Assembly (NCBI GenBank): GCA_017450885.1
Contig: JAFSSR010000023.1
Span: 1-37,975 of the forward strand
Length of the DNA stretch: 37,975 nt
Reading direction: 5' to 3'
Source: Clostridia bacterium
GTDB taxonomy: Bacteria > Bacillota > Clostridia > Oscillospirales > CAG-272
Shown: in pieces, positions 1 through 37,975 of the stretch
Numbering within the stretch: the stretch's first letter is position 1
Layout of the letters: every line of letters begins with the position of its first letter
Made by a program: the position numbers and the translations under genes
Notes under the pieces: model-generated
What the model was told of the DNA's origin: nothing
Database searches by the model: none
The model's input: only the letters and a program-made list of their open reading frames with translations

Positions 1-1419
1 AAGGAAGCGGAGATCCTTACGGGTCATCTTGCTATGCTTCAGGACCCGTTCATGGTCTCGCAGATGAACGATATGATCGACGGCGGATCGGTAGCCGAGG
101 CGGCGGCTGACACCGTCTGTACGATGTTCTACGATATGTTCGCCGGGATGGAAGACGAAATGATGCGCCAGCGCGCCTCTGATATAAAGGACATAAAGGA
201 CAGCCTTCTCGGACTGCTCCTCGGTGTAAAGACCGTGGATATCGCATCGGTCCCGGCGGGCTCGGTGCTGATTGCCAAGGACTTCACTCCGTCAATGACC
301 AGCCGCATCAACAAGGACAACGTCGCGGCGATAATCACGGAGGTCGGCGGCGTGACCAGCCATTCGGCGATCCTCGCCCGCGCGATGGGCATTCCCGCCG
401 CGCTCTCGGTCCCGAACTCCACGACGGCGATAAAGGACGGCGACAGCCTGATCGTAGACGGCTTCAAGGGCAAGGTCATAGTCGATCCGACCGACGCCGA
501 GATCAAGGAATACACCGCGCTTCAGGCGGCGTATCTCGAAGAGAAGGAGAGCCTGAAGGTATACTTCAACAAGCCCACGGTCACAAAGTCCGGAGCGCAT
601 AAGAAAGTTTATGGCAATATAGGCAAGGCGGAGGACGCGCAGAACGTAGTGCAGAACGGCGGGGAGGGGATAGGACTCTTCCGCACCGAGTTCCTGTTTA
701 TGGACCGCGACCACGCCCCGACCGAGGAGGAGCAGTTCGAGGCTTACTCTACTGTGGCAAAGGCGATGGGACAGCGGGAGGTCATAATCCGCACGCTGGA
801 CATCGGAGGCGACAAGGCGATAGACTATCTTGCGATCGAAAAGGAGGAGAACCCCTTCCTCGGGCATCGCGCCATCCGCTACTGCCTCGACAACAAGCCG
901 CTATATAAGACGCAGCTCCGCGCGATACTGCGCGCCGCGCAGTTTGGAGATATCAAGATCATGCTTCCGCTGGTCACGACGGTGGACGAGGTCAGGGAGG
1001 CGAAGGCTCTCGCCGAGGAATGCGCCGCCGAGCTCGAAGCGGAAGGGAAGGAGTTCCGCCGCGTCCCGGTAGGAATAATGGTGGAGACGCCGTCGGCGGC
1101 TCTCATCTCCGATCTTCTCGCAAAGGAGGCGGCGTTCTTCTCGATCGGCACAAACGATCTCACCGGGTATACGATGGCGGTCGATCGCGGCAACGCCAAG
1201 GTCAGCCACCTTTACGACGCCTTCCAGCCGAGCGTTCTCCGCGCCATCGAGATGACGATAAAGAACGCAAAGGCGGCGGGGATAATGGTCGGTATGTGCG
1301 GCGAGGCGGCGGCGGATCCGAGGCTGATCCCCAAGCTTGTCGAGTGGGGACTGGACGAATTTTCGGTCACGCCATCCTCGATACTCCGCACCCGCAAGAA
1401 CATCTGCGACTGCGAATGA
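1..1419 (+). CDS. ptsI: phosphoenolpyruvate-protein phosphotransferase (PTS enzyme I), C-terminal part; 5' end lies outside the window
   Basis: The frame is open from nt 1 (KEAEILTGHLAMLQDP...), so the Met at 34 is internal. PEP-utilising enzyme motifs are present (GGVTSHSAILARAMGIPA, TIM-barrel C-terminal domain, ...GTNDLTGY...). Stop TGA at 1417-1419. Confidence 0.9.
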   Translation, partial: KEAEILTGHLAMLQDPFMVSQMNDMIDGGSVAEAAADTVCTMFYDMFAGMEDEMMRQRASDIKDIKDSLLGLLLGVKTVDIASVPAGSVLIAKDFTPSMTSRINKDNVAAIITEVGGVTSHSAILARAMGIPAALSVPNSTTAIKDGDSLIVDGFKGKVIVDPTDAEIKEYTALQAAYLEEKESLKVYFNKPTVTKSGAHKKVYGNIGKAEDAQNVVQNGGEGIGLFRTEFLFMDRDHAPTEEEQFEAYSTVAKAMGQREVIIRTLDIGGDKAIDYLAIEKEENPFLGHRAIRYCLDNKPLYKTQLRAILRAAQFGDIKIMLPLVTTVDEVREAKALAEECAAELEAEGKEFRRVPVGIMVETPSAALISDLLAKEAAFFSIGTNDLTGYTMAVDRGNAKVSHLYDAFQPSVLRAIEMTIKNAKAAGIMVGMCGEAAADPRLIPKLVEWGLDEFSVTPSSILRTRKNICDCE

Positions 1420-1434
1420 TCATATGACCTCTTT

Positions 1435-1471
1435 CCGGGGCGAAGAGCTTACTTTGCCCCGGATTTTTATT
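1435..1471 (+). terminator. rho-independent terminator of ptsI
   Basis: Stem CCGGGGC(1435-1441)/GCCCCGG(1456-1462), followed by ATTTTTATT. Confidence 0.7.
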
Positions 1472-1498
1472 GAATTTCGCGGATATGTATAGTATAAT
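1470..1498 (+). promoter_or_regulatory. sigma-A-type promoter for the 1529-3077 operon
   Basis: TTGAAT (1470-1475), 17-nt spacer, TATAAT (1493-1498). RBS AAAGGAG lies 8 nt before ATG 1529. Confidence 0.6.
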
Positions 1499-1528
1499 GT
1501 ACTTATCAAAAGAAAAGGAGATATTTAT

Positions 1529-2002
1529 ATGACGCTCGATGAAAAAACTATAGTCGGAATATACGAGGCTGCGAAAGTGAAGTCGTTCATTGACGGCAAA
1601 TTTGAATTTCATACCCGTGACGAGGTAAAGGCCGATCTCGAAAAGAAGCTCGCCGCGGGCGAGATCGAAGAGGACGAGCTGAACGACGGTCTGCAGGGCT
1701 TTGACTCGCTCTTTGAGTTTACGGCGGATCATATAGTCAACAACCTCATGCCGGTCCCGGACGGGGTCTCCGAGGAAGAGCTGCGCGAGGCGGTCGAGTC
1801 GGGCGAGGTCGCGGGCGTGAAGGACGGGTATATCGTTCTTCCCGCAAACGAGTGGAAGGCGGAGGACGGAAGGCTTTATTATAACTCCGGCGAGAGCCGC
1901 GAGCTCTTCGGCGAGGAGCAGTCACCCTGGGACGAGCTGACGCTCGACGACGAGGGGCTGATGGACTTCGGCTCCGGTATGTTCAAGCTGAGAAAGAGAT
2001 AA
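1529..2002 (+). CDS. hypothetical acidic cytoplasmic protein (157 aa), first gene of a 3-gene operon
   Basis: Good RBS. Coding-like composition with no TM segments and D/E-rich sequence. I recognise no family. A 4-nt gap separates it from the next gene. Confidence 0.6.
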   Translation: MTLDEKTIVGIYEAAKVKSFIDGKFEFHTRDEVKADLEKKLAAGEIEEDELNDGLQGFDSLFEFTADHIVNNLMPVPDGVSEEELREAVESGEVAGVKDGYIVLPANEWKAEDGRLYYNSGESRELFGEEQSPWDELTLDDEGLMDFGSGMFKLRKR

Positions 2003-2006
2003 AACC

Positions 2007-2543
2007 ATGGGCAGAGCTTCCACGAAAAAGGACAAGAGCGTTTTCCAGCTCGCGCGCGAGAAGGCGGGGCTGACCCGCGAGGCGGCGAGCGGACTTTTTG
2101 AAGCCGCCGGCTGGCAGGGCATCTCGCCCGAGCGTATCGAGCGCATCGAAAGCGGCAGGGTGGAAAACCCCGAGCCGTACGACGTGCTTGCCATGTCGGA
2201 GATCTATCGCGATCCCGCTCTCTGCAACTACTATTGCACCCAGCGGTGCAAGATCGGCGAGCGCTACGCCCGTGAGATCTCCGCGGAGGAGGTCCCGCAG
2301 ATCGTACTTGAGCTCATCGCCTCGATAAACCGCTTTTCCGAACGCCGCGACCGCCTTGTCGAGATCTTTTCCAACGGCCGCGTCGATGAGGATCAGGTCG
2401 AGGACTTTGCGTGTATTCAAAAAGAGCTCGAGCGCATCTCCGCGTCGGTCGACTCGCTTCGGTATCAGACCGAAAAGATGCTCGCCGACGGCGCGATAGA
2501 CGAAAAGCAGTACCGCGAGGCGAAGAGGAAGATCAAAGAATAA
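2007..2543 (+). CDS. XRE-family helix-turn-helix transcriptional regulator with Cys cluster (C-x3-C-x3-C) and C-terminal coiled coil
   Basis: N-terminal HTH_XRE signature (FQLAREKAGLTREAASGLFEAAGWQGISPERIERIESGRV), then CNYYCTQRC, then a charged helical tail. Its stop TAA (2541-2543) abuts ATG 2544. Confidence 0.65.
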   Translation: MGRASTKKDKSVFQLAREKAGLTREAASGLFEAAGWQGISPERIERIESGRVENPEPYDVLAMSEIYRDPALCNYYCTQRCKIGERYAREISAEEVPQIVLELIASINRFSERRDRLVEIFSNGRVDEDQVEDFACIQKELERISASVDSLRYQTEKMLADGAIDEKQYREAKRKIKE

Positions 2544-3077
2544 ATGAAGTTCCGCTTATTTCTGAAAAGGCATAAATTCGCGATCGAGTTTGACGTGATA
2601 ATACTTGCGCTGATCCTTTTCTTTACATACGTTTTGATCACGTCGATCGACGTGAAAAACGGACGTCTCAACGAGTACACCGGGAAGATAGTATCGTATG
2701 CGGAAACAAGAGGGAAGCATACCGAATTCTTTTTGCTCGGGCTGGAAAACGGCGATTACGTCAAGGCGTCAAGTACCGACAGTACAAAACCGATAGGGGA
2801 GGACCTTCAGCAGTCTTTTGATAATAAGGATACGGTGACCGTCAGATATACAAGACAGTTCAGCCTGTTCTCTTTTAAGTATCATACTGTTATCTCGCTA
2901 ACCTGCGGAGGCGAGGAGATCATATGCGTCGAGGAGACCACAGAAAGAGAGATCGCTTACGGAAATATTGCCAAAGGTATTATCGTTTTTTGTATAGTTG
3001 CTTTGGTCGCTCAGATCCTTATAGTGCTGATTGTCAAAGGTAAGATAAGGATCAAATATAAGAAGAAAAAAGAATAA
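2544..3077 (+). CDS. small two-TM membrane protein with a beta-rich extracytoplasmic domain between the helices (DUF3592-like architecture)
   Basis: Hydrophobic helices at about residues 12-34 and 150-172, with a Lys-rich C-tail. AT-richer than its neighbours. The family assignment comes from architecture only. Confidence 0.55.
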   Translation: MKFRLFLKRHKFAIEFDVIILALILFFTYVLITSIDVKNGRLNEYTGKIVSYAETRGKHTEFFLLGLENGDYVKASSTDSTKPIGEDLQQSFDNKDTVTVRYTRQFSLFSFKYHTVISLTCGGEEIICVEETTEREIAYGNIAKGIIVFCIVALVAQILIVLIVKGKIRIKYKKKKE

Positions 3078-3086
3078 AATAGTCCA

Positions 3087-3135
3087 CCCGGTCTATTTTT
3101 CGATTTACGAAAAATAGACCGGGTTATTTTGCTTT
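3087..3135 (+). terminator. rho-independent terminator after the 3-gene operon
   Basis: Perfect 16-bp stem CCCGGTCTATTTTTCG / CGAAAAATAGACCGGG with loop ATTTA, then TTATTTTGCTTT. Confidence 0.85.
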
Positions 3136-3218
3136 ACCGATCATTTATTCCGGCTTGAAAATCGTGTATCATATAACCGTCGGGTCGAGAATATACGATT
3201 AGTAAAGGAGTAAAAACA

Positions 3219-4790
3219 ATGAACGGATTTCTCATTCCCATCTGCATCGCCGCTGGCGCGGCGGTGGTACTTATCATCTTCCTCTGCCGCATCTACAGGG
3301 TCGCCGACATCGACAAGGCCCTGATCATCACCGGCGGCAAGGAGCCCAAGATCAAGGTTTCGGGCGGATCGTTCGTCATTCCGATCTTCCGCAAGGCGCA
3401 GTACTTCGATCTCTGCATGCTGACCGTTACCGCAGATCGCGATGAGGTCAAGACCAAGACCTCGGTGCCCATAGTCATCGACTGGACGGCACAGATCAGA
3501 CCCGACACCGAGAACATGGACAACCTCAAAAAAGCGATCATCTCCTTCAAGGAGCGCGGACAGAACGGCATCATCAACGACGTCCGTCTGACCCTCACCG
3601 GCGCGGTGCGCGACATAGTCGCCTCCATGACCCCGGAAGAGGTGCTACGCGACAAGGTGGTGTTCGCCGACAACGTAAAGAAGATAGTCGCCGACGAGAT
3701 GGTCAACATGGGCATGGAGCTTGTCTCCCTGAACATTCAGGACATCACCGACAACAACAGGTACTACGACAACATCGCCGCCCTCGATATGGAGGACAAG
3801 CGCCGCGAGGCGGAGAACAAGAAATCGGTCGTCGACGAGGCGGTCCGCACCCAGAAGGCGGAGTCCGAAAAGGTGGCTTCGCAGAACGAGCTGGCTTCCG
3901 AGCTCGCCGTCGCCGAAAAGCGCAGGGACAACAACCTCAAGATCGCGGGCTTCAAGGCGGAGACCGACAAGGCTGACGCCGACGCCGCGATCGCCGGCGA
4001 ACTGCAGATGACCATCCGTCAGCAGGAGGTCACCGAGCAGCAGGGTCGCATCAACGTCATCAAGCAGGAGCAGGCAAACCTCGCGGCTCTCAAGGAGAAG
4101 GAGGTCATAGCCACCCGCGCCCAGGCTGAAAAGCAGAAGAACCAGATCGAGGCGGAGGCTCAGGCGAACGTTCGCAAGATCACCGCGGACGCTTCCGTAG
4201 AGGTCGCGTCCAAGGAGGCGAACGCCATCAAGATCACCGCCGAGGCTCAGGCTGAAAAGACCCGCAAGGAGGGCACCGCGGTCGCCGACGTGACCAAGCA
4301 GAAGGGTCTCGCGGAGGCTGAAGTCATCCGCCAGAAAGGTCTCGCGGAGGCGGAGGTCGAGAAGCAGAAGCTGATGGCTCAGGCGGAAGGCGAGCAGGCT
4401 CTCGCGGAAGCACGCGCTTCCAACGACAAGGTCAACTTCGAGATCGAAAAGATCAAGATCGAAAACGAGGCCAAGATCACCATCGCCACCAAGACCGCCG
4501 AGATCATGGCAAACATCGGTCAGAACGCCGAGTTCGTCAACATCGGCGGAGGCGCCACCGGCGCCGGAGCGACCGGCAACGTCCTGCTGGACACCCTCGC
4601 CGGGATCCCCGGTCTGATGAAGACCCTCAACGCCGAAAATCAGGCGCTCAACGGCAAGTCCTTCAACGACGAGCTCCGCAATCTTGTCGCCAGCCTCGCA
4701 GAGCCGGTAAAGGGCGTGCTGTCAAACACCACCAATACCACAGTCAACGAGGCGCCCGCGCAGGTCTGCGAAGCGCCGGCCGCAGAGTAA
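3219..4790 (+). CDS. flotillin / SPFH (band-7) domain membrane-microdomain protein with a long Ala/Glu/Lys-rich coiled-coil
   Basis: N-terminal TM helix, then an SPFH domain (IITGGKEPKIKVSGGSFVIPIFRKAQYFDL...) and about 250 aa of EA-rich heptad repeats, as in FloT/YuaG-type flotillins. RBS AAAGGAG. Confidence 0.85.
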   Translation: MNGFLIPICIAAGAAVVLIIFLCRIYRVADIDKALIITGGKEPKIKVSGGSFVIPIFRKAQYFDLCMLTVTADRDEVKTKTSVPIVIDWTAQIRPDTENMDNLKKAIISFKERGQNGIINDVRLTLTGAVRDIVASMTPEEVLRDKVVFADNVKKIVADEMVNMGMELVSLNIQDITDNNRYYDNIAALDMEDKRREAENKKSVVDEAVRTQKAESEKVASQNELASELAVAEKRRDNNLKIAGFKAETDKADADAAIAGELQMTIRQQEVTEQQGRINVIKQEQANLAALKEKEVIATRAQAEKQKNQIEAEAQANVRKITADASVEVASKEANAIKITAEAQAEKTRKEGTAVADVTKQKGLAEAEVIRQKGLAEAEVEKQKLMAQAEGEQALAEARASNDKVNFEIEKIKIENEAKITIATKTAEIMANIGQNAEFVNIGGGATGAGATGNVLLDTLAGIPGLMKTLNAENQALNGKSFNDELRNLVASLAEPVKGVLSNTTNTTVNEAPAQVCEAPAAE

Positions 4791-4798
4791 TTACCCAA

Positions 4799-4836
4799 GG
4801 CGGGAGTGAGCTTTGCCCACTCCCGCCGTCTTTATT
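4799..4836 (+). terminator. rho-independent terminator of the flotillin gene
   Basis: Stem GGCGGGAGTG(4799-4808)/CACTCCCGCC(4818-4827), followed by GTCTTTATT. Confidence 0.75.
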
Positions 4837-5000
4837 GTCGTCGCACCCAAACGGCGCTTCAACCGGTAGGGCTGGGTTTTAACCCCGCCGTCTTCAATGT
4901 CGTCCCGCCCAAACGCTGTCATTGCGAGGAGCGAAGCGACGCGGCAATCCGTTTTCCCGCCTTCGTTATCGTCGCATCCGAACGGCGTTCGACCGTCGCC
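4822..5000. repeat. three diverged tandem copies (period ~62-72 bp) of a unit CCCGCC(G)TCTTyaaTGTCGTCgCAyCCrAACGgcG-TTCrAcc
   Basis: Copies start at 4822, 4884 and 4956. Copy 2 carries the CAAACGCTGTCATTGCGAGGA variant. Confidence 0.6.
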
Positions 5001-5190
5001 TTCCCCATCGGGGGACCCGTTCCCCACAGGTCTCGGCGAGCTCGATCTGCCGGGGACCCCTAGGGGCGGTGTCGCCGAAGGCGACGGATGAGGAGCTCGC
5101 GGAGCGTGAAAACGAAATCGGTTGCTGATTTATCGTTCAGGGGCACGGATTGCCACAGCCCCTTTGGGGCTTCGCAATGACAGCGTTTGA
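4908..5190. repeat. MITE-like segment bounded by imperfect inverted repeats containing CAAACGCTGTCATTGCGA (4910-4927 forward, 5172-5189 reverse) plus an inner GGCAATCCGT inverted pair
   Basis: Direct reading: ...CCCAAACGCTGTCATTGCGAGGAGCGAAGCGACGCGGCAATCCGTT... pairs with ...CACGGATTGCCACAGCCCCTTTGGGGCTTCGCAATGACAGCGTTTGAGCG. Confidence 0.5.
5071..5085. repeat. GTCGCC-GAA-GGCGAC hairpin (member of a recurring 6-bp-stem/3-nt-loop family; flank GGTG...GG)
   Basis: Further copies lie at 5206-5220 (loop TTC), 5376-5390 (TTC), 5510-5524 (TGC) and 37779-37793 (TGC). The stem is invariant and the loop varies. Confidence 0.7.
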
Positions 5191-5255
5191 GCGTGGAAAT
5201 GATGTGTCGCCTTCGGCGACGCTATCGAAAAGCTCCTTCCCCCGCGGCGCAGCCG

Positions 5256-5297
5256 TGGGGAGGGGGAGCTCCCGGCGGAGCCGGGTGAGGGGAGGGG
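5256..5297. repeat. left G-rich arm: TGGGGAGGGGGAG - hairpin CCCGGCGGAGCCGGG - TGAGGGGAGGGG; inverted partner at 5498-5540
   Basis: The 12-mer TGAGGGGAGGGG (5286-5297) is exactly reverse-complementary to CCCCTCCCCTCA (5498-5509). TGGGGAGGGGGA pairs with CCCCCTCCCCCA (5529-5540) with a 1-nt difference. Both arms carry a hairpin at the equivalent position. Confidence 0.65.
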
Positions 5298-5330
5298 TAA
5301 GGCTCGCTCCGCTCGCAATGAAGACTTAAG

Positions 5331-5369
5331 AATGAATAATGAAGAATGAATAATGAATAATGAATAATT
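5331..5369. repeat. heptamer micro-tandem repeat (GAATAAT)n, about 5.5 units, immediately 5' of a GGTGTCGCCTTCGGCGACGG hairpin
   Basis: Direct reading: GAAT GAATAAT GAAGAAT GAATAAT GAATAAT GAATAAT. Confidence 0.8.
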
Positions 5370-5397
5370 TCGGTGTCGCCTTCGGCGACGGTCTTAA

Positions 5398-5490
5398 CGA
5401 GATTTCGCCTGCGGCGAAACGAGATTTTTGCTTTCGCAAAAGCGAGATTTGCGCCTTGTGGCGCAAGCGAGATTCGCGGCGAAGCCGCGA
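5398..5490. repeat. array of four units, each an invariant CGAGATT linker followed by a different perfect hairpin (stems TTTCGCC/GGCGAAA, TTTTGC/GCAAAA, TTGCGCC/GGCGCAA, TCGCGGC/GCCGCGA)
   Basis: Linkers are at 5398-5404, 5420-5426, 5443-5449 and 5468-5474. Each intervening 15-18 nt segment is a self-complementary stem-loop whose sequence differs between units. Confidence 0.75.
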
Positions 5491-5497
5491 GCGGACG

Positions 5498-5540
5498 CCC
5501 CTCCCCTCAGTCGCCTGCGGCGACAGATCCCCCTCCCCCA
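5498..5540. repeat. right C-rich arm (reverse-complement copy of the 5256-5297 module) with embedded GTCGCC-TGC-GGCGAC hairpin
   Basis: See the left arm at 5256-5297. Together the arms bracket the 5298-5497 core holding the heptamer repeats and the CGAGATT hairpin array. Confidence 0.65.
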
Positions 5541-5621
5541 AGGGGAAAGCGGCGAGCCTAACGGCTGATGCTAATGACTTTCAACTTATACCCTGCGCCT
5601 CTCCATATCTGAAACTCGATA

Positions 5622-7190
5622 TCAAACTATCTCGTCTATCTCCCCGTCGTCAAGGAGCAGAAGCACAGCGCAGACCGCGGGATCGTTGAGAGGCGAGGTC
5701 CCGGCGAGGCGCTCGGACGCCAGACGCGAGGCGACGGCGGAGTACCTGCGGTAGTAGGGATCCGCCTTGACGGCGCAGCGGAGCATCAGGCAGTCGAGGG
5801 TGTCAGTCAGCTTTTGTTCCTCCTTCAGGAGAGAGACGAACATATCGCTGACAAGCGGAGCGGGATAGATATCGGAGCCGATGAACCGCGAATAGAGCAC
5901 GGGCTTGAGATCCTTTTTGATCTTGCGCGGCGTATTCGGGACGTATCCGCCTTTCGTGTAGCAGTCGAGGCAGAGATAAACGCCCTGATCGCGCGCCGTC
6001 CAGCTTCCCGCTTCACCGCAGGCGGCGCAGAAGCCGCGGCGGAAGGCGGGGCGTTTGAGATTGGCGGCTCTCCCAGCAGAATACGCGGCGGGAGATCCGT
6101 CCGGGATGAAATTGTAAGCAAAGCGCGAGCGCGCGTTTTCGGCTGTCTTTATCAGATCATCCGGTATGTCTTTGCGGCGGCGTTTGGCGAGCTTATCGGC
6201 GGCGGCAGCGAACGCCGCCGTCGCAAAGGCGGAGCCGTATTCGGGAAAGGTCCGCGCGACGGGATCCTTCTCCCACCCGCCGAAGGGCGCCATACCGTAT
6301 CGCAAGGAGTCCGCCGCTCCGCGGACGAGGTCCGCCGCCGCGCGGAGGTCGTATTCGCCCAACTGCTTCAGCGGCAGATCGAGAGCCGCGAGCGCAAAGA
6401 GCGAACGGGCGAGCGGCGAGGCGAAGACGCCTGAGCCCTGACCGTCGCCCGAAGAAAGGGCGATACACCGGCGCAGTATTTCGAGAGCGTCTCCGTATCT
6501 TTTTCGCGCCGCGTAAGCCCTTACGGCGAGGTATTGCGCAAACGGATCGGCGGGCGATCCGCCTGTTTCGGAGAATACCAACCCGTCCGGAGTCCGCAGC
6601 GAGTCCAGAGCGTCGAGCAGCGCGTCGGAAGAAGAGCTTTCCGTTCGTTCGGCGGAAAACCGTTCAAATCCGGGCTGATCGCTTACAGAGACCGCCGCCG
6701 ACGAGCGCTTCAAAAGCTCGTTCGGATCATCGCCGACGCAGAAAACGGCGTATCCCGTTCCTCCGGTAAAGGTCAACTCATCCCCGCCGCACCGGACGGC
6801 GCCGTAAAGCGAGACCGCGAGAAAGCAGCCGCGGCTTTCGATAAGCAAAACGCTGAACGGCTCGCCGCGCGACGATCCGCACACGGGAGCGTACGTCTTT
6901 GCGCCGGCGGACGGGATTATCCCGTATGTGATCTCCGGCGCGGCGCAGACGGCGCGCAGAATAACGGCGTTGAGGTCGCCGCAGCCGGTTGCCGACAGCT
7001 CGGCGAGCTTCATACCGCCCGACGAGAATTCTATCTTTCCGCGGAGAAAGGAAACGCCGTCCCCCGGGACGGAACGGGGCTCCAGAGCGCAGAACGTGAC
7101 GCCGCGCGCGGGCGAGCGCACGGCGGAGACTCCGGCTCCTTCCACGGCGCAGACTATATCCTTTCCGCCCGCTATCCTTCTTTTCACCAT
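5622..7190 (-). CDS. hypothetical 522-aa protein; central region with prenyltransferase/terpene-cyclase-like alpha/alpha-toroid repeat signatures (GG[FW]...aromatic/Ala-rich) and a C-terminal C-x2-C...C-x2-C zinc-ribbon
   Basis: Start ATG 7188-7190 overlaps the trmL stop (ATGGTGA), indicating translational coupling. Motifs present: APFGGWEKDP, ETGGSPADPFAQYLAVRAY, SGDGQGSGVFASPLARSLFALAAL, and CAACGEAGSWTARDQGVYLCLDC. There is no signal peptide. The domain calls are tentative. Confidence 0.6.
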   Translation of the reverse strand: MVKRRIAGGKDIVCAVEGAGVSAVRSPARGVTFCALEPRSVPGDGVSFLRGKIEFSSGGMKLAELSATGCGDLNAVILRAVCAAPEITYGIIPSAGAKTYAPVCGSSRGEPFSVLLIESRGCFLAVSLYGAVRCGGDELTFTGGTGYAVFCVGDDPNELLKRSSAAVSVSDQPGFERFSAERTESSSSDALLDALDSLRTPDGLVFSETGGSPADPFAQYLAVRAYAARKRYGDALEILRRCIALSSGDGQGSGVFASPLARSLFALAALDLPLKQLGEYDLRAAADLVRGAADSLRYGMAPFGGWEKDPVARTFPEYGSAFATAAFAAAADKLAKRRRKDIPDDLIKTAENARSRFAYNFIPDGSPAAYSAGRAANLKRPAFRRGFCAACGEAGSWTARDQGVYLCLDCYTKGGYVPNTPRKIKKDLKPVLYSRFIGSDIYPAPLVSDMFVSLLKEEQKLTDTLDCLMLRCAVKADPYYRRYSAVASRLASERLAGTSPLNDPAVCAVLLLLDDGEIDEIV

Positions 7191-7690
7191 AGGCCGGCTC
7201 TTTCACCGGTCAGGTGACCCGCGGTCTCGAGCCCGGCAAAGCCGCGCTGACGGAGTATCTCGTAGGTCGCGACCGCCACGGTGTTCGAGAGGTTGAGACT
7301 GCGCAGGGCGGGGCGCATCGGAAGGCGAACGCATTCGTCGGGATGGGCGGCGAGCAGGTCCTCCGGCAGGCCCTTGGTCTCTTTGCCGAAAAGGATGAAG
7401 ACCCGTTCGGGATAGGCGACGTCGGAATAGCAGTTTTTGCCCTTCGTGGTGAAGAAGTACATCTTCTCGCCGGCGTTCGCCCGCATGAATTCGCCGAGCG
7501 AGGGATAGTAGGTTATATCCAGCTCGTGCCAGTAGTCGAGGCCGGCGCGTTTGAGCTTGGCGTCGTCGATGCGAAAGCCCATCGGCTCGACCAGATGGAG
7601 CGCCGCTCCGGTCACAGCGCAGGTGCGGGCGATATTCCCGGTGTTCTGCGGGATCTCCGGCTCGACCAATACGATGTTTATATTGCTCAT
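7184..7690 (-). CDS. trmL: tRNA (cytidine/uridine-2'-O-)-methyltransferase TrmL (SpoU/TrmH family)
   Basis: MSNINIVLVEPEIPQNTGNIARTCAVTGAALHLV... is the typical TrmL N-terminus. The internal Met (ATG 7688-7690) is preferred over the ORF-track start at 7741. Length is 168 aa. Confidence 0.85.
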   Translation of the reverse strand: MSNINIVLVEPEIPQNTGNIARTCAVTGAALHLVEPMGFRIDDAKLKRAGLDYWHELDITYYPSLGEFMRANAGEKMYFFTTKGKNCYSDVAYPERVFILFGKETKGLPEDLLAAHPDECVRLPMRPALRSLNLSNTVAVATYEILRQRGFAGLETAGHLTGERAGLW

Positions 7691-7776
7691 ATTTTCTCCC
7701 CAGATCATGATGCTTTTATTATAATCAAAATCCCGCTCCATTGCAATGACGGAGACGAGATTTTTACAATTTGTGA

Positions 7777-7805
7777 TTTACTTTTTAAATAAAATATGGT
7801 ATACT
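7777..7805 (+). promoter_or_regulatory. putative secA promoter (weak -35 TTTACT, 17-nt spacer, extended -10 TGgTATACT)
   Basis: Lies in the divergent intergenic region between trmL and secA; -10 TATACT is at 7800-7805. Confidence 0.4.
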
Positions 7806-7845
7806 AATCTAAATATGTACATTTTTAAGAAAGCGAGAAATCATT

Positions 7846-10617
<2,772 letters not shown>

Positions 10618-10628
10618 AAGACCAAAAC

Positions 10629-10661
10629 GCCCCGCGGATCCTCCGCGGGGCGATCTTTTTC
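10629..10661 (+). terminator. rho-independent terminator of secA
   Basis: Stem GCCCCGCGG/CCGCGGGGC with loop ATCCT, then GATCTTTTT. Confidence 0.8.
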
Positions 10662-10835
10662 CGTGTCCCTTATACTTTGTTACTGATAAAAAAGACGGCG
10701 TAGCCGTCGCGGATCGCCGCTTCTGCGGCGTTATTTTTCGCCGCGATCGGAACTGCGCCGCTTCGTCACGCGGGCGATCCGCGCGTGATCCGGCGCAAAG
10801 CCATTTCGGCGCGGTACATCCGCGCCGAAAAAACG

Positions 10836-11309
10836 TCAAAGCTCTTTCGCCCTGTCGGACACGTTCTTGCTGAAATTGAGCAGGTAGTGCTTATACTCGG
10901 AGTTCATATACTCGGAGTGGAGCATAAAATCCGCGGTGGCGCGGTTGTTGGCTATCGGTATATCGTAGACCTGGGCTATGCGCAGCAGCGCCTTGACGTC
11001 GGGATCGTGCGGCTGGGCGGTGAGGGGGTCGGAGAAGAAGATCATCATATCTATCTTGCCTTCGACTATGCGGGAGCCGATCTGCTGATCGCCGCCGAGA
11101 GGTCCGCTGTTGAAGCCGCGTATGGGGAGTCCGGTGCGGTCGGCGATCATACGCGCGGTGGTCCCTGTCCCGAAGAGGAAGTGATGAGAGAGTATTTCGC
11201 GGTTCTCCCTGCACCAGTCGATCATTTCCGACTTTTTCGCGTCGTGGGCGATGAGAGCGATATTCTTCTGCGCGCCGATGACGCAGGGCACGTATTCATT
11301 TTCAAACAT
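10836..11309 (-). CDS. mgsA: methylglyoxal synthase
   Basis: MgsA signatures are present (IALIAHDAKKSEMIDW..., HHFLFGTGTTARMI). An RBS GGAGA lies upstream. The gene sits 24 nt downstream of the last glycosyltransferase gene. Confidence 0.85.
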   Translation of the reverse strand: MFENEYVPCVIGAQKNIALIAHDAKKSEMIDWCRENREILSHHFLFGTGTTARMIADRTGLPIRGFNSGPLGGDQQIGSRIVEGKIDMMIFFSDPLTAQPHDPDVKALLRIAQVYDIPIANNRATADFMLHSEYMNSEYKHYLLNFSKNVSDRAKEL

Positions 11310-11333
11310 GGTATTCTCCGTATATGAGGCGGT

Positions 11334-12518
11334 TCAGTATTCGAGCTTGACCGAAAACTCCTTTTCAAGCAGTTCGCCAAGCGCGTCTCTGTAGTTTTCG
11401 TACATACAGTTGTGCTTCAGATATTCGTACCCCGCCTTGCCCATACGTGGGATATCCGCGGGGTTGTCGATCAGACGCTCTATGCAGTCCGCAAGCGACG
11501 CGGGATCGTCGGTACGGAATACGAGTCCGGTCTCCCCCTCGGTGATGTAGAAGGCGGAGCCGTTTTTGTTGGTGCTGATCGGGAGGACGGCGTGCGACAT
11601 GGATTCAAGCACCGAGATGGAAGCCAGCTCGTCCTTTGAGGGCAGGATCATCACGTCGTTTTGACGGTAGACGTCCGCCATCTCGCTGTAGGGGACGCTT
11701 TTGCGGAATTCGACTGCTTCCTCGAGTCCGAGTCCGGCGACCAGCATTTTTGTCGCTTCGAGGTATTCATGCTCCTCCGGGACGACAGCCTGACCTATAA
11801 GGGTCAGCCTGACCTTGTCTATCTTGCCGCGCTCCTTGATGAGCGAAAGCGCGCGAATGAGCACCTGCTGATTTTTGTACGGGCGGTACTTTCCGACGCA
11901 GAGCAGGCGGACTTCGCCGTTCTCTCCGAGGTAGCCGCGTTCGTCGGCTCCCGGCTCCGGCGGGCAGACGTAGGGGACGAAATACTCGTGCGGCTTAACG
12001 CAGAGCTCGTCGGGGCGCTCGACCGGGTCGTAGAAATCGTGATATTTCGAGATGGTGTATCTCACCTTGGGCATCAGCGCGAAGACTATCCGCTGAAGCG
12101 GTGAGTTTTTCTTGTTCTTGTTGACGTAAAGCTCGGTCTGGTTGTAGAGGATTATCGTCTTTATCCCCTTGCGCCTGCAGATAAAGTTTGCCTTCAGGGT
12201 AGACGGGATGCGGTCGCGCAGGATGACTATATCCGGCTTGACCTCCTTGACGTACCGCCTTATAGAGCGGCAGGACGGGATGAAATTGCTTATCATCCTG
12301 CTCTCAACGGTCGGGGCGTCGAACTTTTTTTCGAGCCGCTTTTTACGGATCTTGCCGAAGAGGGAAAGCTCCATCTTGCGCGGCTCGACAAAGCTGTGAT
12401 CCTCCGAGGCGCCTACCGACTGTACGAGATAGAATACCTCGTGTCCGTGCTCGATCAGCCCGCGGGAGGTAGGGTACTGATTTGTGTGGAAGCGGGGAGC
12501 GACAAACAGAAATCTCAT
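11334..12518 (-). CDS. glycosyltransferase family 4 (GT-B, group 1)
   Basis: C-terminal GT1/GT4 core (E-x7-E region ...VLPSKDELASISVLESMSHAVLPISTN...). The 4-nt overlap (ATGA) with the upstream Wzy gene indicates operon coupling. Confidence 0.8.
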   Translation of the reverse strand: MRFLFVAPRFHTNQYPTSRGLIEHGHEVFYLVQSVGASEDHSFVEPRKMELSLFGKIRKKRLEKKFDAPTVESRMISNFIPSCRSIRRYVKEVKPDIVILRDRIPSTLKANFICRRKGIKTIILYNQTELYVNKNKKNSPLQRIVFALMPKVRYTISKYHDFYDPVERPDELCVKPHEYFVPYVCPPEPGADERGYLGENGEVRLLCVGKYRPYKNQQVLIRALSLIKERGKIDKVRLTLIGQAVVPEEHEYLEATKMLVAGLGLEEAVEFRKSVPYSEMADVYRQNDVMILPSKDELASISVLESMSHAVLPISTNKNGSAFYITEGETGLVFRTDDPASLADCIERLIDNPADIPRMGKAGYEYLKHNCMYENYRDALGELLEKEFSVKLEY

Positions 12519-13873
12519 AACTTGGGGGCTCCCATAATGATCTCGTCCTTCAACCCGTTTGCCATAAGCCGCCGCGCGTGGAAAATATACATTCCTATAA
12601 GCGCAAGGAAGATATATGAATATTTATGGTTGAGCATATTCGCGCCGAGGTCGTTCGCCAGCATCATCGCGATGATCGCAAGGAAGAGGGGGGCGTAGCG
12701 GATGTGGGCGCGCATGACCTTTACGATATATTTGATATAGTAGAGGTAGATCGAGTAGTAAAGCCCGAAGCCGATGGCGCCGAAGCTGACCAGCATCTGA
12801 ATATACGTCGTGTGCGGGGGACGGAAGCCGCCGTAGTACATATTGTAGTAATACTCGAACTGCATCGGCCCGTAGCCCTGCAGGGGCTTCTTTTTGAACA
12901 GTTCGATACCGAGCTGTACCATAAGCTGCCGGTCGGTGATGGATTTATCGGTCATGGTGACGTCGTTGTCGACCAGAGCCAGCGTCTGCAGTATGCGGTA
13001 GAAGAAGTAGTTCTGGTCGGCGAAGGTGTATATGATATACAAGGCGATGGCGACTGCGCCTAAGGCGCCGAACAGGAAGAGCAGCTTTTTGTTTCCGGCG
13101 CGGAAGAAGGCGACGATCAGCACGCCGACTACGACCATGGCAAATCCCTTGCGCGAGCCGCATCCGAGCTGAACGAAGATCGCAAGCGGCATGGCGAAGA
13201 GATAGTACCACTTCTTTTCATAGAGGATCATATACGCCATCATGGTTATCATGATGGAGCAGTAAAGTCCCATACCGTTGACCTGGTTGATCTCCTGCCC
13301 TATACGTCCGCCGGTGGCGATGCAATGGGCGATATGCGGGATGCCGTAGTAGTAGACGGTGTAGAGACACATTATCAGCGTACCGACGATTATCGCGTTG
13401 ATTATCCTGCGGACGTCAAAGAGCGACCGGATATTCAGCTTGATGATGAAATACAGGCCGACAAGCTGGATCAGCGTGTAGACAAGGTCGCTGACCCCTT
13501 CATCGTTCACGACCCACAGGCTGGTTATCGCCGCCCAGGCGAGGAAAGCGAGTATGAGGATGGAGGGTTTGTCGAACACCGAGTTTATGCGGTTGGCGAA
13601 GACGTCGAGCACGGTCATCCCGAGCATAACGATAAAGAGTATCTTGGATATATATCCGTACTCCGCCGAATACGCTATGACGTAGAGCGAGGCGATATAC
13701 AGATAGATCGAAAATATCGCCGCTTTTCTCGACCAGCTCCGGTCGGGATCTACGGTGTTGAACAATGTATGGGGAGGGGCGGTAATTCCTTTCGGGTCCC
13801 GGCCGCTGTTTATACTTCCGAGGTTGCGGGCGGGGACCGACGCTCCCTTGCTGCTGAGATTAGGGTCGTTCAT
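12515..13873 (-). CDS. O-antigen/oligosaccharide polymerase or ligase (Wzy/O-antigen-ligase family) polytopic membrane protein
   Basis: About 10-12 predicted TM helices with a large loop, AT-rich codon usage, and a position typical of Wzy within a Wzx/Wzy locus. Confidence 0.7.
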   Translation of the reverse strand: MNDPNLSSKGASVPARNLGSINSGRDPKGITAPPHTLFNTVDPDRSWSRKAAIFSIYLYIASLYVIAYSAEYGYISKILFIVMLGMTVLDVFANRINSVFDKPSILILAFLAWAAITSLWVVNDEGVSDLVYTLIQLVGLYFIIKLNIRSLFDVRRIINAIIVGTLIMCLYTVYYYGIPHIAHCIATGGRIGQEINQVNGMGLYCSIMITMMAYMILYEKKWYYLFAMPLAIFVQLGCGSRKGFAMVVVGVLIVAFFRAGNKKLLFLFGALGAVAIALYIIYTFADQNYFFYRILQTLALVDNDVTMTDKSITDRQLMVQLGIELFKKKPLQGYGPMQFEYYYNMYYGGFRPPHTTYIQMLVSFGAIGFGLYYSIYLYYIKYIVKVMRAHIRYAPLFLAIIAMMLANDLGANMLNHKYSYIFLALIGMYIFHARRLMANGLKDEIIMGAPKL

Positions 13874-13891
13874 ACGGAGTGTTCCTTTGTA

Positions 13892-14869
13892 TCACAGATT
13901 TTGCTTGTACCAGTCGATCGCCAGCTTGATGCCGTCGGCAAAGCTGTAGTCGGGATCGTAGCCGAGCAGACGGCGGGCTTTTGAGATATCGGCGTTGCTG
14001 TGCTTGATGTCCCCCCTGCGGTCGGGACCGAAGATCGGCTCCTTGCCGGGACAGCCGAGCGCGTCGCAGATACAGTTGTAAACGTCGATAAGATACTCCC
14101 GTCCGCCGTAAGCCACGTTGAACGCCTCGCCCGAAGCCTCGTCGGGAGCAAGGCAGGCGCGCAGGTTGGCCTCGATCACGTTGTCGACGTAGGTGAAATC
14201 GCGGCTCTGTCTGCCGTCGCCGTTGATGGTCGGCGTTTCGCCGTTCATCAGCATTTTTATGAACTTCGGGATGACCGCGGCGTACGCTCCGTCGGGATCC
14301 TGTCTGCGTCCGAAAACGTTGAAGTAGCGCAGCCCGACGGTGCGGAGGCCGTAGAGCTTGGTATATAACTTCGCGTATTCCTCGTTGACTCGCTTGGTCA
14401 GCGCGTACGGGGAGAGCAGATTGCCCTCGACCCCCTCCTGCTTCGGCAGGCGGGCCTCGTCTCCGTACACCGACGAGCTGGACGCGTAGACGAAGGTCTT
14501 TACTCCCGCCTCGCGGGAAGCCTCCAGCATATTGAGCGTGCCCATTATATTGTTGCGCTCGTAGAAAAGCGGCATCTCTATGCTGCGCGGGACGCTGCCC
14601 CACGCCGCCTCGTTGAGAACGTAGTCGACCCCGTCCGCCGCGCGGCGGCAGGTGTCGAGGTCCTTGATGTCCCCCTCGATAAAGGCGTAGCGTTCGTTGC
14701 CGTCGAAAAGATCGACGTTTTTACGCTTGCCGGTGGAAAGGTCGTCGAGACAGCGCACCCGGCATCCTTTGCCGAGTATCGCCTCGCAGAGGTTGGAGCC
14801 TATGAACCCCGCGCCTCCGGTCACCAGAAATACGGTTTCCTCGGGAAACTGCAGCTCTTTAAATCCCAT
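13892..14869 (-). CDS. NAD-dependent nucleotide-sugar 4-epimerase (WbpP/TviC/CapD-like extended SDR)
   Basis: TGGAGFIGSNL Rossmann motif with ...LDDLSTG..., and a YxxxK catalytic region (SPYALTK). Confidence 0.8.
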   Translation of the reverse strand: MGFKELQFPEETVFLVTGGAGFIGSNLCEAILGKGCRVRCLDDLSTGKRKNVDLFDGNERYAFIEGDIKDLDTCRRAADGVDYVLNEAAWGSVPRSIEMPLFYERNNIMGTLNMLEASREAGVKTFVYASSSSVYGDEARLPKQEGVEGNLLSPYALTKRVNEEYAKLYTKLYGLRTVGLRYFNVFGRRQDPDGAYAAVIPKFIKMLMNGETPTINGDGRQSRDFTYVDNVIEANLRACLAPDEASGEAFNVAYGGREYLIDVYNCICDALGCPGKEPIFGPDRRGDIKHSNADISKARRLLGYDPDYSFADGIKLAIDWYKQNL

Positions 14870-14882
14870 GATGTTCTCCTGT

Positions 14883-17222
14883 TTATTTGAACGCTTTGCG
14901 AATTTTGACTTTGATATTGTAAGGAAGGGTGCGCATCTTGTTCCATCGCGCCGCTTTCTTGAAGCCCCTGTCGCCGAGAATGAGGAAGAATTTGTCCCTC
15001 GGAGGGGGCAGGGAAACGGAGCTTTTCAGTTTCTTGTGTGTGGCGAGCGCGTGAGCGAGGTCGCTTTCGACGATCTCGGCGTCTTTTGCCGCCGACTCGA
15101 GAAGGCGCTCGCCCTTCTCCGTGTTGCAGATAAGAAGAGATACGCCGCGGTCGTCGTTGAAGACGTCCGTGAGCGTTTCGATCCCCCAGTAGTCGCCCGC
15201 CGTGAGATCGGAGCTCCCCCTGAATTGACGGAATACGCAATTATAACAGCTCGTGCGCAGGTAGTCGAAATACTTGAAATACTCACATTCCGCGCGGGTC
15301 AGGACAAGCTCCTTCCCGTTCTCAAAGATCACGCGGACGTTGCTTTTGTGCCAGCCGTGCGCCTTGTCCCGGAACTTGAGATCGACTACGCGGCTGCCGT
15401 TTTTTTCTTCGAGCTTTTTGATATATCCTTCAAACACAGCGGGACTCTGTACGCCGTGACATACGAGGTCGAGGGTGTATAGGAGGTCGTCGTATCTGGA
15501 GCCGAAATACGCCTTGACCGCGGCGATCTGGCAGGGGGTCCCGGTGGCGAGGACGGGACGTCCCGCCTCAAGCTCCGCGGCGAGCTCCGCGAAAATTCCG
15601 CCGGTCTTCGCCTGGACGTACTTTGAGCCACGCACGCGGGCAAACTCCTCCTCCGAGCGGATGATACGGTGTACCGGGCGCATTTTTTCGTCGTATACCA
15701 CCCCGGAAACAACCCCGCCCCGCTCGAAAAATCCGCGGGCGATAAGTCCCACGGCTCCTCCCGACGAGGATGCGAGCCGCTTTTCCAGGTCCTTATCGGC
15801 TATGGCGACGACCCGGGAGGGGACGCGGCTTTCTTTTTCGGCGTTGACCGGGCAGATAAGACTGCACATTCCGCATCTTGTGCATTTGGAACGGTCGATC
15901 GCGGGATAGTCGAAGCCGTTTTTCCTTATAAACGAGATCGCCCCGGTCGGGCATTTTGCGGCGCACACGCCGCATCCGGCGCAGCCGGAGCCCGGCACGA
16001 ACTCGACGGTGTACCGGCGGTCGGTTTTCGGAGCGACGTCGTCTTTTACGCCGCCCGGCGCTCCGATGGCGCTGAAAAAGCTCTCCGCTGTAAGGACCAG
16101 CTTCTTTCTGTTGGCGTCGATGACTCCGCGCACCGCTCTGTCGGCGATAAGCTCGTCCGCTTTTGCGACGACCTTTTCCCAGCCGTCGGCTATCGCCTCA
16201 CGCCTGCGGAAAAAGCAGTCTTTAAATCCGATGCTCTCCAGCGCGTCCTCCAGCTTGCCTTTGTACTGTGAGCCGAAATCGGAGTGATCTATCGAAATGA
16301 CCGGGGTCGAATTGCGTATCGAGAGCAGAGTGCCGTGAAAGAAGTTGGTCAGAGTCAGGTCGCACAGCCCGAATACAAGCGACCATTCGAGCGGATCGAG
16401 ATCGTAGAGGAAGGCGTCCTCCGCGCCCGTCGCGCTGAAGACCGCGATCACCCGATGCGTGGCGCGGTATCTTTGCCTGATCTTTTTGATAAGCGCGCGG
16501 TCGGTCCCCATCACGCAGATAAGGCGTTTGTCCTCCGGTATGCCGCACCGTTTGTATATCCGGCGGCGGAAGCTCTCTTTGGTCTCCCCGAGCAGGGAAT
16601 AGACGTATTCGAGATCGAGGTAGGCGGTGGGATCGCAGTTGAAATTCACTTCTGCGCCGGGGAAGCACTCCTTGACCAGATTTGCCGTGTATCCGTCTCT
16701 CACACCTATATATTCATATCCCGCGAGCCATTTGCCGAAGGCGGCCCTTTTCTCGTCGGTGAGGTATTTCATGCCCATCCCGAAGGCGGACGCCGCGCAG
16801 CTCACACGGCGGGGGCCGTCTTCAAATCCGAGCAGGTAGGGATTGGGAAATCCGCGCTTTATCCAGTTCCATACGGCGTCCGAGCCGGTGACGACAAGGT
16901 CGTAGCGGCTTTTGATATACTCGAAGACCCTTTCGCAGCCGTCGTCGATGATCTGCTCCGGAGAGAGGGGCAGGTATTTCAGCGCACGTCTGAACGCCTT
17001 CTTCCGCGCGATCTTCTGCGGGACCTCCAGCGGATGGCCGAGCGTGTGTCTGTTCAGTTTTAATTTTACTTTGTAGTTTTTCTCCATTATCTCGCTGTTG
17101 TAGTCGACTACTTCAACGAGGGCGTCGGGGAGGCGGCGCTGTATCTCGTGCGAGAGGGCGAGACACTGCATATACGCGCCGTAGTTTATACTGCGGTGGA
17201 AGGTGAGTATACCGATCTTCAT
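14883..17222 (-). CDS. fusion protein: polysaccharide pyruvyltransferase (N) - 2x[4Fe-4S] ferredoxin (middle) - coenzyme F420 hydrogenase/dehydrogenase beta-subunit-like FrhB domain (C)
   Basis: N-terminus MKIGILTFHRSINYGAYMQCLAL is typical of PS_pyruv_trans. Cysteine motifs C-x2-C-x2-C-x3-CP occur twice (CAGCGVCAAKCP, CTRCGMCSLICP). The FrhB-like region carries SSSGGAVGL...GTPCQ. Confidence 0.8.
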   Translation of the reverse strand: MKIGILTFHRSINYGAYMQCLALSHEIQRRLPDALVEVVDYNSEIMEKNYKVKLKLNRHTLGHPLEVPQKIARKKAFRRALKYLPLSPEQIIDDGCERVFEYIKSRYDLVVTGSDAVWNWIKRGFPNPYLLGFEDGPRRVSCAASAFGMGMKYLTDEKRAAFGKWLAGYEYIGVRDGYTANLVKECFPGAEVNFNCDPTAYLDLEYVYSLLGETKESFRRRIYKRCGIPEDKRLICVMGTDRALIKKIRQRYRATHRVIAVFSATGAEDAFLYDLDPLEWSLVFGLCDLTLTNFFHGTLLSIRNSTPVISIDHSDFGSQYKGKLEDALESIGFKDCFFRRREAIADGWEKVVAKADELIADRAVRGVIDANRKKLVLTAESFFSAIGAPGGVKDDVAPKTDRRYTVEFVPGSGCAGCGVCAAKCPTGAISFIRKNGFDYPAIDRSKCTRCGMCSLICPVNAEKESRVPSRVVAIADKDLEKRLASSSGGAVGLIARGFFERGGVVSGVVYDEKMRPVHRIIRSEEEFARVRGSKYVQAKTGGIFAELAAELEAGRPVLATGTPCQIAAVKAYFGSRYDDLLYTLDLVCHGVQSPAVFEGYIKKLEEKNGSRVVDLKFRDKAHGWHKSNVRVIFENGKELVLTRAECEYFKYFDYLRTSCYNCVFRQFRGSSDLTAGDYWGIETLTDVFNDDRGVSLLICNTEKGERLLESAAKDAEIVESDLAHALATHKKLKSSVSLPPPRDKFFLILGDRGFKKAARWNKMRTLPYNIKVKIRKAFK

Positions 17223-17257
17223 ACGGTCCCGTCCTTTCTCGGATAGATTTTTGCTTT

Positions 17258-18892
17258 TCAGCTCTCTTTGACCTTCAGCTCACGCCACTTCTTTTTTATC
17301 GTCGGCATCATGACGGCAAAGTATACTACAGCCCAGACGACGCCGAGTATCAGCGACTCCGCCATGCTTCCGTTGAAATATCTGCGCTTTCCGAGCAGGT
17401 CGAAGGAGAAGGTGAGGTACTTTTCCAGAGGGAGGAGCCGCTTGATCCAGAAGAACAGAGCTCCGAAGCCGACGTTTATCAGCAGTATCTTAGCGGTCTC
17501 CGCCCACGGCAGGACCCGGCTGAAACGCACGTTCAGACATTTTGCCGTGACCTTTAACTGGATCGCCGCCATAAAGGTGGTGGATACCAGCGTCGCTATG
17601 GCGGGCGCGAGCATCAGCTTGTTAAGGAAGGCGAGACCGGGAATGAATTTGAACGCCAGATAGAACAGCACGTTCAGCACGGCGTTGGAGGACAGCGCCC
17701 CGATCGAGCACCAGAAAATGAACCTCGTTTTGCCGATGGAATTGAGCACCATTCCGTAATAGGTCACACGCATCAGCAGGTGCAGCGCATACATACGGAA
17801 GACCCAGGCGCCGGGGAGATATTTTTCTCCGTAAAGTATCTCTATCGCGTCCTCGGCGAAGACGAAACAGCCGGTGCCGATTATAGCGATGATTATCAGG
17901 CTCAGGGTGGTGGCGTTTCCCCAGAGACGCAGGGCGTCCTCGTTGCGGTCCTTTTTGAGCATCCGTACCATCTGCGGCAGCAGCACCGCCGTGAAGGAGG
18001 ACGCGATGAGCGTCACCGGCAGTTCCTTTGCCGCGTTTGAGTAGATGGCGAAGTTTTCCGTGTCCACGATCTTGCCGATAAGCAGCCGGTCGAGCTCGAC
18101 GTTGAGCGTCCCGACCACCTGCGCAAGTCCGAGCGGGATGGAGAACGCCATCACCGTGCGCACCATTTTTTTTGAGATATAGAACCGCAGACCGCCTGAG
18201 ACCTTCGCCGCTATGATATACACCGCGACCGAGAAGGCTATCTCCACCGCGAGGTATAGGATCATATACGCGGTGAACGAGCTCGTCACGTGGAAGGTGC
18301 GCTTGATCCATCCGTCGCACGCCCAGATCACCAGCACCGCGCCGAGGAGCGCGACACTGTTCATCACCCGGAAGACGACGAGCGACTTCGGCTTTTTATA
18401 GACGATCAGCAGATTTTCTATGCTCGAACTGATTATCTTGGTCCAGGGAAACAGCGCGAGAAAATATAGGAATTTGTGGATCTCGTAATTTTTGAAATAC
18501 TTCTCGATGAACCATACGCTGACGCAGAGGACCGCTCCGACGATAAATGAGAGGATGGTGTTCAGCGTGTAGTAGAAGGAAAGAAATCTCTGCTTTTCCT
18601 CCTTCGTGTCCGCCCGCGCGAGAAAATAGTTGAGGCTTTTAGGCAGACCGAGCATCAGTATGGCGGTCATCAGGTTGACCACCATGAGTATTTGATTGTA
18701 TGTGCCGTACTCCGCCTTTGTCCTCATGCGAGAGAGTATCATGGTCATCAGCATGGCGATGCCGGCGGTCACCACCTTGGAAAAGGTGAGGAGGGTGGCG
18801 TCGCGGCCGACGTGCGTTTGAGACGGCTTTTTTTGCGTTTCCTGCGGCGTCGTCTCGGCGACGGCGCCGGGATTGTCGTTATCCATCAGCAA
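17258..18892 (-). CDS. oligosaccharide-unit flippase Wzx (MOP/PST family)
   Basis: About 14 TM helices, a PST-family N-terminal pattern, and the Wzx-typical size of 544 aa. Confidence 0.8.
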   Translation of the reverse strand: MLMDNDNPGAVAETTPQETQKKPSQTHVGRDATLLTFSKVVTAGIAMLMTMILSRMRTKAEYGTYNQILMVVNLMTAILMLGLPKSLNYFLARADTKEEKQRFLSFYYTLNTILSFIVGAVLCVSVWFIEKYFKNYEIHKFLYFLALFPWTKIISSSIENLLIVYKKPKSLVVFRVMNSVALLGAVLVIWACDGWIKRTFHVTSSFTAYMILYLAVEIAFSVAVYIIAAKVSGGLRFYISKKMVRTVMAFSIPLGLAQVVGTLNVELDRLLIGKIVDTENFAIYSNAAKELPVTLIASSFTAVLLPQMVRMLKKDRNEDALRLWGNATTLSLIIIAIIGTGCFVFAEDAIEILYGEKYLPGAWVFRMYALHLLMRVTYYGMVLNSIGKTRFIFWCSIGALSSNAVLNVLFYLAFKFIPGLAFLNKLMLAPAIATLVSTTFMAAIQLKVTAKCLNVRFSRVLPWAETAKILLINVGFGALFFWIKRLLPLEKYLTFSFDLLGKRRYFNGSMAESLILGVVWAVVYFAVMMPTIKKKWRELKVKES

Positions 18893-18903
18893 AAAACCTC
18901 TGT

Positions 18904-20217
18904 TTATTCGGCGATCAGCTCTTCAAATCTCTTCGCGGTCTCGCGGAAGTCGAAGCTCGAAACGACGCTTTCGTCGGGATCGAATTCCGGCGGCTCTCCG
19001 CCCAGCCAGAGAAGATAGTCGTGCAGGACGTAGTTTTTGAGCTTATTCAGATCATCTTCAGCCGTCGCGTCCTCGTACGTCACGCCCAGCCTTCCGCGTT
19101 CTATCACGCGGGTGACCTCGCTCGAAGGAACGTTCCCGGAGACGAGCGAGATGATCGGGCGGCCCGCCATGATGTACTCGAGGAACTTGCCGGGGAAGAC
19201 TCCGCCTTCCTTCTCTTCGTTCCAGGTGGCGAGCACGAGATGCCGCGAGGCGGCCTGGAGTTTAAGACATTGGTCGCGGTCCAGCCTTCCGAGGTCGTAC
19301 AGACAGTCGGCGAGGCCGTATTTTTTCGCCTGGCCGCGCAGGACCTCGAAGGCGCTGCCGGCGTAGTTGAAGCGGACCTTTTCTTTCTCGATTATGCCCT
19401 CCGCTTCAAGGCGCGAAAGGACGGCAAAAAGGGGAGAGATGTCGCGCTTTCCGTCGTACAGAGCGCCGACGTATGTGAAGTTGAAGCTCTTGTCGGGCGA
19501 GACGGAGGGCAGATCTATATCGCGGCGGTCAAATCCGTTGTAGATCACGCAGGACTTGTTTTTCGCCTCTCCCTCGAATATCTTGTCGGAGTAACCCTCC
19601 GATACGGCGACCAGCCTGTCTGCTTTTTTGCAGACCCTGCGCTGTATCTTAAGCCTGCTCCTGCGGGTGAGGCGGGTGGTGGCGTTGACCACCATGGGAT
19701 CGCGGAAATCGGCGATCCATTTGACGCCGGGGCAGAGCGCTTTCATCTCGAGCCCGCAGAGATGGCTTGCGACCGGACCGTAGCTTGAGATAACGGCGTC
19801 GTACGATCTGAAATTGTCAAGATCGCTCTTAACGAGCTTTTTGAACTCGGCGGCGAACCTGCGGGAGCCGCTCACCCTGCGGTATTCGTATATCTCGCGC
19901 TTCAGCTTTTTGACGAGCCCCTTCATCCTCGGCGCGGGAGCGGGGGCGGACCGGACCTCCGGCTTTGCCTGCGGCTTCGTAGCCGCGGGGGCGGGGGCTT
20001 TTTCTTTGATTATCGGGCAGTCGATCTCGTACAGACGGTCTATGTGCTCAAATACGCCGTCCATCGAGTGGTCGAGCTCGCCGAACGGCTTTACGGTCAC
20101 GACGTCGACCTTTTCGCCCGCTTCGGAAAGGTACTGCGCCAGCTTTGTCGGGCGTATGGCGCCCACGGTGTGGCGCGGAGCGAAATTATAGCTGATTATC
20201 AGGATCCGTTTGTTCAT
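18904..20217 (-). CDS. glycosyltransferase (GT4-like) with Pro/Ala-rich low-complexity insertion in the N-terminal domain
   Basis: GT-B C-terminal domain motifs are present. The insertion reads ...KEKAPAPAATKPQAKPEVRSAPAPAPRMKG.... A 4-nt overlap joins it to the next GT gene. Confidence 0.7.
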   Translation of the reverse strand: MNKRILIISYNFAPRHTVGAIRPTKLAQYLSEAGEKVDVVTVKPFGELDHSMDGVFEHIDRLYEIDCPIIKEKAPAPAATKPQAKPEVRSAPAPAPRMKGLVKKLKREIYEYRRVSGSRRFAAEFKKLVKSDLDNFRSYDAVISSYGPVASHLCGLEMKALCPGVKWIADFRDPMVVNATTRLTRRSRLKIQRRVCKKADRLVAVSEGYSDKIFEGEAKNKSCVIYNGFDRRDIDLPSVSPDKSFNFTYVGALYDGKRDISPLFAVLSRLEAEGIIEKEKVRFNYAGSAFEVLRGQAKKYGLADCLYDLGRLDRDQCLKLQAASRHLVLATWNEEKEGGVFPGKFLEYIMAGRPIISLVSGNVPSSEVTRVIERGRLGVTYEDATAEDDLNKLKNYVLHDYLLWLGGEPPEFDPDESVVSSFDFRETAKRFEELIAE

Positions 20218-21413
20218 TTTTCCTCGCCTTCTATCAGCTCAAAGTATTTGTCGGCTATCATCGCCTCGTCGCAGCGGTCCGCCCGCGCGGCGCCCGCGCG
20301 CGCCAGCTTTACAGCCAGCTCCTTATCGGAAAGGAGGCGCTCTGCGGCGGCGGCGAAGACCTCGTGAGCTTCGGACTTATGCGAATAGTCGTAATCTATG
20401 ATCCCGTCGAAAACGGGGGTCAGGACTCCGTTGTCGGCGATGACGTAATCCCCCTTCGGCGAGACCTTGCGGTACTCGTCGAACATTATCTCGCAGGGAC
20501 CGGTCGCGCAGGCGGTGGATACGCAGGGGGCGCCGCACGCCATCGCCTCGATGATCGCGTTCGGAAAGCCCTCGGAAATAGAGGAATGAACGTATACGTC
20601 GCTCTTTGCGAGAAACTTGAACGGGTTGCTCTGGTAGCCGGTGAAAAGGATGTCCTCCCGGTACTTGTTGTTCGCCGCCATTTCCTTTATCTGCTTTTCG
20701 AGCAGACCGCGGTGTCCGACAATGACCAGACCGGCGTCCGGCACTTTTTCTTTAAGGATCTCAAAGCTCTTGAGCAGATCCCAGTGTCCTTTGTGACGGC
20801 TGAGTATCCCCACCGTGGTCAAGGTCTTGTGGGAAGCGAAGAAAGCGGCGTGCTCCGGCGAAAGCTCCTCTTTCGCCATCTCGCGGATGATGCCGATATC
20901 GAAGAGGTTTTCTATCGTCACGCACTTCGCGGCGTCGCCCGGATACTTTGCGAGGTAATACTCCTCCGACTCGCGCGAGTTGAAAAGTATTTTCGAGCCG
21001 AAACGGATCAGCCGGTGATAATTCGCCGGGTGGAGCATAAGGTCCTCATATCCGCGGCAGGCTCCGATCTTTTTGCAGTTCGCGCGGGAAAAGAGCATGG
21101 CGCGGTTGGCTATGGTGGTGAAGGAAAAGAGCACGTCGATGTCATGCTCCCTGACCGCCCGGCGTATGCCGGCGGCGCGCTTGAAGGTGTTGACGACTTT
21201 CTTGGCTTTGTTGTCGGTGGGCGGGACGTTGAGGTCGATAAGCTCGGCGTTTATCTCGTAGCTTATGTCCTCGCTGTTGAAAACGATGTAGTAGTTGTTG
21301 TATCTGTCGCCGAAAAGGGAGGTCAGTCTGGACGCCACCCTTTCGCTCCCCCCGCTTTTCAGGTCGGAGGTGACAAAAGCGATATTCTTTTTCTTGCTTT
21401 CCGTCTGACTCAT
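20214..21413 (-). CDS. glycosyltransferase family 4
   Basis: N-terminal IAFVTSDLKSGGSERV (GT4 Gly-rich) and a C-terminal EGFPNAIIEAMACGAPCVST motif. Confidence 0.85.
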   Translation of the reverse strand: MSQTESKKKNIAFVTSDLKSGGSERVASRLTSLFGDRYNNYYIVFNSEDISYEINAELIDLNVPPTDNKAKKVVNTFKRAAGIRRAVREHDIDVLFSFTTIANRAMLFSRANCKKIGACRGYEDLMLHPANYHRLIRFGSKILFNSRESEEYYLAKYPGDAAKCVTIENLFDIGIIREMAKEELSPEHAAFFASHKTLTTVGILSRHKGHWDLLKSFEILKEKVPDAGLVIVGHRGLLEKQIKEMAANNKYREDILFTGYQSNPFKFLAKSDVYVHSSISEGFPNAIIEAMACGAPCVSTACATGPCEIMFDEYRKVSPKGDYVIADNGVLTPVFDGIIDYDYSHKSEAHEVFAAAAERLLSDKELAVKLARAGAARADRCDEAMIADKYFELIEGEEK

Positions 21414-21441
21414 GGCTTTCCTTTCGGATGCGGAACGATCT

Positions 21442-22482
21442 TTATTTTTCTATTGCGTCGAACAACGGCGCGGCTGCGATCTCGGGGAGGAACTTCTTCG
21501 CCTCATCAAGGCAGGCGGGTCTCATGCGCTCCGTCTCGGAGGGATCGTCGTAGATCCTGCGCAGTATCTCCTCGAACGCGGCGAAGTCGCCGAGAGGGAA
21601 GGTGAGACCGGTCTCTCCCTCGCGCACCATATCGGCGCAGGAGTTCCATTGCGCGGAGACGACCGGTATTCCCGCGAAAAATCCGTCGATGAGGGACGCC
21701 GGCTGGCCCTCGGTCGGGCACTTGGTGGGAAAGAGCTGGACAAATCCGTCGTGCAGGATCTCGACCGTTTTCCACGCGTTGCATATGCCGCGGTAGCGTA
21801 TCTCGGGCGGCAGATCCTTCTTGATCTCCGCAAATCTCTCCTCGAATTCCGGGTTGATGAGGCCGTACATATCGAGGGTGTATTTTATCCCGCCGGAGTT
21901 GAGCCGCCTGACCGTCTCTATCATCTCGGGAACCCCCTTGAATTCGGAGATGCGGGACATGAAGATCAGCTTGTAGGGCGGCGCGCCGAGAGGCTTCAGC
22001 TCCTCGGGCGCATACTGACGAATATACTTGAAATTGGGGAGCAGACGGACGTTTTTCAGACCCAGATCCCGCAGCTCGGACGCCACCGTTTCCGTCTCGG
22101 GCAGGACCCCCGCCATGGAAGCGACCGCCCCGACCATCTCGGGATGGGCTTCAAGCGCCTCGGGGAGCGCGCCGCCGACGAGGACGTAGTAGATCCTGCG
22201 TCCGAACAGCTTGTTTATAACGATACAAGCCTTGACGAGGGTGGTGAGCGCCTCGCCCCGGGCGCAGAGCACTATGTGTTCCGATCCGCGGAACGCGCGG
22301 AAGAGCAGGCGGAAGACGGCGGTCTTGCTGTCCTTTATGCCGTAGTAGCTCGCCTCCGAGACCTGATCGGCTCCGTAACGCGCTTTGAGTGCCTTTATCA
22401 GCTCGATTATCTTTATACCCTGACCGTCTGAGGAACAGTCTTCGTATATCTTGCCTATGACGCAGATTTTTGTCTTTGCCAT
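21442..22482 (-). CDS. glycosyltransferase family 4 (first gene of the operon)
   Basis: GT1/GT4 C-terminal E-x7-E region (EGQPASLIDGFFAGIPVVSAQW). RBS AAGGA lies upstream. Confidence 0.8.
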   Translation of the reverse strand: MAKTKICVIGKIYEDCSSDGQGIKIIELIKALKARYGADQVSEASYYGIKDSKTAVFRLLFRAFRGSEHIVLCARGEALTTLVKACIVINKLFGRRIYYVLVGGALPEALEAHPEMVGAVASMAGVLPETETVASELRDLGLKNVRLLPNFKYIRQYAPEELKPLGAPPYKLIFMSRISEFKGVPEMIETVRRLNSGGIKYTLDMYGLINPEFEERFAEIKKDLPPEIRYRGICNAWKTVEILHDGFVQLFPTKCPTEGQPASLIDGFFAGIPVVSAQWNSCADMVREGETGLTFPLGDFAAFEEILRRIYDDPSETERMRPACLDEAKKFLPEIAAAPLFDAIEK

Positions 22483-22516
22483 ATATAATAATCCTTAAAA
22501 AAACAATTTTTCATAT

Positions 22517-22545
22517 TATTATATCAAATTACGATAATTATGTCA
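22517..22545 (-). promoter_or_regulatory. consensus sigma-A promoter for the polysaccharide operon (minus strand): TTGACA-17-TATAAT
   Basis: Minus-strand reading gives TTGACA TAATTATCGTAATTTGA TATAAT, about 35 nt upstream of the first GT start, within an AT-rich stretch. Confidence 0.7.
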
Positions 22546-22550
22546 ACTGT

Positions 22551-22586
22551 GAATATAAATAAAAAGGACCCGCCGGGAACGGGTCC
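22551..22586 (-). terminator. rho-independent terminator of the CorC/HlyC gene (minus strand)
   Basis: Stem GGACCCG/CGGGTCC. On the minus strand it is followed by TTTTTATTTATATT. Confidence 0.8.
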
Positions 22587-22605
22587 GTAAATTGAAAATG
22601 CCGTT

Positions 22606-23886
22606 TTATTCGTCTTCTTCCTCATCTTCATCGTCGTCGAGATAGCCGTCCGGGTCCACTACGTTGACGACGATCTCGAGGGCGTGCCTGTCGTCGCATT
22701 CGGTGACGGTGACGTGAAGATTTTTGTAGTCGAAGGTGTCGCCGACCTCGGGGATGTGCTTGAGCTCCTCGATCACCCATCCGCTGACGGTGGGGATGTC
22801 GAGCTCCTCGTCAATTTCGAGCAGCTCGAAAAGATCGTCCAGAGCGGCGCTGCACTTGACGCGGTAGCCGCCGTCGTCCAGCTTCTCGAACTCCTCCACG
22901 ACCTCGTCGTGCTCGTCCCAGATCTCTCCGACCAGCTCCTCTATGACGTCCTCCATCGTGACGATGCCGGCGATGCCGCCGTACTCGTCGACGACCGCCG
23001 CCATGTGCGATTTGCTCTTCTGCAGCTTAATGAGCAGCTCGGAGATCTTCATGGTCGGTACGACGAAATCTATGGGACTGGTGATCGACTTCAAATTCTT
23101 TTTGGACGCCATGTAGAAGTCCTTCTGATTGACAACTCCGTACATATCGTCTATCGTTTCGGTGTAGACGGGGAGGCGGGAATAACCCGTCGTGCGGAAG
23201 ACGTGATCTATCTCCTCCCAGGTCATATCGCGGCTTATCGCCTCGACGTTTACGCGGGGCTGGAGGATGTCGCTTACCTCGATATCGTTGAACTCTATGG
23301 CATTGCGGATGAGCTCGACCTCGCTCGACTGCATATCGCCTTCGTTTTCCGCTTCCTCGACTATCGTCAAAAGCTCGTCCTCGGTCACGCCGCGGTCCTC
23401 TTTAGGCTTGATGAAGAGGGAGACCAGCTTGCGCCATCCGGTGAAGATGATGTTGAGGGGCCAGAGTATGACGCCGAGAAAAGCGATGAAAGGAGCGGAC
23501 GCCATAGCGAAGCTCTCGGGCGACTCCTTGGCGAGGGTCTTGGGAGTTATCTCGCCGAAGACGAGGACCGCGACCGTGACGACCACGGTCGCCACCGTCG
23601 TGCCCAGCGCCTGATCGCCGTCGCAGATCTTGATAAAAAGCAGGGTGGCTATGGCTGTGGTCGAAATATTTACGATGTTGTTGCCGATAAGGATGGTCGA
23701 GAGCAGACGGTCGAAGTTTTCGGAAAGGCGTATGACTCTCGCCGCCTTCTTGCTGCCGTCCGCCGCGAGATTTTTGACCCTTATGCGGTTCATTGACGAA
23801 AAAGCGGTCTCGGTAGCCGAAAAGAACGCCGAAAGGGCGAGGAGAACGATCAATGCCAAGACCTGCAGTATACTGCCATCATCCAT
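22606..23886 (-). CDS. CNNM/HlyC/CorC-family transporter (DUF21 membrane domain + CBS pair + CorC_HlyC C-terminal domain)
   Basis: Four N-terminal TM helices (DUF21), a CBS pair, a transporter-associated domain and an acidic C-tail. Confidence 0.85.
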   Translation of the reverse strand: MDDGSILQVLALIVLLALSAFFSATETAFSSMNRIRVKNLAADGSKKAARVIRLSENFDRLLSTILIGNNIVNISTTAIATLLFIKICDGDQALGTTVATVVVTVAVLVFGEITPKTLAKESPESFAMASAPFIAFLGVILWPLNIIFTGWRKLVSLFIKPKEDRGVTEDELLTIVEEAENEGDMQSSEVELIRNAIEFNDIEVSDILQPRVNVEAISRDMTWEEIDHVFRTTGYSRLPVYTETIDDMYGVVNQKDFYMASKKNLKSITSPIDFVVPTMKISELLIKLQKSKSHMAAVVDEYGGIAGIVTMEDVIEELVGEIWDEHDEVVEEFEKLDDGGYRVKCSAALDDLFELLEIDEELDIPTVSGWVIEELKHIPEVGDTFDYKNLHVTVTECDDRHALEIVVNVVDPDGYLDDDEDEEEDE

Positions 23887-24021
23887 GGTGGTAAATCAGT
23901 TAAACCTTCACTTTCTTGAATAATAATACACTATTTTGCTATTGTATCACATAAGCCGCTGGTTGTCAACATGGATTTTTCCCATATCTCACCGGAAAAT
24001 TCAAGAATTTCGGAATATACT

Positions 24022-24049
24022 TTACAAATCGGAAATAATGTGTTATAAT
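24022..24049 (+). promoter_or_regulatory. sigma-A-type promoter upstream of the kinase gene (TTACAA-16-TATAAT), giving a ~108-nt 5' leader
   Basis: -35 at 24022-24027, -10 at 24044-24049. Confidence 0.5.
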
Positions 24050-24157
24050 GAGAAAAATACGTTGAGGCAGGCAGGTTTTCGTCAAGCATCGGCGTATTTT
24101 TATACTGTTAAGTTTATTTTTAAGATATGAAAGCAACGAAAGGATACCGGCATAGAT

Positions 24158-25264
24158 ATGACACCCGATCTTAAACATATCGGTACGTTTTTTGACATCC
24201 CGGGAGAGTACATCTCTTACGAGGTAATAAAAAGCGGGAATATAAACCAGACCTATCTTGTAAAGTATTTCCGAGACGGAGTAGAAAAGCCGTATATCAT
24301 CCAGCGCGTCAACACCTACGTTTTCAAGAACCCCGAGCAGGTGATGCAGAACATCTCCGCCGTGACCGAGCACATCCGCGCCAAGGTAAAGGAGAAGCAG
24401 GGGACCGCCAAGCGCAACGTCCTCCACTATCTCTACACCCCGGACGGACATAACTTCGCATACGACGAGGAAGGCGGCTTCTGGCGCGGCTACCGCTATA
24501 TAGACGATTCTGTGACGTATAACACCGTCGACCAGTTGTGGATCCTCGAGGAAGCGGGACGCGGCTTCGGCGAATTCCAGCTCAATCTCGCCGATTTCGA
24601 CGCCTCCGTGCTCTTTGAAAGCATACCCGATTTCCACAATACCCGCAAGCGTTTCGACCGTCTTTTCGAGATGGCGGAAAAGGATCCGCACGACCGCGTC
24701 AAGGACGTTCGGGAGGAGCTTAAATATCTGCGCGAGCGCTACGAGCTCTCCTGTACCCTCTGCGATATGCTCGAAAAGGGGGAGCTTCCCCTGCGCGTCA
24801 CCCACAACGACACCAAGTGCAATAACGTGCTCTTCGACCCCGTGACCAAAAGCGCTCTCGCCGTCATCGACCTCGATACCGTTATGCCCGGGCTCTGCGC
24901 CTACGACTTCGGCGACGCCATCCGCTTCGGCGCAAACAACACCGACGAGGACGATCCGAACTACTCCAAGATCTTCCTTGATATGGAAAAGTACAAGGCG
25001 TTCGTCCGCGGCTTCATCGGCACGCTGAAGGACAGCCTCACCCCGCTCGAGCTTGAAACTATGCACCTCGGCGCATATATCATGACCACCGAGCTCGCCG
25101 CCCGCTTTATGCTCGACTATCTCGAAGGCGACGTCTACTTCAAGCTCAACTATCCGGAGCACAATCTCGTCCGCACCAAGGCGCAGACCGTGCTGGCAAA
25201 GGATATGGAGTCAAAGCTGGGCGAGATGCAGCGCATAGTCCTCGAGACCGCGGGAATGAAATAA
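24158..25264 (+). CDS. nahK: APH/choline-kinase-fold sugar-1-kinase, N-acetylhexosamine 1-kinase (NahK/LnpB)-like
   Basis: Brenner motif RVTHNDTKCNNVLFD, IDLDTVMPG, FDFGDAIRFGA, and a C-terminal DYLEGDVYF...YPEHNLVR that closely matches my recollection of Bifidobacterium NahK. The gene symbol is an inference. Confidence 0.6.
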   Translation: MTPDLKHIGTFFDIPGEYISYEVIKSGNINQTYLVKYFRDGVEKPYIIQRVNTYVFKNPEQVMQNISAVTEHIRAKVKEKQGTAKRNVLHYLYTPDGHNFAYDEEGGFWRGYRYIDDSVTYNTVDQLWILEEAGRGFGEFQLNLADFDASVLFESIPDFHNTRKRFDRLFEMAEKDPHDRVKDVREELKYLRERYELSCTLCDMLEKGELPLRVTHNDTKCNNVLFDPVTKSALAVIDLDTVMPGLCAYDFGDAIRFGANNTDEDDPNYSKIFLDMEKYKAFVRGFIGTLKDSLTPLELETMHLGAYIMTTELAARFMLDYLEGDVYFKLNYPEHNLVRTKAQTVLAKDMESKLGEMQRIVLETAGMK

Positions 25265-25282
25265 ACCCGAAAACGAAAGGAA

Positions 25283-25318
25283 AAGGGAAAGCTTTACGGA
25301 GTTTTCCCTTGATTTTTT
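25283..25318 (+). terminator. possible weak terminator between the kinase and SDR genes
   Basis: AAGGGAAA/TTTCCCTT stem followed by GATTTTTTG. The stem is AT-rich, so this call is uncertain. Confidence 0.3.
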
Positions 25319-25321
25319 GAA

Positions 25322-26092
25322 ATGAAGATCGCAATAGTTACCGGCGCGTCCTCCGGCATGGGCGCCGAATTCGTAAAGTGTCTCGACCGCGAGGACTGCG
25401 GCGAGCTCTGGCTGATCGCGCGGCGCAGGGAGCGCCTCGAGCAAATCGCGGCGGGCTGTAAAACTCCCGTCCGCATAATGCCGCTCGACCTTCTGGACGA
25501 GAGCTCGTTCGACAGCATATCGAAAGAACTCGAGGCGGCGGGCGCGGAGGTCGCATGGCTTATAAACTCCGCCGGATTCGGCGAATTCGGAGAGATCGGG
25601 ATCCAGCCGATCGAGACCCAGACGCGCATGATCGACCTCAACGTAAAGGCGACGGTGATAATGTGCAACGTCGTATTTCCGTATCTTGAGCGCGGCTCTC
25701 ACATCGTAAACCTCGGCTCCGGCTCCGTTTTCAATCCCCTGCCTTATTTTAATATTTATTCGTCCACCAAGGCGTTCATCCTGCAATACTCCCGCGCCCT
25801 CTATTACGAGCTGAAGGACCGCGGAGTCTGCGTCAGCGTGTTCTGCCCCGGATGGGTCAGGACGGAGTTTTTCTCCCACACGCGGGATAACGTCCGCCGT
25901 TCGCCCAAGTCGTACAAGCCCATGACCGAGGCGGACGAGGTGGTGGCGTACTGCATGAAAAAGGCGAAGAAAAACAAGCAGTTCATCGTGCACGGCTGGT
26001 TTACAAAGACCCAGCATCTGCTCTCCAAGCTCCTCCCGCGCAGGGCGCTTATCAAGATCTGGCTCGGGATGCTGACCGACAAAGAAAGCTGA
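25322..26092 (+). CDS. short-chain dehydrogenase/reductase (classical SDR)
   Basis: N-terminal TGASSGMG cofactor motif with a YxxxK region (YSSTKAF). Confidence 0.85.
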   Translation: MKIAIVTGASSGMGAEFVKCLDREDCGELWLIARRRERLEQIAAGCKTPVRIMPLDLLDESSFDSISKELEAAGAEVAWLINSAGFGEFGEIGIQPIETQTRMIDLNVKATVIMCNVVFPYLERGSHIVNLGSGSVFNPLPYFNIYSSTKAFILQYSRALYYELKDRGVCVSVFCPGWVRTEFFSHTRDNVRRSPKSYKPMTEADEVVAYCMKKAKKNKQFIVHGWFTKTQHLLSKLLPRRALIKIWLGMLTDKES

Positions 26093-26105
26093 ATAAAGAT
26101 ACCGA

Positions 26106-26160
26106 AACGGATCCGCGCGGCGACTGCGCCGCGCGGATCCGTTTTTTGCGTTATTTTTTT
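26106..26160 (+). terminator. strong rho-independent terminator after the SDR gene
   Basis: 17-bp stem AACGGATCCGCGCGGCG/CGCCGCGCGGATCCGTT, then TTTTTTGCGTTATTTTTTT. Confidence 0.85.
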
Positions 26161-26200
26161 CAATTCTCCGTCATAGAATACTAAAAAACGGGAGGTCGAC

Positions 26201-26944
26201 GTGAAGCTGATAGTCAACGGCGCCGGGGGCAGGATGGGCGGGATGCTCGTCTCGCTGATCGACGCTTCAAACACGCATACCCTCGTATGCGCCGCGGATC
26301 CCGCTTTCGGGCGGGACTGTCCGTTTCCCCGCGTCAAAAGCCTCTTCGACTACCGCGGCGAAGCGGACTGCGTTATTGATTTCTCCGACCGCAGGGCGAC
26401 CCGCTCCGTCTGCGAGTACGCCGTGGGCAGAAGGCTGCCGCTCGTCGTCGCCACCACCGGGCAGACCGCGGCGGAAAGGGAGATGATCGCCTCAGCCTCG
26501 GCTGTCGTCCCCGTCTTCTTTTCGGCGAATATGTCGGCGGGCGCGGCGCTTGCCGCACGGCTGGTCAGGACGGCGGCTTCCTTCTTTCCCGAGGCGGAGA
26601 TAGAGATCGTCGAGACCCACCGTTCGGGCAAAATCGACGTTCCGAGCGGGACCGCCGTCATGCTCGCCGACGAGATAAAGAAGGTACGCGGCGACGCGTT
26701 CGTCACCGTCGGACGCAGGCAGGGCGGACGGAAAAAGGGGGAGATCTGCATCCATTCCCTGCGGCTCGGCGGGTCGGCGGGCAGGCACGAGGTCATAATA
26801 TGCGCCGGGAGCCAGACGATAACGATCTGCCACGAGGCGCACGACCGCCGTCTGTTCGCCGAGGGGGCGATAGCCGCCGCGGAATACGTCGTACGGAGAC
26901 TTCCCGGAATTTACACCATGAGGAATTTGGCGGATGAGAATTGA
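26201..26944 (+). CDS. dapB: 4-hydroxy-tetrahydrodipicolinate reductase
   Basis: GTG start preceded by GGAGG. The MKLIVNGAGGRMG Rossmann N-terminus is present, along with a DapB C-terminal tetramerisation domain. Confidence 0.8.
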   Translation: MKLIVNGAGGRMGGMLVSLIDASNTHTLVCAADPAFGRDCPFPRVKSLFDYRGEADCVIDFSDRRATRSVCEYAVGRRLPLVVATTGQTAAEREMIASASAVVPVFFSANMSAGAALAARLVRTAASFFPEAEIEIVETHRSGKIDVPSGTAVMLADEIKKVRGDAFVTVGRRQGGRKKGEICIHSLRLGGSAGRHEVIICAGSQTITICHEAHDRRLFAEGAIAAAEYVVRRLPGIYTMRNLADEN

Positions 26945-27740
26945 GTTTACAAAAATGACCGCCGCGGGCAACGACTACGTTTACGTCGACTGCACGCGGC
27001 GCGAGAGCCTGCCGTTCGATCCCGGAAAGCTGGCGCGCGCGGTGTCCCCGCGCAGGACCTCCGTGGGAGCCGACGGGCTCGTGCTTATCTGCGCGGACGG
27101 AGCCTCGGACGCGCGGATGCGGATGTTCAACGCCGACGGGAGCGAGGGGCTGATGTGCGGCAACGCGTTGAGATGCGTGACGCGCTACGTTTTCGACCGC
27201 GGGATATGCGTAAAAAGGAATATGGAGATCGCGACCGCGTCCGGGGTGAGGCGGACGTCGGTCTCGCCCGACGGCGAGATCACGGCGGAGATGGGGAAGG
27301 CGGTCTTCCGCCGCGATCTGCGGGCGGCGATCCGCGGGCGGGTATGGGAGGTCACCGCCCTTTCGGTGGGCAATCCCCACGCGGTCGTGTTCGGAGCGGA
27401 GCCGGCGCTTGTCGATCTCGGCGCGATAGGCCCCGCATTCGAGAACGCTCCCGTTTTCGGGGAGAGGGTAAACGCGGAATTTGTGAAAAAGACGGGCGCC
27501 GACAGCCTCGAAATGAGGGTCTGGGAACGGGGAAGCGGCGAGACGCTCTCCTGCGGGACGGGCGCCTGCGCCGCGGCGGCGGCGTCTGTCAGACGCGGTC
27601 TGTTCCCGGCAGGCTCCGAGATCGGGATAAGACTGCCCGGCGGCGAGCTGCGGGTAAGATGCACGCCGGAGTATGATCTATTCTTGTCCGGGCCCGCGGA
27701 TTACGTTTACGACGGGGTATTTTATTATGATCAAGACTGA
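26934..27740 (+). CDS. dapF: diaminopimelate epimerase
   Basis: MRIEFTKMTAAGNDYVYVD... and two active-site Cys regions (MFNADGSEGLMCGNA, LSCGTGACAAA). It overlaps the dapB stop by 11 nt. Confidence 0.9.
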   Translation: MRIEFTKMTAAGNDYVYVDCTRRESLPFDPGKLARAVSPRRTSVGADGLVLICADGASDARMRMFNADGSEGLMCGNALRCVTRYVFDRGICVKRNMEIATASGVRRTSVSPDGEITAEMGKAVFRRDLRAAIRGRVWEVTALSVGNPHAVVFGAEPALVDLGAIGPAFENAPVFGERVNAEFVKKTGADSLEMRVWERGSGETLSCGTGACAAAAASVRRGLFPAGSEIGIRLPGGELRVRCTPEYDLFLSGPADYVYDGVFYYDQD

Positions 27741-28902
27741 ACTCAACGCGGGCTTCGCCTCGCTCGGCGGCGGATATCTTTTTTCCGAGACGGCGCGCCG
27801 GATAAGGGCGTTCGAGGCTGAAAACCCCGGGAAAAAGGTGATTCGGCTCGGAATAGGGGACGTGACCCTCCCGCTTGGGAAAACGGTGGTGGACGCAATG
27901 CTGCGCGCTTCCGCGGAGATGGGGGAGCGCGGGACCTTCCGCGGTTACTGCCCGGAGGCGGGGTACGGCTTTCTGCGCTCCGCCGTCGCCCGGTATTACG
28001 CCCGCCGCGGGGTGGACGTAAGGCCGGAGGAGATCTTCATCTCCGACGGAGCGAAAAGCGACTGCGCCGCCGTGCCGTCCCTTTTCGGGGCTGCGAAGGT
28101 CTATATACCCGACCCGGTCTACCCCGTTTACCTGGATACAAATCTGCTCGCGGGCAGGGAGACGGTATCCATCCCGGCTCTGCCGGAGGACGGATTTCTC
28201 CCCGGCCCGGAGAGATGCGGCGGCGGTCCCGCGGTGATCTATCTCTGCTCTCCCGACAATCCGACGGGAGCGGCATACGGCAGGGAAGGGCTCGCTGCGT
28301 GGGTGGTTCACGCCATAAATACCGGCTCGGTCATCATTTACGACGCCGCGTATGAAGCGTATATCACCGAGCCCGGCGTCCCGCACACCATTTACGAGAT
28401 CCCCGGCGCCAAGTCCTGCGCCGTAGAGATCAACTCGCTCTCGAAGAGCGCGGGATTTACGGGAACGCGCTGCGGATGGTCGGTCTTCCCGCGCGAGCTC
28501 GGCGAGCTGGGGAAGATGTGGGCGCGCAGGCAGGCGGCCTCCTTCAACGGGGTGTCGTATATCGTCCAGCGCGCGGCGGAGGCGGCTCTTTCGCCCGCGG
28601 GACTTGCGGAGAGCGCGAAGATGGCGGAGTATTATCTGTCAAACGCGCGGCTGATCTCCCGCCTTCTCGACGAAAAGGGGATATTCCATACCGGCGGCGT
28701 CAATTCGCCGTATATATGGATGCGCTGTCCGGACGGATGCGGCTCCTGGGAGTTTTTCGACCGTATGCTGACCTCCGCGGGCGTCGCCGGCACCCCCGGG
28801 GCGGGCTTCGGGAAATACGGAGAGGGATTTTTCCGCCTTACCGCCTTTTCCGCGCGAGAGGACACCGAGACGGCTGTCGCGAGACTGCGCGAGTTCCTGT
28901 AG
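27727..28902 (+). CDS. dapL: LL-diaminopimelate aminotransferase (DapL, PLP fold type I)
   Basis: MIKTELNAGFASLGGGYLFSE...IRLGIGDVT N-terminus characteristic of DapL, and a PLP-lysine region SLSKSAGFTGTRCGW. The internal ATG 27727 is preferred over the ORF-track start at 27673. Confidence 0.85.
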   Translation: MIKTELNAGFASLGGGYLFSETARRIRAFEAENPGKKVIRLGIGDVTLPLGKTVVDAMLRASAEMGERGTFRGYCPEAGYGFLRSAVARYYARRGVDVRPEEIFISDGAKSDCAAVPSLFGAAKVYIPDPVYPVYLDTNLLAGRETVSIPALPEDGFLPGPERCGGGPAVIYLCSPDNPTGAAYGREGLAAWVVHAINTGSVIIYDAAYEAYITEPGVPHTIYEIPGAKSCAVEINSLSKSAGFTGTRCGWSVFPRELGELGKMWARRQAASFNGVSYIVQRAAEAALSPAGLAESAKMAEYYLSNARLISRLLDEKGIFHTGGVNSPYIWMRCPDGCGSWEFFDRMLTSAGVAGTPGAGFGKYGEGFFRLTAFSAREDTETAVARLREFL

Positions 28903-28920
28903 ATCCGCGGCGCGAACGCA

Positions 28921-28957
28921 AAAGACCGCTTCGTTCGGAAACGAAACGGTCTTTTTG
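28921..28957. terminator. terminator hairpin between the convergent dapL and trkH genes
   Basis: AGACCGCTTCGTT / AACGAAACGGTCT stem followed by TTTTT on the plus strand. Confidence 0.65.
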
Positions 28958-28963
28958 CCGTTC

Positions 28964-30475
28964 TTATTCGGAGACCGGAAATTTGATCTTTTTGACCTTC
29001 GACTTGCGTCTGTTCCACATGGAGGGGAAGAAGATCATGAGTATCGGGAAGATCTCCAGCCTGCCGAGCAGCATATCGAGGGTGAAAAGGAGCTTGGAGG
29101 GGATCGTAAAGGCGGCGAAGTTGGACTGACCGCCGATTATCGGCCCTATGTTGTTGAGGCAGGACAGGGTGGACGAAAACGCCGTCGTAAAGTCGACCGA
29201 CGCAGGGTCTATGCCTATAAGCAGCACCGAGATGATAAGCACCATGGAGTATACCACGAAATAAACGTAGGTCCCCTTTACCGTCTTTTCGTCTACTGTC
29301 TTGTCGTCGATACGCAGGGGGATGACGGAGTTCGGGTGGATGAGGCGGCGCATCTCGTTCTTTGCGGATTTGCAGAGAATGAGTATGCGGTAGAGCTTAA
29401 ATCCGCCGCCGGTCGAGCCCGCCATGGCGCCGAGGAACATAAGGAATATGACGACCGTCTTTGAAAAGCTGGGCCAGGTGTTGAGGTCGACCGTCCCGTA
29501 GCCGGTGGTGGTGATGAGCGACGCGACCTGGAAGACCGACTGACGCAGCGCCTGTCCGAAATTGTTTACGGTATTGAGTATATTGACCGCTATGGCGAAG
29601 GTCGCCACGGTGACTATACCGAAATAGAGCTTCAGTTCCTCGTTCTTGAAGCTTGCCTTGAACTGCCGCAGCAGCATGAAATAGAAGAGGTTGAAGTTCA
29701 CTCCGAAGAGCAGCATGAAGACGGTGATGACCATCTCATAATACAATGCGTGCGGATCTCCCACCGCGGCGTAATGCCCGATGCTGGCGTCCCAAACGCT
29801 GAAGCCGCCGGTGCCCGCCGTTCCGAAAGAGTGTATGAACGATTCGTAAAGCGGCATCCCGCCGAAGAACAGCATGGCGGTCTCGATCAGGGTGAGCGCA
29901 AGGTAGATGCCGTATAGGATCTTCGCGGTATTGCTGACCTTGGAGACCAGCTTCCCGACCTCGGGACCCGGCACCTCGGCGCGCATGATATGCATATTGC
30001 GGTTGCCCGACATGGGGAGTACCGCCATGACGAAGACGAGCACGCCCATACCGCCGATCCAGTGGGTAAAGCTCCTCCAGAAAAGGACTCCGCGGAACCC
30101 TTCGGCGAGGAACTTTTCGATCTCGGTCATGATGGTCGTTCCGGAGGTGGTGAACCCGGAGACCGTCTCAAAGACCGCGTCGACGTAGTTGGGTATCATG
30201 CCGGAAATCACCAGGGGGACGGCGCCGAAAAGGGACATCAATATCCAGGAGAAGGCGACGATGGCAAAGCCGTCGCGGGCGTATATCTCCCCGTCCTTCT
30301 GACTTTTTACGCCAAGAAGCGCCCCGAAAACGACAAGTCCGGCGATCGGGATTATAAACGAGAGTATCTTATCCGTCTCGCCGTAAATGAGCGAAACGCC
30401 GAGCGAGATCAGCATCATCGCGGCTTCCGACAGCATTATACGGCTGAGGGTGTAGCGTATGGTTTTGAAATTCAC
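28964..30475 (-). CDS. trkH: Trk-type K+ uptake membrane subunit TrkH
   Basis: TrkH/KtrB family with M1P1M2 repeats (GFTTSGTT, TTTGYGT-like selectivity motifs), 503 aa. A 4-nt overlap joins it to trkA. Confidence 0.85.
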   Translation of the reverse strand: MNFKTIRYTLSRIMLSEAAMMLISLGVSLIYGETDKILSFIIPIAGLVVFGALLGVKSQKDGEIYARDGFAIVAFSWILMSLFGAVPLVISGMIPNYVDAVFETVSGFTTSGTTIMTEIEKFLAEGFRGVLFWRSFTHWIGGMGVLVFVMAVLPMSGNRNMHIMRAEVPGPEVGKLVSKVSNTAKILYGIYLALTLIETAMLFFGGMPLYESFIHSFGTAGTGGFSVWDASIGHYAAVGDPHALYYEMVITVFMLLFGVNFNLFYFMLLRQFKASFKNEELKLYFGIVTVATFAIAVNILNTVNNFGQALRQSVFQVASLITTTGYGTVDLNTWPSFSKTVVIFLMFLGAMAGSTGGGFKLYRILILCKSAKNEMRRLIHPNSVIPLRIDDKTVDEKTVKGTYVYFVVYSMVLIISVLLIGIDPASVDFTTAFSSTLSCLNNIGPIIGGQSNFAAFTIPSKLLFTLDMLLGRLEIFPILMIFFPSMWNRRKSKVKKIKFPVSE

Positions 30476-31848
30476 CGTCTCGTCCCTCCCCGGCGGACTA
30501 TATCGGAAAGTCTGGAAACGTTTTTATCCGTGGTGACGATGATAACGCTGTCGCCCTGCCCGAGGATGTCGCGGCCGGATGGGATGATTATCTCTCCGTC
30601 CTTGCGGGCGATGACGGCGATGAGCACGTCGGAGCGCAGATCGAGCTCCATTATCGGGCGTCCGATCAGCTCGGAGCCTTCCGCTACGCGGAATTCGACC
30701 GCCTCCGCCAAGCCGTTGACGATCGGGTGGAGGGTGACTATATCGTTGTCGTCGCTGTTCATCGTGCGGACGTACTGGGTTATCTGCTCGGCCGTGATCG
30801 CGCTTGCGGAGACTATGGTGTCCTGGACCGCGGAGTGCGCCACGAGATTGAAGAAGGTGCGGCGGTTGATCTTGGTGACGACCTTGCCGACCCCTTTCTG
30901 TATCGCGTACATCGAGAGGATTATGTTGGATTCGTCGAGGCCCGTCAGCGCGACGAACGCGTCGGTCTTCGCGATGCCCTCTTCGCCGAGGATCTCGCCG
31001 TCCGTCGCGTCTCCCTGAATGACCAGCGCGTCGGGGAGGCGTTCGCTCATCTGACGGCAGCGGTTCAGGTCGCTGTCCACTATCGTGACCTTTATGCCTA
31101 TGCCGATCAGCTCCTTCGCGAGATGATAGCAGATGCTGCTGGCTCCGGCGATGATGGTGCTCTTTACACCCGCGCGCAGGACCCCCAGATGGGCAAAGAA
31201 ATTGACCAGCTCGGAGGGGGAGGAGGTTATGTAAACGGTGTCTCCCGCCTCGATGACAAAATCGCCGGACGGGATGGTCGCGCCGCCGTTGCGGGCGACC
31301 GCGCAGATGAGCACCTTTGCGCGGACGTTCTTTTTGAGGTCGGAGAGCTTGACCCCGTTGAGCGGGGACGCTTCGCCGACGATATACTCTATCAGCTCCA
31401 CGCGGCCCTTGGCGAAGGACTCAACCTTCAGGGCGGTGGGGAAGCGCAGAACGCGGGAAATCTCGCGCGCCGTAGCCTTTTCCGGGTTGATTATCATGGA
31501 GAGCCCGAGGTCGTCGCCCATATAGCGGAGCTGTTTTTCGTACTCGGGATTGCGAACGCGGGCTATGGTGTGACCGGCGCCCAGCTTCTTTGCGACGAAG
31601 CAGGCGAGGATGTTGACCTCGTCCTCAGGCGTGCAGGCTATGACGAGGTCGGCGTTTTTTGCGCCGGCTTCGGAGAGGATATCGTACGACGCGCCGTTTC
31701 CGCAGACTCCGATGACGTCGCAGGTATTGATAAGCTCCTCGAGCCTTTGCTTTTTCGTATCGACGACGGTCAGATCGTGATTTTCCGCGGCGAGATTTTC
31801 CGCGAGCACGCTTCCGACTTTGCCGACGCCGATGATTATTATCTTCAT
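30472..31848 (-). CDS. trkA: Trk system NAD-binding regulatory subunit TrkA (tandem RCK domains)
   Basis: MKIIIIGVGKVGSVLAENL Rossmann motif repeated in a second half (KVLICAVARNGG...); 458 aa. Confidence 0.85.
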   Translation of the reverse strand: MKIIIIGVGKVGSVLAENLAAENHDLTVVDTKKQRLEELINTCDVIGVCGNGASYDILSEAGAKNADLVIACTPEDEVNILACFVAKKLGAGHTIARVRNPEYEKQLRYMGDDLGLSMIINPEKATAREISRVLRFPTALKVESFAKGRVELIEYIVGEASPLNGVKLSDLKKNVRAKVLICAVARNGGATIPSGDFVIEAGDTVYITSSPSELVNFFAHLGVLRAGVKSTIIAGASSICYHLAKELIGIGIKVTIVDSDLNRCRQMSERLPDALVIQGDATDGEILGEEGIAKTDAFVALTGLDESNIILSMYAIQKGVGKVVTKINRRTFFNLVAHSAVQDTIVSASAITAEQITQYVRTMNSDDNDIVTLHPIVNGLAEAVEFRVAEGSELIGRPIMELDLRSDVLIAVIARKDGEIIIPSGRDILGQGDSVIIVTTDKNVSRLSDIVRRGGTRR

Positions 31849-32005
31849 ATTGTTTCCTCCGGGTCTTCCCGAATTTATCTCTTACAGCGTTGTTCCGAAG
31901 AACAGATATCCACATTATATCACCAAACTCCGAAAATATCAACACATATTTAATGATAATACAGCCGGACATGGTCGTTCCTACCCTCTTTAGGCGAAAA
32001 CAAGA

Positions 32006-32034
32006 TTGACATCGTCTGCGCTATGGGGTATAAT
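32006..32034 (+). promoter_or_regulatory. consensus sigma-A promoter TTGACA-17-TATAAT for the lipoprotein gene
   Basis: TTGACA at 32006-32011, TATAAT at 32029-32034. Confidence 0.7.
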
Positions 32035-32070
32035 GATCGTATCATATTTATTTCAAAGGGAACGGCAAAA

Positions 32071-33540
32071 ATGAAATTCAAACGCGCGGCCGCCCTCTTC
32101 GCGGCGGCAATACTTCTTTTCTCGGGATGCGGAACACGCGGGAACGGCGGCGGCGACACCTCTGAGCCGGAGACCACCGCTCGCGATATGAGCAAATACG
32201 ACCCGCGCGAGGCGGTCTCCTTAAAAAGCGAGCATTTTTCCGTCACCAACGACAAGCTCGCCTATTTCTTCTACAAGGACTACTACGACGCCGTCAACCT
32301 CTATTATGAGAGCTATTTCGCGCCTTACGGGCTCGATCCGACGAAGGATCTGAAGGAGCAGAATTACGATAACACCGCCACCTGGTTCGACTATTTTATG
32401 GGCGTCACGGTGCAGAACGTATTGAATTATCTCCGCTTGGCGGAGGCGGCTATCGACCGCGGGGCGGGTCTTGACGACGCGGACCGCGCAAAGGCGGCAG
32501 CGGAGCTGGACGATATAAAAGCCGCCGCGGAGGAGTTCGGGATGTCCCTTCAGGAGTTCCTCGACAGCCGTTTCGGCGAGGGGCTTACCGAGGAGTCTTT
32601 GCGCGAATGTCTCGAGCTGTACTATTTAAGCGACAAGCAGTTCAGCTATATTTCGGACAGCGTGGCGGCTGACGACGCTTCTCTCGAAGCGTACTATGAG
32701 GAAAACAAAAAGGACTTCCTTTTTGTCGATTTCCGCAAGGTCGAGGTCCGCGCCGATCAGACCGAGTACGCGAACGAGGAAGCGCGCAAGGCGGGGTTTG
32801 CCGAGGCTGAAAGGCAGTCGAGGTATATCGAAGCGTCCGCCGGTATCGACGAGTACGTCGAGCGCGGCATAGCGTATTATAAGTCGATAAACGATACTCT
32901 CGAGGTCCCGCTTTCCGACGAAGAGATATATACAAAAGTGACCAATATAGTGGTCCAGTACGGCTTCAACGATACGACCGCCTTCGGAAAATGGGCGTTT
33001 GCCGACGGCAGGCGCGCGGGCGATATTGTCATGCTCGACAACGGCTCCGGCATATACACGGTCTATTATCTCGTCACGCCCCCCTACCGCGCCGAAAACA
33101 AGACGGTGAACTATCGTTATTCCTGCTTTACGGATGAAGAAAAAGCGAAAGCCGCGCTCGCCGAATTCGAGTCGGGAGAACGGAGCGGGGAACGTTTCGC
33201 CGACCTGGTATCCGGCGCGGACGGCGCGCAGGGGAACGGAAGTCTGCGGGAAAACGTCGATCTGGGCGAGACCGCCCCTGCGGTCGAGGTCTGGCTGTTT
33301 GACAAGGAACGCCGGCAGGGCGACTGCGGACTCGCGGAGCAGGACGGGTATTACTATCTCCTTTACTACGAGGGCGACGGCAAGATCTCCTGGAAGCTTT
33401 CCGCCGAAAACGCGATAAGAAGCGGCGTCATCAATACCGAGCTCGCAAAGTACGCGGCGAAATATAAGATAGAGTCAGATAAGGACAACATATACCTTAT
33501 CCCCGGAGAAAACGCCTATACCAGAGCGGTGAAAGAGTGA
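32071..33540 (+). CDS. secreted lipoprotein of unknown function (signal peptide + lipobox LLFSGC)
   Basis: The internal ATG 32071 is preferred (MKFKRAAALFAAAILLFSGCG...). The mature part is hydrophilic and Asp/Glu/Tyr-rich with no recognisable catalytic motifs. Confidence 0.7.
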   Translation: MKFKRAAALFAAAILLFSGCGTRGNGGGDTSEPETTARDMSKYDPREAVSLKSEHFSVTNDKLAYFFYKDYYDAVNLYYESYFAPYGLDPTKDLKEQNYDNTATWFDYFMGVTVQNVLNYLRLAEAAIDRGAGLDDADRAKAAAELDDIKAAAEEFGMSLQEFLDSRFGEGLTEESLRECLELYYLSDKQFSYISDSVAADDASLEAYYEENKKDFLFVDFRKVEVRADQTEYANEEARKAGFAEAERQSRYIEASAGIDEYVERGIAYYKSINDTLEVPLSDEEIYTKVTNIVVQYGFNDTTAFGKWAFADGRRAGDIVMLDNGSGIYTVYYLVTPPYRAENKTVNYRYSCFTDEEKAKAALAEFESGERSGERFADLVSGADGAQGNGSLRENVDLGETAPAVEVWLFDKERRQGDCGLAEQDGYYYLLYYEGDGKISWKLSAENAIRSGVINTELAKYAAKYKIESDKDNIYLIPGENAYTRAVKE

Positions 33541-33584
33541 TAACGTTCTGACCGCGCCGGGACTCCGGGACGCCGACACGAACG

Positions 33585-33631
33585 AAAAAAAGGATCTGCG
33601 GGAATTCTTGAATTCCCGCAGATCCTTTTTC
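33585..33631. terminator. bidirectional rho-independent terminator (A-run, 16-bp palindromic stem, T-run)
   Basis: AAAAAAA GGATCTGCGGGAATTC TT GAATTCCCGCAGATCC TTTTT. Confidence 0.85.
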
Positions 33632-33694
33632 GGTTTGGCGCCCGGGACGAGACCTCGGGAGGCCTTTCCGCCGCGCCGCCGGGAGAAAGCCGGG

Positions 33695-35287
33695 TCAATT
33701 ACTCTTTTCCGGCAGTCCCGCGTACCCGGTCTTGCGTATTATCTCCTGACCGGAGGGAGAGAGGATAAAGTCGATCATCCTGCCGACGTTTTTGTTCGGG
33801 TCGTCCTTTCGGGTGATAAGGCAGAGGTCGACCGTCAGGGGATAGCTGCCGTTTTCTATGTTTTCGACGGTGGGGTACACCCCGTCCACGGCGAGCAGCT
33901 TGACGCCCTTCTCCTGCGAAAGCCCTTCTACGAAATAGCGGAAGGAATAACCGATCGCTCCGCGCTCGTTGGCGTACTGCGCCACCTCGCGGATAACGCC
34001 TCCCATTCCGCCGACCATCTCATAAGTCATCGGCTGCTTGAGCTCGACTTTGCCCATAAAATACTGCATCATAGTCTGGGAGCCGGAGTTCTCCGGCCGC
34101 TGGAAGGCGACTATCGGCGCCTTGTTCCCGCCGAGTTCCTTCCAGTTTTCGATATCTCCGTGATAGATCGCGCGGAGCTGGTCGGCTGTCAGCGAGTCGA
34201 TCGGATTGTCCTCCTCGACAAAGAAGACGAACGCCTCTTTGCCTATCGGCGTTATATTGAGCTGGACCTTTTTGTCTAACGCGTCCTGAAGCTGGCTTTT
34301 CGACGGGCGCGCCCCGAAGAAGAGATCGACGTCGCAGTTTATCAGGCGCTCAAAGCCGACGACCGTGTTAGTAAACGTGACTATCTTGCCGTTATGCGCA
34401 CAATAATCCCCGTAGTTATTTAAATCGTCCTTGAAAGCCTCTTCTATTTTACCTATGTCCTTGTATACCGCTTTGGCGAACGCGGAGTAGAGCGGATAGC
34501 ACGCCTCCGCGCCGTCCATTTTGGGCATCTCGAACTCTTTTTCGATAAGCAGGGACGGAGCGGTGTCCGGCTCGACCAGCTTTGAGTTGTCCGCATACAC
34601 GGTGTAGTCGGTGAAATCGGTGCTGGAGTATCCGTGCATATAGTCGAAGCCGTGCCCGGCGTATCTGACCTCCGGCCGCTGAAGATACATCGGGATGCTG
34701 ACCGCGACCGACGCGGCGATGAGCAGGAGGGGTAGGATGGTATGCCTTATTCTCGGCTTACCCTTTTCCGCATGGATGGCGCAGACGATAAACCCCGCGC
34801 CGTAAGCGATCATCGCCATAAAGTATTGGGCCCAGGCGTCTCCGTCAAAAACATATGCCGCTATAATTGAAAAGCTCGTGGGCAGCGTCGAGTAATAAAA
34901 GATCTGCATCATATCGCCCGAGGTGCTCCCGGAGAAAATGACCATCAGTACGGCGAATAAGACAGAAAGCGCGGCCGCGATCCAGAGATTGATCATCGCC
35001 GCGGCGTTCATATCCGAGCAGGTCTTCTTGCTGATTATATGGTAAAAGATAAACAGAAATATCGGTAGGATAATGAAATCGTACGCGCCGAGCATTATCG
35101 GTAAGCCGATAAGACTTCCGATGAACGGAACGGCGTAATATAACAGAATTCTGCCGATATTATGCGCGACAGTCCCGAGAGGCCCGCTGTCGCCCGCCAT
35201 CTTCCTCTTTTTCTTTTTCGGTTCGGGAGTTTCCTCGTTCAGCTTTTCCGGTCTGATATATGACCGGAAGTCGCGTCTTTCTTCCAT
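33695..35287 (-). CDS. polytopic membrane protein with C-terminal PstS-like (PBP_like_2) phosphate/anion-binding domain
   Basis: ATG 35287 is preferred because a perfect RBS AAGGAGG lies 6 nt upstream. A Lys-rich N-tail is followed by about 8 TM helices, then a domain with ENSGSQ and AIGYSFRYF motifs resembling PstS. Confidence 0.7.
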   Translation of the reverse strand: MEERRDFRSYIRPEKLNEETPEPKKKKRKMAGDSGPLGTVAHNIGRILLYYAVPFIGSLIGLPIMLGAYDFIILPIFLFIFYHIISKKTCSDMNAAAMINLWIAAALSVLFAVLMVIFSGSTSGDMMQIFYYSTLPTSFSIIAAYVFDGDAWAQYFMAMIAYGAGFIVCAIHAEKGKPRIRHTILPLLLIAASVAVSIPMYLQRPEVRYAGHGFDYMHGYSSTDFTDYTVYADNSKLVEPDTAPSLLIEKEFEMPKMDGAEACYPLYSAFAKAVYKDIGKIEEAFKDDLNNYGDYCAHNGKIVTFTNTVVGFERLINCDVDLFFGARPSKSQLQDALDKKVQLNITPIGKEAFVFFVEEDNPIDSLTADQLRAIYHGDIENWKELGGNKAPIVAFQRPENSGSQTMMQYFMGKVELKQPMTYEMVGGMGGVIREVAQYANERGAIGYSFRYFVEGLSQEKGVKLLAVDGVYPTVENIENGSYPLTVDLCLITRKDDPNKNVGRMIDFILSPSGQEIIRKTGYAGLPEKSN

Positions 35288-35347
35288 GGTCCGCCTCCTT
35301 TTGGGAAAATGTTCGCGGGAATAATATACCACAATTATAGCAAAAAG

Positions 35348-36046
35348 TCAAGAGACGTAGAATTCCCTCATATCGTCCAGCCGCAGGAGCATTGGCGGGA
35401 TGCCGCCCGCCGCGCCGCAGTCGACGTCTATCCAGGTATCGGTGAAGATCGCCCTGCCGCGCCTGTCCCGGTCGAGATAGGCGGTGGGGGTGTGCCCGAA
35501 GACGGTTATGATATCGTCGTAATACCGCTCGTCCGGCGAAAGCCTGTGCCACAGGAGCTCGTCGGGCGTATAGTCCCCGGGCGACTTTTTCGGATCGAAA
35601 TTACCGAGACCGCTGTGTACCAGAAGGAACTCCCGCCCGCCGGCGCTCACCTCCTCGTAAAGCGGCAGATCGCAAACGAACTCAAAAACCGCGTCCCGCT
35701 TTTCCGGCGGGAGGGCGTTCAGCGCCTCGGCGGTCACTTTGCCGCCGTTGCGTATCCATCTCTCAAAAGAGGCGAGCGTATCGGAGTTGAGCGAACGGAC
35801 GAGCTCTTCGGTCACCTCGCCGATCAGCGGGCGGGAGGCGAGCATCATCTCCTCGTGATTGCCGAGGATGAGAAAGACGTTCGGCTGCTCCATTATCCAT
35901 AAAAGCGTCCGCACTCCGTCCTTCCCGCGGTCGACAACGTCGCCGAGGATGAAGAGCAGATCGCCGTCGGAAAAGTCCGCGCGGTCGAGCAGGGAAAGAA
36001 AACTCTCCAGCGGATAGCCGTGCAGATCGGAGGTAACGCAGATCAT
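35348..36046 (-). CDS. metallophosphoesterase (PPP-family Ser/Thr phosphatase-like, calcineurin-like fold)
   Basis: DLHG..., GDVVDRG and GNHE motifs in canonical order. The gene sits 16 nt upstream of the PstS-like gene on the same strand. Confidence 0.8.
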   Translation of the reverse strand: MICVTSDLHGYPLESFLSLLDRADFSDGDLLFILGDVVDRGKDGVRTLLWIMEQPNVFLILGNHEEMMLASRPLIGEVTEELVRSLNSDTLASFERWIRNGGKVTAEALNALPPEKRDAVFEFVCDLPLYEEVSAGGREFLLVHSGLGNFDPKKSPGDYTPDELLWHRLSPDERYYDDIITVFGHTPTAYLDRDRRGRAIFTDTWIDVDCGAAGGIPPMLLRLDDMREFYVS

Positions 36047-36211
36047 AAAACAACGCCTTTCTGTGTTCGATTATTATACCGGTATACCATATTATACCAC
36101 GTTTCCGGCGAGCCGGGAAAAATATTTTTCCGTCACGGGAACTTTTTTGCAAAACGGCGCGTCTAATTGGCGTAAGGCAAAAAAACGACTCCCGAAAGGA
36201 AGGACAACGAT

Positions 36212-37585
36212 ATGAAAAAACTGATATGCTTATTCATCGCTTTACTGATGATTGCCGGACTGTGCGCCTGCAGCGCGGCGAAAAGCGAGTCGTCAGTAGA
36301 CGCTGACCCGGCGGAAAAGCCCGCCTCCCTCGAGCCGACCGACATAAAAGGCTCCGGCGCGGACGGGGAAGAAGCCGAGCCGAGCGCCGCAAAGGATATG
36401 TTTGCTTCGAAGGCGGAAGATATCGCTCCCGAAGGCGGGGCGAAGAGCGCGGAACGCGACGACGGCGGATACGCGGTGATCGACGATCCGGTCGTCCCGA
36501 GCTCTCCCGATATCGCCGCGGACTTCGGCGGAGAGGACGGAGGCGTCCCGGGCGACGAGCCGCCAGCGGACACGACTCCCATCGAGGCGGGGACCCTTAC
36601 CGCCGGCGAGTGGAAGGACAACGACAACTACGATTTCTGGCGTAAGGTGCTTGCGCGCGAAGAATGGGCGGGTCTCGCAAGGCTCTGGAAGATGGACGTG
36701 ACCAAGCGCTTCGCGGTGACGGTATCGGACGGTCAGAACACCGCGAAGAACGCCGCGGTAGAATTGCTCGACGCCGAAGGGAACGTGATATCCCGCGCCG
36801 TGACCGACTCCTACGGCAAGGCTTATCTGTATTACGATATCGACTCGGCGGGGAAGGTCCCGGCGGCGGTATCGGTCGGCGGCGCGCAGCATGAGATCAC
36901 CGCGGATCAGCTCGCGGCGGGAGGCGCGACCGTCTCCGGCGCGGGCGAGCGCTATACCAAGCTCGACCTTATGTTCACCACCGATACGACCGGCTCCATG
37001 ACCGACGAGCTCGAATACCTGAAGAAGGAGATGGGCAGCGTCATTGAGCGTGTCGCCGGCGAAAACGACGGACTTGACATACGCCTGTCGGTCAACTTCT
37101 ACCGCGACGAAGGCGATGAGTACGTCGTGCGCAGCTTCGCCTTCAGCGGCGATATAGAAGAGGTCATCCGTCAGCTCGATCAGCAGTTCAGCGACGGCGG
37201 CGGCGACTACCCCGAGGCGGTCCACACCGCGCTCGATGATTCTGTAAACGGTCACGACTGGCGCGACGACGCGGTCAAGCTGCTCTTCCTCACCCTCGAC
37301 GCTCCCGGACACAGCGACGCGGCGGGCGTGCCTGAAAGCGTGCGCGCGTCTGTCGTCGCCGCGGCGGCGAAGGGCATCCGCATAATCCCCGTGGCGGCGA
37401 GCGGCGTCGATACCGAGACGGAATTCATGCTCCGCGCCATGGCGTGCGCCACCGGCGGGACCTACATCTTCCTCACCGATCATTCCGGCGTGGGCGAGAG
37501 CCACCTTGAGCCTACCATCGGCGATTACAACGTGAAAAAGCTGAACGATCTGCTTGTCAAGGTCATAAGCGAGTATTGCAAGTAA
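36212..37585 (+). CDS. secreted/lipoprotein with von Willebrand factor type A (vWA) domain (MIDAS DxTxS variant DTTGS)
   Basis: Signal peptide with a Cys-containing lipobox-like LMIAGLCAC, and an acidic low-complexity linker. The vWA core reads LDLMFTTDTTGSMTDELEYLK...IRIIPVAASG. Confidence 0.75.
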   Translation: MKKLICLFIALLMIAGLCACSAAKSESSVDADPAEKPASLEPTDIKGSGADGEEAEPSAAKDMFASKAEDIAPEGGAKSAERDDGGYAVIDDPVVPSSPDIAADFGGEDGGVPGDEPPADTTPIEAGTLTAGEWKDNDNYDFWRKVLAREEWAGLARLWKMDVTKRFAVTVSDGQNTAKNAAVELLDAEGNVISRAVTDSYGKAYLYYDIDSAGKVPAAVSVGGAQHEITADQLAAGGATVSGAGERYTKLDLMFTTDTTGSMTDELEYLKKEMGSVIERVAGENDGLDIRLSVNFYRDEGDEYVVRSFAFSGDIEEVIRQLDQQFSDGGGDYPEAVHTALDDSVNGHDWRDDAVKLLFLTLDAPGHSDAAGVPESVRASVVAAAAKGIRIIPVAASGVDTETEFMLRAMACATGGTYIFLTDHSGVGESHLEPTIGDYNVKKLNDLLVKVISEYCK

Positions 37586-37604
37586 GCCGCGGAGTGTCGG
37601 CGGA

Positions 37605-37630
37605 GAAGTTCAAAGGACGAAGTTCAAAGA
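37605..37630. repeat. direct repeat GAAGTTCAAAG x2 (period 15)
   Basis: The two copies lie at 37605-37615 and 37620-37630. Confidence 0.6.
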
Positions 37631-37716
37631 CGTGTCGCCAGTCGCCGGCGTGGCCGGACCAAAATATCCGCAGTATGCTCGGAGCGTACGTGTCGCTTGT
37701 ATGCACGCTCCGCCGC

Positions 37717-37793
37717 GCGACGCGGCAATCCGTTCCGAAATAATTAGGAATTAGGAATGAGGAATGAGGAATTGCGGTGTCGCCTGCGGCGAC
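37717..37793. repeat. module set shared with the 4791-5621 cluster: GCGACGCGGCAATCCGTT (37717-37734), heptamer tandem ATTAGGA/ATGAGGA x4 (37743-37770), and a GGTGTCGCC-TGC-GGCGACGAA hairpin (37779-37793)
   Basis: The order (heptamer repeats then GGTGTCGCCNNNGGCGACG hairpin) matches 5331-5392. GCGACGCGGCAATCCGTT matches 4932-4953. Confidence 0.7.
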
Positions 37794-37833
37794 GAATAAT
37801 TCGGAAAAGTAAGGCGCTGTAACTCCGTTTCCG

Positions 37834-37975
37834 CACCCAAACGCTGTCATTGCGAGGACCGGCGGGGCGCCGGAGCCGAAACGTGTATATCGACTCGTGC
37901 GAACACAAACGCCCGGTATGATATTCGAAGCGCCTTATTAACAACAAGCACCCAAACGCTGTCATTGCGAGGAGT
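37834..37975. repeat. two direct copies of CACCCAAACGCTGTCATTGCGAGGA (37834-37858, 37949-37974; 115-bp spacing), same motif as 4908-4930 and reverse-complement at 5166-5189; cluster continues past window end
   Basis: Exact 25/25 identity between the two copies. The window is truncated inside the second copy. Confidence 0.75.

Follow-up and report, generated by a model that had tools for sequence, protein, structure and literature searches.

Hairpin repeats, including TGTC-tagged REP-like units, form a mosaic array between convergent genes of a Clostridia bacterium

Results

Organization of the convergent gap

The DNA analysed, hereafter called the window, is a 37,975-nt contig of a Clostridia bacterium (JAFSSR010000023.1, assembly GCA_017450885.1). 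In the source record, a flotillin gene (3219-4790, plus strand) converges with a 522-aa ORF (5622-7190, minus strand), and no gene is called in the 831 bp between them (4791-5621). A preliminary description had placed here, at 4822-5545, a non-coding region built entirely from short sequence modules. The interval holds as the repeat-filled core of a gap that is in fact wider. The lack of plausible coding sequence was borne out, as none of the nine gap ORFs (59-109 aa) matches Pfam, even at E<=10. The modules proved real and non-random. Their coverage had been overstated: when we add up the parts described below, hairpins and repeats make up an estimated 85% or so of the gap rather than nearly every base, and the tracts 5004-5065 and 5091-5142 fall outside any recurring module. 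The whole gap folds far better than dinucleotide shuffles on both strands (z -9.1 for the plus, z -11.7 for the minus strand). Comparison with Rfam 15, suggested in the preliminary description, matched no family in the window at the gathering threshold, and only chance-level matches were obtained in the region at E<=10. Fifteen related loci gave no relevant Rfam 15 match, 5S rRNA alone being found.

Directly past the flotillin stop codon lies a terminator-like hairpin (4799-4827, plus strand; inverted repeat I9), in which GGCGGGAGTG-AGCTTTGCC-CACTCCCGCC is followed by GTCTTTATT. The DNA fold is stable (-13.5 kcal/mol, z -7.0). A scan for consensus terminators did not pick it up, the T tract being too weak. 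Other readings were discarded for hairpins of the region. A sigma-70 promoter at the GATTnTAAT 3' of a hairpin was rejected by eye, because the -35 position would sit within the stem. The conserved hairpins do not contain the motifs that define CRISPR repeats, attC sites or the hammerhead and twister ribozyme cores, and these readings were set aside.

The members of family D1, 32-nt direct repeats that have diverged (4822-4984, plus strand, starting at 4822, 4884 and 4953; 100, 88 and 69% identity), each open with the hairpin 3' arm CCCGCC and close with CCCAAACG. Spaced by 62 and 69 nt, they account for the three tandem units of about 65 bp noticed initially, of which no copies were found elsewhere. 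A GTAG-tagged hairpin, GTAGGGCTGGG-TTTTAA-CCCCGCC, is located at 4866-4889 (plus strand). It was recognized by regular expression and stem scan, is the sole copy of the GTAG REP type in the window, and folds weakly on its own (z -1.2). Units having the GTAGGGGC stem are abundant in related contigs, about 30 being found in locus L248 and at least 2 in L046, where the regular expression detects two and a third is visible in the sequence.

The TGTC-tagged units

The key module of the region consists of CTGTCATTGCGA, a variable hairpin and GGCAATCC. It features an unpaired TGTC tag, an ATTGC/GCAAT stem that opens with A-T then T-A, and a CC(G) tail. Unit A (4911-4954, plus strand) reads AAACGC-TGTC-ATTGC-GA-GGAGCGAAGCGAC-GCG-GCAAT-CCG, and is matched by the covariance model R1 with 54.3 bits (E 3e-12). 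Unit B, its inverted partner (5143-5188, minus strand; 55.7 bits, E 1.4e-12; arms I2), has a different inner hairpin, AGCCCC-AAA-GGGGCT. Unit A is not stable when folded alone (z +0.6). Together with the 188-nt spacer, the two units make up a REPIN-like inverted dimer (4904-5195) able to fold into one hairpin of about 290 nt with the tags outermost (DNA fold -86.5 kcal/mol, z -7.15). In this fold CAAACGCTGTCATTGCGAGG and GGCAATCCGT pair arm-to-arm with their complements, and RNA folding gives the same domain. The inverted CAAACGCTGTCATTGCGA pair pointed out in the preliminary description was confirmed, its 22-nt arms (4906-4927 and 5172-5193) being 95% complementary. Allowing up to 3 mismatches, the 21-mer of this pair occurs 4 times in the window and never in 100 shuffles. 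A degenerate, truncated third copy (...GCTCGCTCCGCTCGCAATGAAGAC) lies at 5293-5323 on the minus strand, under the R1 threshold; it was recognized by inverted repeat I13 (TCATTGCGAG/CTCGCAATGA, 10 nt, 100%), the rest being read from the sequence. The three copies of this locus are separated by segments of 188 and about 105 nt.

Other hairpin families

Exact GTCGCC-NNN-GGCGAC hairpins start at 5071, 5206, 5375 and 5510, and again at 37779, against 0.01 expected. Five had been counted in the region; four are exact, and the fifth is the shorter TCGCC-TGC-GGCGA at 5405. The first, GTCGCC-GAA-GGCGAC (5066-5090, plus strand; z -2.3), sits within the dimer spacer. Its loop is complementary to those of the other copies, and alternative pairing with 4993-5003 is possible (I11). 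The second is GTGTCGCC-TTC-GGCGAC (5201-5224, plus strand; family D2, z -3.8). The third ends a composite element (5317-5393, plus strand) made of a purine-rich heptad array, with about 7 GAATGAA/TAATGAA units, and the conserved hairpin GGTGTCGCCTTCGGCGACG. The (GAATAAT)n tract of the preliminary description is part of it (TRF period 7, 5.4 copies at 5331-5368). The fourth, GTCGCC-TGC-GGCGAC, is enclosed by a C-rich arm (CCCCTCCCC...CCCCCTCCCC) and followed by a TCCCC-CAA-GGGGA hairpin (5498-5546, plus strand; I1, D7; z -3.0).

This C-rich arm belongs to the long inverted repeat I1, which confirms the G-rich and C-rich arms described earlier: 41 nt at 5257-5297 (G-rich) and at 5498-5538 (C-rich) are 80% complementary. 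At 5229-5286 (plus strand) a hairpin with C-rich and G-rich sides, GCTCCTTCCCCC...GGGGAGGGGGAGC, precedes a second one, CCCGGC-GGA-GCCGGG (z -3.5 and -2.6). CCTCCCC/GGGGAGG hairpins are found also in L248 (11 motif matches). The CGAGATT array, likewise seen initially, consists of four tandem hairpins (5396-5492, plus strand; TRF periods 22 and 25) with stems of 7 bp, 6 bp in the second unit. The stems are unrelated in sequence, whereas the linker between them, (A/G)CGAGA(TT), is conserved. The array folds into four separate hairpins (DNA fold -29.1 kcal/mol, z -3.6). It is absent from 1.2 Mb of other loci and is thus local only; a scan of viral sequences for CGAGATT-N(12-18)-CGAGATT-N(12-18)-CGAGATT gave 78 matches, all of them unrelated tandem repeats, the pattern being too generic. 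The C/G-rich hairpins and the CGAGATT array could not be placed in any family of Rfam 15 or of the searchable literature.

The heptad-hairpin composite is dispersed. With the same or other heptads (GAATAAT, AATTAGG, GACAATT, GGATAAG, GTGAATA and others, varying by copy), it was found in about 30 metagenome and phage loci, and the GTCGCC hairpin/heptad family has four copies in a single phage structural operon, besides copies in other metagenome contigs. Of 27 arrays, 24 have period 7, so that a single stop codon in each unit shuts the three reading frames just 5' of the hairpin; the composite at 5317-5393 has indeed stop codons in all three frames. Most copies lie in sense orientation behind the upstream ORF (21 of 29), and are C-poor on the sense strand. 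In about 40% of them a complementary array comes next, forming a long stem. No description of the GTCGCC triloop hairpin with heptad array was found in Rfam 15 or in the searchable literature. Tentatively, the C-poor, purine-rich array with the conserved GGTGTCGCCTKCGGCGACG hairpin (5317-5393 and 37742-37797) might represent an undescribed class of dispersed elements, common to Clostridia, other bacteria and their phages, a reading to which we assign a low probability.

A second locus after the vWA gene

Several modules reappear 32 kb away, at 37586-37975, as had been reported. The 5' half of the REP unit (37838, 37953), GACGCGGCAATCCGT (37719) and GCGGTGTCGCCTGCGGCGAC (37774) all recur, and GCACCCAAACG is found 5' of both REP copies (37833, 37948). 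An orphan REP 3' half, GACGCGGCAATCCGT, is joined to a heptad array of a different 7-nt unit, AATTAGG/AATGAGG (37742-37773), and to the hairpin GGTGTCGCCTGCGGCGACG, the whole spanning 37719-37797 on the plus strand. A defective REP (37839-37881, plus strand; R1 11.5 bits) has an intact 5' half and the inner hairpin CCGGCG-GGG-CGCCGG, and lacks the GCAAT 3' arm. A further REP 5' half, about 70 nt downstream (R1 match at 37954-37971, 7.6 bits), is cut by the window end; the two REPs lie within 37839-37975 on the plus strand. Along the locus, a segment of about 100 nt thus separates the REP half from the first REP, and one of about 70 nt the first REP from the second.

Dispersal and covariation of the TGTC module

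An 18-mer scan located the module in contigs of Clostridia, Alpha-, Gamma- and Deltaproteobacteria, Bacteroidota, Chloroflexi and CPR, and R1 identifies 84 units in 357 kb, the loci belonging to many phyla. What different phyla have in common is the TGTC...GCAATCC core alone. The units are mostly organized in inverted pairs 80-170 bp apart, and are intergenic; in a 5.4-kb Faecousia contig every gap hosts a TGTC unit. The loci were retrieved by an exact 18-mer that contains ATTGCGA, and the outer helix is therefore no independent test. The inner helix shows double changes at all six pairs. Its covariation score, 0.459, compares with 0.115 in shuffles, none of 500 reaching it, and slid controls remain at or below 0.13; the 84-hit alignment behaves in the same way. 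Hairpin-templated repair of palindromic DNA, instead of selection, could account for this covariation.

Comparison with CGTC-tagged REPs

The survey of Di Nocera, De Gregorio and Rocco (2013), as far as its text and tables describe them, groups as CGTC-tagged REPs Neisseria dRS3, Rickettsia RPE-4 and RPE-6 and many alphaproteobacterial repeats (PMC3733652). According to the same text, these units have an unpaired 5' tag, CGTC or often TGTC, a stem of 8-9 bp that almost invariably features complementary A-T at the first and second positions, a loop of 4-5 nt, and an unpaired 3-nt tail with consensus CCA; loops are atypical in some Bradyrhizobium and Thermotogae families (PMC3733652). Dimers are given there as predominantly inverted (HH), with 20-100-bp spacers and single-hairpin folding, head-to-tail pairs being negligible; units are intergenic, mainly behind genes, among convergent or co-directional ORFs, and according to the text they do not flank a transposase gene of their own (PMC3733652).

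Most of these features are found in the TGTC module. All four window copies have TGTC 5' of ATTGC, and CGTC or TGTC precedes the stem in 30 of 30 aligned units; in the R1 model the tag lies outside both helices. The stem opens with A-U, U-A (ATTGC/GCAAT) in all 30 units. The 84-hit alignment has 79 distinct rows, of which one is gapped; among the 78 units scored, 75 have the first pair and 77 the second. Both pairs are kept in the variants ATTCT/AGAAT (L047) and ATTCC/GGAAT (L019). The tail is CCG in the window and CCC, CCA, CTC or CTG in relatives, the first C being nearly invariant and the second frequent. The window pair, 4911(+)/5188(-), is inverted, "HH" being left undefined as to orientation in the text of the survey, and pairs of a plus followed by a minus unit 80-170 bp apart dominate in L012, L013, L015, L022, L023, L039 and L044. 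The window REPs lie 3' of the flotillin gene, in the convergent gap, and 3' of the vWA gene; the gaps that units occupy in L015, L022 and L044 separate long open frames, and one of these gaps is divergent. The large ORFs of the 38-kb window, the one contig of this genome inspected, encode no transposase domain.

Spurious peptides run parallel frame by frame, VIPAKAGI in the survey's peptide table having VIARSEATRQS as its counterpart here. The R. conorii CGTC-1 peptides VIPAKAGI, CHSRESGDP and DSRFCRND listed there (PMC3733652) back-translate to GTCATTCCCGCGAAAGCGGGAATC, which has the layout of the window module and occurs verbatim in loci L184 and L164. BLAST with a dimer as query produced a match in N. 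aromaticivorans DSM 12444, a strain that appears in the survey's tables as a CGTC carrier (PMC3733652). In the matching Novosphingobium plasmid nothing is annotated at the repeats or close to them. The idea that the spurious peptides VIARSEATKQS and RFARNDG flank small GIY-YIG nuclease genes was abandoned, since a regular-expression search in six frames of all genome loci gave no case, and the pair in L018 encloses no gene. Literature searches with the literal repeat sequences and peptides returned unrelated primers only, and those on MITEs in Ruminococcaceae and Oscillospiraceae nothing relevant.

The module departs from the described units in stem and loop size. In place of a single stem it has a 5-bp outer stem, an internal loop of 2 x 3 nt and an inner stem of 6 bp (or GA-mismatched) closed by a 3-nt loop, and the covarying inner hairpin is variable, of 12-24 nt or more. 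In some relatives the dimers are embedded in a longer palindrome of 230-260 bp. The host differs as well, being a Clostridia MAG, whereas the carriers given in the 2013 tables are Proteobacteria, Bacteroidetes/Chlorobi, Thermotogae and one spirochaete only, with no Firmicutes (PMC3733652). Judged by the text, Table 1 and peptide table of the survey and by the dRS3 consensus, the TGTC-ATTGCGA...GCAAT-CC module fits the architecture of CGTC REPs. The main repeat would therefore belong, as a variant, to an already known kind of selfish or structural DNA rather than to a new one.

Turnover among related contigs

In contigs encoding 96% and 94% identical flotillins, homology to the window runs out some 30 nt short of the stop codon. 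Different repeats and different neighbouring genes are found downstream, the repeats being GTAG units in L046 and, in L047, TGTC units whose stems read ATTCT/AGAAT or ATTGC. L248 contains three similar clusters of 400-900 bp with the same module set, and in one place a GTAG dimer is nested inside the loop of a TGTC REP. As far as these contigs tell, the array sits at a synteny breakpoint, gene order differing among close relatives. All-against-all BLAST of the loci for empty and filled sites gave no informative pair, and no mobility event was found.

Discussion

The likening of the region to BIME/REP clusters was right, since extragenic palindromic repeats, partly nested, are arrayed 3' of a gene in a convergent gap. 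That its motifs belong to no described family was true only in part: the TGTC module fits the CGTC superfamily and the hairpin at 4866-4889 is GTAG-tagged, so that two modules do match well-characterized repeats, while the GTCGCC/heptad, C/G-rich and CGAGATT modules found no place in Rfam 15 or in the searchable literature. The alternative likening to Correia elements, implying terminal inverted repeats and target-site duplication, found no support, as no duplication was seen.

In Proteobacteria, repeats of the REP type are textbook knowledge. Those tagged GTAG in Pseudomonas and E. coli are mobilized by RAYT, a HUH Y1 transposase, the cognate gene being single-copy and usually flanked by REPs. 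As in REPINs and BIMEs, in the window two inverted REPs and a spacer can form a long hairpin, clusters are composite, and a GTAG tag with an imperfect palindrome (7 of 8 pairs) is found at 4866, a type abundant in related contigs. Unlike in REPINs, the tag of the main unit is TGTC, not GTAG; the regular alternation of REPs and the defined linker motifs of BIMEs are not seen, and no RAYT gene was found in the one contig of this genome examined (39 kb). Correia elements and MITEs are similarly small, non-coding, dispersed, with inverted ends and near genes, but the window has neither target-site duplication nor IS-like termini, and what is conserved is a tagged hairpin rather than a transposase-binding TIR.

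A further likeness is with the NIMEs, in which dRS3 units separate 50-150-bp repeat segments of many families, arrays unseen outside Neisseria as of 2007 (PMC1797815). Both are intergenic arrays of ATTxxx-N-xxxAAT inverted-repeat units alternating with segments of about 50-150 bp, mixed with other repeats, variable between close relatives and coincident with recombination end-points; here REPs and segments alternate at both loci, and content differs in the 94-96% relatives. The dRS3 unit is a 20-bp sequence, ATTCCCNNNNNNNNGGGAAT, with consensus ATTCCC-N8-GGGAAT (PMC1797815), whereas the window reads ATTGC-N(20-22)-GCAAT; true ATTCCCGC-GAAA-GCGGGAAT units occur in the unrelated loci L184 and L164, and are absent from the window. 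Neisseria arrays are also long, while those of the window have only 2-3 units each.

The region is thus probably a REP array of the BIME/NIME kind, in which several families of hairpin repeats have accumulated, partly nested, in an 831-bp convergent gap at a gene-order breakpoint. Its core would be the inverted TGTC-REP dimer (4911-4954/5143-5188), a REPIN-like long hairpin, around which the GTAG hairpin, the C/G-rich hairpins, four GTCGCC-NNN-GGCGAC hairpins, one with the heptad array, and the local CGAG-ATT array would be set. The units are presumably non-autonomous DNA, spreading and turning over through single-stranded hairpin intermediates by means of enzymes encoded elsewhere. GTAG units may be handled by a HUH tyrosine transposase, RAYT; we know of no dedicated or mobilizing enzyme for CGTC REPs. 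Local duplication and recombination between copies may also contribute, and units would persist where they are least harmful, just past gene 3' ends. The array is probably transcribed as a 3' UTR, in which the stem-loops could block 3' exonucleases and damp convergent read-through.

The TGTC units might instead be the inner parts of TIRs in a deletion derivative of an IS, moved as a MITE by a DDE transposase and decayed in the window. The dimers of Faecousia and of Clostridiales W1P1.011 do lie inside palindromic elements of 230-260 bp that share the outer termini AAATTGTTGTTTA...TAAACAACAATTT and the interior CCCCCGGTTAGAGGGGAAATGTACC..., occur at MITE-like density, and break contigs. Yet ten of ten inspected elements lack a direct target-site duplication, the flanks extending the palindrome instead, no transposase gene with such ends was seen in any locus, the window dimer has neither the outer termini nor a flanking direct duplication, and the core is all that is common across phyla. 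We regard this origin as unlikely, though it overlaps, and is compatible with, accumulation in a REP array. Another possibility, rather unlikely in our judgement, is that the units, like dRS3, are targets of a site-specific or IS110-type recombinase, the segments between them being scars of integration and excision as proposed for NIME arrays. In Neisseria, filamentous phages insert at dRS3 by means of a transposase/recombinase of their own, and NIME arrays act as end-points of recombination (PMC1797815). The array lies exactly at the synteny breakpoint where flotillin homology stops, the L248 REP loop contains a GTAG dimer, and the second locus alternates REP fragments with unrelated segments of about 70-100 bp. 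The window, however, encodes no recombinase and no prophage, and no integration event was seen in a comparison that covers three related contigs.

The very strong folding of the gap, the compensatory changes in the REP inner helix, the four CGAGATT-linked hairpins with unrelated stems, and the C-poor composite lying mostly in sense behind ORFs would also fit structured RNAs with a function, for instance an sRNA derived from a 3' UTR, or a protein sponge made up of repeated hairpins and purine-rich heptads, the repeats being selected RNA motifs rather than selfish DNA. We hold this to be quite improbable: no Rfam family was matched, units are multi-copy, occur in both orientations and lie in convergent and divergent gaps alike, the 94-96% relatives have other content in the orthologous gap, and both strands fold equally well, as palindromic DNA would. 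Only two promoter-like consensus matches were found (9/12; 0.2 expected), neither judged convincing. An artefact of the MEGAHIT assembly, by which the contig was mis-joined or collapsed at short repeats, is highly improbable. The source is a k141 metagenome assembly, and related contigs often end within these repeats, with which assemblers therefore have trouble; but long unique stretches separate the modules, the same flotillin protein has been deposited from an NCBI MAG, and clusters of this kind are present in independent assemblies (L047, L248) made from other samples.

An array of this kind extends the CGTC-type architecture, with an expanded covarying inner hairpin, to uncultured Oscillospiraceae-like Clostridia, where it is dense, and would build mosaic arrays at synteny breakpoints. 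In several lineages TGTC REPs are accompanied by GTAG REPs as well as by a second family of hairpins, one that is present also in a phage. If the heptad-hairpin composite is indeed an element of its own, it would be a portable insulator, providing a stop in every frame plus a hairpin, that could land at or in the 3' end of a gene, or between genes of a phage late operon, without giving rise to fusion proteins. In practical terms, such repeats break short-read assemblies, yield spurious ORFs and mark recombination-prone sites. As no mobilizing enzyme is known to us for CGTC REPs, lineages hosting them at very high copy number would be good places to search for one.

Genomic setting of the repeats

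The window (GC 57%) carries ordinary chromosomal genes, encoding HPr and PtsI, a Band_7/flotillin protein (3219-4790, + strand), a 522-aa product (5622-7190, - strand) without Pfam match at E<=1e-5, a SpoU methylase, SecA, a polysaccharide-synthesis block, CNNM/CorC, TrkAH and a vWA protein (36212-37585, + strand). A deposited sequence, annotated as hypothetical in a 'Clostridia bacterium' MAG, is identical to the flotillin, whose CDS contains an in-frame tandem repeat of 33 nt, or 11 codons (4296-4369; 2.2 copies, 74% matches). The 522-aa ORF (- strand), convergent on the repeat array, overlaps by 7 nt the downstream SpoU methylase gene, which suggests that the two form an operon. No transposase or recombinase domain was found among the large window ORFs scanned. 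Repeat clusters are found in the gap following flotillin and 3' of the vWA gene, the latter continuing past the window end. They are special to these two sites, since the other convergent gaps read (10618-10835 and 33541-33694) carry plain GC-hairpin/T-tract terminators.

Repeat modules in the flotillin gap

The gap spans 4791-5621; the interval 4822-5545 given in the preliminary description is its core, filled with repeats. It hosts no called gene, and its small ORFs lack Pfam matches, in agreement with the reported absence of plausible coding sequences. The modules listed there occur far above chance. The three tandem ~65-bp units correspond to direct repeats of 32 nt that start at 4822, 4884 and 4953; the inverted pair has 22-nt arms (4906-4927 and 5172-5193), and its 21-mer is found four times in the window and never in shuffles. 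The 7-nt (GAATAAT)n array (5331-5368), the CGAGATT-hairpin array, with a period of 22-25 nt, and the inverted G-rich/C-rich arms, 41 nt long, are all present. GTCGCC-NNN-GGCGAC hairpins occur five times in exact form in the window (5071, 5206, 5375, 5510, 37779; 0.01 expected). Four are in the gap, where five had been counted; the fifth there is a shorter TCGCC-TGC-GGCGA. Two statements have to be narrowed. About 15% of the core (5004-5065, 5091-5142) falls outside any recurring module, though nearly every base had been assigned to one; and of the modules said to reappear after the vWA gene, the REP 5' half and a heptad array with the GTCGCC hairpin (37779) do so, but the CGAGATT array was found at no other locus compared. 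Relative to dinucleotide shuffles, folding is better by 9-12 standard deviations on both strands of the gap.

A GTAG-tagged hairpin, GTAGGGCTGGG-TTTTAA-CCCCGCC, is located at 4866-4889. GTAG hairpins having a GTAGGGGC-type stem number about 30 in L248, a 13-kb contig from a related Clostridia-like genome, in which the C-rich/G-rich hairpins CTCCTTCCCCC...GGGGAGGGGGAG also recur. In the CGAGATT array a conserved linker joins four hairpins whose stems, 7 bp long except for 6 bp in the second unit, are unrelated to one another in sequence (fold z -3.6); no second occurrence of the array was found among all loci compared. That its CGAG+ATT start resembles the CGTC+ATT start of CGTC REPs is a speculation. 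Each 65-bp unit begins with a hairpin 3' arm and ends with CCCAAACG, the sequence preceding the REP tag; the units may be either a local duplication or a piece of a longer element.

The main module and CGTC-tagged REPs

Scanning one genome per species for CAAACGCTGTCATTGCGA yielded 44 loci, about half of which are chance matches in coding sequence. The remaining share the unit (C/T)GTC-ATTGC-GA-[variable]-(R)GCAAT-C, and are found in Clostridia, Oscillospiraceae and Faecousia MAGs, Alpha-, Gamma- and Deltaproteobacteria, Bacteroidota, Chloroflexi and one CPR bacterium. A dimer used as query also matched Novosphingobium, Methylosinus, Methylocystis, Halomonas, Aulosira and Legionella plasmids, without annotation at the repeats. 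Inverted pairing is near-universal among the units, partners being 80-170 bp apart.

According to the text of Di Nocera et al. (PMC3733652) used for comparison, CGTC-tagged REPs have a 3-nt tail near CCA, are mostly organized as inverted dimers between convergent or co-directional ORFs, and are without a dedicated transposase; CGTC-1 is equated there with Neisseria dRS3 and Rickettsia RPE-6. The REP-encoded peptides in a table of that paper (VIPAKAGI, CHSRESGDP, DSRFCRND) back-translate to GTCATTCCCGCGAAAGCGGGAATC. The CGTC-1 layout deduced from these peptides is the same as that of GTCATTGCGAGG...GGCAATCC in the window, which reads VIARSEATRQS. N. aromaticivorans DSM 12444, matched by the dimer query, is among the CGTC carriers listed in the paper; Firmicutes are absent from that list. 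The architecture of the main module corresponds to that of CGTC-tagged REPs as described in the text of the paper. The window unit differs from the REPs described there in its interrupted stem and enlarged, variable apical hairpin, and is therefore called a variant rather than a plain member. The preliminary remark that the motifs were not recognised from described families is only partly supported: it does not hold for this unit or for the GTAG-tagged hairpin, but no described family was found for the heptad-hairpin composite treated below, the C-rich/G-rich hairpins or the CGAGATT array.

Structure and covariation of the TGTC units

Thirty TGTC-tagged units were aligned according to a proposed 5-bp outer helix (ATTGC/GCAAT) and a 6-bp inner helix. 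Changes on both sides are seen in each of the six inner pairs, with 85.6% of the inner cells paired; covariation scores 0.459, versus 0.115 in shuffles (0/500 as high) and at most 0.13 with slid partners. The outer helix is 100% paired, a value partly fixed by the way loci were retrieved; complementary variants of this stem are ATTCT/AGAAT in L047, a contig with a closely related flotillin, and ATTCC/GGAAT in the L019 locus. Under the covariance model corresponding to this alignment, the two full units of the window reach 54-56 bits, and 84 units are identified in 357 kb of genome loci, the covariation pattern being unchanged; further units were found in L248 and in the scanned loci L184 and L231. 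The repeats are kept as hairpins via compensatory change.

DNA folds of the single units are unstable for the 4911-4954 copy (+ strand, z +0.6) and modest for the 5143-5188 copy (- strand, z -2.1). The dimer (4904-5195) folds into a single long hairpin, with arms paired to each other (z -7.15), and behaves in this respect like a REPIN. At about 1-100 of L021, on the reverse strand, truncated REP 5' halves are arranged head-to-tail (GCTGTCATTGCGAACCAGCGCGCACGAAAATAC x3).

Turnover among close relatives

Two contigs encoding flotillins 96% (L046) and 94% (L047) identical to that of the window share its upstream genes. The three loci lose nucleotide homology some 30 nt upstream of the flotillin stop codon, so that the last ~10 codons (window 4760-4790) differ among these relatives with 94-96% identity, giving the impression that the array has reshaped the 3' end of the gene. 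In L046 flotillin is immediately followed by two to three GTAG hairpins of the GTAGGGGC-stem type and then by an unrelated gene. Downstream of it in L047 are found a unit of the form GTCATTCTGAGCG...GAAGAATC, then a dimer of TGTC units with another interior, and then different genes; SecA in L047 is oriented opposite to the window. Repeats and genes both differing downstream, the array lies at a synteny breakpoint, and its content is subject to rapid turnover, the tagged hairpins being replaced between close relatives. This fits mobile or recombinogenic repeats. In L048, a contig with an 87% identical flotillin, a low-GC block with seven tRNA genes (Gly, Gln, Ser, Trp, Cys, His, Lys) comes after that gene, at 7754-9047, instead of hairpin repeats.

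L248 hosts similar clusters, 400-900 bp long, and shows that they typically occur in related Clostridia-like genomes of high GC content. At 180-272 of L248 a GTAG-hairpin inverted pair is complete within the apical loop of a TGTC REP (TGTCATTGCGAAC-[GTAGGGCCGAGCATTGCTCGGCC...GCCGACCACTGGTCGGCGCTAC]-GGTGTGGCAATCC), an arrangement that looks as though one family had inserted itself within the other. In a 5.4-kb Faecousia sp. MAG contig (L015) a dimer element is found in every intergenic gap, one of them divergent. In this and two other contigs (L022, L044) TGTC dimers reside within palindromic elements of 230-260 bp, the termini of which are AAATTGTTGTTTA...TAAACAACAATTT. Several contigs begin or end within a copy of this element, indicating that the repeats break short-read assemblies.

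A second family also carried by phages

The longer hairpin form GGTGTCGCCTKCGGCGACG is preceded by a purine-rich 7-nt tandem array at both window loci. Scans of viral and metagenome contigs revealed about 30 loci with this composite, besides many chance matches in GC-rich coding sequence. The heptad is identical (GAATAAT) in L244, L168, L248 and L195, and quite different elsewhere (GACAATT, GTGAATA, GGATAAG, GAGAAAT, GTGAAGA and more). The best period is 7 in 24/27 arrays, and C content is 8%. Stops in all three frames occur within 35 nt in 18/27 arrays, versus 6.3 expected from shuffles and 1/27 on the opposite strand; counted by distinct heptad type they are found in only about 7/14, hence the enrichment is suggestive only. 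Several arrays start a few bases from the stop codon of the upstream ORF. About 40% of copies are followed by a complementary array, and the long stem so formed encloses both the conserved hairpin and another that varies.

A genuine phage structural module (IMG/VR UViG_3300018475_000788), encoding portal, scaffold, major head, tape measure and tail proteins, hosts four copies (~1889-1907, 3887-3903, 8018-8036, ~8676-8694), located in intergenic gaps that include portal/scaffold, scaffold/major-head and tape-measure/tail; one of the four is in reverse orientation. They are organized as (GACAATT)4 - GTGTCGCC-TYC-GGCGAC - ~30 nt - (ATTGTCC)4.

The L184 contig, from an unrelated community (JGI Ga0180431_10012959), carries at ~5480-8680 and on the reverse strand ATTGC-type TGTC REPs and REPs of the dRS3 type, ATTCCCGC-GAAA-GCGGGAAT. 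Also present there are GTGTCGCC hairpins that have GGATAAG heptads and are succeeded by another conserved hairpin, CGCGGGCAAGATGCCCGCG. All three REP/hairpin types being in one contig, the module set co-occurs outside Clostridia. The GTCGCC hairpin directly adjoins a reversed dRS3-type REP (GGATTCCCGCTTTCGCGGGAATGACA) in L184 and L164, and both families are present in L248 and L184; REPs and heptad-hairpins hence travel together in different lineages. For the composite, no matching Rfam family and no describing paper were found. Among 15 loci the sole Rfam match is a 5S rRNA gene (14398-14514) in L243, a contig carrying the heptad/GTGTCGCC composite.

Interpretation

The region is a BIME/NIME-like REP array, made of several, partly nested families of tagged hairpin repeats that are dispersed over many genomes. 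The likeness to BIME/REP clusters proposed earlier is supported. Other readings have been weighed. TGTC units might be part of true MITEs with longer TIRs, as the Faecousia palindromic elements suggest; these lack target-site duplications, and the possibility is an unlikely one. The array could be a target for a recombinase, which is judged slightly less probable still. A functional structured RNA is more doubtful again, because a conserved RNA gene is at odds with a location at a synteny breakpoint and with content replaced between relatives. An assembly artefact is highly improbable.

GTAG REPs and REPINs are described, in the discussion of PMC3733652 and in abstracts, as non-autonomous elements processed by RAYT transposases as single-stranded hairpins, and the GTAG unit of the window may be processed likewise. 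For CGTC REPs no enzyme is known according to the discussion in PMC3733652. Neisserial dRS3 units are integration sites of filamentous phages and recombination end-points (PMC1797815), roles that dRS3-like units could also play by analogy. The repeats may be transcribed and serve as 3' stem-loops, as their location behind genes and the tolerance of their stems for GU pairs suggest.

The heptad-hairpin family, also carried by phages, is apparently a second, undescribed family beside the REPs. As its main unit the array has a so far undescribed variant within the CGTC-tagged REP superfamily, hosted by a phylum that does not appear in the carrier list of PMC3733652.

Follow-up and report, generated by a model that had tools for sequence, protein, structure and literature searches.

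Introduction

The BIMEs of E. coli and the RIMEs and Sm-repeats of rhizobia are mosaic intergenic elements. They combine a few palindromic units and linkers in variable order and orientation, and they are found after the 3' ends of genes. REPs, for their part, are lineage-specific. REP and REPIN populations consist of many non-autonomous copies of a short palindrome that lies outside genes and has a conserved 5' head, GTAG or GTGG, and their inverted doublets with a short spacer can form long imperfect hairpins; a small gene encoding RAYT, a Y1 HUH transposase, is flanked by the repeats and sits at an apparently fixed locus per species (PMC3116915, PMC3337134, PMC5581495). Bacterial MITEs such as Correia, RUP, Nezha, and ERIC are ORF-free elements of 100-300 bp whose ends are inverted; they are present in many copies in intergenic DNA, and filled and empty sites are found for them (PMC3184786).

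Two other bodies of work are relevant here. Heptamer repeats are known as the STRR of cyanobacteria and as the TAACTGA repeats of Beggiatoaceae, Cyanobacteria, and Bacteroidetes, where intergenic period-7 arrays of 3-12 units, often placed just before start codons, show a patchy cross-phylum spread with no known mechanism (PMC4679880). Stand-alone prokaryotic Slx1-like GIY-YIG proteins (UPF0213/COG2827) have been treated as uncharacterised; the same paper leaves flanking repeats unmentioned and goes no further than asking if additional GIY-YIG members could be "molecular parasites" (PMC1564403).

This study concerns an entire 37,975-bp contig from a ruminant-gut Clostridia metagenome-assembled genome (MAG), hereafter the window. 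It carries two groups of repeats, cluster 1 (4791-5621) and cluster 2 (37586-37975), related to a core unit of ~40 nt, the module, which reads GTCATTGCGA–variable hairpin–GCAATCC. We consider it probable that both clusters are decayed, fast-turnover mosaics of short non-coding hairpin-forming mobile repeats. In the literature, we found no description of this module family, nor of a GIY-YIG nuclease as the partner of a repeat.

Composition of the two clusters

Cluster 2 starts directly past the stop codon of a lipoprotein gene and runs to the last base of the window. All the motifs that the initial annotation had listed for this region were found where it had placed them, the main ones far above chance. 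The parts are as follows (L235 is the contig of a strain 99.6% identical to that of the window, and L236 that of another sister strain).

36212..37585, + strand: VWA-domain lipoprotein gene (ORF; Pfam VWA and VWA_4; product identical to MBQ7160336.1)
37605..37629, + strand: contracted period-7 array TTCAAAG GACGAAG TTCAAAG, containing GAAGTTCAAAG at 37605-37615 and 37619-37629
37632..37662, + strand: GTGTCGCC and a decayed module remnant (CCGGC-GTG-GCCGG ACC), from comparison with L235 and L236
37681..37711, + strand: hairpin GGAGCGT...ACGCTCC, 7-bp stem and 17-nt loop, present in L235 with a few substitutions
37712..37734, + strand: module 3' half GCGACGCGGCAATCCGTT, overlapped by hairpin GCCGCG-CGA-CGCGGC; a matching 5' half is absent
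37742..37772, + strand: period-7 tandem array AATTAGG/AATGAGG (TRF, period 7, 4.6 copies)
37771..37800, + strand: head-like sequence ATTGCGG followed by hairpin GTCGCC-TGC-GGCGAC, 92% identical to 5366-5390
37833..37873, + strand: leader GCACCCAAACGCT, module 5' half GTCATTGCGAGGA, and hairpin CCGGCG-GGG-CGCCGG; 3' half absent
37948..37975, + strand: leader and module 5' half ending in GTCATTGCGAGGAGT at the contig end (motif counts)

Cluster 1 lies in the interior of the contig and is made up of the following parts.

4799..4984, + strand: left part of the cluster, with hairpin GGCGGGAGTG...CACTCCCGCC, three leaders, and a complete module
4828-4853, 4890-4915, and 4960-4984, + strand: the three leader units GTCTTYAWTGTCGTC..CCCAAACG
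4914-4952, + strand: complete module (covariance-model match, 53.8 bits)
5145..5193, - strand: complete module with inner hairpin AGCCCC-AAA-GGGGCT (covariance-model match at 5145-5185, 54.6 bits)
5069-5086, 5204-5221, and 5373-5390, + strand (block 5069..5390): three GTGTCGCC-NNN-GGCGACG hairpins
5301-5325, - strand: short module
5317-5368: period-7 array beginning at the head of the short module (TRF)
5396-5494, + strand: four CGAGATT+hairpin units, with stems that are all different
5498-5538, + strand: unit CCCCTCCCCTCAGTCGCCTGCGGCGACAGATCCCCCTCCCC

The covariance-model scan finds complete modules in cluster 1 only, at 4914-4952 (+) and 5145-5185 (-). Together they form a heads-outward inverted pair, and the second folds as DNA at -9.1 kcal/mol (z -3.3). 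Cluster 2 contains half-modules only; no complete module is detected at 37712..37734, and the fold of the whole cluster is not above that of shuffles (z -1.2).

At least five unit types are nevertheless common to the two clusters, differing in order and number, which bears out the earlier description of 37586-37975 as a second modular cluster built with the units of 4791-5621. The motifs AAACGCTGTCATTGCGA and GTGTCGCCNNNGGCGACG each occur four times in the window (0.01 and 0.00 copies expected, respectively), always within the clusters, and the 17-mer GCGACGCGGCAATCCGT has two exact copies. The module 3' half GCGACGCGGCAATCCGTT, at 37717-37734, is identical to 4936-4953. Within cluster 2, GCACCCAAACGCTGTCATTGCGAGGA is found at 37833-37858 and 37948-37973, the copies being 115 bp apart. 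The hairpin GTGTCGCC-TGC-GGCGACG is located at 37777-37794; the surrounding unit (37771..37800) folds at -6.5 kcal/mol (z -1.9, DNA parameters) and, in its sequence, looks like the 5' strand and the inner hairpin of a module that lacks its closing strand. A complete module with a GTCGCC/GGCGAC inner hairpin is present in contig L074. The CCTCAGTCGCCTGCGGCGACAG unit, for its part, also occurs in L074, L083, and L090 and in cluster 2 of L235.

The initial annotation held that the heptamers of the two clusters differ (GAATAAT versus ATKAGGA) and that structure rather than sequence is conserved. The first difference was overstated by a shift of register: once the clusters are aligned in register, as had been suggested, the "heptamer + hairpin" unit of one shows 80% identity to that of the other over 56 nt. 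These units are diverged copies of one unit, beyond structural analogy. Conservation is nonetheless in part structural, since the inner hairpin of the module keeps its pairing while its sequence changes.

Several familiar kinds of repeat were considered. A CRISPR array, with identical repeats at a regular period, is ruled out by the irregular spacing and mixed orientations of the repeats. Integron attC sites are ruled out as well, given that there is neither a GTTRRRY/RYYYAAC pair at the unit ends nor a cassette. No intrinsic terminator (G+C-rich hairpin plus T tract) was detected in 37400-37975; an ordinary bidirectional terminator lies elsewhere in the window, at 33587-33630. Searches with Rfam 15 gave no match at gathering score across the window and none at E<=10 in 37500-37975, and at a permissive threshold cluster 1 gave weak chance-level matches only. 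Hence, neither a known RNA family nor a terminator nor a promoter consensus accounts for the repeats. They do create spurious ORFs, for example at 37563-37850 (-).

Strain comparison and the end of the contig

The initial annotation regarded cluster 2 as truncated by the window edge. The last bases do fall within a repeat copy, but this edge is the end of the contig itself, and MBQ7160336.1 is likewise recorded on one 37,975-bp contig. Extension past 37975, proposed as a check, was achieved over only ~23 nt with L235: the unit at 37948..37975 runs on as GTCATTGCGAGGAGTACCGAAGGTACGACGCGGCAATC, and the L235 contig then stops in the same module. In a further assembly, the contig breaks off within the cluster's first module, and three more end ~28 nt from cluster 1. 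Short-read assemblies break at the modules because identical copies are scattered through the genome. A scan of JGI metagenomes with a 23-mer for contigs extending the window returned only unrelated soil Alphaproteobacteria-like contigs. The locus of a VWA homologue with 58% identity (L055) contains no modules; however, it is not syntenic with the window, so that this absence says little.

Could the contig end be chimeric or collapsed? It does lie within a repeat. Yet L235, an independent assembly, reproduces most of cluster 2, cluster 1 is interior to the contig and is reproduced with five substitutions, and the same modules are found in many genomes. An assembly artefact is thus hardly credible.

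In L235, the arrangement of units in cluster 2 differs from that of the window, with large indels and replacements despite the 99.6% identity of the strains. Where the initial annotation saw a direct repeat of GAAGTTCAAAG, which is indeed present twice, L235 has six period-7 units (TTCAAAG/ATCAAAG/TTAAAAG), showing that the window holds a contracted period-7 array. At 37632..37662, L235 and L236 both carry the insertion GTCCTCGTTGTCGCCGCGCCAAAACGCTGTCATTGCGAGGAGCGCC, that is, a leader and a module 5' half, and at the position of 37833..37873 L235 has a complete module, GTCATTGCGAGGAGTACCGAAGGTACGACGCGGCAATCC. Cluster 1, with its five substitutions, is otherwise unchanged between the two strains, and repeat activity is therefore not continuous.

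Structure and orientation of the module

The module has a GTC head and a C(C) tail, an outer stem (ATTGC/GCAAT) and an inner hairpin, and a small conserved internal loop that reads GA on one side and G-N-R on the other. Every copy has GTCA(T) as its head. The inner hairpin is free in sequence and constrained in pairing: 91 distinct inserts were collected, mostly hairpins, and changes occur on both sides in each of the six pairs. In total, 54 compensatory cells were counted for the inner stem versus 18.8 in shuffles, none of 500 shuffles reaching 54, and slid controls were far lower. The outer stem, typed without requiring complementarity, is ATTGC/GCAAT (30), ATCGC/GCGAT (4), ATTCC/GGAAT (2), or ATTCT/AGAAT (1), and one compensatory swap was seen at an orthologous site. 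The GA/GNR internal loop was also considered as a k-turn, an idea that was dropped since its strands do not match the k-turn consensus.

Modules occur mostly as heads-outward inverted pairs (38 "+-" neighbours versus 8 "-+", with a median spacer of 48 nt for the former) and otherwise as solo copies. They are mainly intergenic, with 160 copies between genes and 37 within ORFs by a crude ORF call.

Both stems covary strongly, and copies are found directly before start codons as well as in 3' intergenic regions and amid phage structural genes; this would fit RNA elements selected by the host or by phages (3'-UTR stabilisers, attenuators, processing or protein-binding sites) and spread by recombination. 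We find this explanation improbable. With respect to co-directional genes, sense copies number 28 and antisense copies 51, and the majority belong to inverted pairs, so that no transcript strand is consistently used. Cluster 2 has no Rfam match even at the relaxed threshold, neither a terminator nor a promoter consensus was detected, and copies are present or absent and rearranged between strains that are 99.6% identical. Finally, stable hairpins of single-stranded DNA, of the d(GCGAAGC) mini-hairpin type, typically have C(GNA)G triloops and tandem G.A pairs, and these features of the modules speak for DNA rather than RNA. A point against our own reading is that nearest-neighbour DNA parameters do not predict a stable fold for the canonical variant GGAGCGAAGCGACG (z +1.0).

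Distribution and mobility

An 18-mer search matched 44 genome loci across many phyla, most of which show GTCATTGCGA-[insert]-GCAATC. The module architecture is seen in Clostridia and their phages, in Proteobacteria, Bacteroidota, Chloroflexota, and CPR, and in others. That the units belong to a mobile repeat family of wide distribution had escaped the initial annotation. It had remarked that both clusters follow genes for membrane or surface proteins; the genes upstream do encode an SPFH/Band 7 protein and a VWA protein (Pfam), but a meaning is unlikely, for the same modules lie after many other genes, as well as between phage portal, scaffold, and capsid genes.

Some sites are found both filled and empty. 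A 137-bp module pair lies within a terminator loop of L108, and the same loop is empty in L106; this site is compatible with an imperfect 8-bp target duplication, CCGCAAGG/CCACAAGG, seen at this one site only, other sites showing no definable duplication. L101 carries a solo module of 49 nt that is missing from L095. These sites, together with the strain differences at cluster 2, show that the repeats turn over.

Full MITE-like copies of 170-280 bp were found in Faecousia and in Clostridiales MAGs. The repeats share with bacterial MITEs a size of 100-300 bp, inverted ends, the lack of an ORF, many intergenic copies, and filled and empty sites (PMC3184786). They might be classical MITEs moved by a conventional DDE-type transposase, with modules at or near the terminal inverted repeats and GIY-YIG genes (see below) as passengers or neighbours. 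The inverted pairs of Faecousia and W1P1.011, heads outward and carrying additional outer inverted repeats AAATTGTTGTTTA...TAAACAACAATTT, agree with this, as do the possible 8-bp duplication and the Clostridial copies that have no nuclease gene nearby. We nonetheless judge it unlikely. No transposase-like family recurs near the modules in ~0.86 Mb of loci, and no DDE partner was found. The conserved part is a structured internal hairpin module; the outermost sequences vary among lineages. In addition, solo half-units are gained and lost too, and the only gene repeatedly bounded by modules, thus the only one with the same ends, encodes a GIY-YIG nuclease of ~95 aa.

More generally, the search for a recurrent gene beside the modules yielded only spurious ORFs at the first 47 loci and only structural genes at 58 phage-type loci; no RAYT-like family recurred in either set. 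This bears on the closest parallel, a REP/REPIN population served by RAYT as in Pseudomonas and Enterobacteria. The resemblance is extensive: short palindromes that lie outside genes and share a conserved 5' head, many non-autonomous copies, inverted doublets whose short spacer would give long imperfect hairpins, BIME-like mosaics, and a small associated gene flanked by repeats at an apparently fixed locus per species (PMC3116915, PMC3337134, PMC5581495). Nevertheless, the head is GTCA(T), where an imperfect REP palindrome of 20-40 nt would have GTAG/GTGG, each module has two nested stems of which the inner one is free to vary, and the same module sequence spans phyla and phage contigs. The flanked gene is, in every lineage checked, that of a GIY-YIG nuclease of ~95 aa instead of a Y1 HUH transposase. 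That RAYT serves these repeats is accordingly very unlikely.

The comparison with BIMEs, RIMEs, and Sm-repeats rests on shared organisation, namely intergenic mosaics of a few palindromic units and linkers, variable in order and orientation, after gene 3' ends. The units are different ones (not E. coli REPs), and heptamer arrays form part of the mosaic here; the likeness of the clusters to BIMEs is one of architecture only.

Heptamer arrays

In the loci examined, 40 arrays have a period of 7, versus 0-20 for periods 5, 6, and 8-11, and 23 of the 40 lie within 200 bp of a module head, although such bases make up 8.8% of the total. The order of heptamers followed by a hairpin or module, pointed out in the initial annotation, is seen again, with different heptamers, in phage and Clostridial contigs unrelated to the window; those of 37742..37772 are also found in the phage contig L105, at 996-1019. 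Like the STRR/TAACTGA repeats (PMC4679880), these are intergenic period-7 arrays of 3-12 units, often just before start codons and spread patchily across phyla. In contrast with them, the arrays described here have other unit sequences, are physically coupled to hairpin modules, and gain and lose units among near-identical strains. We speculate that the arrays arise as by-products when the 7-nt head is cleaved and repaired again and again.

GIY-YIG nuclease genes bracketed by modules

Outside the Clostridia, many lineages carry small Slx1-like GIY-YIG genes with cognate "GTCAT-hairpin-ATC" modules close by on either side. This was the case at all nine distinct loci inspected individually, and among the loci checked GIY-YIG is the sole gene repeatedly bounded in this way. 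In L006, L048, L051, L056, L059, and L060/L061, the gap between the end of one module and the ATG is 8-25 nt, and a second module follows shortly after the stop codon. At GIY-YIG loci from a scan of IMG/VR phage contigs, a module is found within 200 nt upstream in 20 of 32 cases, against a background of 9 per 51 kb. The N-terminal extensions of homologues translate the module in 14-15 of 16 cases and their C-terminal tails in 3-4 of 4. Other clades have cognate module variants with the GIY-YIG gene (Planktothrix, Spirosoma, and Sinorhizobium); the Sinorhizobium unit, GTCATCCTCGGGCTTGACCCGAGGATCC, may itself be one of the rhizobial RIME/Sm repeats. Two of the proteins, P0196 and P0162, each occur within one conserved neighbourhood in many samples, hence the apparently fixed locus mentioned above.

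The flanked proteins are bare GIY-YIG domains (PF01541) of 89-101 aa, about 95 aa, with invariant Y, Y, G, R, H, E, and N columns. Like the UPF0213/COG2827 proteins, they are minimal; their weak match to PDB 1ZG2, an uncharacterised UPF0213 protein, identifies their closest solved structure. The flanking repeats are a feature found here and not in the literature on that family (PMC1564403). Homing endonucleases of the I-TevI/Seg type are ruled out: there is no DNA-binding extension, and the TIGR01453 match is far below cut-off.

On the Clostridial side, no GIY-YIG ORF was found in the window's contig, and a search by HMM and motif found no such gene in ~0.6 Mb of Clostridial genome and phage contigs with the same module subtype; for this reason, the nuclease partner is, for this genome, one that we infer. 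A combined module and GIY-YIG DNA pattern gave 79 chance matches in IMG/VR and no nuclease, and tblastn of plasmids for GIY-YIG homologues gave no Firmicutes. A nuclease domain of ~95 aa cannot, alone, explain integration. The association could also reflect a nuclease gene homing into pre-existing repeats rather than moving them.

A possible mechanism and its implications

On the reading that we prefer, modules would insert in intergenic DNA (in the one resolved case, the loop of a terminator hairpin) and would build up BIME-like mosaics together with other small hairpin units and with period-7 arrays. The nuclease would recognise an extruded hairpin or cruciform and nick it near the head, and the nick would lead to copying or gene conversion of modules, as is thought for RAYT and REPINs. 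Copies in this Clostridial genome would be either relics or non-autonomous members on which a nuclease encoded at another place acts in trans.

More tentatively, the two clusters might be the non-autonomous population of an undescribed cross-phylum partnership between a minimal Slx1-like GIY-YIG nuclease and a cognate "GTCAT-stem-loop-stem-ATC" repeat, a second and mechanistically different counterpart of the RAYT-REPIN pair. Modules would then be recognised as extruded DNA hairpins and inserted in hairpin loops, and the heptamers would be scars left where the 7-nt head had been cut in a staggered way and repaired. We regard this wider proposal as a possibility that is somewhat doubtful as a whole.

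For this species, the practical point is that the repeats terminate the window's contig and fragment other assemblies, and that owing to them the locus differs sharply among strains that are otherwise 99.6% identical. The coupling of arrays and modules also gives a starting point for explaining the heptamer repeats of cyanobacteria and sulfur bacteria, which have long been a puzzle. Spurious ORFs of the "LRFARND / RLRGND" type are very common in bacterial annotations; the partnership, if true, would explain them. If the nuclease does drive the repeats, many junk ORFs in annotations would be accounted for, REP-like elements would gain a new class of enzyme, and the large "UPF0213/GIY-YIG nuclease family" would gain a function, in a simple testable system made of one 95-aa protein and one 40-nt hairpin.

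Two Clusters of Shared Repeat Units

Long intergenic regions occur in the contig at two places only, cluster 1 (4791-5621) and cluster 2 (37586-37975), the latter 3' of a vWA lipoprotein gene (36212-37585). The motifs listed for cluster 2 in the initial annotation were all found:

37605-37615 and 37619-37629, two copies of GAAGTTCAAAG
37717-37734, GCGACGCGGCAATCCGTT
37742-37772, period-7 array
37777-37794, hairpin GTGTCGCC-TGC-GGCGACG
37833-37858 and 37948-37973, two copies of GCACCCAAACGCTGTCATTGCGAGGA

The motif sharing with cluster 1, also proposed there, exceeds chance. AAACGCTGTCATTGCGA and GTGTCGCCNNNGGCGACG have four copies each in the window, against 0.01 and 0.00 expected, and every copy lies within one of the clusters. 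Compared in register, the two units made of heptamers and hairpin are 80% identical over 56 nt. The core module is a unit of about 40 nt with a GTC head, an outer stem, a variable inner hairpin, and a C(C) tail. Its covariance model detects two complete modules in the window, both in cluster 1; cluster 2 contains nothing beyond half-modules.

At 5396-5494, four successive CGAGATT + hairpin units each carry another stem (TTCGCC/GGCGAA, TTTTGC/GCAAAA, TGCGCC/GGCGCA, CGCGGC/GCCGCG); a comparable run of short variable hairpins is seen at about 3900-3990 of a phage contig (L078). ORF callers read through the repeats: a spurious 95-aa ORF (37563-37850, minus strand) spans cluster 2, and the N-terminus of a phage capsid-like ORF (L075, 1407-2744) is a module translation (MSLRTSAHAGVAIRS...). 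Separately, a perfect 21-nt inverted repeat (AAAAAGGATCTGCGGGAATTC/GAATTCCCGCAGATCCTTTTT, 33587-33630) between convergent genes (32023-33540, plus strand; 33695-35332, minus strand) is devoid of modules and looks like an ordinary bidirectional terminator; normal terminators are thus present in the source genome.

Contig Ends and Turnover between Strains

The vWA protein has the same sequence as MBQ7160336.1 from a "Clostridia bacterium" MAG, whose contig measures exactly 37,975 bp; the window is therefore an entire contig ending inside a repeat copy. The same 90% protein cluster has a member on a 39,445-bp ENA contig, with a 99.6% identical vWA gene. Extension past 37975, as initially suggested, succeeded in part: the sister contig prolongs the last copy as GTCATTGCGAGGAGTACCGAAGGTACGACGCGGCAATC, then stops too. 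A third assembly ends inside the first module of cluster 2, and three more break off about 28 nt away from cluster 1. The cluster units are dispersed repeats, which break assemblies. At a Faecousia MAG contig end (L020, 1-110), three tandem 33-nt copies of the module 5' part (GAAAATACGCTGTCATTGCGAACCAGCGCGCAC) are a further kind of local amplification.

The 831 bp of cluster 1 differ by five substitutions from one strain to the other, whereas cluster 2 shows larger differences. The GAAGTTCAAAG pair of the window is a contraction of a six-unit heptamer array, and a leader (a short unit preceding the module 5' half) with its half-module, present in sister strains, is missing. The 90 nt located 3' of 37858 are swapped in the sister strain for about 330 nt, which include a complete module as well as a leader unit resembling 4822-4890 and a CCCCTCCCCTCAGTCGCCTGCGGCGACAGCTCCCC unit resembling 5498-5538. 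The remainder of cluster 2 differs by scattered substitutions only. The window segment 37875-37925, CGAACACAAACGCCCGG, resembles the reverse complement of CGGGTGCGTTTTGTT at the matching place in the sister strain, a likeness that hints at an inversion between inverted repeats of cluster 2.

Sequence and Structure of the Core Module

In a genome scan, an 18-mer shared by the two clusters was found at 44 loci of widely differing phyla, mostly followed by a variable insert, then GCAATC. Nearly all of the 91 distinct inserts from all loci compared belong to three types: short GCGAAGCGAA, GGAG-x-CGAC (a small stem with tandem G.A pairs closing it), or a perfect hairpin whose sequence is arbitrary. 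When 27 sequences are aligned, each of the six inner-stem pairs shows changes on both sides. Compensatory cells number 54, compared with 18.8 in shuffles (0 of 500 reach 54); slid controls are far lower. The outer stem was held constant by the search pattern in this set, but a pattern without demand for complementarity returned four complementary types (ATTGC/GCAAT, ATCGC/GCGAT, ATTCC/GGAAT, ATTCT/AGAAT), and ATTCT/AGAAT is swapped for ATTGC/GCAAT at one orthologous site. As DNA, copies whose inner stems are Watson-Crick paired fold well (z about -3.3); the canonical variant does not come out as stable under standard DNA folding parameters, which give no credit to GNA triloops or sheared G.A pairs.

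At one orthologous site (L064 vs. L079), the module is compact in one phage contig; the other, with the same flanks, has a much larger insert at the inner-hairpin position and an extra GTCATCCTGAGGAGCGAAGCGACGTGAGGATCC-type module; hence different outer-stem types can coexist within one genome.

Arrangement, Mobility, and Heptamer Arrays

Neighboring modules are mostly heads-outward (38 "+-" vs. 8 "-+"). A crude ORF call places 160 modules in intergenic DNA and 37 within ORFs; they show no consistent strand relative to co-directional genes. In Faecousia and a Clostridiales MAG, module pairs form MITE-like units of 170-280 bp with additional outer inverted repeats. An IMG/VR scan found the Oscillospiraceae-type module at 58 loci; at these loci, modules occupy the gaps between portal, scaffold, and capsid genes. 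Two filled/empty site comparisons were resolved. In one, a 137-bp module pair, perhaps flanked by an imperfect 8-bp duplication, interrupts a bidirectional terminator hairpin in its loop, and a related contig has this hairpin intact; in the other, a solo 49-nt module immediately 3' of a stop codon is present in one contig and absent from the other.

Period-7 arrays number 40 in 859 kb of loci, far more than those of period 5, 6, or 8-11, and 23 of the 40 have a module head no more than 200 bp away (vs. 8.8% of bases), although redundant phage contigs are included and independent cases are fewer. The cluster 2 heptamers recur exactly in one phage contig, and the cluster 1 array starts right at the head of a short minus-strand module. 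Array units resemble the 7-nt head GTCATTG at a mean of 4.5/7 positions against 3.9 when shuffled (P about 0.002-0.016); that they are related to it is a lead, not a result.

A GIY-YIG Nuclease Gene Bracketed by Modules

At a gammaproteobacterial locus, a 97-aa GIY-YIG ORF is flanked by modules. Five homologue loci were examined (P0196, P0162, and Nitrospinales, Legionella, and Tisiphia proteins); in all five, a module ends 8-25 nt before the ATG and a second lies just 3' of the stop codon. The best 120 homologues have 16 N-terminal extensions, 14-15 of them module translations, and 4 C-terminal tails, 3-4 of which are likewise translated from the module (e.g., HCEE..DEAIQ, MTKQSS, WIAS..PRNDE). 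In farther clades of cultured bacteria, the cognate modules are others and the design is unchanged:

Planktothrix, GTCATTCTGAG...AGAATC
Spirosoma, GTCATCCCGAGG...GGGATC
Sinorhizobium, GTCATCCTCGGGCTTGACCCGAGGATCC

At 32 further IMG/VR GIY-YIG loci, a module lies within 200 nt upstream in 20 and downstream in 15, against a background of 9 in 51 kb. The module-flanked proteins are bare GIY-YIG domains, whose sole structure match is an uncharacterised UPF0213 structure. A 2006 superfamily survey (PMC1564403) grouped stand-alone prokaryotic GIY-YIG proteins with Slx1; repeats go unmentioned. On Planktothrix agardhii plasmid p1 (L120, 18.4-19.5 kb), the gene and its repeats have an MmeI-type restriction-modification gene on one side and DISARM drmA on the other, within a defence island.

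Neither the window contig nor about 0.6 Mb of Clostridial and phage DNA sharing its module subtype contained a GIY-YIG ORF; a nuclease partner in the Clostridial lineage is thus putative. Causality may run either way, with the nuclease moving the repeats or its gene homing into pre-existing ones. P0196 and P0162 each keep one conserved neighborhood across many samples, closer to a resident RAYT (the Y1 HUH transposase partner of REP/REPIN repeats) than to a hopping IS.

Relationship to Known Systems

By their architecture and the way they probably act, the units come nearest to REP/REPIN-RAYT and BIME-type mosaics, but differ in two defining features, the head sequence and the enzyme class; MITEs are alike in form, but no transposase-like family was found to recur near modules in about 0.86 Mb of loci. 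An 88-bp tandem duplication 3' of the gene for a 58% identical vWA homologue (L055, 4365-4560) includes a terminator-like hairpin and is devoid of GTCAT modules. The cluster units match no Rfam family and do not conform to the terminator consensus, and literature searches turned up neither the module nor a pairing of GIY-YIG genes with repeats. We file them as REP/MITE-like mobile hairpin repeats, and the underlying nuclease-repeat partnership has a substantial chance of being a new system.
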